NCBI GenBank assembly: GCA_041483895.1 | Contig: JBGPGO010000002.1 | Location: 96,001 to 160,000 of the forward strand | From: Fimbriimonadia bacterium | GTDB lineage: Bacteria; Armatimonadota; Fimbriimonadia; Fimbriimonadales; JABRVX01 | Length of the DNA stretch: 64,000 nt | Direction of reading: 5' to 3' | Part shown: positions 1 through 64,000 of the stretch, one piece after another | How positions within the stretch are numbered: position 1 is the first letter of the stretch | Layout of the letters: the number at the start of each line of letters is the position of its first letter | Program-made: the position numbers and the translations under genes | The notes under the pieces: model-generated | What the model was told of the DNA's origin: nothing | The model's input: the letters and a program-made list of their open reading frames with translations, nothing else | Database searches by the model: none

Positions 1-1
1 C

Positions 2-154
2 ACATTTGCTCTGTTGCCGCCTGACAACGCAACCGGCAACTTCGTAAAAGTAGTGCAGCGCCTGCCGGTCAAGATTGTTTTCGACTCCGGCCAGTCAGGA
101 TTGGATCGGCTGCGCGTCGGCATGTCCGCGGTCGTTACGGTCGGGACTCGGTAG
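2..154 (+). CDS. emrA: HlyD/EmrA-family efflux adaptor, C-terminal fragment (5' end outside window)
   Basis: Manual translation of frame 2 gives TFALLPPDNATGNFVKVVQRLPVKI...LRVGMS, the EmrA C-terminal signature; its stop abuts the MFS start at 155. Confidence 0.9.
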   Translation, partial: TFALLPPDNATGNFVKVVQRLPVKIVFDSGQSGLDRLRVGMSAVVTVGTR

Positions 155-1744
155 ATGGCGGTCGCAGCGGCAATTCGAGCCGATCCGTCCGTGCGGTATC
201 GTTGGATCATATTGTTCGGCCTGATCACGGCGGCCATTTTGGAGGTCCTGGATACCACGATCGTCAACGTATCGTTGCCGCACATGGCCGGGAATTTGGG
301 TGTGACATCCGAGGAGATTGCCTGGGTGTCCACGGGTTACATCCTATCGAACGTCGTCGTTCTGCCGATCACGGCTTGGTTAGCATCGCGGTTCGGACGC
401 AAGCGGTATCTGAGCGGATCGATCCTGCTATTCGTAATCGCTTCGTTCTTCTGTGGCACATCGACGACGCTGACCAGCCTTGTTGTGTGGCGCATTTTGC
501 AGGGGGCGGGAGGCGCCGCGCTGCTTTCGACCTCCCAAGCGACAATCAGAGAGATTTTTCCGGCGGAGCAGCAGAGTTTTGTGCAGGCCATCTACATCCT
601 TGGGATCATCGCCGCGCCGACGTTGGGACCGACCGCCGGCGGATGGATCACGGACAATTTCTCCTGGCATTGGGTGTTTTTCATCAATCTGCCCATCGGT
701 CTCGTCTCCTTTTTCATCGTCAGCACATTCTTAGAAGATTCCGAGTTCACGATGGCGACGCACAGGGTGGATTGGATTGGCTTGGCGCTCATGGTCGCTG
801 GGCTGGCATCGTTGCAATATGTTTTGGAAGAGGGCAATTCGCGCCTGTGGTTTGAAGACGGCCGCATGGTGGTTCTGGCTACGATTGCGATTTTGGCGCT
901 CCCTATCTTTGTTTGGTGGCAGCTTTCGCCACGCAATAAGGCGCCGATTGTGAATCTGCGCGTCCTCGCGAATCGGGATCTGTCCGCGGCGCTCATACTG
1001 TTTATCGTGCTGGGGTTCGGTCTATACGGCGGCGTGTTTCTGTTCCCTATGTTTACGCAAGGGGTGCTCGGTCTGACCCCTACGGAGACCGGCCTGGCGT
1101 TGCTCCCCGGGGGTATCGCGACGGGAATTTCCGCCATTCTCACAGGCCGCTTGGCAAACCCCGCGAAGATCATCGTGGACCCGAGGATCATGATCGTTTC
1201 CGGACTCGGCCTCTTCTTTGTTTCGATGTATTCTCTCGCGCATCTTCCTCCCACCGGTTCTGTGGACGATGCGTTCATCGCCCTCATCCTCCGCGGATTC
1301 GGGTTGGGGATGCTGTTCGTTCCGATCAACTTGGCGGCATTCGCCACGCTAAAAGGGGCGGAGATTGCGCAGGGGTCCGCGCTTCTCAATCTATGCCGTC
1401 AGCTCGGTGGATCGTTTGGCATTGCTGTTCTCAGCTCCTTCGTCACGCACCAGGCTGCATCGGCACGAGCGGGACTTGTGAACCACATCTTTGTCGGCAA
1501 CCCGGCGCTGGATTCCCGCTTTGCGGCCATGACGCAGGCGATGGTGGCGAAGGGCTACGCGGCCGGCGCTCCGGCGCAACATGCCGCGGCGTCGCTGCTC
1601 AACGCGCAGGTGCAGGGCCAGGCGACGGCGATTGCATACAATTCGAGCTTCATGCTGATCGCGATTGTCGTGTTGGTGGCTTCTCCGCTGATTCTTCTGC
1701 TCCGAAAGGCGCGGATCACTTCCGCCCGCCCAGTGGCCCACTAG
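155..1744 (+). CDS. emrB: DHA2 family (EmrB/QacA) MFS drug:H+ antiporter
   Basis: 529 aa with many TM segments; motifs LDTTIVNVSLP, RFGRKR, GPTAGGWITDNFSWHWVFFINLPIG; follows emrA. Confidence 0.92.
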   Translation: MAVAAAIRADPSVRYRWIILFGLITAAILEVLDTTIVNVSLPHMAGNLGVTSEEIAWVSTGYILSNVVVLPITAWLASRFGRKRYLSGSILLFVIASFFCGTSTTLTSLVVWRILQGAGGAALLSTSQATIREIFPAEQQSFVQAIYILGIIAAPTLGPTAGGWITDNFSWHWVFFINLPIGLVSFFIVSTFLEDSEFTMATHRVDWIGLALMVAGLASLQYVLEEGNSRLWFEDGRMVVLATIAILALPIFVWWQLSPRNKAPIVNLRVLANRDLSAALILFIVLGFGLYGGVFLFPMFTQGVLGLTPTETGLALLPGGIATGISAILTGRLANPAKIIVDPRIMIVSGLGLFFVSMYSLAHLPPTGSVDDAFIALILRGFGLGMLFVPINLAAFATLKGAEIAQGSALLNLCRQLGGSFGIAVLSSFVTHQAASARAGLVNHIFVGNPALDSRFAAMTQAMVAKGYAAGAPAQHAAASLLNAQVQGQATAIAYNSSFMLIAIVVLVASPLILLLRKARITSARPVAH

Positions 1745-1769
1745 AGAGACCGCATCGATTTTTCCTTGA

Positions 1770-1907
1770 TTTTCATTGACGATCGCATCGTCAAAAACGT
1801 TGTGCCTATCCCTTCACAGTCGTACTGTGAAGGGGACGAAGTTTTTCATTGATGGCATCGTCAAAAAACCCTTTCCCTATGCCTTTAATGTCGCACTGTG
1901 AAGAGGA
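1770..1907. repeat. Composite palindromic repeat (REP/BIME-like): two tandem ~70-bp units, each palindrome A + palindrome B
   Basis: A = TTGACGAT-CGC-ATCGTCAA (1776-1794); B = CCCTTCACAGT-CGT-ACTGTGAAGGG (1810-1834); degenerate second unit at 1843-1907; lies between convergent genes. Confidence 0.85.
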
Positions 1908-3049
1908 TGGCTCTTGATGAGCCGCGAGCGGATGCCACGGACTCTCACCAGTTCTTTCCGCAGCCGCCGTCGTTCGCGCGGCCACTCTCGCTTCTCCATT
2001 CCGTAGGGCGGATGAACCATTGACCTTCGGATCTCCTGCACTTCCCGGCCATAGAAGTAGATGGCTTTCCCTCGCTCGCCGCAAGCCAACTGCGCTTCCG
2101 CCAAATTCTCCCAAAGGTCCCAACAAGCCGGATACTCGCTGGCAACATTCCATATCTCTTTGGCAAGTTCGTGGTAGACCTCGGGATGATGCGATGGGAT
2201 GGTCCGATATCTGCCGTTTGAGTACTCCCATATATCGATCCAGCGCGGCTGCTCGGCATGGGACGGTCCAGGGTCGGAAGATTCGTCGCCGATCTCATGG
2301 CTGCCAATGATCTGATATTTGCCATAGCCCTTGCTGTCAACCATGGACATAAATACCGTACCGGTCCCGTGCGCGATCTGCTTCCACGTCTTGCCACTTT
2401 GTTGGAACACATAGACCGAGCTAGGTTCATAGTCCGCACCGTAATAGGACAGGGCCACGATGATATCATCTTGCCCATCGCCGGTAACATCCGCAACGTA
2501 AAGCCCTACCTCCGAGACGCTGCATTCATTGGGCGAGTAACTGCTGACACTCAATAGCGGAGATTCCCATGTCTTCTTAACATCGAATTTCCCCTTGCGG
2601 AAGACCTTCAACCGCACATTTCGATACTGGTCGCCGTACTCTGTCGGAGCATCGTCGTCCACTTTCGCGCCGTGCGGATTCAGCCACTCCCCATAGATGG
2701 CGGCAATCCGACCGTCCAGAAGTTGCGCGCAGACGATCGGCGCCTGGCGTTCCCACATGGCAAGCTTTGCGGCGAGCGCATTGCGTTTTTCCGCGGCGGC
2801 TTCCAGCAAGGCAAGAGAAGGATCCTGTCTCGCTGTCCAGACCGCCTCGCCATACATTCCCAGCGCAATCTCTGCTTTGGTCTTCAATCGCAGCGCTTCC
2901 GGATTGCTCGGATCTTTTTGCAGTTTTTCCCGGGCTTCCTCACGCACATCCATCGGGTCCCAGTTAAGCCTGTCTTCGCCCGCGGGCAACGCAATGTCAT
3001 GGAACGGTTTCGCCTGAATCAGAAGGGCGAAGAGGATAGTGGCGATCAC
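1877..3049 (-). CDS. Secreted hypothetical protein with TPR-like helices and an FG-GAP-like Ca-binding motif
   Basis: Short N-terminal hydrophobic signal; VADVTGDGQDDIIV; TPR-like segments at both ends; GTGA overlap with the upstream gene's stop. Confidence 0.7.
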   Translation of the reverse strand: MIATILFALLIQAKPFHDIALPAGEDRLNWDPMDVREEAREKLQKDPSNPEALRLKTKAEIALGMYGEAVWTARQDPSLALLEAAAEKRNALAAKLAMWERQAPIVCAQLLDGRIAAIYGEWLNPHGAKVDDDAPTEYGDQYRNVRLKVFRKGKFDVKKTWESPLLSVSSYSPNECSVSEVGLYVADVTGDGQDDIIVALSYYGADYEPSSVYVFQQSGKTWKQIAHGTGTVFMSMVDSKGYGKYQIIGSHEIGDESSDPGPSHAEQPRWIDIWEYSNGRYRTIPSHHPEVYHELAKEIWNVASEYPACWDLWENLAEAQLACGERGKAIYFYGREVQEIRRSMVHPPYGMEKREWPRERRRLRKELVRVRGIRSRLIKSHPLHSATLKA

Positions 3050-5319
3050 GATCCGGTTTTCCCTTCTGCAGTGCGACTATCGAGGCTCACACGGAGAATT
3101 TCAGAGTTTGCGCACTGGAAGTGAATTAAGGCCGGTTTTTCGCCGAGCCGCGCCGACGCGAGTTCCTTGTCACCCGTGCAGATCGTCACGACGACAGGTC
3201 GATCGCATCGCGCGGTCATTCTGACGTTGACAGATCCTTCTGGCGAGTGAGTACAGGCGAGGTCGAAGCGCAAGTCCCTGTGGCGGAGATTGCTGATGCC
3301 GAGGGACATGCCCGGCGTCGCGAAAGCGGGCAGCGACGGCGCGAGAAGGAACTCGTCCCCATTCGCGCCCTCCCGGAAACCAAAGATGTTGCGGATTACC
3401 AGCGTCGGCAGCGTCGCGCCCCAGCCATAGCATTCCGCGCCGGTCCCGATGTCCGCCGGCGGCTCAATCGGCCAAAACTCGGACTGCACGCCAGGGATGC
3501 GATAGTTGTACGGCTCCGGCAAGCCCGTCCCATCCAACTTTGTTATCGCGCGGCGGGTTGTGCGCGCATAGATTCGGTTGCCGGTATCGGCGACAACTTC
3601 CGCCGCCCATTCGCGCAGCCCCGCATTCCACGCGGCCTCCGTCGCCGGAAACAGGAACGAAGGCCACTCCAAAAACGGACTAGGGTTCTTCCGAAAGTAC
3701 TCGAATCGTGGCCGCACCGCCTCGATCTGTTCCGGCGTCGCGATGCCCACCGCCAGCGGCACAAGCATCATGATGTCCCAATAGTCTTCGAGCAAAATCG
3801 GCTCTCCCGTTCGTCCATCAAAGTCTCGAAACCATCCGTCCACAAACATCGCCCGCGTCCGTTCCACGCGTTCTTCCGCCAACGTTTGCCATCGGTCGGC
3901 AGGCAACCCAAGCTCTTCGGCAAACCAGGCCATGTTCGCCATCGCGCTCGCCATCACCGCCTCCACGTCCACCGTCCGCACAAAATCCGCAACCTGCGCC
4001 TCGCCCACCAAGAACCGCTTCGAGCCATCCTGGCCCGACTCCCAACTGTTGTTGCAATGAAACCATCCGTCCGCGTCGGTGCGGTTTTCCAACCACCACT
4101 CCAAAAACGATTGGAGATAGGGATAGAGCGAGCCCAGCCACTCTTTGTCCCCGTCGCGCAGGTAGAGCGCCCGGATGACGGTAAACGGCATGCCCCAGGT
4201 CGGTGCCGTCCCGCATTCCGCGCCGCCCGCCCCGATCATGTTCATGCTGCCGTCCTCACGCGAGCAGGGCACATTCGGCATGGGCGCATCGGCGAAGGTC
4301 CCATAGATCACCTCTTTGGCAAGCTCCGGGACCGCGTAGCTGAGCGCCTGCGCGTCCAGCATCGTTTCGCCCAGCACGCAGCGCGGCGTGTAGATCTGCA
4401 TGCCATCCCACGGGTGGTGGTAGATGCCTAGCGGGGGGCGGATGGTCATTCGCAGCGTCTCCAGATCGTGAACCCATCCCTCTTTCCACATGTCCGGCCA
4501 GTCGCCGGTCAGCAGGGGGCAGTGGGCGTAGAAGTCGCGATCTTCCCGCAGCTTTTCATCCAGGGTTGTCATCGCGGTTGCGAGGGCGGTGCGATGGGTT
4601 TGGATGGCCGAAACGCTGTTCACTCCGCGCGTCAATGAGAGGATGAGCCGATCGCCGGATTGCAAGCGATAGGAGAGGACTGAGTAGAGAGGATTTGGCA
4701 ACTCGACGCTCGCCCCATCGTTGCATTCCATGTCGTTGGCGGCGATCCAATCGTTCCATTCTTCGCGGGAAGCTGTGGCCTTGCGCGCGTCCGGCTCTCG
4801 ATCCGCGCCAAGCGCGAAGACATCGCCGTAAGCCCAAATCTTGCCGATCGCCGCGCCGTCTTCGAACGTCGTCGCCACGCCGTCCGATCCCCACCATTTC
4901 TGTTCGTTGTATCCATAGATGTGGGTGGCGTGAAGAGTCGCCGGGCCGCCCTCGAACACGCAGACAAGCGAGTGTTCGCCGGATTGGAAGTACTTGGCGC
5001 TGAACGTCAGTCCCTCGTGCTCCCAATCGTAGCTCATCATCGATTTCGTGTGATACCGGGAGACCAGGCGAATGCCGGCTTTTTCGAAGTCGTCGGACGT
5101 GTGAAGCGATATCCCTCCGATGCTAAGGCTCAGATGCAGGAGGGACATATAGTTGACGTTACGACGGGCCCCCTCTCCGTATGGCCATGGAAACTTGCGG
5201 CACCAGAAGCCAAAGCCAATCGGCGGCACGGAACGCAGGATACCGCTGCGATTGAGCACGGCGCTGTGATACGGATTGTCCAGGTAGCCGAACGGTGTGT
5301 AATCGAGCAGCGGCTGCAT
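3046..5319 (-). CDS. (alpha/alpha)6 glycoside hydrolase, GH63/MGH1-like or amylo-alpha-1,6-glucosidase-like
   Basis: 757 aa; WL..LYP.L..FLEWW...R.D.DG and SWESGQDGS motifs resembling the GH63 WESGxDNS; C-terminal YGW. Confidence 0.7.
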   Translation of the reverse strand: MQPLLDYTPFGYLDNPYHSAVLNRSGILRSVPPIGFGFWCRKFPWPYGEGARRNVNYMSLLHLSLSIGGISLHTSDDFEKAGIRLVSRYHTKSMMSYDWEHEGLTFSAKYFQSGEHSLVCVFEGGPATLHATHIYGYNEQKWWGSDGVATTFEDGAAIGKIWAYGDVFALGADREPDARKATASREEWNDWIAANDMECNDGASVELPNPLYSVLSYRLQSGDRLILSLTRGVNSVSAIQTHRTALATAMTTLDEKLREDRDFYAHCPLLTGDWPDMWKEGWVHDLETLRMTIRPPLGIYHHPWDGMQIYTPRCVLGETMLDAQALSYAVPELAKEVIYGTFADAPMPNVPCSREDGSMNMIGAGGAECGTAPTWGMPFTVIRALYLRDGDKEWLGSLYPYLQSFLEWWLENRTDADGWFHCNNSWESGQDGSKRFLVGEAQVADFVRTVDVEAVMASAMANMAWFAEELGLPADRWQTLAEERVERTRAMFVDGWFRDFDGRTGEPILLEDYWDIMMLVPLAVGIATPEQIEAVRPRFEYFRKNPSPFLEWPSFLFPATEAAWNAGLREWAAEVVADTGNRIYARTTRRAITKLDGTGLPEPYNYRIPGVQSEFWPIEPPADIGTGAECYGWGATLPTLVIRNIFGFREGANGDEFLLAPSLPAFATPGMSLGISNLRHRDLRFDLACTHSPEGSVNVRMTARCDRPVVVTICTGDKELASARLGEKPALIHFQCANSEILRVSLDSRTAEGKTGS

Positions 5320-5330
5320 GCGATCCGTCT

Positions 5331-6239
5331 TTATCCCTTCACAGACGCACTGTGAAGGGCGAACAGATCCCCGATCTTGACCGCGCGCTCTGGGTGGGCT
5401 AGCTCCTTCTTCACATCCAACACGACTGAGTGGTCGAAATCCGCGTGCTGATAGACGTGCAGTTTCAGGTTCGTCAGGTCATAGACGACGGAGTACTGAG
5501 TTCCCGACTGCTTTAGCCGAAGAGAATCAGGAACGGGCTTGAACGACACGCCTTGAAGCGCTTGCCGGGCGAGGTCCACTGTAAACGCATGGTTCTTTGT
5601 GAAGAGCGCGTCCACAAATTTGTAGCGCTGGCAGGTAACGGCATCATCTGGCGTACAAGACTTGCGGAAATTGGTTATGACCTGGTGATCCCCGGCCCGG
5701 CGCAAGATAACGTTCCCAGCTTCGATCACGACAGAATCCCCCGAACGATCCGCGAGCAGAATCTGCCCCTGCGCCATCGCGAAATCATACTTTACGATCA
5801 AAGGCATCGCATCTTTCACCGTCTTGCAGGTCCGCAGAATTCGGTCCAGCATGAACGCAAAAAGAGGAGGCTTTTTGTTAGGATTTGGATCTTTAACAAA
5901 ATCCGTCGCAGCGCCACCGAAAAACAGCCCATATTCGTTCACACCGGCTTGCGGAAAACCATAGGCGTCCGTCGGATCCATTTCGAACAGATTGTCGATC
6001 TTCTTCTTCGGCTGTGCCAGCCGGATGCCGTTTTTCGGATACTCGCCCGTTCCGAAGCCGAAATAGACGATGCCAAAATTCTTCTCCGTGTGCGGCACGA
6101 ACCAGACCTGGGTGTTCGGGTCGATCCAGTCCTCACCGTCCCCGGCGAGGGCCAACTTGCCATCAAAAACAAAGAACACGGTGCAGGCATGGGCAATCCC
6201 GGTGGCGAGTACGATGAGAGCGGCGGTTAGCAGTGTCAT
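5331..6239 (-). CDS. Secreted Ntn-hydrolase (linear amide C-N hydrolase / choloylglycine hydrolase-like)
   Basis: Signal peptide ending AHA followed by the N-terminal nucleophile Cys (CTVFF); GVNEYGL, LADRSGDSVVIE, TNF, TQYSVVYD motifs. Confidence 0.8.
   Translation of the reverse strand: MTLLTAALIVLATGIAHACTVFFVFDGKLALAGDGEDWIDPNTQVWFVPHTEKNFGIVYFGFGTGEYPKNGIRLAQPKKKIDNLFEMDPTDAYGFPQAGVNEYGLFFGGAATDFVKDPNPNKKPPLFAFMLDRILRTCKTVKDAMPLIVKYDFAMAQGQILLADRSGDSVVIEAGNVILRRAGDHQVITNFRKSCTPDDAVTCQRYKFVDALFTKNHAFTVDLARQALQGVSFKPVPDSLRLKQSGTQYSVVYDLTNLKLHVYQHADFDHSVVLDVKKELAHPERAVKIGDLFALHSASVKG
5335..5359. repeat. Palindrome B copy inside the 3' end of the Ntn-hydrolase gene
   Basis: CCCTTCACAG-ACGCA-CTGTGAAGGG with perfect 10-bp arms; matches 1810-1834. 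Confidence 0.85.
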
Positions 6240-6279
6240 GAATGGCCTCCTGATCCTGTTCAGGATACCTCGTCGCGTG

Positions 6280-7590
6280 CTATATCATGCCCCGTGCTTT
6301 TATGTGCGTGTAGTAGTTGATCAGCGCTTGGGCCAGATTCTGCGGCTCCGCGTCCACCACGTGAATCCCCCCTAGTTCCAACTCACGGATCACCTGCTTG
6401 CGATCTTCCTGCACCTCCAGGGCGACCGCCCGCTGGTACATATTGGTCGGCGAGCTAACCGTCCGACTCGCAATCAGGTCCAGCTTCGGGTCAGAGACGG
6501 TGGCCGCAAGGCAGAGGTGCCGATTGCGCAGAGACAGCAGCGCCGTAGTCATTTGTCGCGAAGCCTCCGGCTCGATCAGGTCCGTGAAGGCGACGATCAA
6601 CGATCGCTTCCGCCACCGCCGAGCCAGGTAGTTGAAGGCCCGCCGCGCATTCGACTCGACCGGCTCCGGCTCCAGGCCATGCAAGGCCTCCAGCATCGCG
6701 CCGATCTGCGCCCTCCCCTTCCGAGGTGGCATGAACCGCACCACCTGATCGTGGTAGACCAGCAGACCCACCCGATCTTGCGCCTGAACTGCTGCGTTCG
6801 CGAGCATCAGGGCGGCATCGATCACATGATCGAACTTGCGAATCCCGTCAACCTCCGCCATCATTAGTCGTCCTAAATCGATGGCAAGCAACACCGATTG
6901 GCTTCGCTCCGCCTCATACTCCCGCACCATCAGCTTGCCGCGCTTGGCCGATGCCTTCCAATCCACGCGCCGGACCTCATCGCCCACCGTATACTCCTTC
7001 AGCGATTCGAATTCGCTCCCCACGCCTTTCAAAGAGGCCCGCCGGATCCCCATCTCCCGCAAGTGCCCACGATGCTTCAATAGGTTGTACTTTCGCAGCG
7101 CCAAAACATTCGGATAGACGCTTATGGCTTCATTGATCGGCAGCTTCACGATGCGGTCAACAAGTCCTAGCGGGGTCGGGACTCTCAGGAACACTTCCCG
7201 GAACTCGAACGCTCCCCGGTTTTGGGGCCGCAGGTGATATCGGACCTCCTCCGCCCTCCCCGGCTGCAAACGCACGGAAAACTCCCGCCGGTCGGAGGGG
7301 ATTTCCGCCGGTGGCTCATCGCGCACGGTCACCTGCATCGGCGCTCGTCCAAGATGGCTGAGACGGAGCCGCACTAGATTGTCCGACCGGACGGAGAGGA
7401 CCGGGTCATGAATTCGTTCCGCCAAAAAGCTCTCCCGTTTCGGCCCCAATAGAAAGCCCGCAACGGCGGCCCCGATGAGGGCAGCGTCATAGATACACAT
7501 CAGCGAGAGGTACCCAGGGCTGAGCGTCCCAAGGAGTCCCAACACAATTCCGCCCGCGAGGAGCCACCAAAAACGACGAGTGAATACCAT
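6280..7590 (-). CDS. DUF58 / vWA domain membrane protein (MoxR-associated type)
   Basis: GSEFESLKEYTVGDEVRRVDWKASAK and REYEAERSQ DUF58 motifs; two N-terminal TM helices; start placed at MVFT (7590) behind TAGACT-N7. Confidence 0.88.
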   Translation of the reverse strand: MVFTRRFWWLLAGGIVLGLLGTLSPGYLSLMCIYDAALIGAAVAGFLLGPKRESFLAERIHDPVLSVRSDNLVRLRLSHLGRAPMQVTVRDEPPAEIPSDRREFSVRLQPGRAEEVRYHLRPQNRGAFEFREVFLRVPTPLGLVDRIVKLPINEAISVYPNVLALRKYNLLKHRGHLREMGIRRASLKGVGSEFESLKEYTVGDEVRRVDWKASAKRGKLMVREYEAERSQSVLLAIDLGRLMMAEVDGIRKFDHVIDAALMLANAAVQAQDRVGLLVYHDQVVRFMPPRKGRAQIGAMLEALHGLEPEPVESNARRAFNYLARRWRKRSLIVAFTDLIEPEASRQMTTALLSLRNRHLCLAATVSDPKLDLIASRTVSSPTNMYQRAVALEVQEDRKQVIRELELGGIHVVDAEPQNLAQALINYYTHIKARGMI

Positions 7591-7646
7591 CCCAAGAAGT
7601 CTACCGCGTTGCATCCCGCCGCGCGCGCGGGCGATAATCATAGGCG

Positions 7647-8417
7647 ATGCCGCAGGAATTGACCTTACTCACTCCGGAAAAGGTGGAAGTCACGTTTCGA
7701 CTGGCGGGCATCCCGTCGCGCGTCTGGGCGTACCTTTTGGACAAGCTGTTCTATTTTACGGGGATGGGGATCATTTTCCTGACGGGCATCTTGCTGTTCG
7801 GCCTCCTTCACTTGCCCGCAGCGTTGGCCGACATCGCGGCAACCATCTATTTGTATCTGTTCGTGGCGGGATTCTTCGCGTACCCCATTCTCAGCGACAT
7901 CTTTATGAATGGGCAGACGTTCGCCAAGCGAATCTTGGGATTGCGCGTCGTTATGGTCAATGGCGCGCCGATCACTACGCCCGCCGCTATCCTACGGGAG
8001 CTGTTCATCACGGCGGACTTCCTTCCCAGCGTGTTCTTGGTCGGCGCGATTGCGATGTTTCTGTCCGAGCGGAGCCAGCGGGTCGGGGATATGGTCGCCG
8101 GAACCATCGTCGTGATCTCCCGAAGGCCGCATATGCAGAAGGCGGCGCTGGACCGTTTTGAGGTTCCGGAGCACCATCTGGAGGACAGAATCCGCTCCGT
8201 ATCGGCCCTCAACGAAGCCGATTTGGTAGCAATCCGCACCTTTCTTGCGCGCTACCCCGACCTTCCGATGGCAAAACGGGAGCAGCTGTATCGGGAGATT
8301 TGGGCTTCCATCGCGTCACGATGCCAGTTCGAAATACCTCCTGGGGCCTCGCCGCTCGTGATGCTCGCGGCCATCGAGCGCAAGCTCGCGCGCGACCTCG
8401 CCGGCCGCGACTCCTGA
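7647..8417 (+). CDS. RDD family membrane protein
   Basis: TPEKVEV...LAGIPSRVWAYLLD, GQTFAKRILGLRVV, SQRVGDMVAGT; divergent from DUF58, a usual neighbour. Confidence 0.88.
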   Translation: MPQELTLLTPEKVEVTFRLAGIPSRVWAYLLDKLFYFTGMGIIFLTGILLFGLLHLPAALADIAATIYLYLFVAGFFAYPILSDIFMNGQTFAKRILGLRVVMVNGAPITTPAAILRELFITADFLPSVFLVGAIAMFLSERSQRVGDMVAGTIVVISRRPHMQKAALDRFEVPEHHLEDRIRSVSALNEADLVAIRTFLARYPDLPMAKREQLYREIWASIASRCQFEIPPGASPLVMLAAIERKLARDLAGRDS

Positions 8418-8478
8418 GAAAACAGCCGGTTGCCGTGCCCGAATATTTCAGGTACCCTGACGCGAAAGGGAGTTGCCG

Positions 8479-9585
8479 ATGATTAGTTCACTCATGCTTC
8501 TGTTAGCCGTTGCCGTGCCGCAATCCACGGATGGGCAGGCTTTGTACGATCAGATCAGCGCAAAGCTGACGGCGGCGAAGGGACTATCCGTCGATGCGGA
8601 AATCAGCTTGGCAGGGCAGATCATCAAGACGAGCGCGAAGGCGCTGAAACCGAATTTCTACAACATGGTTGCGGACCAGCAAGAAGCCCATTGCGATGGG
8701 AAGAACGCCTACATATACGTTCCCTCGCAAAAACAGTATTTCAAGATGCCGGTCACCGGCAATGAGCTTCAGCAGGTCGGCTTTCCCGGAATGGAATCGT
8801 TCGTCGCTCCCGAGCCAATTAAGATGACCGTGAAAAGCATGGAGACGAAGACCTTCAATGGCGTCGAAACCAATATGCTGGCGCTCGAAGGACAGATCAA
8901 TGGCCGCGAACGCAAATACGCCATGTACGTTGCCAAAGATACCGGCCTGCCGGTCGGGATCGAAGACAACAGCGTCCAAGGTTTCCAGCTCAAGATCACA
9001 TACAGGAATCTGGTTCTCGATCCGCCTGATCTGACGCCGGATGCTTTCAAATGGGCGCCACCAGCCGACGCCAAGGAGGCCGTTCAGGAGACCGGCGAAT
9101 TGAACCCGGCTCTGCTGAAAGTCGGCGCAACGGCGCCGAAATTCTCCGTAAAGCTGGCGAGTGGGGGAACAACGAGCCTGGCCGCGCTCCTGCCTAAGAG
9201 CAAGGCCGTCCTCGTCACGTTTTGGTTCTCCGAATGCGAAGACTTTCCACAGATGCAAAAGCTGTATTCGGAGTATAAGGCGAAAGGGCTCGCGATAGTC
9301 GCCGTGAACTACCAAGATTCGGCGGATGCCATCAAAAAATATGCCAAGACTGTCAAAGCGACGTTTCCGTTGGCGATGAATGGCATTGGCACGGGGGATG
9401 CCGTCAAGCTGTACGGCGTCAAGGCGTTCCCGACAAGCTATCTTGTCAACTCCAAAGGCAAAATCGTGTGGGCCTCGATCGCATACGACGATGCCGGTCT
9501 GCGTAAGGCGCTGAAGGGTTTGATCGCCGCAACGACAGGGAAGAAACCTGCGCCTAAAAAGCCCGCGAAGAAAAAGAGCGGTTAG
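8479..9585 (+). CDS. Secreted LolA-like + TlpA/redoxin fusion protein with a single-Cys active site
   Basis: Signal peptide; LolA-like N-domain (KPNFY...CDGKNAYIYVP); GATAPKFS, VTFWFSEC, YGVKAFPTSYLVN thioredoxin-fold motifs; Lys-rich tail. Confidence 0.75.
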   Translation: MISSLMLLLAVAVPQSTDGQALYDQISAKLTAAKGLSVDAEISLAGQIIKTSAKALKPNFYNMVADQQEAHCDGKNAYIYVPSQKQYFKMPVTGNELQQVGFPGMESFVAPEPIKMTVKSMETKTFNGVETNMLALEGQINGRERKYAMYVAKDTGLPVGIEDNSVQGFQLKITYRNLVLDPPDLTPDAFKWAPPADAKEAVQETGELNPALLKVGATAPKFSVKLASGGTTSLAALLPKSKAVLVTFWFSECEDFPQMQKLYSEYKAKGLAIVAVNYQDSADAIKKYAKTVKATFPLAMNGIGTGDAVKLYGVKAFPTSYLVNSKGKIVWASIAYDDAGLRKALKGLIAATTGKKPAPKKPAKKKSG

Positions 9586-10553
9586 CCGAGCCCGGCGCGG
9601 ATCAGGTCCTTGAGCATCAGCATGCCGATGGGCTCGCCGGCCTCGCCAAGGACCGGCAGTTCGCCGACTTTCTTTGGCAGCGTGCGGAAAATCTCCAGCG
9701 CCTCCGCGGCAAGCGGGTCGCCCGCGATTCGGTAAAAGTCGGAGATCATCGCCTCGCTCACCTGTGTCGTTTTCGGATCGCAGCCCCGCAGCAGAGACCG
9801 GCGGATGTCCCCTTCGGCGAACAGCCCGATCATCTGGCCCTCACCATTGACGACGCACGCCGCACCAGCGCCGGCGCGAGTGATTGCGATGATCGTATCG
9901 ATCAGCAAGCTCGATTCTGGGACGATTGCAAGTTCATCGCCCGTTCGCATCACGTCGCTCACCCGCAGCAGCAGTCGCCGGCCAAGCGAACCCGCCGGAT
10001 GATACCGAGCGAAGTCCGCGTGCTGGAAATCGCGGGCCTGCATGACGGCGAGCGCCAATGCGTCTCCAAGAGCCACCATGACCGTGGTGCTGGTCGTCGG
10101 CGCCAAATTGTGCGGGCAGGCTTCGCGATCGATGCTGACGTCCAACACCACCTGTGACGCTTTGGCCAATGTGGAGTCCGTCCGTCCCGTCATCGCAATC
10201 ATTTTCGGCCCGATCTGCTTCAGGGTCGGCAGCAGCGCAAGAATCTCCTCCGTCTCGCCGGAATAGCTGAGCAGCAGAACCAGCTCCTTGCTGGAAACGA
10301 TCCCGACGTCGCCGTGCAAGGCATCCGCGGGATGAAGAAACTGGCTGGGCGTACCAGTGCTTGTCAGCGTTCCCGCAACTTTGCCCGCGATGTGGCCGGA
10401 TTTGCCAATTCCGGTAGTAATGACTCGGCCCTCGCAAGCGAGGATTGCGCGAACGGCATCATCGAACGCGCCATCGATCCGCTCCGCCAGCGCCGCGACC
10501 GCCGCCGCCTCCATGCGCAGCACCTCCCGTCCCCGATCGCCGTGCCCTGCCAT
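9582..10553 (-). CDS. kdsD: KpsF/GutQ family arabinose-5-phosphate isomerase (SIS + CBS)
   Basis: GIGKSGHI, LHGDVG, SYSGETEE, EACPHNLAPTTST, HPAGSLG; C-terminal CBS pair. Confidence 0.93.
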   Translation of the reverse strand: MAGHGDRGREVLRMEAAAVAALAERIDGAFDDAVRAILACEGRVITTGIGKSGHIAGKVAGTLTSTGTPSQFLHPADALHGDVGIVSSKELVLLLSYSGETEEILALLPTLKQIGPKMIAMTGRTDSTLAKASQVVLDVSIDREACPHNLAPTTSTTVMVALGDALALAVMQARDFQHADFARYHPAGSLGRRLLLRVSDVMRTGDELAIVPESSLLIDTIIAITRAGAGAACVVNGEGQMIGLFAEGDIRRSLLRGCDPKTTQVSEAMISDFYRIAGDPLAAEALEIFRTLPKKVGELPVLGEAGEPIGMLMLKDLIRAGLG

Positions 10554-12455
10554 CTAATGCACCCGCGCTCCGGACGGCGCCGGCTGGGACGGAGTAAGGA
10601 AGATGGCGCCCGATTCGCCGTCCGCCGCCAACATCATGCCTTGCGATTCAATTCCGCGAATCTTGGCCGGTTTCAGATTGGCAACAACGACGATCTGCTT
10701 GCCCACCAGCTCGTCGGGTTTGTAATACTCCGCGATTCCGGCGGCAATCGTCCGATTCTCCTCGCCAACCTGTATCGAGAGCTTGAGCAGTTTGTCCGAT
10801 CCGGGGACGGACTCGGCAGCCAACACCTCCGCGACGCGCAATTCGATCTTGGCAAACTCGTCAATCGATATGGGCGGCACGGTCGGCTTTTTCTCTTCCG
10901 TGGGAGTTTCTGTCGCGGGCGGCTGCAGACGCGGGAAAGCCGGTGTCGGCCCCGGTAGTTTCGTTCCGGCCGAGAGCAGGTCGAATCGCTCCGTCTCTTC
11001 CCATTTGCCGGATGTCGAGAAGCCAAGCTGCTTGTGAATCTGCACCCCCGTACTTGGCAAGAACGGCGAGAATAGCGTTGCCGCAAATCGTCCCGTTTCC
11101 AGCATCGTGCGCAGCACCGATCCCAATGCGACGGCGTCGCCGCTCTTTGCCAGCCCCCACGGTGCCATATCGTCAATGTAATGATTCAGGTCGGATACCA
11201 CACCCATAGCCGCATCCAGCGCCTGATCGAGCCGGAAGATATCCATCGCCGCCACATACGCCTTCACCCGTTCGGCAAGCCGGCCGGTGAACGCCGGGTC
11301 CGCATCCGAATCCGGCACGATGCCATCGACAAATTTGTGCGTCATGCTGATCGATCGGTGGATGGCGTTGCCAAAATCGTTGGCCAGTTCCGTGTTGTAG
11401 CGGGACTCGAAATTCTCTTGCGTGAACATCGTGTCGGAGGCAAATGGCATCTCGCGCGCCATGTAATATCGCACCGCGTCCACGGCAAGCTCCTGCGTGC
11501 AGCCGGCGCGCGCTGCCAGTTCGGTCGCAAGCTGCACGGGATCGACGACGTTCCCCTTCGTCTTCGAAATCTTCTCCCCACCGATCGTCATCCATCCGTG
11601 GCCGACAAGCGTTTCCGGCAGCGAGATGCCGAGACCCATCAGGATCGCGGGCCAGAGCGTCGCATGGAATCGAACGAGAATGTCTTTGCCCATCCACTCC
11701 ACATCCGGAGGCCACAGCTCACTCGTCTCCTTCTCCGGCCAACCGGTGGCGGCCAGATAGTTGATGAGCGCGTCGAACCACACGTAGATCACCATCGAGT
11801 CGTCGCCCGGCACCGGAATCCCCCACCCGTTGTTGGCGCGGGTGATGCACGCATCGCGTAGGCCGGATTCGATAAAGCGGACCACCTCATTCTTGCGGCC
11901 CTCCGGCAGGATGAAGCGCGGGTGACTCTTGATATGTTCTATCAGGCGGTCCGCATAGGCTGACAGCTTGAAGAAGTAGTTCTGCTCTGTCACCCAATTG
12001 ACAGGCCGGCGGCATTCCGGGTTCGGGCACAGTCCGTCCTCCACCTCGTTGGGCCTCCAGAACGTCTCGCACGAGACGCAATACCACCCTTCGTAATTGC
12101 CGACGTATATGTCGCCCTTCTCATGGAGCCGCCGAAACACCTCCTGAACGGCCTTTCGGTGCCGCTCTTCGGTCGTCCGGATGAAGTCGTCGTATCGGAT
12201 GCCCAAACCGTGCCAGATTGCTTGGAATTCGGCGGATATGGCGTCCACAAACTGCTGCGGCGATTGGCCGGCCCGCTCGGCCGCCTCCGCGACCTTCGGA
12301 GCGTTCTCATCCGTTCCCGTCAGGAACATCACCTCGCGACCGCGCATCCGCTGATATCGGGCGGTAATGTCCGCGGCCAACGTTGTTAAAGCCGTCCCGA
12401 TATGTGGCTTCGAGTTCACATAGTAGATGGGCGTGGTGATGTAGTAGGGCTTCAT
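10554..12455 (-). CDS. metG: Methionine--tRNA ligase
   Basis: YITTPIYYVN..HIGT, zinc knuckle, YVWFDALINY, KISKT; C-terminal tRNA-binding OB domain. Confidence 0.97.
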   Translation of the reverse strand: MKPYYITTPIYYVNSKPHIGTALTTLAADITARYQRMRGREVMFLTGTDENAPKVAEAAERAGQSPQQFVDAISAEFQAIWHGLGIRYDDFIRTTEERHRKAVQEVFRRLHEKGDIYVGNYEGWYCVSCETFWRPNEVEDGLCPNPECRRPVNWVTEQNYFFKLSAYADRLIEHIKSHPRFILPEGRKNEVVRFIESGLRDACITRANNGWGIPVPGDDSMVIYVWFDALINYLAATGWPEKETSELWPPDVEWMGKDILVRFHATLWPAILMGLGISLPETLVGHGWMTIGGEKISKTKGNVVDPVQLATELAARAGCTQELAVDAVRYYMAREMPFASDTMFTQENFESRYNTELANDFGNAIHRSISMTHKFVDGIVPDSDADPAFTGRLAERVKAYVAAMDIFRLDQALDAAMGVVSDLNHYIDDMAPWGLAKSGDAVALGSVLRTMLETGRFAATLFSPFLPSTGVQIHKQLGFSTSGKWEETERFDLLSAGTKLPGPTPAFPRLQPPATETPTEEKKPTVPPISIDEFAKIELRVAEVLAAESVPGSDKLLKLSIQVGEENRTIAAGIAEYYKPDELVGKQIVVVANLKPAKIRGIESQGMMLAADGESGAIFLTPSQPAPSGARVH

Positions 12456-12482
12456 AGGGCACATAGTCTACCTAAATGCGAA

Positions 12483-12511
12483 CCGCCTCCGAGACCTTGC
12501 CTCGGAGGCGG
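12483..12511 (-). terminator. Hairpin downstream of the 759-aa secreted protein
   Basis: CCGCCTCCGAG-N7-CTCGGAGGCGG perfect 11-bp stem; weak U-tract on the minus strand. Confidence 0.6.
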
Positions 12512-12537
12512 CGGCGTCCCCACGGATGGTGAGCCCT

Positions 12538-14817
12538 CTAATTCCAGAACGCGGCGTTGGCCATTTCGATGAGGAGACAGCCAACCGGTTCCTCGGTGCT
12601 ATCGATGAGGTAGCCAGGCTGGAACCGGAGGTCGCCGTGATTCCGGCTGATAAAGTCATCAAAGTTGGTCGAAGCGAACGCAACGATCGTTTCGATCTGG
12701 AGAAGGGAATCGAGATCGTCCGGAATGTCGAGCGCGGCAAAGAGAGCGTCTCTCACGTCGTCCGCTATCTTGCATTTCTGGGTTACCCCGATGGCGACCG
12801 TCGAGAAGTATTCGACATTGCAGCGCAGGTCGTCGCGTGTCGGCACCTTCACCTGGAAGCCAAGCTCCGCCGCGTAGGGACCGTCCGGCGGCTTGCTGCC
12901 GTTGGAGAGCACATAGATAACGGTCAGCGTGTACCGGGTGCCGGGTGGCGAGAACAGCAGGCATCGAGTGCCAAGGCAAGGCCCTGTCGGAGGCCGCTGC
13001 AAGGCGACGCTGCACACCGGATAATCCAAGTCCGCGTTCGTTGCCTTCTTAAGACTCGTCGCGAAGTTGGTATTGAGGTCTGAGCCGATGCCGGTGACAA
13101 AGAGTGTGCACTTTAGCACTGGCGTCACCTTGCTGAGCTTGACCGCTTGAACAATCACTCGCGTCATGTCCACGAATTTGCATTCGAGAACGTCGCGTAT
13201 CGTGATATCATCCAAATTGATCACTTCTGGCCGGAAGATCCTGTGAAGTTCACCGTTGAGCAGATCGCGGCAGATTGGGCTGGTGCAGATCAGGTTCGGC
13301 AACAGCGACGTGTCGCACGGTTTCGCCACTACGTTGACGCTGGTGGAGCAGCCATTTTGGTTGGTTCCATCGCTGACGTTGATCGCTATCACCGATTCGC
13401 CGATCGGATATTCATAGGTGAATTCAAAATCCATCACAGTTGGCGCCGGACCGGCCGACTTCGTCTGTGTATGTACAGGGACGCCACCCACGTACCAGAT
13501 GATAGTGAGACCATCGCCGGTGATATCCTCGGCATGCCCCCTCAGCGTGACCTTGCCACCGTTCTTTGTGTTTTGGTCTATCGTAACTGGGAGCGGGCAC
13601 TGAATCGTCGGACCTGAATTCGTTATCGTGACCGAAGAATCGCATGTGGTGGGATCGGTCTTTCCGTCGGTAACGGATACCGTAATTAGGTGCTTCCCGA
13701 CCAAGTATCCGTCCTTAAAGGTGACATCCGCGTCGGTGGGAGGACCGCCTGAAGGCACATTCTGCGTCGATCGGAGAATGCCGTCCACATACCATTTGAC
13801 GACGAGCGGGTCTCCGTCCATGTCTGTTACGTGCGCGAGCAGAGTGACAGGCGTGGTCGGCGATGAAGTCTGCTCCATCGTCACAGGATTCGGACAGTTA
13901 ATGGTGGGCGGTCCGTTGGTCGCGACCGTGATTTCGCCGAGCACCGTCAGGCCGCCAATCTTGGTACTTGCTTTGGCGCCCTGAAATTCGAGTTGCAGCG
14001 CGCCCGTGGCGATGTCAAATTTCCGAATGTATCGCGTTTCCGTCCCCGCGCTCCAGAACGATTTGCCGTTTGGATCAAGATTCAGGGCAAACCAGCGATT
14101 TTCAAAGGAGGTGTCGTAGGTCTTGATGATGTTACCGAAGCCATCGAGTCGCAGAATGTTCTCCGTGTCCGCTACCAGCATCCCTCCGCTGGGTAGCAGA
14201 CGAAACGCGAAGGCAAGGGTGCCGGGCAGGGTCGTAACAAAATCCTCGATCTGCTGCTGCGATTTGATGTCGAACCGCCGGATATGACTGTCCTGCGTCG
14301 TGTAATACATAGTGGTCTGATCGGCGGCGAGGTCCATAGCGGCCGGCCCGCGCCAACCGGTTACCACATCCGAGTTTCCGGTTTGGACACCGACTGGATT
14401 GACTTTCACGATGTTTGCCGTCCCATCGGCCAGACCGACATACACGTTGCCGGCCGCATCAAAGACAACTGATTCCGGGTGAGCGTCATATCCCGATCCA
14501 AACGTGCCAATCTTCTGGCCATTCGGATTGAACACGACAACGTAGCTGGTGTCAAAGATTGTTAGATATAAATTGTTCTTTTGATCGAACGCCATTCCGC
14601 AGCCTTCGCCGAGAATTCCGGCGTCGAGCGTTTTGATCAGCGTGACAACGTTGCCGTTCGGTCTGTACCATTCAATTTTCGCGGTGGAGAACAGACTGCC
14701 ATACGAGACGAAAACGTCGCCCTTTTGAAATGTCTGGGCGCCGGCGCTTGCAGCTATGAGCCCCGCCGATAGGATTCCCGCTAGGCGAAAGATTGACACC
14801 CCATTCGATATCATCAC
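12538..14817 (-). CDS. Secreted protein: beta-propeller + two Ig/PKD-like repeats + conserved Cys-rich C-terminal domain (paralog 1)
   Basis: Signal peptide (..SAGA-Q); NHL-like blades (GMAFD, ESVVFDAAGNVYVG, ALNLDPNG); two P.I.CP.PVT...D..GD.L...WYV.G repeats; last ~260 aa homologous to the two neighbours. Confidence 0.85.
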   Translation of the reverse strand: MMISNGVSIFRLAGILSAGLIAASAGAQTFQKGDVFVSYGSLFSTAKIEWYRPNGNVVTLIKTLDAGILGEGCGMAFDQKNNLYLTIFDTSYVVVFNPNGQKIGTFGSGYDAHPESVVFDAAGNVYVGLADGTANIVKVNPVGVQTGNSDVVTGWRGPAAMDLAADQTTMYYTTQDSHIRRFDIKSQQQIEDFVTTLPGTLAFAFRLLPSGGMLVADTENILRLDGFGNIIKTYDTSFENRWFALNLDPNGKSFWSAGTETRYIRKFDIATGALQLEFQGAKASTKIGGLTVLGEITVATNGPPTINCPNPVTMEQTSSPTTPVTLLAHVTDMDGDPLVVKWYVDGILRSTQNVPSGGPPTDADVTFKDGYLVGKHLITVSVTDGKTDPTTCDSSVTITNSGPTIQCPLPVTIDQNTKNGGKVTLRGHAEDITGDGLTIIWYVGGVPVHTQTKSAGPAPTVMDFEFTYEYPIGESVIAINVSDGTNQNGCSTSVNVVAKPCDTSLLPNLICTSPICRDLLNGELHRIFRPEVINLDDITIRDVLECKFVDMTRVIVQAVKLSKVTPVLKCTLFVTGIGSDLNTNFATSLKKATNADLDYPVCSVALQRPPTGPCLGTRCLLFSPPGTRYTLTVIYVLSNGSKPPDGPYAAELGFQVKVPTRDDLRCNVEYFSTVAIGVTQKCKIADDVRDALFAALDIPDDLDSLLQIETIVAFASTNFDDFISRNHGDLRFQPGYLIDSTEEPVGCLLIEMANAAFWN

Positions 14818-14978
14818 AAACCTCCCCGATTCATCAAAGCATCAGTAAACGCAGTTTTGCATTCCGGCATGATCTGGCCGGCTTTCATATCTTACAACCG
14901 GGTTTAACTTTTCGCCCGCTATATCTCAAAAAAGACGGTAGTAGGGCCGGTAAGGTCTGGTAGTTATTCGGGGGAAGT

Positions 14979-15012
14979 GACGAAAAACAGCGCGGGTCCG
15001 AAGACCCGCGCT
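14979..15012 (-). terminator. Rho-independent terminator
   Basis: AGCGCGGGTC-CGAA-GACCCGCGCT stem (+ strand) followed on the minus strand by GTTTTTCGTC; near-identical copy at 16861. Confidence 0.8.
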
Positions 15013-15035
15013 TGCGCAATAAGACCGTTATCCAC

Positions 15036-16709
15036 CTAATGCCACAACAGCGCATCGGCCATCTCGATAAGGAGACATCCAATTGGCTCTTCTGTGCTAT
15101 CGACCAGGTAATTGGTCTTGAAGCGAACATCGTATACGCCGTCACGGTTCTTCGCCAGCAGGTCGGCAAAGTCTATCGAGCAGAAGGCGATAACAGTTTC
15201 AAACTCCAGAAGCGCCTCGAGATCGATCGGATTGTCGAGCGCGTGATTCAGGGCGGCCGCGCACTCGGAGGTGATCTTGCACTTCTGTGTGACGCCCGCC
15301 GCTACCGTCGAGAAGTATTCGATGTTGCACCGAATGTCATTTCGGGTTGGTACTTGGACAACATAGCATATGTTGACGAAGATGGGCGGGCCCGGCCGGC
15401 CGTTTTCGTCGAGGATTACGTACTGGACCTGCAAAGTGTACGTTGTTAGTGGCGGTGAGAAGAGCAGGCACCGACAGCCGAGACAGGGCTCGCTGGGCGG
15501 CCGTTGCAGAGCGATTTCACATAGGGATCGGTCGAGGTCCGCATTGGTGGCCTTCTTTAGCTTGGAGTCGAAGTTCGTGTTCAATCCCCCACCGGGGCCG
15601 GTCGTAAAGGCCGTGCATTTGATCACCGGCGTGACCTTTGACAAACGGACCGTCTGAATTACCAAGTTCGGATCGCTGATATCCACATCGTTGCACTCCA
15701 ACACGTTGCGCACCGTGATCGGATCAAGGCAGATCACTTCCGGCCGGAAGAGTTCGTTCTGGTCGTTGTTGAACGGGTCCCTCCCATCGTGATCCTTTTC
15801 GCAGATCAAATTGGGCAAGAATGAGCAGCATCCGGACTGAACGTCGATTGTAATCAGCACCAATGCGACGCAATCTTCCGACCTGACATTACTATTCGTT
15901 CCTGTTAGATGGAGATTATTGTTGCCGAGACTTAAGAATGAAGCCAGGTTAAACTTCTTGATGTCCCAGAGCCTGCCGTCGTCACCTGGCCCATTGTTGT
16001 CGCCCGGAACGCTGTCTCCCTGGAAGTTATGGCCCTCCGCCATGAGCAGGGAGCCATTGATTTCGACTCTAGGATCCGGGTAGAAACCGCTGCCAATCTC
16101 ACCATCGGCGGCATGAAATGTAATGTTGGCCGTGCCGCCGGGATACACAACGTCGTCCAGATTTGCATCCCAGCCTTCGGCATCAAAGGCGCTGGGAAAG
16201 CTGGAGTCGTTTCCGTGAAATAGGTAAACGTCCCGATTGTTCAAGGGATTGCCATCGTCAAAGAAGATGACCAAGGAAGCGCCGTTATAATTGGCGAGCT
16301 CGCCATCCTGAAGGTCCGTCAAATCGTACGTTCCGTTTTTCTTCGCGGCAACAATCGCGGTAACGTCCGCTCGGTAGGTTTGAGAATTATCGTAGTCCGT
16401 CCAGCAATTGCTGGACGAGAACCCCAAATTCGTGCCTTTTATCGCGACACCATCGAACTTGAAAGTATAGGCGGCATCGGGATCCGTCGAGCTCGTAACC
16501 GCACCCCAATAAAGGTATGCAGTCTGAACGGAACCGGTAATCCCGACTACCGTTATCTTCCCGGAAGTGTGATCTCGCAAACCTCCGACACCAAATGATG
16601 CGAAATCTGTATTGGCGATCAAAGACCGGGTGGCCTTGCCCAGCGTATTCGACACGCCAAGCATAGGTAAAGTGATCAATACCGCGCACAAGAGCACTCG
16701 ACAGTTCAT
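15036..16709 (-). CDS. Secreted protein: DUF3344-like beta-sandwich cargo + conserved Cys-rich C-terminal domain (paralog 2)
   Basis: Signal peptide; AYLYW, YRADVT, NGASLVIFF motifs; GAAGGAG RBS; shared C-terminal domain. Confidence 0.85.
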   Translation of the reverse strand: MNCRVLLCAVLITLPMLGVSNTLGKATRSLIANTDFASFGVGGLRDHTSGKITVVGITGSVQTAYLYWGAVTSSTDPDAAYTFKFDGVAIKGTNLGFSSSNCWTDYDNSQTYRADVTAIVAAKKNGTYDLTDLQDGELANYNGASLVIFFDDGNPLNNRDVYLFHGNDSSFPSAFDAEGWDANLDDVVYPGGTANITFHAADGEIGSGFYPDPRVEINGSLLMAEGHNFQGDSVPGDNNGPGDDGRLWDIKKFNLASFLSLGNNNLHLTGTNSNVRSEDCVALVLITIDVQSGCCSFLPNLICEKDHDGRDPFNNDQNELFRPEVICLDPITVRNVLECNDVDISDPNLVIQTVRLSKVTPVIKCTAFTTGPGGGLNTNFDSKLKKATNADLDRSLCEIALQRPPSEPCLGCRCLLFSPPLTTYTLQVQYVILDENGRPGPPIFVNICYVVQVPTRNDIRCNIEYFSTVAAGVTQKCKITSECAAALNHALDNPIDLEALLEFETVIAFCSIDFADLLAKNRDGVYDVRFKTNYLVDSTEEPIGCLLIEMADALLWH

Positions 16710-16746
16710 TTCAAACTCTCCTTCGAAAAGCAGTACACCAGACAGG

Positions 16747-16775
16747 ATTGTATCAAAGAATCTCCGGTTAAGCTA
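16747..16775 (-). promoter_or_regulatory. Putative promoter TAGCTT-N17-TACAAT with extended -10
   Basis: GTAGCTTAACC...TTTGATACAAT is conserved with identical spacing upstream of both paralogs 2 and 3, 38 nt from each start. Confidence 0.65.
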
Positions 16776-16860
16776 CTGGTTGTAGAAAACTACTGCCTGC
16801 GTGCCATCCCTTCCCCATACGCGCACAGGGCGGGAAGTTCTAATAGTGCCGTTTGTTTCT

Positions 16861-16893
16861 GACGAAAAACAGCGCGGGCCCGAAGACCCGCGC
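16861..16893 (-). terminator. Rho-independent terminator
   Basis: GCGCGGGCC-CGAA-GACCCGCGC hairpin with minus-strand U-tract; paralogous to 14979-15012. Confidence 0.8.
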
Positions 16894-16911
16894 CGCTTGA
16901 GGAGAAGCTCT

Positions 16912-18603
16912 CTAATCGTGGAACAGCAACGCATTCGCCATCTCGATTAGCAGGCAGTCAATTGGTTCCTCGACAGAACCCACGATGTAACCGGTCTTGA
17001 ACCGGACGTCGTATTCGTCTCTCTTGTTCTTCTCCAATAGTTTGGAGAAGTCAATCGCGCAATTGGCGACAATGGTTTCGAACTCCAGCAATGCGTCGAG
17101 ATCGTTCTCAATATCCAGAGCGGCATTCAATGCCTCGGCGCAGTCTTCCGTAATCTTACACTTCTGTGTCACGCCCGCCGCCACGGTCATGAAATACTCG
17201 ATGGTGCATCGAATGTCATCACGCGACGGCACCTGGACGATGAAGCATCGCTCGGCGAAGAACGGTTGAGAAATCCCTCCGCCTTCCAACTGGAACACGT
17301 ATACAACCTGCAAGGTATACGTTGTGCCGGGCGGAGAGAAAAGCAGGCATCGATCGCCAAGGCATTGCTCGCCATCCGGCCGTTCGAGCGCAATCTGGCA
17401 CAGCGAAGTGTCAAGATCATCAATCGTTGCCTTATGGAGCTTTGAGTCGAAGTTTGTGTTCAGCCCGGCGCCAATTCCGGTCTCGAAAATGCTGCACTTG
17501 ATCGTCGGAGTAATCTTCGTCAATCGCACGGCCTGGACAATCAGGTCCGGGTCCTCCGTATCGACTCCGTTGCACTCCAAGACGTCACCGACTGTGATGC
17601 CGTCGACGTTGATCACTTCAGGCCGGAAGATCGTGGTCGTCTGCTTTGTGAAAGGATCGATGGCGCGTGATTCCTTTTGACAGATGAGATTCGGCACCAA
17701 TGTACAGCACGGTGACACGGTGGGGAAATCCACGGTGATGGCAACGGCGCTCCAGCAGTCCGAGTAATCGCCAAAATCGATGGGTTGAGATGTGAAGTGC
17801 AGGTTGTTGTTACCCAACACAAGGAACGGCGCCAAATCGTACGTCTCGATGTCCCATAGGTTCCCATTGTTGATGGGACCATTGTTATCGGAGGGGACAG
17901 ATTCTCCCTCGAATATTGGACCCGCTGCCAAGAAAAGCGCGCCGTTGATATCGATCTCGGGATCAAGGAAGCCGAAAAACCCATCGTCATCGTTCTGCCC
18001 ATCAGCGACATGGAACGTTATGTTTGCCGTACCGCCTTTGTACGGCAGGTCCTTCAGGTTGATATCCCAATTATCCGTATCATAGGGGTTCGGGATGTTC
18101 GAATCGTTGCCGTGAAACAGATATACGTCTCGGTTGTTGCTCGGATCGCCGTCTTGGAAAAAGATGATGAGCGAGGCGCCATTGAAACTGACGCCATCAT
18201 CTGCACGAAGATCCGTCAGTGCATAGTCGCCATTCCGTTTGGGATCCACAATGGAGGTCACGTCCGCTCGATAGGCCTGCGAATTTGCATAGGGCCAGCA
18301 GTTGCTGCCGGAGAACCCAATGTTGGTGCCGATGATGGTCGTTCCGTCAAACGTGATTGTGCGTGCCGCGTTTGGATCGTCAGTATCGTTCACCGCGTGC
18401 CAATACAAGTACGCTTTCCAGACGTCTCCGGTGATACCGGCAACGGTAATCTTTCCGCTGGTCTGCCCTCGGAGGCCGCCGACTCCGAACGACGCGAAAT
18501 CCGTATTGGCCATCAGCACGGGGCTGGCCTTGTCAAAGTTCTTTGCCGCGCAGAGGATCGGTAGCGCCAATATCGCGGCGCACGCCAAATGTCTCCAGTT
18601 CAA
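16912..18603 (-). CDS. Secreted protein: DUF3344-like cargo + conserved Cys-rich C-terminal domain (paralog 3)
   Basis: Full-length paralog of 15036-16709; TTG start at 18603 chosen from the GAAGGAG RBS, the signal peptide and identical promoter spacing. Confidence 0.85.
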   Translation of the reverse strand: MNWRHLACAAILALPILCAAKNFDKASPVLMANTDFASFGVGGLRGQTSGKITVAGITGDVWKAYLYWHAVNDTDDPNAARTITFDGTTIIGTNIGFSGSNCWPYANSQAYRADVTSIVDPKRNGDYALTDLRADDGVSFNGASLIIFFQDGDPSNNRDVYLFHGNDSNIPNPYDTDNWDINLKDLPYKGGTANITFHVADGQNDDDGFFGFLDPEIDINGALFLAAGPIFEGESVPSDNNGPINNGNLWDIETYDLAPFLVLGNNNLHFTSQPIDFGDYSDCWSAVAITVDFPTVSPCCTLVPNLICQKESRAIDPFTKQTTTIFRPEVINVDGITVGDVLECNGVDTEDPDLIVQAVRLTKITPTIKCSIFETGIGAGLNTNFDSKLHKATIDDLDTSLCQIALERPDGEQCLGDRCLLFSPPGTTYTLQVVYVFQLEGGGISQPFFAERCFIVQVPSRDDIRCTIEYFMTVAAGVTQKCKITEDCAEALNAALDIENDLDALLEFETIVANCAIDFSKLLEKNKRDEYDVRFKTGYIVGSVEEPIDCLLIEMANALLFHD

Positions 18604-18640
18604 AGTGCTCTCTCCTTCAAAAAAGACTGAACCAACCCCC

Positions 18641-18669
18641 ATTGTATCAAAAGGACACTGGTTAAGCTA
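18641..18669 (-). promoter_or_regulatory. Putative promoter TAGCTT-N17-TACAAT with extended -10
   Basis: Same motif and spacing as 16747-16775. Confidence 0.65.
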
Positions 18670-18685
18670 CGGGGCGGCAAAAATA

Positions 18686-19306
18686 CTAGAGCGTTCCGTA
18701 CAAACGGTCCCCATAGTCTCCAAGGCCGGGGAGAATGTATTTTCGATCGTCCAGGCTCCGATCGATGGAGGTCGTGAAGATTTCGGTCTCCGGGTGCTCG
18801 CCGAGCAGGCGGTCAATTCCTGTGGGGGTGGCCACGACGGCGATCATCTTTATCGTTCGGGCGCCGGCATCCCGCAACAGCCCCGCGGCCTGCGCCGCCG
18901 AGCCGCCGGTCGCGAGCATCGGGTCGCACAAGAGAACGGTCATCCCGTCCATTTTGGGCAGTTTGCAGTAATAGGAGGTCGCGATTGCGGTCGTCTCGTC
19001 CCTCTCCAGTCCGATGTATCCGACGGAGACGTTGGTAAACAGCTCGGCAATCGGCTCGAGCATCCCCAGGCCCGCGCGGAGGATCGGGACGACCACCAGC
19101 GTCTCGGAAAGCAGCCGGCCCTCGGTTTCCTCCAGCGGCGTGCGGACCTTCACGTTCGTGGTGGTCAGGTCTCGGGTCGCCTCGACCGCCAAGATTGTCG
19201 TCAGCCGCCGGGAGTAGTGTCGGAACGCATCCGGCGGGGTGCTCTCGTCCCGGAGCAGGGTCAGCAGGTGCTGGGCAAGAGGGTGATCGACGATCGCAAC
19301 GGGCAT
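18686..19306 (-). CDS. upp: Uracil phosphoribosyltransferase
   Basis: VPILRAGLGM, GLERDE, DPMLATGGS, YILPGLGDYGDRLYGT. Confidence 0.97.
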   Translation of the reverse strand: MPVAIVDHPLAQHLLTLLRDESTPPDAFRHYSRRLTTILAVEATRDLTTTNVKVRTPLEETEGRLLSETLVVVPILRAGLGMLEPIAELFTNVSVGYIGLERDETTAIATSYYCKLPKMDGMTVLLCDPMLATGGSAAQAAGLLRDAGARTIKMIAVVATPTGIDRLLGEHPETEIFTTSIDRSLDDRKYILPGLGDYGDRLYGTL

Positions 19307-19309
19307 GGG

Positions 19310-20488
19310 CTACCGATTCCCGAACGAAACATGCAACTCCTGCTCCAGGTGGCGGAGCCGATCTCGTAACGGTGGGAGTTTCACCCGCCTCGCAGTAGAT
19401 GAAATTGTCGGGAGGCCATTGAGTCGATACAGGTTTTCCAGCCCGGATGCGAGCGCGCTTGGATCGCTGAGCGCCAACGCTGCTCTCACGTCGGCTTTAT
19501 GTATCAGATTCTCCCTTATGGACTGCGTGGCAAAATCTGCCATGCTGAACAGGAAGTAGGCGGCAAAACTACCCAGGAGCGGGTAGGCCAAGAAAGTATC
19601 GATGTACCAGGCTGTCGGTATCGACATGAGGCCCATCGCTGTGATAAACCAAGCGACCCCGGAAGGTATCATGAGCAGCCTCTGCGGAGTGCCCGTGTTG
19701 AAAATCCTGCTCTGTACAATCAACGCGACAATCTCTTCGTCCGGCATGTGGTTTAGTAAGTGCTCGGTTAAAGTGACAAGGCCGGCGAGGGCATGGCAAC
19801 CGGCCAAGTGCGCATCGGAATCTGCCGCAACGGATATTCTTACTGTTTTCGCCTTCCCGATCGCGTCGGCCTGACCGACCAAGCGCTTGACGCGATCATC
19901 CGGCAGAACGTGGCTGCTCGTGGCCTTGAGAAATGCAATAGTGGCGGTCGCGACGGCAAAGAACGTGACGATGCCCGCGGATAGAAATATCGGCGAAATC
20001 CATATATTCAGTTCATCAGTCGTCATGGAAGTAAGAGCGGCTTGGCGACAGACTTCTAGCGCTACCAATGTCGATAGGAAAAACATTTCATCCATCAAAT
20101 GCGCGAAGAGCACCTGAAGCATCATCCTGGCGCGTGACCAAGTCGCTCCGCGCATCGCCCTATCAAATTCGTAGTTGCCAGCCACAGATGCCAAGCGAAA
20201 ACCGATGGCCCAGAGTAGCGCCAAAGGAACCGTTAGCCGCCACCAATCGCTGCCAATCTCGTCCGGTCCATAGCATGAAAAGGCGATGAATGCCAGCGGA
20301 AAGGTGCCAAGGAGACGCAGGAATCGGAAGAGATACCGGCGTTGGTGGAGATTTTCCCATGCTCGATCGATTCGGTTGGGGTCGTCGCGGGAAGCACCCA
20401 GGATGCCCGGCAATGTGTATTGGCGTCCGAGCCAATAGGCCCAGATCCAACTGGCGACAATCAGCGCACCGGCAACGGCGATCTCCAT
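19310..20488 (-). CDS. M48-peptidase-like membrane protein lacking HExxH (probable pseudo-peptidase)
   Basis: Homologous to 20490-21662 (NYEFDRAMRGATW vs NFELDRSTRATTW; KAD..A, LASGLENL, PPLRDRL), but HExxH is replaced by VQSRI. Confidence 0.65.
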   Translation of the reverse strand: MEIAVAGALIVASWIWAYWLGRQYTLPGILGASRDDPNRIDRAWENLHQRRYLFRFLRLLGTFPLAFIAFSCYGPDEIGSDWWRLTVPLALLWAIGFRLASVAGNYEFDRAMRGATWSRARMMLQVLFAHLMDEMFFLSTLVALEVCRQAALTSMTTDELNIWISPIFLSAGIVTFFAVATATIAFLKATSSHVLPDDRVKRLVGQADAIGKAKTVRISVAADSDAHLAGCHALAGLVTLTEHLLNHMPDEEIVALIVQSRIFNTGTPQRLLMIPSGVAWFITAMGLMSIPTAWYIDTFLAYPLLGSFAAYFLFSMADFATQSIRENLIHKADVRAALALSDPSALASGLENLYRLNGLPTISSTARRVKLPPLRDRLRHLEQELHVSFGNR

Positions 20489-20489
20489 A

Positions 20490-21662
20490 CTAACGTTCCC
20501 CCTCCACAGACTGAGTGATGCTGAGCGATCGGATTCTGTCCATCCGGGCGGTGAGAGACGGGTGGGTCATCTTGGCCTTCTTTGGGAACTCCGCCGGAAG
20601 AGATGCCAGGTCGTGAATCTTCTCCAACGCCGTTGCCATAGTTTCCGTGTCGCCGATCAGCCGCGCGCCATAGACGTCCGCCGCGAACTCCTGCAGCCGC
20701 GCAAGGCGTCGCATCGCCGCATTGGCCATGGTGAACAAAAGAAACGGGATCACCCAAACCGTCAACGGTGTGTTGCTGAACAGATATTTGATCGTTTCCG
20801 GCGTGGCGAACACGAGAGTCTCGGCGATCAGCAACAGAGGAATGAGCAAGATCGCCTGCCGCTTCCACAAATGCCGCAGGGCGATGTGCGCGATCTCATG
20901 GGCCGCAATCGCGCGAAGCTCTTCCGGCGTCAGGTCCGTTTTGAGAAACTGGCTGATGATGACTCCGCTTTTCGTCGCGAAAGCAAGCGGGATGCGGCCT
21001 CCGGTTTCCCGGATCTCAAACACCTTTGCGGGCTTCACCTTGGCCGTCTCGCACAGCCCACTCACAACCTCGATGAGCGATGCATCTTCCGACCGCTGAA
21101 AGCGCAGGTTTTTCGATACCAGTGCCGCCAACGGCCTTCCGGCAATCATCGCCACCACGGCCGATGCGCCGACGGCAAGACGCCAATACTCGGAATCATA
21201 ATACGCCGGAGCGAGCTGCCGGCAGATTTCCAGAATCAGGATGGCGATCAGCGGAATCATGAGGCGCCAGGTCCAAAACGTCAGCGCATACCGAACAAAG
21301 TCTTGGCTCTGCCATGTCGTTGCGCGGGTGCTGCGGTCCAGTTCAAAGTTGCAGCGTGCCATCACCCATGCGCAACCGGCAAACCATACGAAGGCGATGA
21401 GCGTCAGGAATCGCCAAGCAATGGTCCCAAAATCGGCGTCGATCGTGAGCAGCAAGAAGATGGGTGCGCATGCGGGAATCTGCCATACTCCGACCCTCTC
21501 TTTTCGCGCGATGATACGATCCCATAGCTCCTTGGCGCGATCTCCCCGATCCTCCGGCAGATCACTCAACAGTCCGGTGATGAATCGCCGCATCACCCAG
21601 CCGAGATAGATCCAGCTGATCGGGATCAGGATCAAAGTCGCGATAAGCTTCGTGTCAATCAT
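20490..21662 (-). CDS. M48 (HtpX/Ste24-like) membrane metallopeptidase
   Basis: EELRAIAAHEIAH, QEFAAD, THPSLTARM; multiple TM segments. Confidence 0.9.
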   Translation of the reverse strand: MIDTKLIATLILIPISWIYLGWVMRRFITGLLSDLPEDRGDRAKELWDRIIARKERVGVWQIPACAPIFLLLTIDADFGTIAWRFLTLIAFVWFAGCAWVMARCNFELDRSTRATTWQSQDFVRYALTFWTWRLMIPLIAILILEICRQLAPAYYDSEYWRLAVGASAVVAMIAGRPLAALVSKNLRFQRSEDASLIEVVSGLCETAKVKPAKVFEIRETGGRIPLAFATKSGVIISQFLKTDLTPEELRAIAAHEIAHIALRHLWKRQAILLIPLLLIAETLVFATPETIKYLFSNTPLTVWVIPFLLFTMANAAMRRLARLQEFAADVYGARLIGDTETMATALEKIHDLASLPAEFPKKAKMTHPSLTARMDRIRSLSITQSVEGER

Positions 21663-22214
21663 TCAGCGAACGTCCCTATCGATAAACGAGAAGCATACCG
21701 CGTCGTGCGGTACGCCGTAGATGAGCAGGCGGTTGCGGAGAATGCCCTCCCGTGTCGCACCGGCCTTTTCCGCCACGCGGATGCTTGCCAAATTCCGCAC
21801 GCTCGCCAGAATCTCGATGCGAACGAGGGTGAGGTCCTCGATGCCGATCCGAGCCAGCAGCCGGGTCGCCGCTGTCGCGAAACCTTGGCCCGCCCGTGAG
21901 GTCCGCACCCAATACCCAAGGTTCGCGAAACGATGCACGTAGCTAATCTGGTTGAGTCCGCAGCCGCCAACCATCTGCCTCGTCGCCACATCTTCGATAA
22001 CAAACGAATAATCCATCCCCGCATCCCATGCCGCGTCTCGTCCACCAATCCACTCCGCACTGTCCGACCGCGCATATTTCGGATGGCACCAGGGCAGAAA
22101 CGCGCCGACTTCCGCAATCGATTCCCGCGCGCTCGCAAAAAGCCGGTCCACGTCATCCATGCGATACCGCCGGATCCGCACTCTGCCGTCGTTCATTTCG
22201 GTCCGCACTGCCAT
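21663..22214 (-). CDS. RimJ/RimL-type GNAT N-acetyltransferase
   Basis: ANLGYWV...GQGFATAA, N.ASIRVAEKAG..REG; start trimmed to MAVRT. Confidence 0.9.
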   Translation of the reverse strand: MAVRTEMNDGRVRIRRYRMDDVDRLFASARESIAEVGAFLPWCHPKYARSDSAEWIGGRDAAWDAGMDYSFVIEDVATRQMVGGCGLNQISYVHRFANLGYWVRTSRAGQGFATAATRLLARIGIEDLTLVRIEILASVRNLASIRVAEKAGATREGILRNRLLIYGVPHDAVCFSFIDRDVR

Positions 22215-22308
22215 AATGAGGGCTATCTTACCAGCCGGCTGCAACGAAATGGCGCCGGAAGGAGGTAAAGAGATGGGCAGAGAACCGGTTGGAAGGGGAG
22301 GACGAACG

Positions 22309-23085
22309 ATGAAGGTTGCAATGTTGGCGGGGGTATTCTCGATGGTGATGGTCGGCTGTTCCCGCTTTTCGCCCTTAGGCGCCGGAATGGTGCGTGGTTC
22401 CGGCAAGGTGTCGTCGCAGACCCGGCAGATCGGAGATTTCCGAAAGTTGGAGGCCGGGCTGGCGATTGACGTCGATGTGATTGTAGGCCCCAAGCCCTCG
22501 CTGCAAATCGATGCGGAGGACAACATCATTCCCCTCATCGAGTCGAAAATTGCGGGAGATACCCTCACGCTCACAAGCACGAAGTCCTTCAGCACCACGA
22601 AGCCGGTTCACGTTATCGTGACCGTGCCAAACCTCGATGCGGTCAAAGCTACCGGTGCAGGCTCGATCAAGATAAAAGGTCTGGACGCCGACAAGTTCGA
22701 CCTTGATGCCAGCGGCGCGGGCAACGTGATCGTGGAGGGCAAGGCGAAGGCGATTAATGTGGACGGTTCCGGCGCGGGCAAGGTGGTTTTGAAAGGGCTG
22801 AACTCCGACGAGCTCCGGTTGAAGTTGAGCGGAGCGGGCAGCGTGCAGGCCGATGGCAAAACGCGGCGCATGGATGCTGATCTGTCCGGCGCGGGGGACC
22901 TGCAGGCATTCGATCTGACGGCGGTGGAGGCCAATATCAGGTCATCGGGCGCGGGCACGGCTCGAATAACCACCACAGATACAATTCATGCCAAAGTATC
23001 GGGAGCAGGAAATATTACCTATGGCGGCAAACCTCCTAGCGTGTCCAAAGAAATAACCGGAGCGGGTTCCATTCGTGAGCGATAA
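22309..23085 (+). CDS. DUF2807/GIN-domain lipoprotein
   Basis: Lipobox MVGC; GSGKV...R.IGDF; repeated SGAG beta-helix units; GGAGG RBS. Confidence 0.88.
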   Translation: MKVAMLAGVFSMVMVGCSRFSPLGAGMVRGSGKVSSQTRQIGDFRKLEAGLAIDVDVIVGPKPSLQIDAEDNIIPLIESKIAGDTLTLTSTKSFSTTKPVHVIVTVPNLDAVKATGAGSIKIKGLDADKFDLDASGAGNVIVEGKAKAINVDGSGAGKVVLKGLNSDELRLKLSGAGSVQADGKTRRMDADLSGAGDLQAFDLTAVEANIRSSGAGTARITTTDTIHAKVSGAGNITYGGKPPSVSKEITGAGSIRER

Positions 23086-23088
23086 CGG

Positions 23089-24339
23089 ATGCTAGTCTGG
23101 CTGGCAAGTCGGACAACGCTCCGATTCTGGCTGTTTTTGGTCTCTTCACAGGTCTTCTGCCTGCTGCTGCTCGTCGGTTGGCGCGTGCGCGGCTACACCG
23201 CCCCGCCGCCACCCCCGCTCAAAATTTGGAATGTCGTCGATATTCCGAGCCGGTTGGCGAAGTTCGAGCCGGTCTACGGGTGCTATATCGGCGCGTACAT
23301 CGACCTCGATCCGTCCATCAAATCCATGTATAAGGATTTGGACAATCGCCCGCACCGGGAGCCGGAAGAGTTCGAGAAGCTGGTAGGCAAGCCGCACGCC
23401 ATGTACTTTTTCTATCTCGGCTACGGAAAGAAGATGCCGACCGACTGGGTGATGCGCCTTGGCGATCAGGGGAAATTCGCACACATCGCGCTGGAGCCGA
23501 ATTGGGGCCTCAGCAAAGTGAAAGAGGACGATTACCTGCGCGGCCTGGCGGATGCCATCCGATCGACAGGGGTCAAAGTGTTCCTGCGATTCGGTTCGGA
23601 GATGAATGGCGATTGGACCCACTACGGAGGCAATCCGCGACTCTACATCGAGAAGTTTCGATTGGTCGCGAAGGTGATGCATGAGCGCGCCCCGAATGTC
23701 GCCATGGTCTGGTGCCCGTATGCGACTCCTGTCCACACCATCCCGCGATACTTTCCCGGCGATGATGCGGTGGATTGGGTGGGAGTGAACATCTATAACG
23801 TGATCCATCACGACAACAACCGGCGCAGAATCGCGACGCACGAAAGCCCCACCTCGCTCTTGGATTATGTCTACAAACGATATTCTGACAGGAAGCCAAT
23901 TATGATTGGAGAGTACGGCGCAACGCATCGGTCGACAACCATGCGGCGGCCGTGGCCCGAGTATGCGGTGACCAGAATTCGCGAGCTGTACGCCGCGCTT
24001 CCGAAAAGATACCCGCGTGTGAAGTGCATCAACTATTTCAGCGGCAACAACATCGAGCAGGTGGAAGATAGGGCGTACAACGACTACAGCGTCACCAACG
24101 ACTCGCAGGTGCTCGCCGCGTACAAACAGGCAATCTCTTCGTCCTACTTTCTCACCGGCCCGCTGGGGGATGTCGGCCAAGCGGCCACCGTGCCGACGCG
24201 CAAGGACGAGATAACTGTCTGGGTCTGCCCCGAGACCGGCGCGACGGCTGGGGCGTATTGCACCAACGCCGTGCCGCGGGAACTGCCGGCCGGTTTGCGC
24301 CCGCCGCCGCTCTGCCGCGCCCACCGCTTATCCCAGTAG
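23089..24339 (+). CDS. Membrane-anchored GH26-like glycoside hydrolase with a C-terminal Cys/His motif
   Basis: LRFGSEMNGDW, YFPGDDAVDWVG, KPIMIGEYG (GH-A acid/base and nucleophile Glu); N-terminal TM. Confidence 0.85.
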   Translation: MLVWLASRTTLRFWLFLVSSQVFCLLLLVGWRVRGYTAPPPPPLKIWNVVDIPSRLAKFEPVYGCYIGAYIDLDPSIKSMYKDLDNRPHREPEEFEKLVGKPHAMYFFYLGYGKKMPTDWVMRLGDQGKFAHIALEPNWGLSKVKEDDYLRGLADAIRSTGVKVFLRFGSEMNGDWTHYGGNPRLYIEKFRLVAKVMHERAPNVAMVWCPYATPVHTIPRYFPGDDAVDWVGVNIYNVIHHDNNRRRIATHESPTSLLDYVYKRYSDRKPIMIGEYGATHRSTTMRRPWPEYAVTRIRELYAALPKRYPRVKCINYFSGNNIEQVEDRAYNDYSVTNDSQVLAAYKQAISSSYFLTGPLGDVGQAATVPTRKDEITVWVCPETGATAGAYCTNAVPRELPAGLRPPPLCRAHRLSQ

Positions 24340-24386
24340 CCGCGTCATCAATTCAAAAGTAGCCGCGGTTCCTCGTTCTACTGATC

Positions 24387-24392
24387 TACAAT
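24387..24392 (+). promoter_or_regulatory. -10 box 6 nt before the cca ATG (leaderless-type)
   Basis: TACAAT-CGCTGC-ATG with no SD. Confidence 0.55.
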
Positions 24393-24398
24393 CGCTGC

Positions 24399-25772
24399 AT
24401 GCCCGCGCGCGAAGCTATCGATACCATCCGGACGGCGACGAGGGGAACAGACTATGAGAGCAAGCTGTTCCTTGTCGGCGGGTACGTGCGCGACAAGCTC
24501 TTGGGCCTTCCGATCCAAGACGACCTCGATATCGTGCTCGAAGGCGACGGGGTCGCGCTCGCGCGGTTCCTGTTTGAGAAGGGCATCTGCGACCACGCGC
24601 CGGTCGTTTACCCCCGTTTCGGCACCGCGAAAACGTCGGTAAATGGGGTCTCGATCGAAATTGTGGGCGCGCGGGCGGAATCGTATGAGGACACCAGCCG
24701 CAAGCCGATGGTATCACAAGCGACCTTGCTCGACGACGCGAAACGCAGGGACTTCACGGTCAACACCCTGCTGGAAAACCTCCACACCGGCGAAATCGCG
24801 GACCCGCTCGGCCGGGCCCGAAAGGACCTGAAAGACGGTCTCATCATCACGCCACTGGAGCCGGAGGAGACCTTCAGCGACGACCCATTGCGCATGCTCC
24901 GCGCCATCCGTTTCGCCGTCCGCCTCGATTTCCAAATCGCGCCGGAATGCGAGGAGGCCATCCGTCACCAAACCAGACGGCTCAAGATCGTCAGCGGGGA
25001 GCGCATTCGGGACGAATTCACCAAAATGCTCCTTCACCCAAACGCCGGGACAGCCCTGCGATGGATGCAGCGGCTCGGCCTGCTCGCGGTCTTCGCGCCG
25101 GAATTGGAGGCGATGGTCGGGGTCACACAGAATTGGGCGCACATCTATGACGTATGGGAACACACCGTCGTCGCCATCGAGGCCCTGCCGGACGACGCCT
25201 CCCTGGCAGCGCGTCTCGGCGTCCTACTGCACGACATCGGCAAGCCGATGACCAAGACGACGGACGACAAAGGCGAGGTGCATTTCTACGACCATCAGAC
25301 GGTCGGTCTGGAACCGGCGGGCAAGTTCTTGCGCCGTCAGCGCTTTCCCAACGACGTGAGCGACAGCGCGCTGAAATTGGTGGCGCTGCACATGCGGCCC
25401 GGCGGGTATCGCACGGGCTGGTCGGATGGAGCGGTCCGCCGCTTGGTCCGGGATGCCGGCGAAGACCTGCAAGACCTGTTCATCGTCTGCCGCGCCGATT
25501 CCATGGCCCATCGCCCGGACGCCCTGCATCCGGACTACGATGGCCTGGAGGCCCGCATCCAAGAGTTGGAGCGGCAGTTTTCCACCCAAAAGGCCGAATC
25601 GCCGCTAACGGGCCAGGAGATTATGGACCGCTTTGACATCGAGCCCGGTCCGGCGGTTGGCCGCCTGAAATCGCTGCTGGAGGAGGCCGTGCTGGAAGGT
25701 AGTCTCAAACCGGGCGACAAAGAGGCCGCCTGGGCCCTGTTGGCGTCGCAATCGGAACCGAAAAGCAGGTAA
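24399..25772 (+). CDS. cca: CCA tRNA nucleotidyltransferase with HD domain
   Basis: VGGYVRD...DLDI, RRDFTVN, DDPLRMLRAIRF, SGERIRDE, LLHDIGKP. Confidence 0.93.
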   Translation: MPAREAIDTIRTATRGTDYESKLFLVGGYVRDKLLGLPIQDDLDIVLEGDGVALARFLFEKGICDHAPVVYPRFGTAKTSVNGVSIEIVGARAESYEDTSRKPMVSQATLLDDAKRRDFTVNTLLENLHTGEIADPLGRARKDLKDGLIITPLEPEETFSDDPLRMLRAIRFAVRLDFQIAPECEEAIRHQTRRLKIVSGERIRDEFTKMLLHPNAGTALRWMQRLGLLAVFAPELEAMVGVTQNWAHIYDVWEHTVVAIEALPDDASLAARLGVLLHDIGKPMTKTTDDKGEVHFYDHQTVGLEPAGKFLRRQRFPNDVSDSALKLVALHMRPGGYRTGWSDGAVRRLVRDAGEDLQDLFIVCRADSMAHRPDALHPDYDGLEARIQELERQFSTQKAESPLTGQEIMDRFDIEPGPAVGRLKSLLEEAVLEGSLKPGDKEAAWALLASQSEPKSR

Positions 25773-25786
25773 AACACTAGACAAAA

Positions 25787-28700
25787 GTGAACCCCTTTGG
25801 CATCCGTCGAACGCTCGTTGCCGTCACCGGGCCGCCGGGCTCGGGAAAGACGCGCTACTGCCTGGACCGCTTCGCGCAGTGTCCGGCGGGGGTTCTCGTC
25901 GTCTTCGGCAAGGACGCCTATCGCGAGCTTGCTGAGTCGGCGGTCCGCAGCCGGGCCGATTGGTGCGACGACCTGGAATTCAACATGGATTCGCTGCAGG
26001 ACTGGAATCGCTTTGCGGCCTATGTGCTGGATCAGTGCAACGCTCCTCCCCATCCATTGGCGGGCCGCATCCCGCGCGTGGCCATCGCGGCGGAAGCGGT
26101 GGAGAGCGTTTCCGGCGGTCTCTTCGAAAAGGTGCGGTCGACGCTGGGCTTTCACGAACGGTTCGCGGACCTGGTTGGCGAGCTGATTTCCGCGGGATTT
26201 ACGCCCGGTTCTTTCGTGAAAGGCGCGGAACGGTCCGAGGTGTCCGATCCTCGGTTCCGGGGCAAGGTGGAAGAGATTGCGAATCTGTGGAGCAAGTACG
26301 AGCGGTCGGTCGAAAAGCTGCGATTGACCCTGCCGGCAAAGCTTCCCAGCTTGGCGGCGGACGCGCTCACCACTTCGGCGCGATTGGCCGACGAGATATG
26401 GTTCGACGGTTTCCAAACCCTCAGCCAGGCGCAGATTGAGCTCCTAGATGCTTTAACGGAACAGTGCCGCGTCGGCGTCACGATTCCCTGGCAGGACGAA
26501 CGCCGGGACCTTCTGCAAAACAGCGCGCGGCTGCTCGAGCGATTGGGAGAGCGCTTCGATCTGGTCCGCGTCGTCACATCCGACGAGCCGACCAAGTATC
26601 GCGGCAAGACGCTGTTCGCGCTCTCGCAGGGCCTGTTCCGCGACGACCCGCCGCCGGCGGAATGGGACGAGCCGATCCAAATCGTCAACTGTCCGACGCG
26701 ACTGGCGGAGGTGGAATGGACGGCGCGCTGGATCCTTCGGATGTCGGAGGACCAAGCGCTGAAACCGTCCGATTTTGTGGTGGTCGCGCGGGAGATCGAA
26801 GCCTATTGGCCGCTTGTCCAGCTTGTGTTTCCCCGGTTCGGCCTGTCGCCGTCGCGCTCTGTCGAGCGCCGCGTGACGGACAGTCCCTTCGTCCGGTTCG
26901 TGCTGTCTTCGGCGGAGCTGATTCGCGACGATTGGCAAAGGGAAGATGTTATCCGTCATATCTCCTCCAGCTATGCCTTCGATGCCGGGGAGCAGGCAGC
27001 GATTCGCGTGGCGCTGAAGGGCAGCCGCGCCCGGCACGGCCTGGACTATTGGAAGCCGAAGCTGGAGCAGATTTTTTCCGACGGCTGCCGCGCAGCGGGG
27101 CGATTGGTCCGGTTGGCGGAGTGGTCCGAGGAGTTTGGCGGCCGCAAATCACCCACGGATTTCGCCGCACTCGTCCGGGAACTGTCTACTGAGATGGGAT
27201 GGACCGATCGCGCCGGCAACACCAACTCGCCGCACAGGCAGGAAGATTTCATCGCGATGGAGGCCGCGCACCGCTCCGCCGACGCCCTGGAGCAGATTGA
27301 ACTAATAACGGGCGATGGGAAATTGCGCTTCCCACAGTTTCTGTATCGATGGACGCGCATGTGCCGCCTCGCCCGGTACCGCGTGCCGCCGAATCCGGGC
27401 GTGCGCATCATCGAAAATCCCGACGAAATCAGCTTCGTCCCCCGCATCGCCTTTCTGTTGGGCCTGCTGGAAGGAGTATTCCCTCGGCGATTGACGGAGG
27501 ATCCGTTTCTCAACGACGAAGAGCGAGTCGAATTGCGGCGGGTTACCGGCAACTATCTGCAGACCGGCGAAGAGCGCATCAAGGACGAACGGGAGCGATT
27601 CTACAAGGCCGCGACCTTGCCCAGCGAGCGCCTGTTTCTGTTCTATCCGCAGGCGGGCGAAGAGAGCGAGAGTATTCCGACCCTCTACTTGGACGAGGTC
27701 CGTCGCTGTCTTCCACCCGCCGCGGTAAAAGAGGAGACCATCCTTTTGGCGCAGCCGGAAGGGTCCACGCGCGCATCGCAACTGGCCCCGACGATGGACT
27801 TCGCCCTGACCGAAGAGGACCAGCTCCTGGCCGCCGCAGCGCGTATCCCCGGCGCGCCGAAGGACTACGACGCATTGCTCGACGACTGGCGGATCCTTCC
27901 GCGCCTGCCACGCATCACTTTGCCGGAGGCCGCGATGGTGGCGGGGCCACGCAAAGGCGCAATCAGCGTAACGGAATTGGAATCGCTGAACAACTGCCCG
28001 TTCCAGCACTGGGCGCAGTATCGCGCGGGACTGCGCGATTGGCCGCTCGGAATCAGCCGCCGAGATCAGGGAACGGTGGTGCATGCGGTGCTAAGAAACG
28101 GACTGCAGTCGGCAAAGTTGGAGGACCTGGAGCGGACGCTGCTGGCCGCGTTGGAGGAGTGGCTGGAAGAAATGGAATCGGAAGCGCCGGATTGGGAGGT
28201 CGAGCTTTTGCGGGCCTATGCGACCAAAGTGCTGCTGGAATTCTGCGAACGGGAAATCCGACTTCGGATGGCCTATGGGATGGTTCCGGCGCATTTGGAG
28301 TGGCAGTTCGGTCAGGAGGCAAAGGAGGGCCGTCAGCGCGATCCGGCCTCCACGAATAAGCCATTGGAATATGAACTCTCGGACGGGAAGATGCTGCAAA
28401 TCGCGGGATCGGTTGATCGCATCGATCGGAGCAGCATCGGCACCGCGACGCTCTTAATGGACTATAAGCTGGGTTCCGCCAAGGCCGCGCGGCTCAAGGA
28501 TATCGAAGAAGGGAAGTCCCTGCAATTGCCGCTGTATGCTCTGGCAGTCGAGCAGCTACTGAACGCCGACGCCGCCAGCCTGGCCTACGATGGGATGGAA
28601 GGGAATGAGCGGTTGCTTATGCCGCGCTTCGCCAATCACAAGGAGTTCCAAATCGATCCGAGACCGCCGCATTGCGATGTGCGTCCATTGCCCGATTCGC

Positions 28701-28888
28701 ATTGGGAACGCATCCAGGCCACCGTGCGAGAAAAGGTGACCGAGCTGGTTGGACGATTGGAGCGCGCGGACATCTTCCCGACCCCGGACATCAATGTGTG
28801 CGGCCTGTGCGATTACGGCGATCTGTGCCGGATGCGCGGCGAATTGCACCACGATGGAGAGCCGATTGAGGAGTCGCTCGTTGAGTAG
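25787..28888 (+). CDS. addB: AddB/RexB-like protein: degenerate helicase + PD-(D/E)xK nuclease with Fe-S Cys motif
   Basis: GPPGSGKT; CPFQ, GSVDRID, DYK, LQLPLY, C..C.Y..LC; upstream of a UvrD-like gene. Confidence 0.85.
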   Translation: MNPFGIRRTLVAVTGPPGSGKTRYCLDRFAQCPAGVLVVFGKDAYRELAESAVRSRADWCDDLEFNMDSLQDWNRFAAYVLDQCNAPPHPLAGRIPRVAIAAEAVESVSGGLFEKVRSTLGFHERFADLVGELISAGFTPGSFVKGAERSEVSDPRFRGKVEEIANLWSKYERSVEKLRLTLPAKLPSLAADALTTSARLADEIWFDGFQTLSQAQIELLDALTEQCRVGVTIPWQDERRDLLQNSARLLERLGERFDLVRVVTSDEPTKYRGKTLFALSQGLFRDDPPPAEWDEPIQIVNCPTRLAEVEWTARWILRMSEDQALKPSDFVVVAREIEAYWPLVQLVFPRFGLSPSRSVERRVTDSPFVRFVLSSAELIRDDWQREDVIRHISSSYAFDAGEQAAIRVALKGSRARHGLDYWKPKLEQIFSDGCRAAGRLVRLAEWSEEFGGRKSPTDFAALVRELSTEMGWTDRAGNTNSPHRQEDFIAMEAAHRSADALEQIELITGDGKLRFPQFLYRWTRMCRLARYRVPPNPGVRIIENPDEISFVPRIAFLLGLLEGVFPRRLTEDPFLNDEERVELRRVTGNYLQTGEERIKDERERFYKAATLPSERLFLFYPQAGEESESIPTLYLDEVRRCLPPAAVKEETILLAQPEGSTRASQLAPTMDFALTEEDQLLAAAARIPGAPKDYDALLDDWRILPRLPRITLPEAAMVAGPRKGAISVTELESLNNCPFQHWAQYRAGLRDWPLGISRRDQGTVVHAVLRNGLQSAKLEDLERTLLAALEEWLEEMESEAPDWEVELLRAYATKVLLEFCEREIRLRMAYGMVPAHLEWQFGQEAKEGRQRDPASTNKPLEYELSDGKMLQIAGSVDRIDRSSIGTATLLMDYKLGSAKAARLKDIEEGKSLQLPLYALAVEQLLNADAASLAYDGMEGNERLLMPRFANHKEFQIDPRPPHCDVRPLPDSHWERIQATVREKVTELVGRLERADIFPTPDINVCGLCDYGDLCRMRGELHHDGEPIEESLVE

Positions 28889-31442
28889 CCTGACCGAACA
28901 CCAGGAGCGGGCGATAACGCGAAGCCATGGGCTGGTCTGTGTGGAGGCAGGGGCGGGCGCCGGAAAGACCTTGGTGATCGCGGAACGGTTCCTGTATCTG
29001 GTCCGAGAAGAGGGACTGCGGCCGAACGAAATCCTGACGATCACCTACACGCGCAAGGCGGCGCAGGAGATGAAGCAGCGAATCCTGGCCGGGCTGGATA
29101 AGGCTGGTATGCATGCGGCACGGCGCGAGGTGGAGAACGGATACATCCAGACCATTCACGGCTTCTGCGAGCGGCTGCTGCGCGAGAATCCGTTCGATGC
29201 CGGCGTCGATCCCGCGTTCCCGGTGATGAAGGAGGGCGACTCGGCGCGGCTTCGGGAACGATCGTTCGAGCTTGCGACAGGGGAAGCATTGCGCTCTTCT
29301 GGGCCGCTCCCGCAGCTCGTTTCCTCCGCGTCCACACTGCATGGTTGGGGCGCGCAAGGGGAGATGCTGGGCGTTTTGCGCAAACAGGTGGAGGACCTTT
29401 TGGAGCAGGTCCGCAGCTTTGGCCTTTCGCAGCGGGACCTGCAGGAGTGGGCGGAGCGGGAAGAGGCCGCCGTCGATGCGACGGGGGCGGAGGCGTTGCG
29501 GCAATCCTTGGAGGAGGTCACTTCGCAAATCGAATCGCTCATCGTACCAACCAAGGATCCGGCCCTGGCCGACATCTGGAAGCGCTTGAGAGCCCTGCCG
29601 GCGGACGATTCCCGCAAGCCGTTGCTGGATGAATTTTATCGCATTCCAAAGGCCAAGCTCACCGCGCCGGCACAAGCCACATTGACGGAGCTAAAGAAGC
29701 TCTCAAAGGCCGCCATCAGCACCATCGATACGGTTCAGTTGGAAGACGAGAAGCGCGCCGCGATCCGATCCGCCGGTCTTCTTCGCCTCGCGCTCCTTAT
29801 GTGGCGACACTACGAGCATCTCAAGAGCCTGGAAGGCCAGCTTGATTTCTCCGATTTGGAACATTGCGCCGTGCGCCTGTTGGAAGGATGCGAGCCGATC
29901 AAGAATCGATATCGTCTGCGCTTCAAGCAGCTTTTAGTGGATGAATTCCAAGACGTGAATCCGATCCAGGCGCGTTTGGTGCAGGCGCTCAGCTCCGGCG
30001 ACAACGTCTGTTTTGTCGGCGACCCGCGGCAGTCGATCTATCGATTCCGCCATGCCGATGTAACGCAGTTCATGGACTGGTCGAAGGATGCGAAGAGGCG
30101 GGAGGAAGCGGAGCCCGAGAGCGCGTGCCATGTGCCGCTGGACCTCAATTTCCGGTCCCGCCCTGGGATTTTGCAATTCGTTTCGGCCATCATGGAACGG
30201 TTGAAGCGGCCGGAGTTCGGAACTCTGGTCGCCCATCGCGGTTTTTTGGACGACGGCACGCCGCCGGTCGAGGTCTGGTATGGCGCGATGGATCGGCCCT
30301 CGGAAGATGCGCGGATGGTGGCGATGGGCATTCGCGGGATGATGTCCGATTCCCACATCCGCATCGAAACCCCCGAAGGTTTGCGGCCGCCTCGCTGGTC
30401 CGACTTCGCGCTCCTTTTCCGTTTTACGCCGCGAATCGATGAGTATCAGCGGGCGCTGTTCGCCGCCGGCATCCCAAACCAGATCGTGATGGCGGGCCGA
30501 AACTACTACGCGCGCTACGAGGTTCGCGACGTTCGCAATGCTCTGCAGGCGATCGCCCATCCGCAGGACGACCTGGCCCTCGCATGCCTCCTCCGATCCC
30601 CCATGGTCGGCCTGTCCATGGATGCCCTCACGCTGCTTTGCTCTCGCTCATCCGAAAACGGAGAGCCTCGGCCCCAGCTGATCCAAATCCTTTCCGAACC
30701 GCCCGCCCGCCTTCCCGATTCGGACTGTGAAAAGATCGCGCGGTTTTTGGAGTGGTTCCCGGATTTGTCGGTCTATGCGGATCGCCGCGAGGTCGGGGAA
30801 GTGATGGAACGCGTGCTCACCGAAACGCGCTATGCGGCGAAGCTGCTGTGCAGGGAGGACGGCGCCCGCCAACTGGCGAACGTGCGAAAGCTGCTGCAGA
30901 TGGCGGTGGATGCGCGGGAGATGACGCTGACCGAGTTTGTCCGTCGGCTTGACCGGCTGGTCAAGATTTATCAGCGGGAAGGGGACGCGCCGACGCATGA
31001 GGATGACGCGGATGTCGTCCGACTCATGACGGTGCACGCCGCGAAAGGATTGGAATTTCCGATTGTCGTGCTGCCGCAGATGTTTGGATCCCCGCCGCCC
31101 TTTAATGATCTAGTGATGGCCGATCCGAAAACGCGGCGCATCGGATCGAAGGTCGGCGATTACAAGAGCGTAATGTTCAATCAGGTGATGAATCAGAAAA
31201 AGGACGAGCAGACGGATGAGGCGATGCGACTATTGTACGTGGCCATGACTCGGGCGCGCGACTATCTTGCCCTGTGCCTGCCGAGCCAGACCAAAGGGCG
31301 CTCCGGGGATTCCTGGGCCGCGTGGTGCCGTTCGGCATTGGCGTTCAACTCCCCGACCATTCCGGCCGGCATCCGCGAGGTGCGAGAAGGCGTTCCGTAC
31401 CGCGTGCGCGACATCAGCGATCCGGAGAATTTGGCGCAATGA
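28881..31442 (+). CDS. addA: AddA-like UvrD/SF1 helicase, apparently lacking the C-terminal nuclease
   Basis: AGAGAGKT, TYTRKAA, TIHGFC, VDEFQD, VGDPRQSIYRFR, MTVHAAKGLEFP, LYVAMTRAR; TTG start with GAGGAG RBS overlapping the addB stop. Confidence 0.85.
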   Translation: MSSLTEHQERAITRSHGLVCVEAGAGAGKTLVIAERFLYLVREEGLRPNEILTITYTRKAAQEMKQRILAGLDKAGMHAARREVENGYIQTIHGFCERLLRENPFDAGVDPAFPVMKEGDSARLRERSFELATGEALRSSGPLPQLVSSASTLHGWGAQGEMLGVLRKQVEDLLEQVRSFGLSQRDLQEWAEREEAAVDATGAEALRQSLEEVTSQIESLIVPTKDPALADIWKRLRALPADDSRKPLLDEFYRIPKAKLTAPAQATLTELKKLSKAAISTIDTVQLEDEKRAAIRSAGLLRLALLMWRHYEHLKSLEGQLDFSDLEHCAVRLLEGCEPIKNRYRLRFKQLLVDEFQDVNPIQARLVQALSSGDNVCFVGDPRQSIYRFRHADVTQFMDWSKDAKRREEAEPESACHVPLDLNFRSRPGILQFVSAIMERLKRPEFGTLVAHRGFLDDGTPPVEVWYGAMDRPSEDARMVAMGIRGMMSDSHIRIETPEGLRPPRWSDFALLFRFTPRIDEYQRALFAAGIPNQIVMAGRNYYARYEVRDVRNALQAIAHPQDDLALACLLRSPMVGLSMDALTLLCSRSSENGEPRPQLIQILSEPPARLPDSDCEKIARFLEWFPDLSVYADRREVGEVMERVLTETRYAAKLLCREDGARQLANVRKLLQMAVDAREMTLTEFVRRLDRLVKIYQREGDAPTHEDDADVVRLMTVHAAKGLEFPIVVLPQMFGSPPPFNDLVMADPKTRRIGSKVGDYKSVMFNQVMNQKKDEQTDEAMRLLYVAMTRARDYLALCLPSQTKGRSGDSWAAWCRSALAFNSPTIPAGIREVREGVPYRVRDISDPENLAQ

Positions 31443-32350
31443 TCTTTGGCGGGATCAGCGGTGGCGGGTCGCACACTGGTTGCTGTCTTTGCGCGTCGGA
31501 AGATGAATGCATCGGTCAGGGCGTCGCGGGTCCATGCAACACGAACTTTGTCTCAATTGAAGAGGCTGCGGAGAACGTGCGGCAGGCGGTGGATCAGGCA
31601 TTCGCGATGGCCGGGATCGACCGATGCAGGGCGATCGGGACGGCGGTCGCCGGCTGGGTCTCCTCCGAATACGCCGTGGCAAAGGCGACGAAAGAACTGC
31701 TGCAAGAAAGAACCGATGAGGTGCGCGAGTACGGTGAGCATGAGGCGGCGTTGGCGGCATGCGGCATCTTCGAAAATCACGGTGTGGCTGTGGTCGCCGG
31801 GACGGGATCGAGCGTGGTCGCGTTTCGTGATGGCAGATCGGTCTCCGGCGGCGGATGGGGTTCGGCATTGGGGGATGAAGGCAGTGCGTTTGAAATCGCG
31901 GACAGGGCGCTTCGCGCCGCGGTACGATCCTACGAGTCGACGGGCCGAAAATGCGCGGTGCTGGAAGAAGCGATTCTCGTTCACTTTGGCGTCAGCGAGA
32001 TGCGAGAATTGTTGCCGCTTTTCTATCAGACTGGAGTTCGGCGGGATGAGATCGCGCGGCTTACCGCCTCCCTCAGCGCATACCAAAATGAACCCCTGAT
32101 CGCGGAGCTGTTCGAGCAGGCCGGGCTCGATTTGGCGGCGGTAGCCGTTGGGACCGCGCGCAAACTGTACAAGCCGGAGGAGGCGTTTCCGGTTGCGATG
32201 AGCGGCGGCGTTTGGCAGGAGAACGGCCGCCTAACAAGTATGTTTGAACGAAACTTTCAGATGATTTTCCCGGCGGCGGAATTTCGGCGGGAGGTGTATG
32301 GTCCGCCGAAAGGTTTGGCTTTGCGGGTTATGAAGGATGTGATGAAATGA
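31439..32350 (+). CDS. BadF/BadG/BcrA/BcrD-type N-acetylglucosamine kinase-like protein
   Basis: GISGGGSHT, VAGTGS, GGWGSALGDEGS, SGGVW; ATGA overlap with addA. Confidence 0.85.
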   Translation: MIFGGISGGGSHTGCCLCASEDECIGQGVAGPCNTNFVSIEEAAENVRQAVDQAFAMAGIDRCRAIGTAVAGWVSSEYAVAKATKELLQERTDEVREYGEHEAALAACGIFENHGVAVVAGTGSSVVAFRDGRSVSGGGWGSALGDEGSAFEIADRALRAAVRSYESTGRKCAVLEEAILVHFGVSEMRELLPLFYQTGVRRDEIARLTASLSAYQNEPLIAELFEQAGLDLAAVAVGTARKLYKPEEAFPVAMSGGVWQENGRLTSMFERNFQMIFPAAEFRREVYGPPKGLALRVMKDVMK

Positions 32351-33090
32351 GCGCATACGACGATTATTTTGATAGGCTGACTGACCACCTGCAGCGGCTG
32401 CGGACCACCTCGCGGGCTGCGATTGAAGAATGCGCGGAAGTGTGCGTCGAAAGTCTTTTGTCCGGCGGGGCGATCCATGTGTTCGACACCGGCCATCTGG
32501 TTTCGCGGGAGCTGATCAACCGCGCCGGGGGTCTTGCCGCGTTTCTCCCGTTCAATGTGACGCTGACGGTGGACAATCCGCATCCGGGCCGAACGGCGGA
32601 GAAGGATGTGCGGGGCGATGCGCCGGGGACATCAGAGTTGGTCGCGGCGGCCTTTTCTCGCAGTTCTGTTCGCGCGGGCGATGTGATGATCGTCGGAAGC
32701 GTATCCGGCAACTCGCCGATGCCGGTGGAGGTGTGTCTGCACGCGGGCCGCAAAGGGCTCAAAACGATTGCGCTCACCGCGGTCGCATATTCCTCGCGTT
32801 TGGAATCGCGGCATCCATCCGAAAAGCGATTGTTCGAGGCGGCGGATCACACGATTGATAATGGCGCGCCGTTTGGCGATGCCATGATGAGGATGGCGGG
32901 GTTGGAAGAGGAGTTCGGTCCGTTTTCCGGAATCGGCGCGGTGGTTTCGTTGTGGGCGCTTGGGGCCGAAATCTGCGAGCGCATGGTGGCGCGCGGCATG
33001 CCGCCGACGGTGTTCGCAAGCATCAATCGATCGGATGGTCCGGAGCGATACGAAAAGGCCAAGAAGAGATTTTTGGACAAGGGTTATTGA
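32347..33090 (+). CDS. SIS-domain sugar isomerase-like protein
   Basis: DTGH...RAGGL, SVSG, SRHPS.KRL, DNGAPFGDA. Confidence 0.85.
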   Translation: MSAYDDYFDRLTDHLQRLRTTSRAAIEECAEVCVESLLSGGAIHVFDTGHLVSRELINRAGGLAAFLPFNVTLTVDNPHPGRTAEKDVRGDAPGTSELVAAAFSRSSVRAGDVMIVGSVSGNSPMPVEVCLHAGRKGLKTIALTAVAYSSRLESRHPSEKRLFEAADHTIDNGAPFGDAMMRMAGLEEEFGPFSGIGAVVSLWALGAEICERMVARGMPPTVFASINRSDGPERYEKAKKRFLDKGY

Positions 33091-33824
33091 TGGAGTATTT
33101 AACCATTGTCCGCGAGCTACTGCTTAAGGTGCAAAAAGAGTCCGGCGAGGCGATGCGCACGGCGTCGGAGTGGGTGGCGGATGCGATCGTAAACGACAGG
33201 ATTATCTGGGTGTTTGGCTCCGGCCATGCGGGGATTCTGGCGGACGAAACCTTCTATCGCGCGGGCGGATTGGCATGCGTGTCGCCTATTCACATCCCGG
33301 GGTTACTGACTTCGGATACCCCGATCACGATCACGACCGAGCACGAGCGGGAAGACGGATACGCCCTTGCGTTCATGCCGTATGTGCCAATTCACCAAGG
33401 CGATATCGTGATCGTGCATTCCGTTTCCGGGCGCAACGCCGCGCCGGTGGAGGTGGCGGAGTACGCGAACGAAAGAGATGCGCATACGATTGGCATTACG
33501 TCGCTCGAGTACGCCAAGTCTTCGACGGCGCGAAACGCGCTTGACAGGCTGCTGCACGAAGTGGTTGATCTGGTGATCGACGATTGCGCTCCGATCGGCG
33601 ATGCCGCCGTGCGAATCGAAGGGATGACGCAATTGTGCTCACCCGTCTCCACAGTGCTCGGCGCGGCGATCCTGCACACGATTTTCTCTGAGGCGTGTCG
33701 TCTTCTTGTGGCGCTAGGAATCGAGCCCCCGGTGTTCCGTTCCGCCAATTTGGAAGGTGGGGATGAATATAACAAATCCCTCCTCGACCGATACCGCGGT
33801 CGTGTCACCTATCTGTCGCCTTGA
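33090..33824 (+). CDS. SIS-domain sugar isomerase-like protein (UPF0309-type)
   Basis: FGSGH...ETFYRAGGL, SVSGRN..PVE, PPVFRSAN; TGATG coupling to the previous gene. Confidence 0.88.
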   Translation: MEYLTIVRELLLKVQKESGEAMRTASEWVADAIVNDRIIWVFGSGHAGILADETFYRAGGLACVSPIHIPGLLTSDTPITITTEHEREDGYALAFMPYVPIHQGDIVIVHSVSGRNAAPVEVAEYANERDAHTIGITSLEYAKSSTARNALDRLLHEVVDLVIDDCAPIGDAAVRIEGMTQLCSPVSTVLGAAILHTIFSEACRLLVALGIEPPVFRSANLEGGDEYNKSLLDRYRGRVTYLSP

Positions 33825-33830
33825 ACGATG

Positions 33831-34046
33831 CGAACGTCAATGAAAGTGTCACAATGTCATTCCAAGTATGACAATGTCATACTGAGTAACACAATGTCAT
33901 TCTGAGCCTGTCGAAGAATCCCTTTCTTGAGTGTTTGCTTATTGATAGCGTTGGCGGATGGCGAGAGGTCCTGAAAGGGATTCTTCGACAGGCTCAGAAT
34001 GACGGTATTATTGGGCCCGAATGACAGCATTGTTGGCCCGGAATCG
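33831..34046. repeat. Perfect 31-bp inverted-repeat element (MITE/REP-like) with tandemly reiterated outer ends
   Basis: GTCATTCTGAGCCTGTCGAAGAATCCCTTTC (33896-33926) and its exact reverse complement (33973-34003); ACAATGTCAT at 20-bp period (33851, 33871, 33891); GAATGAC units at 22-bp period on the right. Confidence 0.9.
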
Positions 34047-34052
34047 CGTACA

Positions 34053-34110
34053 TTTCATTGACGATCGCATCGTCAAGAACCCGTGCGCATGACGATGCGA
34101 TCGTCAATAA
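34053..34110. repeat. Inverted pair of palindrome A
   Basis: TTTCATTGACGATCGCATCGTCAA (34053-34076, identical to 1771-1794) and an inverted copy at 34090-34110. Confidence 0.88.
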
Positions 34111-34132
34111 AAGGAAGAAGCTCTGGAGCAAG

Positions 34133-34777
34133 CTAAAGCGTCCGGCTACCGGCCGGGTTGAGATTGATGCAGGCGATGGCGGTTGTCGCAACGCAGCGCA
34201 GATCTTCCACGGGGCCCACATTTCGCACATACCAGACATCCGACGCGATCTTGCGCGGCAACAGCGTGTACTTGTAAAACGAATCGGGGTCCGGCTGCTC
34301 CGCCAACATCTCTTCCTCATGCCGGCACATCACCTGTGTCGGCCCGGTAATGCCGGGACGGACGCTGAGAATCGTGCGTCGCTCGTCATCGGGGTAATGG
34401 CTCTTGATGAAAAACGCGACCTGCGGACGTGGGCCGACGATGCTCATGTCGCCGCACAGAACATTCCACAATTGGGGCAATTCGTCCAATTTGGTCTTTC
34501 TCAAAAATCGTCCGACCTTCGTCACGCGCGGGTCGCCGGCGGTTGTAACTGCGGCACCCTCCTGGTCCGCCGTTTTTCGCATTGTGCGAAACTTTATCAT
34601 CCTAAATCGCCGCCCGGACCGGCCGCACCGAACATGCCGATAGAACACGGGTCCCGGCGATCCGAGCTTCACAGCCACTGCGACAACAGCCATGAGCGGA
34701 GACAAAACGATAAGAAGCAGCATCGCCATCGCGACATCCGCAAGACGTTTCAGCCCCGAGTAGATGCCGCTACCCAT
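34133..34777 (-). CDS. Bacterial sugar transferase (polyprenyl-phosphate glycosylphosphotransferase)
   Basis: KRLAD, KFRTM, DPRVTKVGRFLRKTKLDELPQLWNVL.GDMSIVGPRP. Confidence 0.95.
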   Translation of the reverse strand: MGSGIYSGLKRLADVAMAMLLLIVLSPLMAVVAVAVKLGSPGPVFYRHVRCGRSGRRFRMIKFRTMRKTADQEGAAVTTAGDPRVTKVGRFLRKTKLDELPQLWNVLCGDMSIVGPRPQVAFFIKSHYPDDERRTILSVRPGITGPTQVMCRHEEEMLAEQPDPDSFYKYTLLPRKIASDVWYVRNVGPVEDLRCVATTAIACINLNPAGSRTL

Positions 34778-35888
34778 TGGCAAGCTCCCGGACCGCCTGG
34801 GCTACGCCAATCGCCTGGTCCTCGGTCATGTCCAATCGCAGCGGGAGAGGGAGCATTCGGCTGTGCCATATCTCGCTGTTCGGCGCATCGTCGGCGCGTA
34901 TTCTCAACGCCTGCTGGAAGAACGGATGCGCCGGCAATGGCCTGGCCAAATGCTGTTCCCCCGTGCTCATCGATCGCAGCCGCTCCAAGAACGCAAATTT
35001 AGAAAGACCGGTCGCCTCGAAGTCCACCCGGACTCCGTACTGGCAGTGCAAGTCCCCGGTCAGCAGATATTCGGGCGCCTGGATGCGATTCGATCCATGA
35101 AACCGTTCCGAATAGATGCCCGCCAACTCCGTCAAGTGATGGATCGAAGCGTCCATGACATCGTATCGGACCTGGCACAGCACGGCCTCGACAGCGGTCA
35201 TCCGGCAATCAAATCCCGCAACTGTCTGCACACCGGTCGGCGTATGTCGACCGCCCCTCCGAAAAGACCGCAGCTTTTCCCCCAGCACATCCATGCTGGT
35301 CAGCACCGCGCCGCCCACGATTCCCGGAAATGCGGCAGACTTGCTGAAATCGACGAACGAGAGATGGCCGAGCGCACCAACACCGTAACGCGAGTAGTGA
35401 CAGCCAAGCATCCCGCCAACCTCTTCGAGCACAACGGCCCCGTTGTCCATAGCCAAATCCACGATCTCTTCCATGGGCGTGACACTGCCAAGCACGTGGG
35501 GGATGGCGATCACTTTCGTCCGCTTTCCCATCAACTTGCCGAGCTTTGCTAGGTCGATGTGTTGGCACAATGGCGAGCAGTCCGCGACACGGATTCGGCA
35601 TGGCTTGCTCGCAAACGCCGTTGCAAGAGTTGTGGACGTGAACGGGCTGAGAATCACCTCGTCCTTCGTACCCAAATCGAGGGCCTCGACCGCCATCAAA
35701 GCCGCCATCCCCGCGACGTTCGCTGTCACCGCCTGCTTCACGCCGACGCGCTGTGCAAGGTCCTGTTCGAAGATATCCACAGACAAATTGCTTCTCCCAA
35801 CAATCTGGGAAATTGCCGCGAGGTCTTCTTGGACAAAGCCAACCGGTTTGCCGGATTCAGCGGCGAACTGCGTGAGAGTCCGATCCAT
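34770..35888 (-). CDS. DegT/DnrJ/EryC1/StrS aminotransferase-fold protein with degenerate PLP site
   Basis: FE..LA..VGVK.AV, DEVI.SPF, RTKVI..PH..G, LPL..DMT; the EDAAQ and SFxxxK motifs are altered. Confidence 0.75.
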   Translation of the reverse strand: MDRTLTQFAAESGKPVGFVQEDLAAISQIVGRSNLSVDIFEQDLAQRVGVKQAVTANVAGMAALMAVEALDLGTKDEVILSPFTSTTLATAFASKPCRIRVADCSPLCQHIDLAKLGKLMGKRTKVIAIPHVLGSVTPMEEIVDLAMDNGAVVLEEVGGMLGCHYSRYGVGALGHLSFVDFSKSAAFPGIVGGAVLTSMDVLGEKLRSFRRGGRHTPTGVQTVAGFDCRMTAVEAVLCQVRYDVMDASIHHLTELAGIYSERFHGSNRIQAPEYLLTGDLHCQYGVRVDFEATGLSKFAFLERLRSMSTGEQHLARPLPAHPFFQQALRIRADDAPNSEIWHSRMLPLPLRLDMTEDQAIGVAQAVRELANG

Positions 35889-35889
35889 G

Positions 35890-36972
35890 TTAGGCAGCGG
35901 TTTCCTCCAGGAGGCCGTCGGCGACCGGCATGGTTGGAGCGGGACGATACGGCATCGCCTTCTTCGCCCATCCGCGCGCCGTCACCACGCCTGCCATCAC
36001 CCCCAACCCGTGTCCGAAGTGCAAAACGGGGAACACAAATGGGCAGAGAAGAGCCGCCACCGATCGGCGCGATAAAAGAAGATCGAGCGTCGCCACCGCT
36101 GAGGCAAACAGATAGGCCGCGGCGCAGAAAACCAACACGGACATCGCAATCGGCGTGGCAATCGCGGCGGCGGCAAGCAGCAACGCGGCCGCAGTCACGA
36201 TCCCCGGGATCGCGTGTCGCATCGCGAATGCCTCCGGGCAGACGAGCCAAGAATAGACATCCCATTTGCCGTCGGAAAACTTTTGCTTCAGAAGCGCTCG
36301 CAGGTTTGGCCGCGCGTAATAGCTGCAGGCCAGGCTTCCGTCCAGGAAGATGCGCCCCCCGGCTTTGCGGATGCGGGAGTTCAATTCATAGTCTTGGTGG
36401 CGCGTCAGGCATTCTTGAAAGAGACCGGTGGAGTTGAAAACGCTGCGCCGATAGGAACCAAAGGGGACCGTATCAACGAACCCCTCCTTCGACCCGATTC
36501 GGTACCCGGCGTTGCCGACCCCGAACGGATGCGTCAGACACAAAGAGATGGCTTTCGCCATCGCCGTCTTCGCCCCTGGCAGAGTGCGCCATGATCCACC
36601 GACGTTGTCCGCGCCGGTCGCCAGCAGGCTGTGAACGCTCTGCCTTACGTAGTTGGCCGGATATTCGGCATGGGCGTCCACGCGAACGATCACATCGCCG
36701 TGGCTGGCCCGGATGCCTCGGTTCATCCCGAACGGCACGGTCCGATCCGGGTTGCGGATCAGACGCACGCGTGGGTCAAACCGCGCGATCTCGAAGACAA
36801 TCCCGGCGGTTCTGTCGTCGCTGTCTCCGTCCACAACGAGGATCTCCATCGAATCGTGAGGATAATCACAATTCAACAGCGATTGCATGCAAGCGCGTAT
36901 GTAGTTTTCCTCGTTCCGGGCAGGTAGAACGATGCTTACAAATGGTAACTGATTGGCAATGATTGCGGCCAT
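35890..36972 (-). CDS. GT2 glycosyltransferase (ExoA-like)
   Basis: VSIVLPARNEE, VDGDSDDRT, RVDAH, HQDYELN.RIR; C-terminal TM segments. Confidence 0.92.
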   Translation of the reverse strand: MAAIIANQLPFVSIVLPARNEENYIRACMQSLLNCDYPHDSMEILVVDGDSDDRTAGIVFEIARFDPRVRLIRNPDRTVPFGMNRGIRASHGDVIVRVDAHAEYPANYVRQSVHSLLATGADNVGGSWRTLPGAKTAMAKAISLCLTHPFGVGNAGYRIGSKEGFVDTVPFGSYRRSVFNSTGLFQECLTRHQDYELNSRIRKAGGRIFLDGSLACSYYARPNLRALLKQKFSDGKWDVYSWLVCPEAFAMRHAIPGIVTAAALLLAAAAIATPIAMSVLVFCAAAYLFASAVATLDLLLSRRSVAALLCPFVFPVLHFGHGLGVMAGVVTARGWAKKAMPYRPAPTMPVADGLLEETAA

Positions 36973-37038
36973 TCACAGGTCTCCGAATAAGACTTCCCCA
37001 CAGGAAGTTATGGGTTCATTGCTCGTTCGGGAATAGGG

Positions 37039-37800
37039 TTACGTGCCCGCTTGGAGGAATACGCTTTCCACTTCCTCCACAGCCTTTTCGAGCGCCGCGA
37101 ACTCGGTTTTATAGGCTTCGAGATGGGTGACCAAGTCCGAGGAGGGCATCTCCACCTTGCCTCCCGTTACCCGATAGTCCAGCATTTTCAGACGCAGGCT
37201 GTCCAGGGCGCTGATCAGCACGGCGGTCTGGGCCTCGGTTCGCTCCACGCCGGCCATCAGCTTCTGATAGTGCTGTCGATATTCGTCCTGGTTCTTCTGG
37301 GCGAGGTCGTAGAGCGATTGGGCCTGGCTGTCGACGGCGGGGACGGAGGCCATGGGCATCTGCGAGATGTTCTTCTCACTTTCATCGATCAGACCCCGGA
37401 CGGAATCGGCGCGCCGCAAAGCCATGTAGATGGAATCGACCACGCGGCGAATGGAGCTTGGCGTATCGCTTAGGGTGTCCTTTACAATCTTGGGGCTGCC
37501 GCGATAGGCGTTCTCGAAGCGGGTCATGCGGTCGGCGATGGTCGTCCAGAGATGGCCGTATTTTAGGAGCCGGAAGCGGAATCTCTCCCTTTGGAGGTAG
37601 GCGGCGATGACCCATCCGGCCAAGCCGGCGACAAGGGTGAGGGCCGCGTATGGGATGAATTCCGGTCCCATGTGCCAATGGTGAAACGGACCGGTGATGA
37701 GCATGACAATCACAGACGTCACAACGCCCCGCCACAATGCCCGCCCGGTGAACATGGAGCGGCGCACAACCCGAAGTTCGTCGCGTTGGCGGTCAGTCAT
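37039..37800 (-). CDS. Hypothetical membrane protein with coiled-coil C-terminus
   Basis: Two TM helices then a helical region; ATGA overlap with the gatA stop. Confidence 0.7.
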   Translation of the reverse strand: MTDRQRDELRVVRRSMFTGRALWRGVVTSVIVMLITGPFHHWHMGPEFIPYAALTLVAGLAGWVIAAYLQRERFRFRLLKYGHLWTTIADRMTRFENAYRGSPKIVKDTLSDTPSSIRRVVDSIYMALRRADSVRGLIDESEKNISQMPMASVPAVDSQAQSLYDLAQKNQDEYRQHYQKLMAGVERTEAQTAVLISALDSLRLKMLDYRVTGGKVEMPSSDLVTHLEAYKTEFAALEKAVEEVESVFLQAGT

Positions 37801-39254
37801 GCGATGGGTGGCCGCCTCGTGTGCCAATCGGTGCGGTGCTCGTATGCGAAGGCGGCGCGAAGGACCGTCTCCTCGTCGAACGGCTTTCCAATGATCTGCA
37901 GTCCGACCGGCAGGCCCTCCGAGAAACCGCAGTTGACGCTGATCGCGCACGTCCCCAGCATGTTTGCCGGGATGGTGAGCAGGTCCGCCATCTTCAGTGA
38001 CAGCGGGTCGTCATCGAACTCGCCGATCTTGAACGCCACGGTAGGGCTCGTGGGACCGGCGATCACGTCGAATCGTTCGAACAGCTCCTCGAACTCCATC
38101 CGCATCTTGGTCCGCACCTTTTGCGCGTGCAGGTAATAGGCGTCGTAGTATCCCGCCGAGAGCGCATAGGTTCCGATCAGGATTCGGCGCTTGACCTCCT
38201 CCCCAAATCCCTCCTCCCGCGTCTGCTCTACCAAATCAACGTGACCCGCGTCGCTCTTCGTTCGATAGCCAAAGCGCACGCCATCGTACCGGGCCAAGTT
38301 CGATGAGGCTTCGCAAGGCGCGATGATGTAATAGGTCGCCACGCCGTACTCGGTGCTCGGCAGGCTCGCCTCCTCTATGGACGCTCCGGCCTGTTCCAGC
38401 ACGCCGAGCGCCGCCTGGACCGTATCCCGAACGCCAGCCTCTATCCCATCGCCCATGAACTCCTTCGGGACCCCGATGCGAAGTCCGCCGACATCCTTGG
38501 ACAAGGCGCGGGTGAAGTCAGGTACGGGCATGTCCAGCGACGTCGCATCCAGCTCATCGTGGCCGCAGATGACGTTCAGCAGCTGGGCGCAGTCGGTTAC
38601 GTCGCGGGCAAATGGGCCGATCTGGTCCAGGGAGCTGCTAAAAGCGACCAGGCCGTAGCGGCTGACCCGCCCGTACGTCGGCTTCATCCCCACAATCCCT
38701 GTCAATGCTGCGGGCTGGCGTATCGAGCCGCCGGTGTCGGACCCGAGCGCCAACGGCGTCATCCCCGCGCAGACCGACGCCGCCGAGCCGCCGCTGGACC
38801 CGCCGGGCACCCGATCCAGGTCCCATGGGTTGTGGGAGGGGCCATAGTGCGAGTACTCGGTGCTGGAACCCATGGCGAATTCGTCCAAGTTCGTCTTGCC
38901 GATCAGCACCATTCCGGCATCGTGCAACTTTTGAACAGCCGTAGCGTTGTAGCTGGGCTTATAGCCTTCCAGAATCTTTGACCCGCACGTGGTGAGCAGC
39001 CCGCGGGTGCACATGTTGTCTTTGACCGCTATCGGAATGCCCAGCAATGGGGACGGGTCTCCGTCGTCCAATCGCTTTTGGGCGTGGTCGGCAGCCAGGA
39101 AGGCCCCTGCCTCATCGACAGTGATAAACGCATGTACCGCGCCGTCGAGGGATCGAATGCGATCAAGCGCCGCCTCGGTCAGCTGGCGGACAGAGATCTC
39201 CTTCGACCGAAGCTTCCCAGCAAGCTCATGGGCTGTCAGGAAATCCAGGCTCAC
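37797..39254 (-). CDS. gatA: Glutamyl-tRNA(Gln) amidotransferase subunit A
   Basis: [47 protein letters not shown] start overlapping the gatC stop. Confidence 0.96.
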
Positions 39255-39547
39255 TCTCCGTCGTCCAAGATTGCAGGAACGATGAACAGTCCGTCGCGGG
39301 CCTGAATCGAAGCCTGGAGAAGCTCCGGGCCGCACTGCTGATCGACCACCCGGTCTTCCCTCCAAACATTGTGAACGGGAACGCTGTGCGAGGTCGGCTC
39401 AAGCCCATCCACATTGACCTGCCGGAGCCTGTCAAATACATCTACCATCTCCTGGAGGTGGCCGATCATGCCTTCCATTTCCTCGTCGGTCATCTGCATT
39501 CTCGCCAGCTTTGCTACATGCCGGACCTGGTCAATCGTTAGGGACAT
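39251..39547 (-). CDS. gatC: Asp/Glu-tRNA amidotransferase subunit C
   Basis: VRHVAKLAR, EPTSH, NVWRED, F.VPAI; TAGAAT-N6-ATG upstream. Confidence 0.93.
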   Translation of the reverse strand: MSLTIDQVRHVAKLARMQMTDEEMEGMIGHLQEMVDVFDRLRQVNVDGLEPTSHSVPVHNVWREDRVVDQQCGPELLQASIQARDGLFIVPAILDDGE

Positions 39548-39614
39548 GGAGCTATTCTAGCACGGGTTTCCTCGCAACCCGGCAATCTCCACCTGGGCCG
39601 CCGGGCCCCACAGT

Positions 39615-39630
39615 TGGCATACATCTTGCA
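39615..39630 (+). promoter_or_regulatory. Sigma54 (-24/-12) promoter upstream of rpoN
   Basis: TGGCATACATCTTGCA: GG-N10-GC with near-consensus flanks. Confidence 0.75.
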
Positions 39631-39702
39631 GGGAGCGGCGACCTTGAGGGGCGGCATCCCGATTGGCAATACCCTGATTTGCGGGAAGGCGAGGAAAGCA
39701 CT

Positions 39703-41073
39703 TTGCGACCGTCACAAAGGTTCGAACAACAGGTCACGACGCGCGTAGACCCCAAGCTCGTGATGGCAAGCTCAGTACTCCAAATGACCCAGCAGGAGCT
39801 CGAGGTTGCGATCGACGCGGAGCTCAACGATAATCCGGCATTGGAGCGTATCGAGGAAGACATCATCACGCTGGACGATGCCGGCATCGCGGACAGCTTG
39901 ATGGGAAGAAGCGATGCGAGCTTCCGATTTTCTTCCGACGAGACCTATCACGTCCGCAACTTCGATCCGGACGACGAAACGCACGACTGGACCGACATGG
40001 TGGCGTCGCCAGTTTCTCTCACCGATAACCTCCGCGCGCAGCTGCTTCCATTGGTCCCACCGCATTTGCAGAATTTGGCCAGAGATATGGTGGATGCCGT
40101 CAATGCCCGCGGATATATAGAAATGGAGATCGAAGAGCTGGCGCTCACATTCGATGCGTCCATGGACGATGTGGACCTGGTGCTGCGTAAACTGCACGGG
40201 TGCGAGCCGACTGGGATCGGGGCGCGGGATTTGCGGGAGTGTCTGCTGATCCAGATACGGCAGATGCCGCAATCGCCGGTGCGCGATTTGGCGGCGCGCA
40301 TGATCAAGGACGGCTGGGAGGATTTCACGAAGCGGCGATTCCAAAAGTTGGGGCGTCGCTTCAAGGCTTTGCCGGCTTTGGCGGATGCAGCGGCAAATCT
40401 CGTCGCCGGTCTGAACCCGTTTCCGGGTGAGGCGTTCCGAGCCGATTGGGAGATGAACAGCACGAGCGCGCCGCACAGCGTGGTCCCCGACGTGATCATC
40501 CGGAGATCGGAAGCCGGATATGAAGTAGACATCCGCGGCTTCGATCCGGGCCTTCTGTCTGTCAATGGCGGGTATAAGCGGCTCTTCCAAGATCGCGCCA
40601 AACTCAGCGTCGACGAGAAAAAGCACGTCGTTCAGTATGTGGACCGCGCCTCGAATTTTATCACCAGCATTCAGCAACGCCGGCGCACACTAAAAAAGAT
40701 CGTCGAGTACCTGTTGGATACCCAGGAAGGGTTCATCGCGACGGGATCCTATCGGTTTTTGCGCTCCCTTACCCGTATGCAGTTGGCCAAGGAGATCGGG
40801 GTCCACGAAAGCACGGTCTCGCGCGCGACAATGAACAAATTCGTGCAGCTCCCTTCGCAGGAGGTGGTGTCGTTCGATGTGTTCTTCAAGCCGGCCTTGC
40901 GGGTGCAGAAGGCGATCGAGGAGATCCTGATGCATGAAAATCCACTGAACCCTTTGAGCGATGAACGGATATCGCAGATGCTGAAGGAGCAAGGGATCGA
41001 AGTGGCGCGCCGGACGATCAACAAGTACCGGGAGCAGCTCAACATCCTCTCCTCCCGCCGCCGCCGCGCGTAG
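39703..41073 (+). CDS. rpoN: RNA polymerase sigma-54 factor
   Basis: NPALE, P.GIGARDLRECL, HESTVSRA..NK, RpoN box ARRTINKYR; TTG start after GAGG. Confidence 0.95.
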   Translation: MRPSQRFEQQVTTRVDPKLVMASSVLQMTQQELEVAIDAELNDNPALERIEEDIITLDDAGIADSLMGRSDASFRFSSDETYHVRNFDPDDETHDWTDMVASPVSLTDNLRAQLLPLVPPHLQNLARDMVDAVNARGYIEMEIEELALTFDASMDDVDLVLRKLHGCEPTGIGARDLRECLLIQIRQMPQSPVRDLAARMIKDGWEDFTKRRFQKLGRRFKALPALADAAANLVAGLNPFPGEAFRADWEMNSTSAPHSVVPDVIIRRSEAGYEVDIRGFDPGLLSVNGGYKRLFQDRAKLSVDEKKHVVQYVDRASNFITSIQQRRRTLKKIVEYLLDTQEGFIATGSYRFLRSLTRMQLAKEIGVHESTVSRATMNKFVQLPSQEVVSFDVFFKPALRVQKAIEEILMHENPLNPLSDERISQMLKEQGIEVARRTINKYREQLNILSSRRRRA

Positions 41074-41082
41074 ACACAATCT

Positions 41083-43020
41083 CTACTTGTCAACAAAAAC
41101 GCCCACGGAAGACTCCGATGGTTTGTCCCGCTGCGTCGTCCAATTGGGGAGCTCCACGCCGTTTTTGGCCCAAGGCGCGGCAGCCGGGTAAGTGTCCGTG
41201 CCGCCAAGATCGATGAACACACCGAGGCATAGCGCGTGCCCCCGAATCAGATCGGCCGGATCGTTGGCGCTCGATTTGCCCAGAGTGATGCCGCTCGACT
41301 CATAAACATCATCGCCGCCCAAATCGATGAAAACGCCCATCCCGTTCGCATTTCCACCGCCAAGAGATAGATTTGGCGCGCTATGTTTATCGTTTCCCGC
41401 GTCGTCGATAAGGAAACCGATCGAAAAGTCATGCCCGGCCCCTTGCGCCATGTTCATGGTTGCCTGGTACGTGTCGTTCCCGGCTGCGTCGTGAAGAATG
41501 CCGATTGAAAAATGCGCCGCCGCGCCCTGCACGTACCACACGCCCTTATAGGCATCGTTGCCCCCGGCATCGATCAGCGCGCCAACTCCCTTCCAATACC
41601 CTACCCCTTGACCGAACACGCCGCATGAATATTCGTCATCTCCGCCGCCATCGTACAAAACACCAATCCCACCGCCCTGCGAATAGCCGTCGCTGAAATC
41701 CGCTCGACGGCCAAATCCCGCGCCCTGCGCCATGCTGGTGTTGTGTTCCTTGCTCTGGGCGCTCGGGTCATCGATCACGGTGTCGTTTGCCACATATTTG
41801 TCGTCGCCCGCACCGTCCACCAGCGCGCCATATCCCAACAACAGGCCGCATCCCTGGCTGAGTCCGAAACACTGATACCTGTCCTTTCCCACAGAGTCGA
41901 TAAGCATCCCGATCCCTTTCAAGGCGCAACCCTGCGATCGGGAATAGGCGTCGTATACGTCATCGCCCGCGCCATCCCAGACGACCGCAAGGCCATAGGT
42001 CGCGCTGCCTTGGCTCCAACCGGTTGTGCGGTATAGGTCATTGCCCTCTACGTCATACAGCAGGCTGACGCCGCACAGCGCGCCTCCGATTCCAGGTCCG
42101 GAGTCTTTTCGGTCCGCGCTTTCCGCGATCGACGCGGTAGCCAGCCCGGGTCGGGAGAGATACTTGTCGTCACCATGGGTATCCAAGATGATGCTAATTC
42201 CGTGCGCCGCGTCCATCGTGGTCGCGCCACCATAATAGGTATCGTTGCCGCCGGTATCGACGATCAAGAGATAGGGCTTCTTTGCATAGGTGTCCGCCGA
42301 TTTACCGTTGAGCGCGATCCATCCCGCAGCGGTCTCCACCTCAAAGTGGAAATTCGCATCCACCTTTTTCAGCGCGTCCATTGCCTTCTCGCATACGATC
42401 ATCAGGTCGATGGACGCAGACGCCATGGTGCGTAGGTCCACGTCTCGGGCCAGCCGCGTTTCCGCGTCGATGGTTGCGGCAGATTCATCGGTCTTTGTCA
42501 GGATCGTCCATGCCTCTCCAACGCCTCCGGCAACGGTGAAGGAGACTCGCCGGGCCTCCATCGCGGGGATGGTGGCGCGCAAGACCGGCAAGACAGCCTT
42601 CACCACATCCGCCGGCACTTCCCCTCCAAATTTGCTTTTGTCGCCTGGGCCGCCCGCCGCCTTGTCCACCTCCGCCACAGCCGACGCCAGATCGCCTTCG
42701 CCGCTGAAGCCCGCGGTGGGATCGCCGAGCAATGTCCTGCGGATTCCCAGCCCAACAAGCCTTCCTCCGCTCATCACCCCTTCCGAAGCCTTCGGTATGC
42801 CCGCGGAGGCAAATTTGCCAAGGACGAGCGTGTTGTCGGGAATACGCCAGGGCGATTCCCAAAACATGTCGAAGGAACCGAGCACAAACTCATCGAAATC
42901 ATAATATCGAAGGATGTTTTTATCGAAGAGCGCGGTTTCTTTTGTCAACCCGGCGAGTGCCAGGGCGGAGTCATACGGATTGTTTGCGGCGGCCATGAGG
43001 GCGAGCATACAGAAGATCAT
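41083..43020 (-). CDS. Secreted protein with ~12 Gly/Asp-rich repeats (L.D..G.D.Y), probable beta-solenoid
   Basis: Repeats such as LIDSVGKDRY, LVDGAGDDKY, LHDAAGNDTY; short signal peptide; start uncertain. Confidence 0.75.
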   Translation of the reverse strand: MIFCMLALMAAANNPYDSALALAGLTKETALFDKNILRYYDFDEFVLGSFDMFWESPWRIPDNTLVLGKFASAGIPKASEGVMSGGRLVGLGIRRTLLGDPTAGFSGEGDLASAVAEVDKAAGGPGDKSKFGGEVPADVVKAVLPVLRATIPAMEARRVSFTVAGGVGEAWTILTKTDESAATIDAETRLARDVDLRTMASASIDLMIVCEKAMDALKKVDANFHFEVETAAGWIALNGKSADTYAKKPYLLIVDTGGNDTYYGGATTMDAAHGISIILDTHGDDKYLSRPGLATASIAESADRKDSGPGIGGALCGVSLLYDVEGNDLYRTTGWSQGSATYGLAVVWDGAGDDVYDAYSRSQGCALKGIGMLIDSVGKDRYQCFGLSQGCGLLLGYGALVDGAGDDKYVANDTVIDDPSAQSKEHNTSMAQGAGFGRRADFSDGYSQGGGIGVLYDGGGDDEYSCGVFGQGVGYWKGVGALIDAGGNDAYKGVWYVQGAAAHFSIGILHDAAGNDTYQATMNMAQGAGHDFSIGFLIDDAGNDKHSAPNLSLGGGNANGMGVFIDLGGDDVYESSGITLGKSSANDPADLIRGHALCLGVFIDLGGTDTYPAAAPWAKNGVELPNWTTQRDKPSESSVGVFVDK

Positions 43021-44197
43021 GGTGATTCTGTTTCTGGCATGGCCGATAATTCCTGCCGCTGCCCAATCGCCCTTCGAGGCGCCTCCCAAACCGTTCCCCT
43101 CTACCGTGAGCCCACCCAAAGATGTCCAGGGGCTGATCTACCGAACCATTACATTCCCCTCGGCCATCCAGAGCGCAGAGCCCAAAAACAACACGGTCAA
43201 CGCGATTCTGATCGAACCGAAGGACATCGTGGGCAGACCGCCGGTTGTAATCATGCTGCATGGCCTGGGTGTGGTCAACCATGATGTCGAACGGCGCATT
43301 GCCTACCGGATGGCCCGGAATGGGATCGCCTCTCTCTTGGTCACACTGCCCTATCACATCGAGCGCACCCCGGAGGGCAAGCAAAGCGGAACCATGATGT
43401 TGCGGACGGACGTGGCGTCGATCCGGATGAACATCATCCAGACGGTTTCAGATGTTCGCCGCGCGATCGATTGGCTGGATACCACCGAACTGGTGGATGC
43501 GAAGAAGGTCGGGGTTTTGGGGGTCAGCCTTGGCGCCATCCTCGCCTGCGTCGCGGCATCTATTGACCCGCGAATCGAATATTCCGCGCTGCTGCTCGCC
43601 GGCGGGGATCTGGCCCATATCATTTGGAGCAGCTCCCTAACCATCCCCTTGCGCGATGATCTAAGAAAAAATGGCTGGACGGAGGTCCGATTGCGCCAGG
43701 CGATTCAGGACGTGGATCCGCTCCCTTATGCCACGCCACAGCAGGGCCTGAACACATTTCTCGTCGGCGCGCTCTTCGACACGATCATTCCCGAGCAGGA
43801 TACGGAGAAGCTGCACAAGGCATTGGGCTCGCCTCCCATGCTGTGGCTGGAGACAAACCATTATGGGTCGGCGCTCGTCGAGCAACGGGTGTTCCGCCTG
43901 GCCGCCGATTTTTTCGAGGCTCGGTTTTCCGGACGCGACTGGATACCTCCCGCCTCCATCCATGCGCCGACAATCCGGTTAGGGCTGACCCTTGACTCGG
44001 GCGAGAAGCTGCAGATCGCCGCCGCATTGGACCTGTGGCGATCCAACCGGCAAGGCGAGTTTTTTGCGGCCGGCCTGCTGTCTCCGCGCGGGTTGGCGCT
44101 GTTTACGGGCTGGCGGGGTCCGCTTGGCGTGGCTGCCGGTCTAATCGCTTATCCAAAGCGGACGGTCCCCGGCATCCTTTGGCATTTCATTCTTTGA
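43019..44197 (+). CDS. Secreted alpha/beta hydrolase
   Basis: MLHG, LPYH..R.P, nucleophile elbow GVSLG, D and H (ETNHY); start uncertain. Confidence 0.8.
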   Translation: MVILFLAWPIIPAAAQSPFEAPPKPFPSTVSPPKDVQGLIYRTITFPSAIQSAEPKNNTVNAILIEPKDIVGRPPVVIMLHGLGVVNHDVERRIAYRMARNGIASLLVTLPYHIERTPEGKQSGTMMLRTDVASIRMNIIQTVSDVRRAIDWLDTTELVDAKKVGVLGVSLGAILACVAASIDPRIEYSALLLAGGDLAHIIWSSSLTIPLRDDLRKNGWTEVRLRQAIQDVDPLPYATPQQGLNTFLVGALFDTIIPEQDTEKLHKALGSPPMLWLETNHYGSALVEQRVFRLAADFFEARFSGRDWIPPASIHAPTIRLGLTLDSGEKLQIAAALDLWRSNRQGEFFAAGLLSPRGLALFTGWRGPLGVAAGLIAYPKRTVPGILWHFIL

Positions 44198-44231
44198 CAG
44201 GAGGCAACGCGCGGCTACCGAAGTGGCGTCC

Positions 44232-45020
44232 ATGCTGACGGATGAGCAACGGCTCGCATACGAAGATCATCTCGTGGAGGCGTACCTCGCTCTCGGCGGC
44301 CCTTCGCCGGGCGCTGAAATCATTCGCGAGACCAAGTATCATGCCGTGTTTTCCGATTTCGGCCATCCGATGGGGAACTTCGCGATGCGGCTTCGATTTG
44401 CCGATCAGGAAGAGGCATCTAAGGGGATTGACGATCTCATTGGATGCTTCCGGCGAAAACGGGCGCCCGTTCGCATCTACCTTTCCGGCCTGGAAACGCC
44501 GGCGGGTCTCGCCCGGACCCTTCGGCAGAAGCGGATGTACGAGGCCTTTACCATGCATCAAATGGCCATGCCAATACCGCTGGCAGCACGTTCGGGCCCG
44601 GAATGCCGGTTGCTCACAACGGAGCCGGAGCTTCGCGAGGCCGGCCGGTTCTGCGCCGAACAGTTCTTTTCCGGAGCTCCGCCGGTGGTGCTGGCCAAAG
44701 TGGCGGACGTCATGGGCCAGGCGATGGTGAATATACTTGAAAACCAGACCGGTGCGGTGGCTGGAATCCAGGAGGGGGGCGCGCTTGTCAGCATGGGGCT
44801 CGCGTACACCAGCGGCTCGGTGGCCGGGATTTTCAACGTCGCGACAATGGACCGATGGCGGCGAAAAGGGTTCGGAACGGCCATCACCTGCCGTCTATTG
44901 GAGCTCGCTGCCGCGGCGGATTGCCGCTTCGCCACCCTGCAAGCGATGGCGTCGGTCAAGGGGATGTATGAGAAATTGGGGTTCTCCACGTTCGATTCCC
45001 TCCGCTGCTTCGTAGAATGA
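44232..45020 (+). CDS. GNAT N-acetyltransferase
   Basis: IFNVAT...RRKGFGTA, LQA.....MYEKLGF. Confidence 0.88.
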   Translation: MLTDEQRLAYEDHLVEAYLALGGPSPGAEIIRETKYHAVFSDFGHPMGNFAMRLRFADQEEASKGIDDLIGCFRRKRAPVRIYLSGLETPAGLARTLRQKRMYEAFTMHQMAMPIPLAARSGPECRLLTTEPELREAGRFCAEQFFSGAPPVVLAKVADVMGQAMVNILENQTGAVAGIQEGGALVSMGLAYTSGSVAGIFNVATMDRWRRKGFGTAITCRLLELAAAADCRFATLQAMASVKGMYEKLGFSTFDSLRCFVE

Positions 45021-45057
45021 GAATTTTTTCACAAACCTTAAAGAAAATCAAGAATTC

Positions 45058-45086
45058 TTGACCAGAGCGAAAAGTGTTGTTATACT
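45058..45086 (+). promoter_or_regulatory. Sigma70-type promoter of the pilin-like operon
   Basis: TTGACC-N17-TATACT with TG extension. Confidence 0.75.
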
Positions 45087-45111
45087 AGAGTGGTAATACG
45101 GGAGGCCGAAG

Positions 45112-46002
45112 CTGAAAGCCCGGCAGGCATTCACTCTAATTGAGTTGTTGATAGTTCTGGCGATCATCACTGTGCTCGCTGGGATGTTATTTCCTGTGTT
45201 TCGCTCGGCCATGACCGCTGCCCGTCAATCCGCCTGTATTTCGAACTCGCATTCCGTCTCCTTGGCGATGGGGATGTACTTGGACGAATACAACCTCCGA
45301 TTTCCTCCCGCAAATTACCACGCCTACATCCCCGGCCCGCCGGATCACGAGGATCGCACTTGGGTACAGATTGTCTCGCGATACGCAAGGTCGATGGATG
45401 TATTTGAATGCCCCGCAGATAACGGCCGGCAAATTCAACCGGAGATTACGGCGGCGGATGACATGGATGCAGCTCCGGATAACGATTGGGGTGAATTCTA
45501 TATCCGTTCCCTGCGGACCAATTACGGATTCAATTACGTCTATCTGTCCCCCGTGGTATTCGATGAGTCGAACGGTACATACCGCTCATTTCCTTCGAGG
45601 AATTCAGCGATCAAGAATCAGTCTAAAACCTTGCTCTTCGTCGACAGCGTATGGAGCCGTGACAAGAACGGTCATCCGGTTGGGGGCGGGCAATGGATCG
45701 TCTATCCGCCGTGCCAAAACGTCGTCGAGAACTTGAACAGGTGGGATTCATTCCCAACAGTGACCCAGGACCACGCCCTGTATAGAAAAATCGCGCCGGA
45801 CGGTTGGGATAAGGATCCGCTGTCTGGGAACCGCTTTGGCGGAGCTTGGGGTTGGCATGATGGAAAAGCGACACAGATGTTCGCTGACGGGCACGCCGCC
45901 ACCCGTCCCATCAATTCCCTATATGACGGCTGCCAGTTCCAAGAAGCTTGGCAGGGAGTGATCGTAAACCAATCCAAGTACATCTGGGATCCAGCGGAGT
46001 AA
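45112..46002 (+). CDS. Prepilin-type N-methylation / H-X9-DG domain protein (CTG start)
   Basis: [27 protein letters not shown]9-DG ([12 protein letters not shown]); GGAGG 6 nt before the CTG and an in-frame TAA at 45094. Confidence 0.85.
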
Positions 46003-46004
46003 TC

Positions 46005-46229
46005 ATGGGATTTTTCCATTCAACGCCTGGCAAAATTATCGTCATCTGTTTGGGGGTCGTCGCATTGGTAGCGATCGCGTTCTTTATCAAAGGCAACGTG
46101 GGAAAGAGTGGAACCGACAGCCCGAGCGATGTTACGAATCTCTTGCCCAAATCCGACCCCAACGATCCGAACAGGGTCGAACGTCGTCCCGGCGATGCCG
46201 TCGGCGTCATGCCGAGCAAGCCGGATTAA
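46005..46229 (+). CDS. Small single-TM protein between the pilin-like genes
   Basis: MGFF..., one hydrophobic helix, Pro/Asp-rich tail; tight spacing to both neighbours. Confidence 0.65.
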
Positions 46230-46243
46230 TAAAGGAGCCATTC

Positions 46244-47134
46244 ATGCGTAACCGAGGCTTTACTCTTATCGAACTGCTCGTCGTAATCGCAATCATCGCA
46301 ATCTTAGCTGCCATTCTATTTCCGGTCTTTGCCCAGGCGCGAGCCTCGGCTAAAACTTCCATGTGCACCAGCAACTTCAAACAGGTCGGCACAGCAATCA
46401 CCATGTATCGCGGCGACAACAACGGAAAATTTCCCCAAACCAACTGGCGCGCCGCATGGGCCGGATGCAAGGTCGACCCCTTCGACCGAGTTTGGATACA
46501 ACTCCTCCAGCCGTACGTTAAGGAATGGCATATCTTCCGCTGTCCGTCCGATGTCAACAACACAGACGCGGCGCTTTCCAAGATCGATGACAACGGTGCG
46601 TGCCCGCCCCCGAAGCCAGGTTTCGAGACCTTTTACATGTGGTCTTTGCGATCGGATGCCGGATTCAACTACATCTATCTGAGTCCGGTGATCAATCAAG
46701 GTGCGGCGAAATGGCATAGCGCTCCTCTCAACGAAAGCCATGTCGCCAGCGCCGCCAACACGTTCTTGACCATTGATTCGATTTGGTTGCGCGATGCCTC
46801 CGGGGCGCCCATCGGTGGTGGAAACTGGGTCGTCGTTCCGCCGGCGCGCTATTATCGTCCGCCCGGCGGCAGCCAAGTGGATACCTTCCCATTCCCGCCG
46901 GGGACTACGCAGTTCTACGATTACGGTGGTTGGGCGGTAAATCAGCCTCTGTCCTGGCTCGTGTTCGGTGGGACTTGGCCCTGGCATCGGGACCGAAGCA
47001 TGGTGACGTTTGTGGACGGCCATACAAAGACGATGCGGCCAACGCAGCTATCCAACGGCGTTCCCAACGTCCTCCCGAATTACGGTGGGCCGATCACGGA
47101 CCTCGACGCCTATCAATGGGACGTGACCCAGTAA
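46244..47134 (+). CDS. Prepilin-type N-methylation / H-X9-DG domain protein
   Basis: [58 protein letters not shown]. Confidence 0.92.
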
Positions 47135-47152
47135 TTTAGATCGCACTTTCCA

Positions 47153-47190
47153 GCCGGACCCATGTATTTTTCTTGGGTCCGGCCCTTTCA
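47153..47190 (+). terminator. Terminator-like hairpin after the pilin-like operon
   Basis: GCCGGACCCA...TGGGTCCGGC stem followed by CCTTTCA. Confidence 0.6.
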
Positions 47191-47200
47191 TTTGAATAAC

Positions 47201-47228
47201 GGAACTTTCTGAGGCCCTCAAGCGTCTA
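47201..47228 (+). promoter_or_regulatory. ECF-sigma-type promoter
   Basis: GGAACT...CGTCTA, the typical ECF -35 (GGAAC) / -10 (CGTC) pattern. Confidence 0.7.
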
Positions 47229-47240
47229 TACTAATACTTG

Positions 47241-47254
47241 ACCGACTAGTCGGT
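47241..47254. promoter_or_regulatory. Putative TetR operator
   Basis: Perfect 14-bp palindrome ACCGACTAGTCGGT between the promoter and the tetR start. Confidence 0.7.
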
Positions 47255-47269
47255 AAACCAAGTGACGAA

Positions 47270-47947
47270 ATGGCAAAGACAGGCAACCGCAAACAGGAAA
47301 TCATCGATTGTGCCCTTCGACTGATGACGGAGAAGGGCTACACGAACACCTCGATGGACGACATCGTGGTCGCCAGCGGGCTGAAAAAGGGCAGTTTGTA
47401 CTATTTCTTCCCTTCCAAGCAGGATCTGGCTGAGGAAGTGCTGGAGCATTACTGGACGAAGGCGTCCGCCGAGTTAGGCGAGATTATCAGAAATCTCTCG
47501 CCCAGCCCGACCGAGCGGGTTTTCCTGCTTTGCTCCGGGGAGCTTTTCGGCGACAGCGAGGAAAAGTTCACCGGGTGCTTCTTGGGGAACATGATTGCGG
47601 AGATGTCTTTGCTGGATGAACGGATCGGCGGAAAGGCCTGCGAGCTGCTCCAGCGGTTCGAGGACTATCTGGTCGAGGAGTTGGACGAGGGCGTCCGATT
47701 GGGCGAGTTGAGGCCGGGGGTCAAGACCCGTCTGATCGCCAGGCAGCTTGTGGCCTATTTCGAAGGTTGCCTGCTGTTGGCAAAGGGATGTCAGTGCGTC
47801 GGAACAGTGAGGGAGTTGTCGGGTGGCGTGGGCGCCATCCTGGGAGCCAATCTGGTCTCCCAATCACGCAGGGCCGAGCCGGCAAAGAAGGCGGCTCGGT
47901 TGGAGAGGGGTAAAGACGATGGTAGGACAGAACAATATCGCTCTTAG
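47270..47947 (+). CDS. TetR/AcrR family regulator (NemR/ComR-like, Cys-rich)
   Basis: GYTNTSMDDIV..SG..KGSLYYFFPSK; GCFLGN; 7 Cys. Confidence 0.92.
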   Translation: MAKTGNRKQEIIDCALRLMTEKGYTNTSMDDIVVASGLKKGSLYYFFPSKQDLAEEVLEHYWTKASAELGEIIRNLSPSPTERVFLLCSGELFGDSEEKFTGCFLGNMIAEMSLLDERIGGKACELLQRFEDYLVEELDEGVRLGELRPGVKTRLIARQLVAYFEGCLLLAKGCQCVGTVRELSGGVGAILGANLVSQSRRAEPAKKAARLERGKDDGRTEQYRS

Positions 47948-48512
47948 CGCGTCGGTGGACACGATGTCCGATCGCGGCAAGGCGGAATTTGAAAAACTAA
48001 TGTCCAAGTCATGGCGTCGGGCGTACAACATGGCATACCAGTTGACGCGCAACGCATCGGAAGCGGAGGATCTCGTGCAAGAGACCTACGTGAAGGCTTG
48101 GAAAGGTTTTGCCAGCTTCCGGCCGGAGCGCCCGTTCATCAACTGGGTGCTGCGGATCATGCAGCGCGCATTTTTGGACCAAAAGCGGCGGGACAATCCG
48201 ATTCGGAACGCGGAGAGTTTGAACAATATGGTCAGTCCCGCGGATGGCGAAGTCCAGGAGATTCCGATCATCGATCCGGCGAGGGGGCCGGAAGAGATGG
48301 TGCTAACCGAGGAGCTTGCCGCCGAAGTGCATATGGCGCTGGCGCGGATTCCGGAGGTGTATCGCGTGGCGGTGACGCTGTGCGACATCGAGGGGATGTC
48401 CTATTCGGAGATCGCGGATATCCAGCGGACCACGGTCGGCACGGTCCGTTCGCGGATCCATAGGGGCCGCCAGATGCTGAAGAAGGAACTGGCGAAGCGC
48501 AAGCTCGCATAA
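47919..48512 (+). CDS. ECF RNA polymerase sigma-70 factor
   Basis: AEDLVQETYVKAW; GMSYSEIA...GTVRSRIHRGR. Confidence 0.92.
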   Translation: MVGQNNIALSASVDTMSDRGKAEFEKLMSKSWRRAYNMAYQLTRNASEAEDLVQETYVKAWKGFASFRPERPFINWVLRIMQRAFLDQKRRDNPIRNAESLNNMVSPADGEVQEIPIIDPARGPEEMVLTEELAAEVHMALARIPEVYRVAVTLCDIEGMSYSEIADIQRTTVGTVRSRIHRGRQMLKKELAKRKLA

Positions 48513-48521
48513 CAAAGTTCT

Positions 48522-48635
48522 CTCTTCGCAATCCCCATTGTGAAGGGGAATCGAAAAGAATTCTTGTTGACGATACGCCCCGATCCCATCGGGATGTTTT
48601 TGTTCGCCGGAGTTGACGATGCGATCGTTGGTGAA
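48522..48635. repeat. Degenerate palindrome B, a CCCGAT/ATCGGG hairpin and palindrome A (REP cluster)
   Basis: CTCTTCGCAAT-CCCC-ATTGTGAAGGG from 48522; TTGACGATGCGATCGTT at 48613; lies between convergent genes. Confidence 0.65.
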
Positions 48636-48665
48636 TTCCTAAGCGCTAAATGCGGCGCAAGACGT

Positions 48666-49319
48666 CTACTTTATTTCCTTCGGGCCTCTTTTCGCCTCAA
48701 TCTTGTCGAATTTGGCGAGCGCCTTGCGTGCCTCGGCCCTATACCAAGTTTTCGGATGATTGAGGAACCGCTCGATTTTCTTCCTCGATTGCGTGGCGCC
48801 CTTTTTTCGCAGAACGATGAGCGCGTGGCCGGCGACCTCATCGTCATCCAGCATTCGCTCCGCGACGTCTACATCTTTGGGGCTCTTCATTTTCGCAAGC
48901 GCTAGAACAACCATCTCCCGCGACTCTCCGTGCGATTTGTCGAGGCAGATCGCGGCGATCTCCTCGAACACGCTGTCGTCGTCAAGTACCTCAAGCGCAT
49001 TCCCTACGGCCCATTTGTAACCTGTTGCATCCTCACCCGGAATTGCGGTGAATTCGTTGAGCATCGGTCGCAATGCGAGTTGCTTCGCTGCCGGGATGCT
49101 GAGCGCACGAACAACGCCTTGCTTCATCCATGCCTCGTTGACTGTCGGCAAAATTGCGAGAAGAACTGGAATTGACTTATCCCAATCCCGGGGATGATTT
49201 ACGAGGTCAAATACTGATTCAACTTCAACGCCATTTTCTCGCAATGCTCGAGTAATTCTTGCGCCTTCAAGGAGCCTTATCTTGGAGTTAACAGGGGGAG
49301 GTGTGTTGGCTTGCTCCAT
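48666..49319 (-). CDS. HEAT-repeat immunity protein (orphan copy 3)
   Basis: Near-identical to 50141-50773; KWAVGNAL, HG.SREMVVLAL. Confidence 0.85.
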   Translation of the reverse strand: MEQANTPPPVNSKIRLLEGARITRALRENGVEVESVFDLVNHPRDWDKSIPVLLAILPTVNEAWMKQGVVRALSIPAAKQLALRPMLNEFTAIPGEDATGYKWAVGNALEVLDDDSVFEEIAAICLDKSHGESREMVVLALAKMKSPKDVDVAERMLDDDEVAGHALIVLRKKGATQSRKKIERFLNHPKTWYRAEARKALAKFDKIEAKRGPKEIK

Positions 49320-49380
49320 AGTATTGGGTTTAGCTCAAAACCGCCTGCGGCAAGCAACTTGTGGCGAATTCTCGAAGCAC
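49277..49380 (-). pseudogene. Frameshifted remnant of a variant toxin C-terminus
   Basis: VLREFA-(1-nt loss)-KLLAAGGFEL...HLPLLTPR aligns with the toxin end LREFLDQTLGSGGYDI...HLPLLTPR. Confidence 0.65.
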
Positions 49381-49425
49381 GTCATTGGATCTACTGTCAA
49401 CATAGTTGACAATCAGCCCTCTGTC

Positions 49426-50079
49426 TCATGGGTTGGATTTCGGAGGAATCTTACGTCCTGTCCTGGGTAGCTCGGCTGCTATCTCATCTAGGCGGTCCAG
49501 CGTTTTCTTCGCCTCCTTTCTCAACGTTGGATGGGAATGTGAAAGTAATTTCGCGACCTCATCGCGCGCTTCCACCGCCTTCATCAACTTCACTCCTGTC
49601 AATGCATGCAAGGCAACGTCATCATCGCTGAGGAGTCGGATGATCGTGGGTAGGGCCCGTCTATCTCTTAGATAACCAAGCTTCAATACCACCATTTGAC
49701 GAGATTGACCATGTCGTCGCTCTTCTGCGATGGAAATCAAATCCTCGAGAACGGACTTGTCTGCGAGAACGTACAAGGCATTCCCGATTGCCCACTTTAG
49801 TCTACCATCTTCTTCTACAGGCCTAGCAAGGAACTCATGAAGGACTGGCCCGAGCGCCTGCTTCCTAGAATGAGTAACTGATAATGCTCTCACAATGCCC
49901 TCCTTGACTCCGAGATCGGCGCATCGAGGCAAGAATTCAACGAGGACTGGTATGGCAGCTTCATCCGTCGAAGGGGAGTTTACAAGATCCCAAATATCGT
50001 TGATGATAACACCCGCCTTGCGAAGCGCCTTCACCAGTTCATCATTTTCCAATACATATGACGCTTTCAGCGGTACCAT
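49426..50079 (-). CDS. HEAT-repeat immunity protein (divergent orphan copy 2)
   Basis: DLVN, IPVL, KEGIVRALS, KWAIGNAL, HGQSRQMVVL shared with the flanking copies. Confidence 0.85.
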   Translation of the reverse strand: MVPLKASYVLENDELVKALRKAGVIINDIWDLVNSPSTDEAAIPVLVEFLPRCADLGVKEGIVRALSVTHSRKQALGPVLHEFLARPVEEDGRLKWAIGNALYVLADKSVLEDLISIAEERRHGQSRQMVVLKLGYLRDRRALPTIIRLLSDDDVALHALTGVKLMKAVEARDEVAKLLSHSHPTLRKEAKKTLDRLDEIAAELPRTGRKIPPKSNP

Positions 50080-50141
50080 GTCTTCTTTCCAAATATCGGT
50101 ATCAAATCCCAGCCACCGCCGTGGGGTCCGAGGTGACGCAT
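50067..50141 (-). pseudogene. 24-aa mini-ORF / remnant of another toxin tip
   Basis: MRHLGPHGGGWDLIPIFGKKTWYR resembles the toxin end TLGSGGYDITDIFSNRW; starts by TAATG overlap with the stop of immunity copy 1. Confidence 0.6.
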
Positions 50142-50773
50142 TATGCATTCCTAGCCTTAGCCTCAATCTTGTCGAATTTCGCGAGCGCTTTGCGTGCTTC
50201 AGTCCGATACCAAGTCTTCGGATGATTGAGGAATTGCTCGATCTTCTCTCTCGATTTCGTTGCACCTTTTTTTCGCAGAACGATGAGCGCGTGCCCGGCG
50301 ACCTCCTCGTCGTCAAGAAGCTGCTCAGCGACCTCTACAGCCTTGGGGTTTTTCATTTTCGCAAGCGCTAGAACAACCATCTCCCGCGACTCTCCATGCG
50401 ATTTGTCAAGGCAGATCGCGGCGATCTCTTCGAAAACGGTGTCGTCCGCAAGTACCTCAAGTGCATTCCCTACGGCCCATTTGTAACCTGTCGCATCCCC
50501 ACCCGGAATTGCGGTGAATTCGTTGAGCATCGGTCGCAATGCGAGTTGCTTCGCTGCCGGGATGCTTAGCGCACGAACGACCCCTTGCTTCATCCATGCC
50601 TCGTTAACTGTCGGCAAAATTGCGAGAAGAACTGGAATTGACTTATCCCAATCCCGGGGATGATTCACGAGGTCAAACACCGAATCAACTTCAACGCCAT
50701 TTTCTCGCAATGCTCGAGTAATTCTTGCGCTTTCAAGGAGCCTTATCTCGGGGTTAATAGGGGGAGATGCCAT
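50141..50773 (-). CDS. HEAT-repeat immunity protein (cognate copy 1)
   Basis: Overlaps the 3' end of the toxin gene; HEAT-like helices; alternative TTG start at 50788. Confidence 0.85.
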   Translation of the reverse strand: MASPPINPEIRLLESARITRALRENGVEVDSVFDLVNHPRDWDKSIPVLLAILPTVNEAWMKQGVVRALSIPAAKQLALRPMLNEFTAIPGGDATGYKWAVGNALEVLADDTVFEEIAAICLDKSHGESREMVVLALAKMKNPKAVEVAEQLLDDEEVAGHALIVLRKKGATKSREKIEQFLNHPKTWYRTEARKALAKFDKIEAKARNA

Positions 50774-53700
50774 GGTCCGTTTATCCAACGATTGCTGAAT
50801 ATATCCGTGATGTCATAGCCACCAGAGCCAAGCGTCTGATCTAGGAACTCTCTAAGCGTACTTGAAATTCCGATCTCTTTGCTACGGAGTCTCAGGATAA
50901 ATCTTAAGCCGAACTTTTCGGCATGCAGGATATAGTCTTTTAACTGATTCGACAAGCCCACCTTTCTACTCCAGTTCTTTACATCACCGATCTCAACATC
51001 ATTGAGTATATCTGGAATTCGATAGTTCGCTGTCTTTGTAATGGATTTAATTCGCTCGGTGTTTTTCTCGATTCCTGCAGCAACCTCGCCGACTCGTCCT
51101 AATTGCACAACATTCCTCATCTTCGACGCAAGCCGGGAAGCTCGGTAGGCGTTGGTCATCGTGACGTACGCGTTCTTGATGACTTGCGGAAGATTGGCGG
51201 TCCACTTGTTATGCGCCCAAACCTCGTCTGCACCGACGAAAAATGTGTGCGGATCCTCGACAGAAAGGTTGTAAACCGTGATGGCGGGAAGGCAGTCGAT
51301 CTGCGTGATCTGGACCTGATCGGAATGCGTCACCAGCCAGTCACCGATGGCGAGCTGAGATGCAGGAACCCAGCCGGAACCGACCTTGTAGAGCGGATGC
51401 TCCGCGGTAACCTCCAACGCGCCACTAGAATCAAATGTGAAGTGGATGCGCTCCGCGGGCGAACATGTTATGTTGTTTACAACATGTGTATGCACAATCT
51501 GCCCGGTCGATTCATCCTTGGCGAGAATTGTTGCGCCGGGTGTCAGTTCGTCAATCGCCGTATATCCACTCGGGGTTTTGACGGGCGTTCCGGCAGGAAA
51601 GCATGCGCCGAATCCCGCCGATCTCGACAACCAACCGACGGACTTCTTTGCCCAAGGCATGAGCGCTTTCACTGCTGGAGCAGTGACAAACGGAATTAGA
51701 GAACAGACACCACCAATTGCTGCGTCGATGAAGTGATCTTCCGCCGCTTCATCGTTCCCATTTGCCGCATCTATAAATCCCGCTATAAGGTTGCCAAGGG
51801 TCCATCCTATATCAATTGCCGTATCAATGTACGCTCCGGATGGGTCCTTCGCGGTGATTGGCCGATTGCCCGCATAAGAATAAACATTTGCATCGCCACC
51901 GCGTACGCCAACCGGATCTCGCTGCATCCAGCGGCCGACGCTGGGGTCGTATTCGCGCGCGCCGACATGGTATAGCTTGGTCGCGGGAATGTACTGATAT
52001 CCGTACGCCGCGTTCCACCGGAACGGGTTGGCGGTGGAACCGGTCTGGGAGGTGATGTTCCCCCATGCGTCGTAGGTGTAGCGGTCGGTGATCGTGGCCT
52101 GGTTGTTGACCAGCAGCCGGGTGTGGCCGAGCCCGTCGTAGATGTAATATCTGCGGGCGCTTCCGGCTACGCGGTAGATGGGACCGGTCGGTCCCCAGAC
52201 GTAACGGGCGACCAGATTGCCGTTTCCATCCAGCTCCGCGATGAGCTCCCCGAACTGGTTGTAGAGAAAGTAGCTGTTGAACGATCCGACGGTCTGCTTG
52301 ACGCGCAGGCCCATGGCGTCGTACTCGGCTTTGTAAACGGGCGAGCCGTCGAGTTGCACTTCCGTGAGGTTGTCGAGGGCATCGTAGAGGTAACCGTACG
52401 TGCCGGTATTCGAGACCCTCTGCGACCGCGTGCCGTTGGGGTCATACTGGTAGCTGACTCCAGTGCTTTCGGTGGCGAGCTGGTTGGTGTGCACGCCGCC
52501 GGCGTTGTATTCTGTGAACGACCTGGTTCCCCAGTTCGTTAGGTTGCCCCCAAGGTCGTAACTGAAGTTGTTGGTCGTGCTCCCGCGAACTTCCTGTCGG
52601 AGTTGACCGTACGGATCGTATTTCCAGGAGACGTTCGTCGAGCTCAAATTCACCCATTCCGCGCAGGTCGCGGGAGTGTTGTCTGGGTAGGGGGTGTAAT
52701 TGTAATGAGCAAAAACCGCTCCAGGGTTGCCAAAACTGAGCATCTGAGTGATTTTTCGGTGGTCGACGCGCTCCAAGAATCCGTGCCCATGTCCCGCAGT
52801 GCCACCGTAGAAGAATTCGGTCTCCAGCTTGTCGTTCGCCATGGAAACGACCACCAGCCGACCTGCGCCATCATGAATGAATCCGGACGTTTCCGATGGC
52901 GAAGTAGTGTCGTCAACAATGGAAGCGACCAATCCGGAGTCATCGTAATAATAGTTCAGACGCTGCAGGACCGTCGAACCAAGCTTTAGCGTTTCGCGAC
53001 TCACCGAACCATCCGGATTGTAGAGGTACTCGATCCCATAACCCGTACCAGGTCCGTTCGGAAATTGAGTCATTGTGGACAGTCGGTTTGTGTCGTAATC
53101 GTAGACGAAATCCGTTCGCCGCGCCTCCGAAGCGCTGACGCTAACCTTCGCGCTCAAGACGTTGCCTGCCAAATCCAGTCCAAATTCGTGTGTGGTGTTG
53201 CCAAAGGCGCTTTTCGTCAACCACCGATTCTTGTTGTAGGTGTGGGAAATCGTTTCGCTGCTTGGGCGAACGATCTGACGAATCAGACCATCGCTTGTGT
53301 AGTTATAAGATTCGGTAAGTGATACTACATTGGAGCCGTCCCAGGAATCAAAGACGGTTGCCGTCTGTTCCTCAAACGCGCCATAGTAATAGGTTTCTCG
53401 AGCTCCATTACCTGCCATAACAGCGGAGGGTTGGTCAAGGGAGTTGAATTCAATGCTGACCATGTCGCGAGCTGGATATGACTGGCCTTCCCAGTCCGTC
53501 CAATTCGGTGCGGAAACTTTGTCGGGGAAGCCGGTATCGCTCGACCCGGTTGGATTGTAGGCGACGTTGAATATCCGCCCTCGTTCGTCCGTCGCCTCGA
53601 CCAATTTGGAGTCGTCATAGGTCATGTCGAAGTGGTTGGCGTCGTTGTACAGGATCTGGGTCGGTTGGCCTAGGACGTTGTAGCTGACCTGTGTCGTTAC

Positions 53701-55341
53701 CCCATTGGCCTCACCGCCTTCAATCACGGACGGAGTCGACGGGTCGTCCTGGGGATAGAAACGAACGGACTTGGCTTTTCCGAAATCTGTGTAGTCCAGA
53801 ACCTTTCCAATCCGTCCGATCGGATCGACGATCTTCTCCGGCCATCCCGCGAACGCCGAACTGGAGTCAAAGTAGGAGTATTTCGAGGGAGAATTGATGC
53901 CAGGCGCCCAGACTTCAGCCAGGTCGCCGATGGAATTGTAGTTGATGTGCCACTTGTCATTTGCGCCATTCCATATTTGAGTCCGCGCGTTGACGGGGTT
54001 GTGCGTATTCGGATCGTATTGTCCGTTACCGATATACCAATCGGTCTCGTAGTCATAGTTCAACGCGAACCCAGTCGGTTCTTCCTCGAAAACAGGATTG
54101 AAACCATTCCAAGATACGTTCCACTCGAAACCACGAAAGTCGGTGATCTTCCAGACGTTGCCGTTGAGTTGCCGGTTGATCGTGGCTTCGATGTTCCCGT
54201 ATACACCGTCGAATTCGGTGTCCATCTCAATTCGCGTCGGCAAGCCTTGTGAATCCAGATCCATCTGCATAGACGGTGTCGAAGTTGCATTGTTGAACTT
54301 GTAGCCTTGGAGCGAAGTAACATCCAGCACGGTCGTGTTGCCGCTTGGGTTATGGGTGTATTTGAACTGGTGTGTGAGATTTCCGAGCGAACGACCGTAC
54401 TTGACATAAAGTTCGGGGTTCGCCGCGTTGTTGAACAGGTAACCGATAGCGTACGGCAAATGGGACCCGATCTTTTGTGTGGCTACAGATACGAATGGCA
54501 AGTCTGGATTGTGCTCATAATAGCTTTCCAGACTGCTCCATTGGTCAACCAGCGTTGCCGTCGCGCTGTTTTGGACCGTGATGGCCGTGAGGGTCTCTAG
54601 GAATTCCAAAACCTCATTCAGTTCACCGATGTTTGTGCCCCAATCCGCTCCCTCTGGAACTTGCGGTTGGTCAACGGAAGCGCGAATTCGACCAAAATAC
54701 TTGGTCGTATCCGAATATGGTGGAAGCTGGAGGATGACGTCCGAAGAAGGATATGGAACTGAATACCATTGAATTCGAATTGGATGGGCGCCCGTGGGAT
54801 CGATTACCTCAACCCGGGGATTTTGAAGGTCCCAGTTGAATTGATACACGCGGCCAAGCGGATCGGTTACGGTCTTGATCGTTCCTTTGGGGGTGCCTTC
54901 CTGTCCGTGGAAAACGTAGACCCAGTTCCCGGCCATCTCCAGAGCGCCGGGAGGGCCCGCCACCAGGGTATAGTCGTCGCCTTTTGTCAACTGGCTCTTG
55001 GTTGTCGCATCCCCTGTCCAACCGGCTCCGAAGTTCTCGAATGATGGGCCATCACCGTCGACGTCGGCAACAAAAATCCTCGGATTCTGATTTTGGCCTA
55101 TGCCTTCTGTCAGCCGGAGGGCGAGAAATCCGTATCTGTTTCCCCAATAGTCCACGGTGACGACGCCAGAGAGACTCTCCCAAACATTACCGGCCGGATC
55201 CCAAGTGAACCCAAAATCGGATCGCAACGCGCCGGCAGACGGGCTCGCGTATGGAATCTGCCAGACGTTCGGAACCTTGATGTCGTCGTCCGCAAAGGAC
55301 AACAGTGGGCAGAGAACCGCCAGCAGCAGGACATGTTTCAT
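50743..55341 (-). CDS. RHS/YD-repeat polymorphic toxin: signal peptide, RHS core, pre-toxin HINT, Tox-REase-7-like nuclease
   Basis: MKHVLLLAVLCPLLSFA signal; YD repeats; AREYDPSVGRW..RDP...Y.Y..N.P....DPSG; CFPAGT...VYNL.V...HTFFV....WAHN; RIPD...GDVKN...QLKD. Confidence 0.92.
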   Translation of the reverse strand: MKHVLLLAVLCPLLSFADDDIKVPNVWQIPYASPSAGALRSDFGFTWDPAGNVWESLSGVVTVDYWGNRYGFLALRLTEGIGQNQNPRIFVADVDGDGPSFENFGAGWTGDATTKSQLTKGDDYTLVAGPPGALEMAGNWVYVFHGQEGTPKGTIKTVTDPLGRVYQFNWDLQNPRVEVIDPTGAHPIRIQWYSVPYPSSDVILQLPPYSDTTKYFGRIRASVDQPQVPEGADWGTNIGELNEVLEFLETLTAITVQNSATATLVDQWSSLESYYEHNPDLPFVSVATQKIGSHLPYAIGYLFNNAANPELYVKYGRSLGNLTHQFKYTHNPSGNTTVLDVTSLQGYKFNNATSTPSMQMDLDSQGLPTRIEMDTEFDGVYGNIEATINRQLNGNVWKITDFRGFEWNVSWNGFNPVFEEEPTGFALNYDYETDWYIGNGQYDPNTHNPVNARTQIWNGANDKWHINYNSIGDLAEVWAPGINSPSKYSYFDSSSAFAGWPEKIVDPIGRIGKVLDYTDFGKAKSVRFYPQDDPSTPSVIEGGEANGVTTQVSYNVLGQPTQILYNDANHFDMTYDDSKLVEATDERGRIFNVAYNPTGSSDTGFPDKVSAPNWTDWEGQSYPARDMVSIEFNSLDQPSAVMAGNGARETYYYGAFEEQTATVFDSWDGSNVVSLTESYNYTSDGLIRQIVRPSSETISHTYNKNRWLTKSAFGNTTHEFGLDLAGNVLSAKVSVSASEARRTDFVYDYDTNRLSTMTQFPNGPGTGYGIEYLYNPDGSVSRETLKLGSTVLQRLNYYYDDSGLVASIVDDTTSPSETSGFIHDGAGRLVVVSMANDKLETEFFYGGTAGHGHGFLERVDHRKITQMLSFGNPGAVFAHYNYTPYPDNTPATCAEWVNLSSTNVSWKYDPYGQLRQEVRGSTTNNFSYDLGGNLTNWGTRSFTEYNAGGVHTNQLATESTGVSYQYDPNGTRSQRVSNTGTYGYLYDALDNLTEVQLDGSPVYKAEYDAMGLRVKQTVGSFNSYFLYNQFGELIAELDGNGNLVARYVWGPTGPIYRVAGSARRYYIYDGLGHTRLLVNNQATITDRYTYDAWGNITSQTGSTANPFRWNAAYGYQYIPATKLYHVGAREYDPSVGRWMQRDPVGVRGGDANVYSYAGNRPITAKDPSGAYIDTAIDIGWTLGNLIAGFIDAANGNDEAAEDHFIDAAIGGVCSLIPFVTAPAVKALMPWAKKSVGWLSRSAGFGACFPAGTPVKTPSGYTAIDELTPGATILAKDESTGQIVHTHVVNNITCSPAERIHFTFDSSGALEVTAEHPLYKVGSGWVPASQLAIGDWLVTHSDQVQITQIDCLPAITVYNLSVEDPHTFFVGADEVWAHNKWTANLPQVIKNAYVTMTNAYRASRLASKMRNVVQLGRVGEVAAGIEKNTERIKSITKTANYRIPDILNDVEIGDVKNWSRKVGLSNQLKDYILHAEKFGLRFILRLRSKEIGISSTLREFLDQTLGSGGYDITDIFSNRWINGPWHLPLLTPR

Positions 55342-55374
55342 TTCTTTTCCCTCCCGGCAAATATCATTGGGTCT

Positions 55375-55403
55375 ATTATAAAGCAGTTCCTCCAATTCGT
55401 CAA
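55375..55403 (-). promoter_or_regulatory. Near-consensus sigma70 promoter of the toxin gene
   Basis: TTGACG-N17-TATAAT on the minus strand, then a GGGAGG RBS and ATG at 55341. Confidence 0.8.
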
Positions 55404-55500
55404 GAGCTTTGTGAAAAATTATCGCTAATACCTCGCAAGGCAAAAAGACAGTGACGATGGGACGGTGTGGGTCGTCCAACGGTGGGAAGGCCCCGGCGCG

Positions 55501-55530
55501 TTGACAAAGGGGCGGTGGAAGCGTTATGAT
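55501..55530 (+). promoter_or_regulatory. Sigma70-type promoter of the beta-barrel genes
   Basis: TTGACA-N18-TATGAT. Confidence 0.7.
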
Positions 55531-55534
55531 CGGC

Positions 55535-55639
55535 AGGCGGACCACGAGCCGCTTGAGAGAAGAGTCGGCGGGCGGAGACGAACCGCCCCATAAATAGCGG
55601 CCCACGAGCCGCGCCAAGGAAGGCATAGGAGGCCACGGA
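55535..55639 (+). promoter_or_regulatory. Structured 5'UTR with four hairpins (three ACGA loops, one AGGA loop)
   Basis: GCGG-ACCACGAG-CCGC, GGGCGG-AGACGAA-CCGCCC, GCGGC-CCACGA-GCCGC, GCC-AAGGAA-GGC, then the AGGAGG SD. Confidence 0.55.
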
Positions 55640-56161
55640 ATGAGGCAACTTACGAAACTCGCGTTATCCTGCGCGCTCGCGTGCGGAGTGTTCGCCCCCC
55701 AGACATTCGCCCAAAACGAAGAATCGCTCTCAATCAGAGGCGGCCTTTGGCTGCCGGTCGATACCACCGTCAAGGACGTCGCGACGATCTGGTTCGCCGC
55801 CGGCGTGGACGTGCATCTATCCACGGCGTTCCTCCCCAATTCGGAAACCGTCCTCAGCGCGGACTATCTCACGCACAGCCTGGGAGCGACGCCGGGAAAC
55901 ATCTTCCCGCTCACCATCAACGAATATTTCTATCGCCCATACGGCCTCCATAGAGCCTATTTCGGCCTCGGCGCCGGCGCTTTTGTCACCGATGTCAAGG
56001 GCAGCCCGTCGAAGACCGTTTTCGGCCTCAAAGGGACCCTTGGCGTGGAGCTGGACTTTCGCTGGTTCGCCGAACTTGACTATTTTTGGAGCGATCGGTT
56101 TGATACCGGCACCGGAGCGCGCGTGAACGGGATCGCCGCCTACATCGGCTTCAAGCTGTGA
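55640..56161 (+). CDS. Small outer-membrane beta-barrel protein
   Basis: Signal peptide; alternating aromatic strands; YFGLGAG; C-terminal YIGFKL. Confidence 0.8.
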   Translation: MRQLTKLALSCALACGVFAPQTFAQNEESLSIRGGLWLPVDTTVKDVATIWFAAGVDVHLSTAFLPNSETVLSADYLTHSLGATPGNIFPLTINEYFYRPYGLHRAYFGLGAGAFVTDVKGSPSKTVFGLKGTLGVELDFRWFAELDYFWSDRFDTGTGARVNGIAAYIGFKL

Positions 56162-56643
56162 GAGGGATACTCGCCGGCCTTCTCTTGGTGAGCGGCGTCG
56201 CATGGGGCCAGATCATCGAGAGGCCCAAAATCGGCGTCAAGCTCGGCATCGGCTTTTCCGATACGAAGGATGTCAACGGGACGGACAAGAGCACGCGGTT
56301 CTATTTTGGCGCCGGCGTGGACGTTTCGCTGTCCGCTTTGCCGATCTGGGGCGGGCTGCCGCGGATTGACGGAGATCTGTTCTATGGTCCGGGGAGCAGC
56401 TCCCTGTTCCGAGTGGGGCTGACGGAGATATGGCACAGCCCGAGCATCGTGCCCAGCCAACCGTACTTTGGCTTGGGCGCCGGTTTCCTGTTCGCTGACA
56501 AGCGGGGCGAGTCGGACCGGAGGGTTCTGTCCGTCAAGCTGTTGGGCGGCGTCACAATTGGCAAGAATCTATTCGTGGAGGCCGCAATCCTCCAATCGAG
56601 CAGGACCGACGCCGTCATTTTCGAGGTTGGCCAGAGATTCTGA
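56158..56643 (+). CDS. Small outer-membrane beta-barrel protein
   Basis: Signal peptide; PYFGLGAG; C-terminal Phe (VGQRF); GTGA overlap with the previous gene. Confidence 0.78.
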   Translation: MRGILAGLLLVSGVAWGQIIERPKIGVKLGIGFSDTKDVNGTDKSTRFYFGAGVDVSLSALPIWGGLPRIDGDLFYGPGSSSLFRVGLTEIWHSPSIVPSQPYFGLGAGFLFADKRGESDRRVLSVKLLGGVTIGKNLFVEAAILQSSRTDAVIFEVGQRF

Positions 56644-56701
56644 GCGTTTTTCGGCGGTTTCCCGGTATCCTGGTCAGACTGGGTTATAGGTACGCCGTTC
56701 A

Positions 56702-57655
56702 ATGTTCAGCAACACGCCCCTGCGGGTCTTTAGCGGGACCTCCAACGTTCCGTTCGCACAAAACGTCGCCAAGAAACTGAACCTCGAATTAGGGGATGTG
56801 GACATCCGCCGGTTCGAGGACGGGGAGTGCCACGTCAGCTTCCGTGAATCGGTTCGGGGCGCTGATTGCTACGTTATTCAGTCTTGCGGACCCCCCGTCG
56901 ACGTGAATTTGATAGAGATGCTGATCATGATGGACGCTTTACGCAGGACCAGCATCGCCCGCATCACGGCGGTAATCCCTTATTTCGGCTATGCCCGGCA
57001 GGAGAAAAAAGAGCATCCCCGCGAACCGATCACCGCGAAACTAGTTGCCGATATGATTATGTGTGCTGGCGCACATCGCGTGATGACAATTGACCTCCAC
57101 GCATCCGCGATCCAAGGTTTCTTCAATTGTCCCGTGGATCACCTCAGCACCCTTAAAAGTTTCACAGAATACTTCCGAAAGTTGAAAGATCGCCGCATAG
57201 TGGTCGTTTCGGCTGACGAAGGCGGTGTAAAAAAGGTAAGAAAAGTAGCAGCGGTATTGGGCGCCCCGATTGCGGTAGGGTACAAAATCCGTCCGGAACC
57301 GGATAAGAGCGAGTTGACGGAGCTGGCGGGAGAGGTTCGGGGCAAGGTGCCGATTATTATTGAGGATATGATCACGACCGGCGGGAGCGTAGATAACTGT
57401 ATCGACGCGCTGCTCGCGGCCGGTTGTGAGCCAGAGGTCTACATTGCGGCAACGCACGGGATATTGGCGGGCCGGGCTATCGAGCGCCTGAGCCGACCGG
57501 AGGTTGCGGAAGTGGTTGTAACGGATACTGTGCCAATCCCGGAGGAAAAAAGGTTCGATCGGTTGAAAATTGTGAGTGTCGCGCCACTTTTTGCTGCCGC
57601 AATCGAGCGAGCGCACAAGGATATGTCGGTATCCTCACTATTTGAATTGGAGTAG
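56702..57655 (+). CDS. prs: Ribose-phosphate pyrophosphokinase
   Basis: FEDGE, ESVRG, PYFGYARQEKK, DLHA..IQGFF, EDMITTGGS, ATHG. Confidence 0.95.
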   Translation: MFSNTPLRVFSGTSNVPFAQNVAKKLNLELGDVDIRRFEDGECHVSFRESVRGADCYVIQSCGPPVDVNLIEMLIMMDALRRTSIARITAVIPYFGYARQEKKEHPREPITAKLVADMIMCAGAHRVMTIDLHASAIQGFFNCPVDHLSTLKSFTEYFRKLKDRRIVVVSADEGGVKKVRKVAAVLGAPIAVGYKIRPEPDKSELTELAGEVRGKVPIIIEDMITTGGSVDNCIDALLAAGCEPEVYIAATHGILAGRAIERLSRPEVAEVVVTDTVPIPEEKRFDRLKIVSVAPLFAAAIERAHKDMSVSSLFELE

Positions 57656-57662
57656 GTACCTG

Positions 57663-58304
57663 TTGCAGACGGAACGGGAGCTGCGGGAATTGTTGGTGGA
57701 ATTTGGCCGCCGGTTGTGGGACCGGGGGCTAATCGGCGCTTGTGAGGGCAATATTTCCATTCGTGTGGACGCCAACCGGCTGCTGTGCACCCCTGCCGGC
57801 GCGAGCAAGGGTCATTTGGAGCCAGACGGATTGGTGATGGCCGGCATCAAGCAGCGGTGGTTCGCGGGTGGCGAGCCGACGTCTGAAGTCGCGCTGCATG
57901 TGGCCTGCTACGCGGCCCGGGACGATATCGGCGCGGTGATCCATGCGCATCCGGCCATCGCGACGGGATTTAGTTTGGCGGGCGAGACGATACCGACCGG
58001 TGTTTTGAACGAGGCGGACCTGGTTCTTGGCGAGGTGGCGCTGGTGCCGTACGCGGTTCCGGCGTCCGACGACGTTCCGCGGAAGATCAAACCGTTCTTA
58101 CACAACCACAATGTCTTTCTCTTGGCGCATCACGGTGCGGTTGCGTTTGGGACCGGTCTCCATGAAGCGTACAACCGGATGGAAACGCTGGAGCGCTGCG
58201 CCCAGATCATCCTCACCGCGCGCACGTTGGGCCGGGTGAACTCCATCCCTTCGGCCAATGCCGCTGAGCTGCTCGGCGTCAGCGAAGCCGCTTCCGGCGG
58301 ATGA
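57663..58304 (+). CDS. Class II aldolase/adducin family protein
   Basis: GNIS.R, TP.G..K, PTSE..LH, HAHP, L.HHG. Confidence 0.92.
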
Positions 58305-58573
58305 TCTCTCGTCTGATCGCCCGCGTCACTGGCCGGGTGCAGGGTGTCGGCTACCGGGCATTTGTCGCGCTCGAGGCCGCGGAATTGGGTCTGACTGGGT
58401 ATGCGAGCAACGATGATGACGGCAGCGTTGAGATCCTTGCGGAAGGTGGGGAGCCGCACCTCCAACTGTTTCTTCGTTCTCTTCACGACGGCCCGGCTCT
58501 CAGCCAAGTGGAGGAAGTCGAGTTCCGGATCGAAGAGGGCGAGCACAGCTACGAACGATTCGTGATCCGGTAA
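58301..58573 (+). CDS. acyP: Acylphosphatase
   Basis: [22 protein letters not shown]. Confidence 0.95.
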
Positions 58574-58713
58574 ACGGCCTCCTAACTTTAGGGACTTTGA
58601 GAAGCGATGAAATAACCTCTTGGCCTTTGGAACCGCAGCAATTTGCTGTCACGCCACATGCCGTGCTGCAGGGTACTAACTTCGCGCTAAGTGGTACATT
58701 GACGCAATAGACG

Positions 58714-59372
58714 ATGTCAAAACAGCAATCAGCAACATACTGGGTACTCACCGAGAAGGGCGAACGGCTAGGACCAATCGGAGCAGAATCGGTCCAGTCG
58801 CTTTATCGTGCTAGATCAATTTCTGCCACGGATAGGGTGCAAGGCCCTGACGAGAATAGCGTTGATGTGGGCCAATTCTGCGCTTTGCGGGAACAAGAAA
58901 GCCAGCGTTCGCAAGTAAGGGTCGTGCAGTTGTACAGATTGATCGGGATAGCGTGGGGGCTATTCATTGCATCTATCTATTTTGGTCAGGGGCCAGCATG
59001 TTTCGTGGTTCTTTGTGTGAGCCCACGCGCATACGCGCATCTATCTATCAATGAAAACGCAGATCGGTCATCCCCACGAGTGGATTCTGCAACTGAGAGG
59101 TTCAAGAGAGACATGGAGCCGATTGAGAAGGCATACATGTGGATCGGCTCAACCATAGGACTGGTTTTGTTTGCTGCTTCGGGATACGTGTCGCTGTGCC
59201 TTTGGCGCCAGCGTGAAAGGTTGGCGAGAATAAATGGCTGCATCCTATTGATGCTGTGTGCCATGTTGATCATTTACTCGGGTTTGGTGAGGAATAGCGC
59301 CATTGTGCAGCGAAGACGGTTTCAGAGTGCTTTCGACACGCCAACCAGCGCACAGAGAAGCCGAGGAATTGA
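58714..59372 (+). CDS. Hypothetical membrane protein with GYF_2-like N-terminus; 3' end uncertain (ORF reads on to 59778, probably frameshifted)
   Basis: G.RLGP motif and three hydrophobic segments; lower GC; the ORF overlaps the next gene by >300 nt; a TGA lies at 59370-59372 in another frame. Confidence 0.45.
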
Positions 59373-59455
59373 AAGCTTTGACAGATTTCGGGGATTTGCG
59401 TGCGACTCTTATCTTAAAGGGAGGTGGAACGTGCGCGAAGTTAAGGAGGTAGTCC

Positions 59456-60712
59456 ATGAAAGGGCGCTCATCGAAGACAAAGCCAGAAGAGAGAGGCGCG
59501 GTTACACGCCGGCAGGTACTGAAGGCCGGGGGTGGGGCGCTGGCGGGGCTGGCGCTGGCGTCGCACGGATTGATGATCGACACGGCCCCCAAAAAGGTGC
59601 GCATGGGCGTGGTCGGGGGGAACTTCGGGGCGGACTTCTATTGGCACGAGCACCCGGATTGCATCGTCGCGGCGGTAAGCGACTTGCGGCCCGAACGGCG
59701 CGATCGCCTGATGCAAGCCTATCGGTGCGAGAAGGCGTACAACTCGCTCGAAGAATTGGTGAAAGATCCCAATGTTGACGCTGTCGCGCTATTCACGGAG
59801 GGACCCAACCATGTGAAGCACGCGGTAGAGGCCCTGAAGCATGGGAAGCATGTGATTTCGGCGGTGCCGGCATGCATGGGTGGCGGCATCGACGAGGCGC
59901 ATCGGCTGCTCGACGCCGTCAAGCAGAGCGGTTTGACATACATGATGGCGGAGACAAGCTACTATCAACAGGTCACTATTTCCGCGCGAAAGTTCTGGGA
60001 GCAAAAGCGGTTTGGCGAGATCTACTATACGGAAGCGGAATACCAGCATCCAGGGTTGGAGGCGCTGTTTTTCGAAAACGGCAAACGCACTTGGCGTCAC
60101 GGCGCGCCGCCGATGCTCTATCCCACGCATTGCACCGCGTTTCTGATCGGCGTGACAGGCGAACGGCTGACGGAGGTGGTTTGCCATGGGTGGGGTGATG
60201 ACGATCCGATTCTCAAAGACAATGCGTTTAAGAATCCATTTTGGAACGAGTCGGCGCTGTTCCGCACGAATCGCGGGCACGCTTTTCGAGTGAATGTGTG
60301 GTGGAAAGGGGCTCATTTCGGGTGTGAGCGGGCACAGTGGATCGGCAACAAGATGAGCTTCTATGACAGCTCGTCGACCGGGGCGGGGCCGGTGATCATT
60401 CGCGCGGGCAAACAGCAGGAAAAGGACGACGCCGGCTTCGTGCGCGACTTGCCGGAATTTGAGCAATATCAGCAGCCGCAGTGGTGGAAGACCGATATGC
60501 TGCCGGAGCCGTTGCGGCACGATTCGGGCCATCACGGCTCGCACACTTTTCTGACGCACGAGTTTGTGGATGCGCTTTCACACGGCAGGCGGCCGACAGT
60601 CGATATCTACGAGGCGCTGGCGTACACCGTGCCTGGAATCATCGCCCACGAATCGGCGCTGAAGAAGGGCGAGCGGCTAAAGATCCCGCAATTCGAACTG
60701 CCAAAGGCGTAG
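59456..60712 (+). CDS. Tat-exported Gfo/Idh/MocA oxidoreductase
   Basis: TRRQVLK twin-arginine signal; DPNVDAV, H...A.EAL.HGKHV.SAVP, YPTH; AAGGAGGT RBS. Confidence 0.92.
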   Translation: MKGRSSKTKPEERGAVTRRQVLKAGGGALAGLALASHGLMIDTAPKKVRMGVVGGNFGADFYWHEHPDCIVAAVSDLRPERRDRLMQAYRCEKAYNSLEELVKDPNVDAVALFTEGPNHVKHAVEALKHGKHVISAVPACMGGGIDEAHRLLDAVKQSGLTYMMAETSYYQQVTISARKFWEQKRFGEIYYTEAEYQHPGLEALFFENGKRTWRHGAPPMLYPTHCTAFLIGVTGERLTEVVCHGWGDDDPILKDNAFKNPFWNESALFRTNRGHAFRVNVWWKGAHFGCERAQWIGNKMSFYDSSSTGAGPVIIRAGKQQEKDDAGFVRDLPEFEQYQQPQWWKTDMLPEPLRHDSGHHGSHTFLTHEFVDALSHGRRPTVDIYEALAYTVPGIIAHESALKKGERLKIPQFELPKA

Positions 60713-60720
60713 TCGCTGAT

Positions 60721-60773
60721 AAAGTGTCAAGGATGTCCTGTCAGAAGTGTAAATCACGTCTTGTCAGCGTACA
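60721..60773. mobile_element. Solitary IS481-like terminal sequence
   Basis: Two 23-bp-period units AAGTGTCAAGGATGTCCTGTCA / AAGTGTAAATCACGTCTTGTCA ending in GTACA; no transposase nearby. Confidence 0.5.
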
Positions 60774-60806
60774 TGTGATGGTTGAAGGATTCAAGAGTTT
60801 TGACAA

Positions 60807-61898
60807 ATGACAATGAAAGCATTGCTGAATACGCGAGACCACGCATCATGCGATTTTAGTCATCCGATCATTCGGTGGAAAGATCGCAACCCGCCGAGGA
60901 AGTCTCCCGCGCTACTGTTGCCAGATCGTTGCCTAACGGTCCCATTCCGGCATTTCGCTCTCATCCTCAGCATCGTTATCGTGGTGCTAGGCGGCTGCTC
61001 GACGGGAGGGAAGAATCCGGTAAGGGATCCGATTGTTTATTCGGGTACGGTGTACTTTGCTGCAGCGTCGCCGCCGAGGCAATTACGCTATACAATAGTT
61101 CCAACGGACGCCGGCGACATGTTATACGACTCGGTTCAGGCAATCAGTCAGTCGCTGTCGGGGAGGAAAGTGGCGCTATTGAGACGCTACAGCGTCACGG
61201 GCGCGGAAGGCAACAAATGGTTCTGCCAACTCATAGTGGTCGACATGCTAACTGGGGATCAAAGGATCGTTTCCACATTTACCGACGATGCACAGCATTC
61301 GAAGTACAGCAATGGGCTCGCGGTCGGGACACCGTATCCTACCGAACGTTATTCCGCCTGGATCGGAGAAGGGAAGGTATGTCTCGGCTTCGGTCGAACT
61401 GGGCTGCTCGCTGTGGATGTACAGAGCGGTCGGGCCGCCTCTATTGTGGTCGATTCTAAGGTTGTGGGCATATCCAGCATGAGATCCGGCATCCAAAGTG
61501 ATTCCCTTCCCGTGAGCGTTGACCGAAACGGTCATTTCGAGGTGGGTCTTGTGGACTTGACCAGCGGCCGTTTCCGCAAGATTGGCGTCGGAGACTCTAT
61601 CTGCTGCGATCCAGTCGGCAATCTTTGGTGGTGCGATGACAGGGGGGCGGTACACACATCCGACAAGCAGGGCCGACTGATACGCGACTGGCAAAATGCC
61701 CAATTCAACGACAACAAGGGCGCAAACGAAGTTTGGTGGTCTCCGAAATGGAGGACGGCGATACTCGGTTTTTCAAGACCTGGTCGGTCGGCGAACGTAA
61801 GCGGTACCGTTCACTTTGGCAAATTAGACGAAGCAACCGGAAAGGTCGAATTGCTTGACGGTACGATCAACATCGGTGATGAGTTCGCACCAAGATAA
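60807..61898 (+). CDS. Hypothetical lipoprotein (beta-propeller-like); true start probably near 60918
   Basis: Hydrophobic stretch ending LGGC; beta-rich with VD..SG/TG motifs; lower GC. Confidence 0.6.
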   Translation: MTMKALLNTRDHASCDFSHPIIRWKDRNPPRKSPALLLPDRCLTVPFRHFALILSIVIVVLGGCSTGGKNPVRDPIVYSGTVYFAAASPPRQLRYTIVPTDAGDMLYDSVQAISQSLSGRKVALLRRYSVTGAEGNKWFCQLIVVDMLTGDQRIVSTFTDDAQHSKYSNGLAVGTPYPTERYSAWIGEGKVCLGFGRTGLLAVDVQSGRAASIVVDSKVVGISSMRSGIQSDSLPVSVDRNGHFEVGLVDLTSGRFRKIGVGDSICCDPVGNLWWCDDRGAVHTSDKQGRLIRDWQNAQFNDNKGANEVWWSPKWRTAILGFSRPGRSANVSGTVHFGKLDEATGKVELLDGTINIGDEFAPR

Positions 61899-62089
61899 CA
61901 ACCATCTGCGAGAGAATTCGAGTCGGCAAGTTGATGGTGCGTTTTGACTACGCCGACAGCGCGAACGCGTCCGTTGCGAGGGTGGATGGGTTCCTGGAGA
62001 TTTCTGCCGGCCACGGCATGGCGAAGCGAAAGGTCATGGTCGAGGTTCCTCGATACTGGTAGGAATGGTGGGTAAGGAGGGACTCGAAT

Positions 62090-62920
62090 GTGATTGCTGA
62101 GCAAAAACATATGATGGCGACAAAATGGGCACTTTTCCGGCCGGTCATTGTTGGCCTCACTGCGGGCCTCGCTTCGTGTGGTGGCGACGGGGATTCGCGT
62201 GATATCGACGCGCCGAAACTACTAAGGGCTGTCGCCGCGGCATACGGTCAGTTGTCATCATTAAGTTGCGATCTAACATTGCAGTACAACCGCGTTTCTG
62301 GCAAGAAGAAAGAAACCGCTGCCGTTAGTTGTCAGTTATCATTGCTGCGAGTGCCCGCAAGCCGCTTGAAGAGCCTAGCCTCGAGAGACCCTAACGATCG
62401 CCTTTCGGATACATTCGTGGTTACTGCGACTTCCATCAAGGGTGGCTGGGCTGACAGCGTGCAGATCGAATTCGGCAGGCATGTTGACAAGACCGGGGCG
62501 ACAATTGATTACCCTGCAGCGTTTGTCCTGCAGGGTTTGGATCGACAACTTCAAAAGAAGTTTTCCTTTACGCTTACGGAAAGCGACTATTTTGAGCTGT
62601 GTTTTATGCATCTTTTGATGGCTCTGTCTAGGGAGCGTGATCCGTCTTTTTTCCCTGGTGGTCTGCTTGCATGGCCACCGGCGTATAGCAAGAAATGGAG
62701 TGCGACGAAGAACCGCTCAATGGTTGAGGTCGAGTGCCGCTTAGGCGGACCTTCCCCAAGTCCGATTGAGCAGTTTGTCATCACCGTTGATCCTCGAAGC
62801 GGTTTAGTCAACAGGCTAGCTGTGAAGCACATTTACGGTCGGGATCGGGATCGGGATCGGGATCGGGATCTGGAGACATATGAGTACATTATCCTCTTCA
62901 AGAATCAGAGGATACATTGA
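62090..62920 (+). CDS. Hypothetical lipoprotein
   Basis: AAGGAGG RBS; lipobox LASC; RD x5 tract near the C-terminus. Confidence 0.6.
   Translation: MIAEQKHMMATKWALFRPVIVGLTAGLASCGGDGDSRDIDAPKLLRAVAAAYGQLSSLSCDLTLQYNRVSGKKKETAAVSCQLSLLRVPASRLKSLASRDPNDRLSDTFVVTATSIKGGWADSVQIEFGRHVDKTGATIDYPAAFVLQGLDRQLQKKFSFTLTESDYFELCFMHLLMALSRERDPSFFPGGLLAWPPAYSKKWSATKNRSMVEVECRLGGPSPSPIEQFVITVDPRSGLVNRLAVKHIYGRDRDRDRDRDLETYEYIILFKNQRIH
62840..62869 (+). repeat. Hexanucleotide tandem repeat (CGGGAT)5
   Basis: Five perfect copies, in frame (RDRDRDRDRD). Confidence 0.95.
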
Positions 62921-63094
62921 TCACTGCCCATTGATGCAGCTTGTTGGATGCCCATCAGTTTCGCAAGTGACCGATTACGTTGAATATGCGAATTGCTTGG
63001 TTCCTAGAAGTTCTCGGCGATCCGGGGCTGGGCGGTGTTGGGGTTCAAAATGGTCCGTAACGGTCCAAAATCGATCGGACTTCATGCACCGCAA

Positions 63095-63126
63095 TGTGTA
63101 TAAGTATGCACAAGCTGGTGTATACT
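63095..63126 (+). promoter_or_regulatory. Operator palindrome and leaderless-type -10 box of the wHTH-NTase operon
   Basis: TGTGTATA-AG-TATGCACA (63095-63112); TATACT-N6-ATG (63121-63135). Confidence 0.6.
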
Positions 63127-63132
63127 CGGTTC

Positions 63133-63474
63133 ATGACACTCCCTACGCACTCAAAGCTCTTTGGCACCTCGAGTCGGACCCAGGTCTTGATGTTTCTCGC
63201 AGTCTTGGAAGAGAGTCATTTGCACGAATTGGCGCGGCTGATGCAAACGAGCCCGTTTTCCGTGATGCGAATCGTCGATAGATTGGAGATCGAAGGGGTC
63301 GTTGCCACACGGAAACTCGGAGTCGAGCGGCGGGTTCGTCTTAATCCGCGATATTTCGCAGTCACCGAATTACGGGATCTCCTTTTGAAACTCGTGCAAG
63401 GTGAGGCGAGTGTATTGGCAGCGGCTTCGGCAGTGCGGAGAAGACCGCGGAAGAAGGGGAAGGCAATCGCATGA
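63133..63474 (+). CDS. Winged-HTH protein (putative antitoxin/regulator)
   Basis: LFG...RT.VL, ELAR, V.R..DRLE..GVV, G..R...LNP; basic tail. Confidence 0.8.
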   Translation: MTLPTHSKLFGTSSRTQVLMFLAVLEESHLHELARLMQTSPFSVMRIVDRLEIEGVVATRKLGVERRVRLNPRYFAVTELRDLLLKLVQGEASVLAAASAVRRRPRKKGKAIA

Positions 63475-64000
63475 TCGATGCCGCCTCATCGTTGGTTGAT
63501 GTTGCTTTCCATGTCTGCACCCATCTGGCGAACAGAGGAATCACGGCTGTGCTTACAGGAGGAAGCGCGGCCACCTATTACGCGCCTGATGCCTACCAAT
63601 CGAAGGACATTGACTTCGTACTGGAATTCGCCTTGACCACAAAAGCCGTAGCGACAGCCATGGCGGACGCAGGATTCAGCCGAAGCGGCAGCGTGTATTC
63701 TTGTCCTGACACAATCTTGACCGTAGACCTTATTGAAGGACCTATCGCCGTCGGATCGGAAATAATTTCTGACTACGTTCGCGTTGAGGATAAACGAGGG
63801 GTTCTCCTCACCATCTCAGCGACCGATTCCGTACGCGATCGCCTTGCCGCTTTCATTCACTGGAATGATCGAAATTCGCTAGACCAGGCAGTGGCCGTTG
63901 CACGAAATAACAAGATTGATCTTGTGGTTGTCGAAGCATGGTGTCGTGCCGAGGGTGGCGCGCAGAAGTTTGAGGCGTTCAAGAGACTACTTGGTGGGCA
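63471..64000 (+). CDS. Nucleotidyltransferase-fold protein (putative toxin), truncated by the window edge
   Basis: Manual translation open from ATG 63471 to the window end: VLTGGSAATYY...YQSKDIDFV...DRLAAFIHWND; ATGA overlap with the wHTH gene; absent from the ORF track because it has no stop. Confidence 0.8.
   Translation, partial: MIDAASSLVDVAFHVCTHLANRGITAVLTGGSAATYYAPDAYQSKDIDFVLEFALTTKAVATAMADAGFSRSGSVYSCPDTILTVDLIEGPIAVGSEIISDYVRVEDKRGVLLTISATDSVRDRLAAFIHWNDRNSLDQAVAVARNNKIDLVVVEAWCRAEGGAQKFEAFKRLLGG

Follow-up and report, generated by a model that had tools for sequence, protein, structure and literature searches.

A candidate self-pairing envelope domain, with and without N-terminal cargo, in exported proteins of Armatimonadota

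Introduction

S-layer families with a common terminal module include SlpA and the Cwp proteins of Clostridioides difficile (CWB2) and Sap, EA1 and the BSL proteins of Bacillus anthracis (SLH). In chaperone-usher pili, a major pilin occurs together with adhesins fused to a pilin domain and with a periplasmic chaperone. The domain family described here shares with the S-layer families a very abundant subunit (here predicted), minor enzyme- or adhesin-bearing paralogues with a common terminal module, signal peptides and a helical attachment part (here proposed). It differs from them in being built as one disulfide-bearing unit of 260 aa, a sandwich joined to a bundle, in belonging to a diderm phylum and in having a DUF4412-like partner, and no member gave a Pfam match to SLH or CWB2 repeats. 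With chaperone-usher pili it shares cargo-free subunits encoded in arrays, cargo placed in front of a common domain, a gene for an exported partner immediately downstream and, in a model, strand exchange between subunits. Unlike in those pili, the partner is DUF4412-like rather than PapD-like, the predicted contact is two-fold rather than head-to-tail, and the unit contains a helical bundle, which pilins lack. No usher was seen among the scanned neighbours of the domain genes. As in the PEP-CTERM/exosortase and type IX CTD systems, the domain is C-terminal on unrelated exported cargo and present in many copies per genome; it is, however, far longer, has no transmembrane tail or motif, and also occurs cargo-free and in tandem.

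Armatimonadota belong to the Terrabacteria and have two membranes, as seen by cryo-EM of one isolate (PMC11535203). In the literature covered, mainly open-access articles, we found no description of structural surface proteins of this phylum, and listings of papers on FIMAH, DUF4412, Armatimonadota surface layers or sorting, Fimbriimonadales metaproteomics and UshA-like selenoproteins showed none of the domain family.

Results

Three genes and two cargo types

We analysed a window of 64,000 nucleotides from a Fimbriimonadia bacterium. A preliminary description had proposed that three neighbouring exported proteins share one conserved C-terminal domain, and the minus strand indeed contains, at that place, three intact ORFs that each combine a hydrophobic, signal-like N-terminal stretch (by hydropathy) with a shared domain of ~260 aa. 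The features of the locus, all on the minus strand, are as follows.

12538..14814, minus: gene 1, 758 aa (P0005); signal peptide, beta-propeller, two Ig-like repeats, shared domain
12538..13320, minus: shared domain, copy 1 (gene 1), from the alignment
13327..13923, minus, approximate limits: two Ig-like repeats of gene 1, from profile matches
13924..14736, minus, approximate limits: beta-propeller cargo of gene 1, from weak matches and sequence
14989..15012, minus: terminator-like hairpin and T run 3' of gene 2, from a terminator scan
15036..16709, minus: gene 2, 557 aa; duplicate of gene 3, with 60% identity in the cargo and 65% in the domain
16747..16776, minus: upstream box of gene 2, common to gene 3, from sequence comparison
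16871..16894, minus: near-identical hairpin and T run 3' of gene 3, seen by eye and not called by the scan
16912..18603, minus: gene 3, 563 aa (P0004); signal peptide, DUF3344-like beta-rich cargo, shared domain
16912..17712, minus: shared domain, copy 3 (gene 3), from the alignment
18641..18670, minus: upstream box of gene 3, common to gene 2, promoter-like by inspection only

Gene 3 begins with a TTG codon preceded by a GAAGGAGAG site, and its upstream box is absent from the sigma-70-type sites predicted by the scan. The N-terminal part of gene 1 gave weak propeller matches (SGL, SBBP, SSL_N) together with Ig matches (Big_9, cadherin-like), and the cargo of gene 3 matched DUF3344 with E 3e-4, which is below the cut-off. 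Genes 2 and 3 are whole-gene duplicates, with N-termini that are 60% identical and with the upstream box and hairpin in common, so that the window holds two unrelated cargo types, not three.

The tails proved to be, as proposed, free of a transmembrane segment or sorting motif. The last 60 aa of the three proteins contain no segment of transmembrane strength (maximum Kyte-Doolittle 19-mer 0.9–1.4), no Pfam or NCBIfam model matched the tail, and a PEP-CTERM or LPxTG motif, a transmembrane helix and a basic tail were all absent by sequence, hydropathy and model searches. Nor did type IX Por secretion tail models match the domain, which is 260 aa long and ends in helices. As for the suggestion in the preliminary description that both cargo types elsewhere precede signals such as PEP-CTERM, NCBIfam gave weak matches to families of the PEP-CTERM and myxosortase types, and the host genome held no paralogue of the window cargo with a PEP-CTERM tail. 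That genome has a PEP-CTERM set of its own (92 pattern matches, most of them plausible).

The shared domain and its cysteines

The last ~260 aa of the three proteins align end to end with 55–65% identity, and tblastn gave E values of 1e-82 to 1e-110, so their likeness is not due to chance. The motif string quoted in the preliminary description is present in all three. The nine invariant Cys residues reported there were found in the three window copies (ten, if the linker Cys is counted), but among 45 family sequences a single pair is near-invariant (44/45), and only 2 of the 9 are family-wide. The Cys residues co-vary as pairs, which are gained or lost together, and for that reason we rejected the idea that the nine form a metal or catalytic site. 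As had been anticipated, the domain corresponds to no named family: profile searches of Pfam and NCBIfam and a search of PDB sequences gave no match. The ESM Atlas gave no usable match, which indicates neither absence nor novelty, and a check for phage carriage did not find the domain in viral contigs.

Distribution, cargo-free forms and position

The host genome encodes 10 copies of the domain, 3 of which stand cargo-free behind a signal peptide. Among 219 non-redundant database proteins, collected by length-limited searches that do not amount to a census, 145 are cargo-free and 214 carry the domain at the C-terminus; it is non-terminal in four proteins and lies upstream of another C-terminal module in three. 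Relatives contain tandem fusions of 2 domains (P0017) or 4 domains (P0052, P0053) and arrays of 5–6 neighbouring cargo-free genes (G358, G390). N-terminal cargo, which may reach about 1,600 residues in front of the 260-residue unit, includes complete M4, M6 and NlpC/P60 enzymes and ice-binding domains.

A distant second clade of the domain was detected in 24 of 401 Armatimonadota genomes (HHalign 95.8%), its homology to the first clade (HHalign 87–96%) covering the C-terminal ~130 columns only. Twenty loci around weak partner-like matches, with two unclear genomes, yielded one divergent domain gene (G196) and no other, and a mixed profile run over 44 chosen genomes in search of further clades found only two known carriers.

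These surveys agree with the expectation of a C-terminal position, diverse exported cargo and a restricted phylogeny, the range being patchy and confined to the phylum apart from one match named outside it. They do not agree with a reading as a sorting signal, given the cargo-free, tandem and non-terminal forms; stand-alone occurrence, which the preliminary description had itself named as contrary to its proposal, is seen in the three cargo-free host proteins. The domain is not a pure sorting tag.

Codon usage of the cargo-free genes

We used codon usage as a proxy for abundance. One cargo-free gene of the host, at 103447–104400 of C9, lies at the 99.1–99.8th percentile of 2021 ORFs with five reference sets, beside EF-Tu and GroEL; the three window genes lie at the 31st–57th. 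One cargo-free gene was top-ranked in 5 of 6 genomes, with ranks in relatives, where the backgrounds are small, of 1/70, 1/66, 2/45 and 3/71; in G358 the best cargo-free gene ranked only 11/74. Low ranks were found for other cargo-free paralogues (C25 at the 5th–47th percentile; 66/66 in G172). From codon usage, then, one cargo-free protein is predicted to be very abundant.

Predicted fold and the possibility of an envelope-binding anchor

The domain is predicted to fold as an Ig-like sandwich followed by a FIMAH-like four-helix bundle, the two being locked by the one conserved Cys pair. In copy 2 the halves are as follows.

15357..15833, minus: predicted Ig-like beta-sandwich half of copy 2, model residues 1–159; RPEVI and LLFSPP motifs, core Cys365
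15036..15356, minus: predicted FIMAH-like four-helix bundle half of copy 2, model residues 160–265; core Cys545

The helices are predicted at residues 164–176, 189–199, 204–218 and 251–263. Foldseek searches with the whole domain against PDB and BFVD, and with the second-clade beta half, returned nothing at E 0.001; weak rows for the latter concerned ester-bond adhesin repeats (E 0.08). By VIA, the second-clade beta half resembled generic Ig folds only (best Z 5.4), and the comparison singled out no pilin, TasA or S-layer domain, which does not exclude them.

The suggested likeness of the helical part to FIMAH gained support from two sides. The helical half matched residues 1322–1407 of 7nsn, the C-terminal four-helix bundle of the Neobacillus novalis GH92 mannosidase (Z 8.8, rmsd 2.4, 74 residues aligned), a Z that common helical bundles also reach. 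HHalign placed the second-clade helical half close to FIMAH (PF22888) at 81–82% (E 1e-5, score 34 versus at most 15 in 40 shuffles), whereas the first-clade half gave 0.5%, within the shuffles. The resemblance is thus one of profile for the second clade and of structure for the window domain, both concerning a four-helix bundle that ends exported proteins. It has limits: no member reached the curated cut-off of the Pfam model, which matched 0 of 29 first-clade and 2 of 51 second-clade members with a best E of 0.071, and the bundle is here fused and disulfide-linked to a beta-sandwich. FIMAH had no match in the host genome, and a search of PDB with its profile did not return 7nsn, so that the 7nsn bundle was not confirmed as FIMAH.

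Possibly the domain is simply an envelope-binding anchor in the manner of SLH or CWB2, with the bundle gripping a wall or outer-membrane glycan, dimers adding avidity only, and no shared scaffold. The FIMAH resemblance and the C-terminal position of the domain behind stalks point in that direction, as does the finding that deletion of the GH92 bundle halved binding to yeast wall extract (PMC10167667). Yet an anchor is of little use with nothing attached, and cargo-free genes are frequent and form arrays, with abundant products predicted; moreover, the structural match is of a strength within reach of common bundles, the first-clade half lacks a FIMAH profile match, and in three proteins another C-terminal module follows the domain. 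We regard a pure anchor as unlikely.

Predicted self-association

Complex prediction with three copies of a second-clade cargo-free protein gave a score of 0.77, compared with 0.00 for the best of 3 controls; 20 of 30 solved pairs attained the mark used, as did 1 of 23 single chains, and this mark is rough here, the run having had its own alignment and three copies. At least 81% of contacts agreed between runs, and the pLDDT of the partner chain was at least 86. The predicted interface is large and two-fold, with one strand laid onto the sheet of the neighbour. Since the listed contacts join only two of the three copies, the model describes a dimer rather than a lattice, as in S-layers, or a fibre.

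Of 51 conserved columns, 22 fall in the interface, where 27% would be expected (P 0.005), and the interface is better conserved than the rest of the domain in cargo-fused (63% versus 54%) and tandem copies (55% versus 41%). Only three of the 25 best interface pairs ranked among the 500 strongest of 35,778 covarying pairs, a signal in which contacts within and between chains are indistinguishable. A conserved N-terminal stretch is present in the cargo-free proteins of the second clade and missing from the cargo-fused ones, which adds to the likeness to chaperone-usher subunits; the listed contacts of the interface do not involve the N-terminal 9 residues.

The domain is accordingly predicted to self-associate, from a model of the distant second clade that extends to the window proteins through homology (HHalign 87–96%, across the C-terminal ~130 columns only); a first-clade counterpart of the swapped strand is not certain. 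The preliminary description had left anchoring, polymerisation and export targeting as three options, among which the evidence favours self-association.

A partner gene, and the export and enzyme readings

A co-occurring gene had also been foreseen, and one was found. A DUF4412-like gene for an exported protein gave a strong match in 23 of 401 genomes. Of these, 22 are carriers of the domain, and in 21 of the 22 the gene sits immediately downstream of a cargo-free gene; it is also adjacent in 3 of 3 first-clade genomes, the host copy being at 152822–153535 of C3. The 21 cases are not independent, because 7 of these adjacent genes went into the profile and a single family accounts for most carriers. 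In G278 a strong partner gene without a domain match lies ~1 kb from a contig end. The partner protein matched nothing in Pfam, NCBIfam or PDB, and no PapD-like chaperone was thus recognised beside the subunit genes; by Atlas features it falls close to clusters of DUF4412 (0.94), in which 10% and 52% of members bear that family.

A dedicated exported partner would also suit an export-targeting signal for a route of its own, comparable to the type IX CTD, in which the DUF4412-like protein would be the shuttle and a Tad-type secretin the pore. A Tad/secretin operon adjoins cargo-fused genes in 4 second-clade genomes (G358, G390, G059, G172), and the C-terminal position in 214 of 219 proteins fits as well. 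We nevertheless consider this quite improbable: the domain occurs cargo-free, in tandem and non-terminally, it is 260 aa long with a predicted self-interface, the three secretin homologues of the host lie away from the domain genes, and for three other Tad-operon genes tried no homologue was found in that genome. The domain could act as an export signal besides assembling.

In the second clade, a gene for an UshA-like/cytochrome c554 protein (CxC/tetrahaem) is strong in 21 of 24 carriers and in 0 of 41 chosen control non-carriers, and adjoins the partner gene in 20 of 21. In the first clade the cytochrome gene belongs to a type that occurs order-wide, and its standing as a partner there is therefore doubtful. 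A further reading would make the domain the functional part of these proteins, either an enzyme of the periplasm or a dimer that binds a ligand, which would form a redox module together with the CxC/tetrahaem protein and have the N-terminal parts as accessories. The tight second-clade linkage, conserved polar residues, Trp-rich motifs and the ability of the domain to precede another terminal module, as cargo does, could be read in this way. However, profile and PDB searches matched no catalytic family, many of the conserved residues lie within the predicted interface, the order-wide type of the first-clade cytochrome gene fits poorly, and complete M4, M6 and NlpC/P60 enzymes and ice-binding domains are improbable accessories of one enzyme. 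We judge this reading very unlikely.

Discussion

We favour, with a probability of roughly 55%, the view that the domain is a self-pairing building block of the envelope, with an abundant cargo-free subunit and minor cargo-fused subunits that share a conserved face. Its basis in sequence consists of the signal peptides, the coexistence of cargo-free with cargo-fused forms within genomes, the gene arrays, the tandem fusions, the Cys pairs and the partner gene. Sec would export the subunits, whose disulfides would form in the periplasm with assistance from the DUF4412-like partner and, for the second clade, from the CxC/tetrahaem protein as well. Cargo-free and cargo-fused subunits would then pair through the same face, including mixed pairs, and the cell surface would thereby come to carry propellers, Ig stalks, proteases and adhesins; the pairs may pack further into a layer or fibre, and the helical bundle may attach the protein to the envelope.

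More tentatively, and with odds that we place clearly below even, these components may constitute an undescribed S-layer- or fibre-type system of Armatimonadota, in which a disulfide-locked unit polymerises with a DUF4412-like assembly factor and, in the second clade, a CxC/multihaem disulfide catalyst, and in which the fused proteins co-assemble without sortase, lipid anchor or transmembrane tail.

The candidate system is testable by expression in a laboratory host, and a 260-residue unit that takes N-terminal cargo of such size would be a useful display scaffold. It would also give a first functional context to the FIMAH-like bundle and the DUF4412-like protein, both of them without known role. 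For a little-studied phylum, the domain family offers a candidate for a predicted major envelope protein, together with its cargo-bearing variants and a dedicated partner.

The domain in the window and its genome

Genes 1 to 3, the tandem genes of the preliminary description, are real and intact, and all lie on the minus strand of the window:

12538-14814, minus strand: gene 1 (758 aa), cargo a propeller and two Ig-like repeats
15036-16709, minus strand: gene 2 (557 aa)
16912-18603, minus strand: gene 3 (563 aa)

The claim that they share an unnamed C-terminal domain also held: their last 260 residues are 55-65% identical, have no match in Pfam, NCBIfam or PDB sequences, and include neither a transmembrane tail nor a known sorting motif. 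Genes 2 and 3 are full-length duplicates of one another, with 60% identity in the cargo and a common upstream box and downstream hairpin. Other features were recorded in passing. An exported protein encoded at 8473-9585, 3 kb from the three Cys-rich genes, ends in an AhpC/redoxin domain, its N-terminal part being unannotated. At 19310-21662 lies a tandem pair of genes for membrane proteins, of which the second has an HExxH motif (M48/HtpX-like by inspection) that the first apparently lacks. A loose PEP-CTERM pattern occurs in 92 ORFs on many contigs of the source genome, and many of these ORFs are arranged in tandem (C8, C11, C12, C29).

The source genome holds 10 copies of the domain: 3 in the window, 3 behind Ig-repeat stalks, 1 cut by a contig end and 3 that are cargo-free, consisting of a signal peptide, a short Asn/Gly-rich linker and the domain only. 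We refer to this form of the domain as clade A. It occurred in 3 of 41 genomes searched: the source genome and the two others in its family, which had 7 and 8 matches. The remaining 38 genomes, from elsewhere in the order, had none. A genome contig scan returned domain loci from one genome, a Fimbriimonadales bacterium. Among 1.84 billion representatives, a profile found 22 matches. One database protein (P0017) carries two tandem copies, the second incomplete, and in three (P0023, P0024, P0044) the domain directly follows the signal peptide. Contig C19 begins within an ORF whose C-terminus is missing (L002:2-1108), and contig C25 begins with a domain fragment (L006:3-545); these may be two ends of one gene.

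A second clade

A search of 401 genomes of the phylum with the clade A domain gave one weak outside match (E 6e-4), to the C-terminus of an M6 protease whose neighbour, an M4 protease, bears a twin domain. Seeded with these two domains, a second search detected the domain, here clade B, in 24 of the 401 genomes, from four families (18/28, 3/11, 2/6 and 1/6). Long homologues numbered 52, and a mixed profile added 351 short ones; among the matches listed (120 of the 351 short ones) the named sources are Armatimonadota, one Coriobacteriia MAG and one unclassified bacterium. The protein named from the Coriobacteriia MAG (P0062) has ice-binding cargo and lies on a 6-kb contig. HHalign gives a probability of 95.8% that the two clades are homologous (E 8e-9, 127 columns), and of 91% and 87% with smaller alignments. 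Their motifs are colinear, and in the source genome the clade B profile matches two clade A genes best (E 0.003 and 0.005).

Cargo includes M4, M6, NlpC/P60 and C39-like peptidases, ice-binding domains, LamG, HYR, DUF11, SdrD-B and propellers. The domain stands at the end of 214 of 219 non-redundant database proteins, is truncated in 2 and is tandem in 3 (twofold, fourfold and fourfold). That the domain is an export signal appears improbable to us. Both fourfold proteins (P0052, P0053) and a locus protein (L115) run on into a different C-terminal repeat. In the tails of P0052 and P0053 this is a twofold repeat of about 200 aa, presumably OB-fold-like, which also ends large exported proteins near clade B loci, among others:

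L107:6238-11493
L110:9576-13787
L112:14177-18298
L118:2205-7451

A profile from seven such tails matched 19 neighbour proteins and nothing in the source genome; the repeat appears to be a further terminal module of Armatimonadota, separate from the domain.

Irregular copies were also seen. A divergent one (L146:1477-2337, genome G196), which has a helical insertion and, close to its start, an in-frame TAG, is possibly a third clade or a broken gene, and two cargo-free genes each lie in two frames (L120:8494-9632 in genome G420; G410:C26:8010-8683), through either assembly errors or decay.

Partner and cytochrome genes

To the 3' side of clade B cargo-free genes lie genes for an exported 225-residue protein, the partner, and for an UshA-like protein that bears one CxC and four haem motifs (NF041198 below cut-off). 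No curated family matched the partner; by its atlas features it lies near clusters of DUF4412, which has a LolA-type fold. It matched strongly (E below 1e-50) in 23 of the 401 genomes, 22 of which have the domain, and 22 of the 24 domain carriers have the partner. In 21 of these 22 its match starts 124-762 bases 3' of the cargo-free gene match (7 of the 21 adjacent genes had gone into the profile, and most carriers are related to one another), and the remaining one begins where its contig does. Weak relatives of the partner, without the domain, occur in about 80 more genomes. The sole significant partner homologue of the source genome (E 6e-10) is directly upstream of a cargo-free gene, and in both other family members a homologue adjoins a domain gene. 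No other finding points as strongly to a single system as this linkage, which is shared by two clades that scarcely match one another in searches.

The gene for the UshA-like protein, a cytochrome gene, was found in 21 of 24 clade B carriers versus 0 of 41 controls; in clade A it is not specific to domain carriers. UshA-like/cytochrome c554 relatives in several genomes have one in-frame TGA (e.g., G285:C3:201289-202617 and G231:C28:150284-151612), which by its sequence is consistent with selenocysteine; the domain-linked copies have CxC and no TGA.

Predicted fold, cysteines and self-association

An AlphaFold2 model of the domain of gene 2 (pLDDT 89.8, pTM 0.84) has a beta-rich half (residues 1-159) and a four-helix half (160-265). 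The model came closest in structure to the four-helix bundle at the C-terminus of a GH92 mannosidase (Z 8.8, rmsd 2.4, 74 residues), a similarity that common helical bundles can also attain. The mannosidase study assigns that bundle no function, and reports that its deletion lowered stability and left binding at about half (PMC10167667). We consider it very unlikely that the domain itself works as an enzyme or a binding protein. In clade B the helical half matched an alignment built from FIMAH domains of the phylum (81-82%; score 34 versus at most 15 for 40 shuffles), and the clade A half gave no match to that alignment. The clade B beta half (pLDDT 94.5) is Ig-like in predicted fold, with no specific relative in structural comparison. 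Cys residues are gained and lost in pairs (phi 0.74-1.0). Of 45 clade A sequences, 44 retain one pair that links both halves, with counterparts in 85-86 of 86 from clade B. The pairs are likely to be disulfides.

A joint model of three copies of a cargo-free protein from clade B scored 0.77 versus 0.00 for the best control. Of solved pairs, 20 of 30 reach the mark used, as does 1 of 23 single chains; these counts are only a rough guide for this model. Between runs at least 81% of contacts agreed, and pLDDT was at least 86. Contacts were listed for two copies only, through the same residues on both in reciprocal pairs, and we read the predicted complex as a two-fold dimer in which residues 28-34 would pair with the neighbour's strand 47-51. 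Such a dimer fits the tandem fusions of two and four domains; the model contained no lattice or fibre. Conserved columns are enriched in the interface (22/51, P 0.005), which is preferentially retained in cargo-fused and tandem copies. Three interface segments align to the best-kept motifs of clade A, and the window copies keep them, one deviating in gene 3.

Predicted abundance

With likeness of codon usage to ribosomal genes as a proxy for abundance, the cargo-free gene on contig C9 of the source genome ranked 6th of 2021 ORFs, between GroEL and EF-Tu, and exceeded the 99th percentile under five reference sets. Genes 1 to 3 had average ranks. The best cargo-free gene in five relatives ranked 1/70, 1/66, 2/45, 3/71 and 11/74, the backgrounds being small; that of genome G172, outside the first filter, was scored separately. 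The other cargo-free paralogues were average or low, and codon usage suggests one major and several minor subunits.

Discussion

Armatimonadota are described as diderm (PMC11535203). The architectures, the gene linkage and the pairing of Cys residues are seen in the sequences; the fold, the dimer and the abundance are predictions. We propose that the domain proteins would be exported by Sec and their folding aided by the partner, and that minor cargo-fused subunits would pair with the abundant cargo-free subunit. The subunits would assemble further and attach to the envelope, perhaps via the helical bundle. That the domain is instead a simple glycan anchor seems unlikely, if less so than the other alternatives. 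For the subunit system proposed here, the stalked, adhesin- and protease-type nature of the cargo points to an outward orientation.

With regard to passage across the outer membrane, a Tad-type operon (secretin, TadG-like and other genes) is not adjacent to domain genes in the source genome, and adjoins cargo-fused domain genes in four clade B genomes:

L107:15028-19998
L109:15552-19845 with L110:2-4257
L116:2-7036
L118:13312-20000 with L119:1-2785

In 3 of the 4 genomes an exported gene of about 285 aa, with a faint beta-barrel match (E 0.04), precedes the operon.

The proposed system would work like an S-layer family some of whose paralogues bear cargo, or like a pilus that has a chaperone and adhesin-fused subunits, yet the membership tests that we ran for each placed the domain family in neither. 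Searches of literature listings yielded no description of the family. The parts of this system are undescribed, and its logic is familiar.
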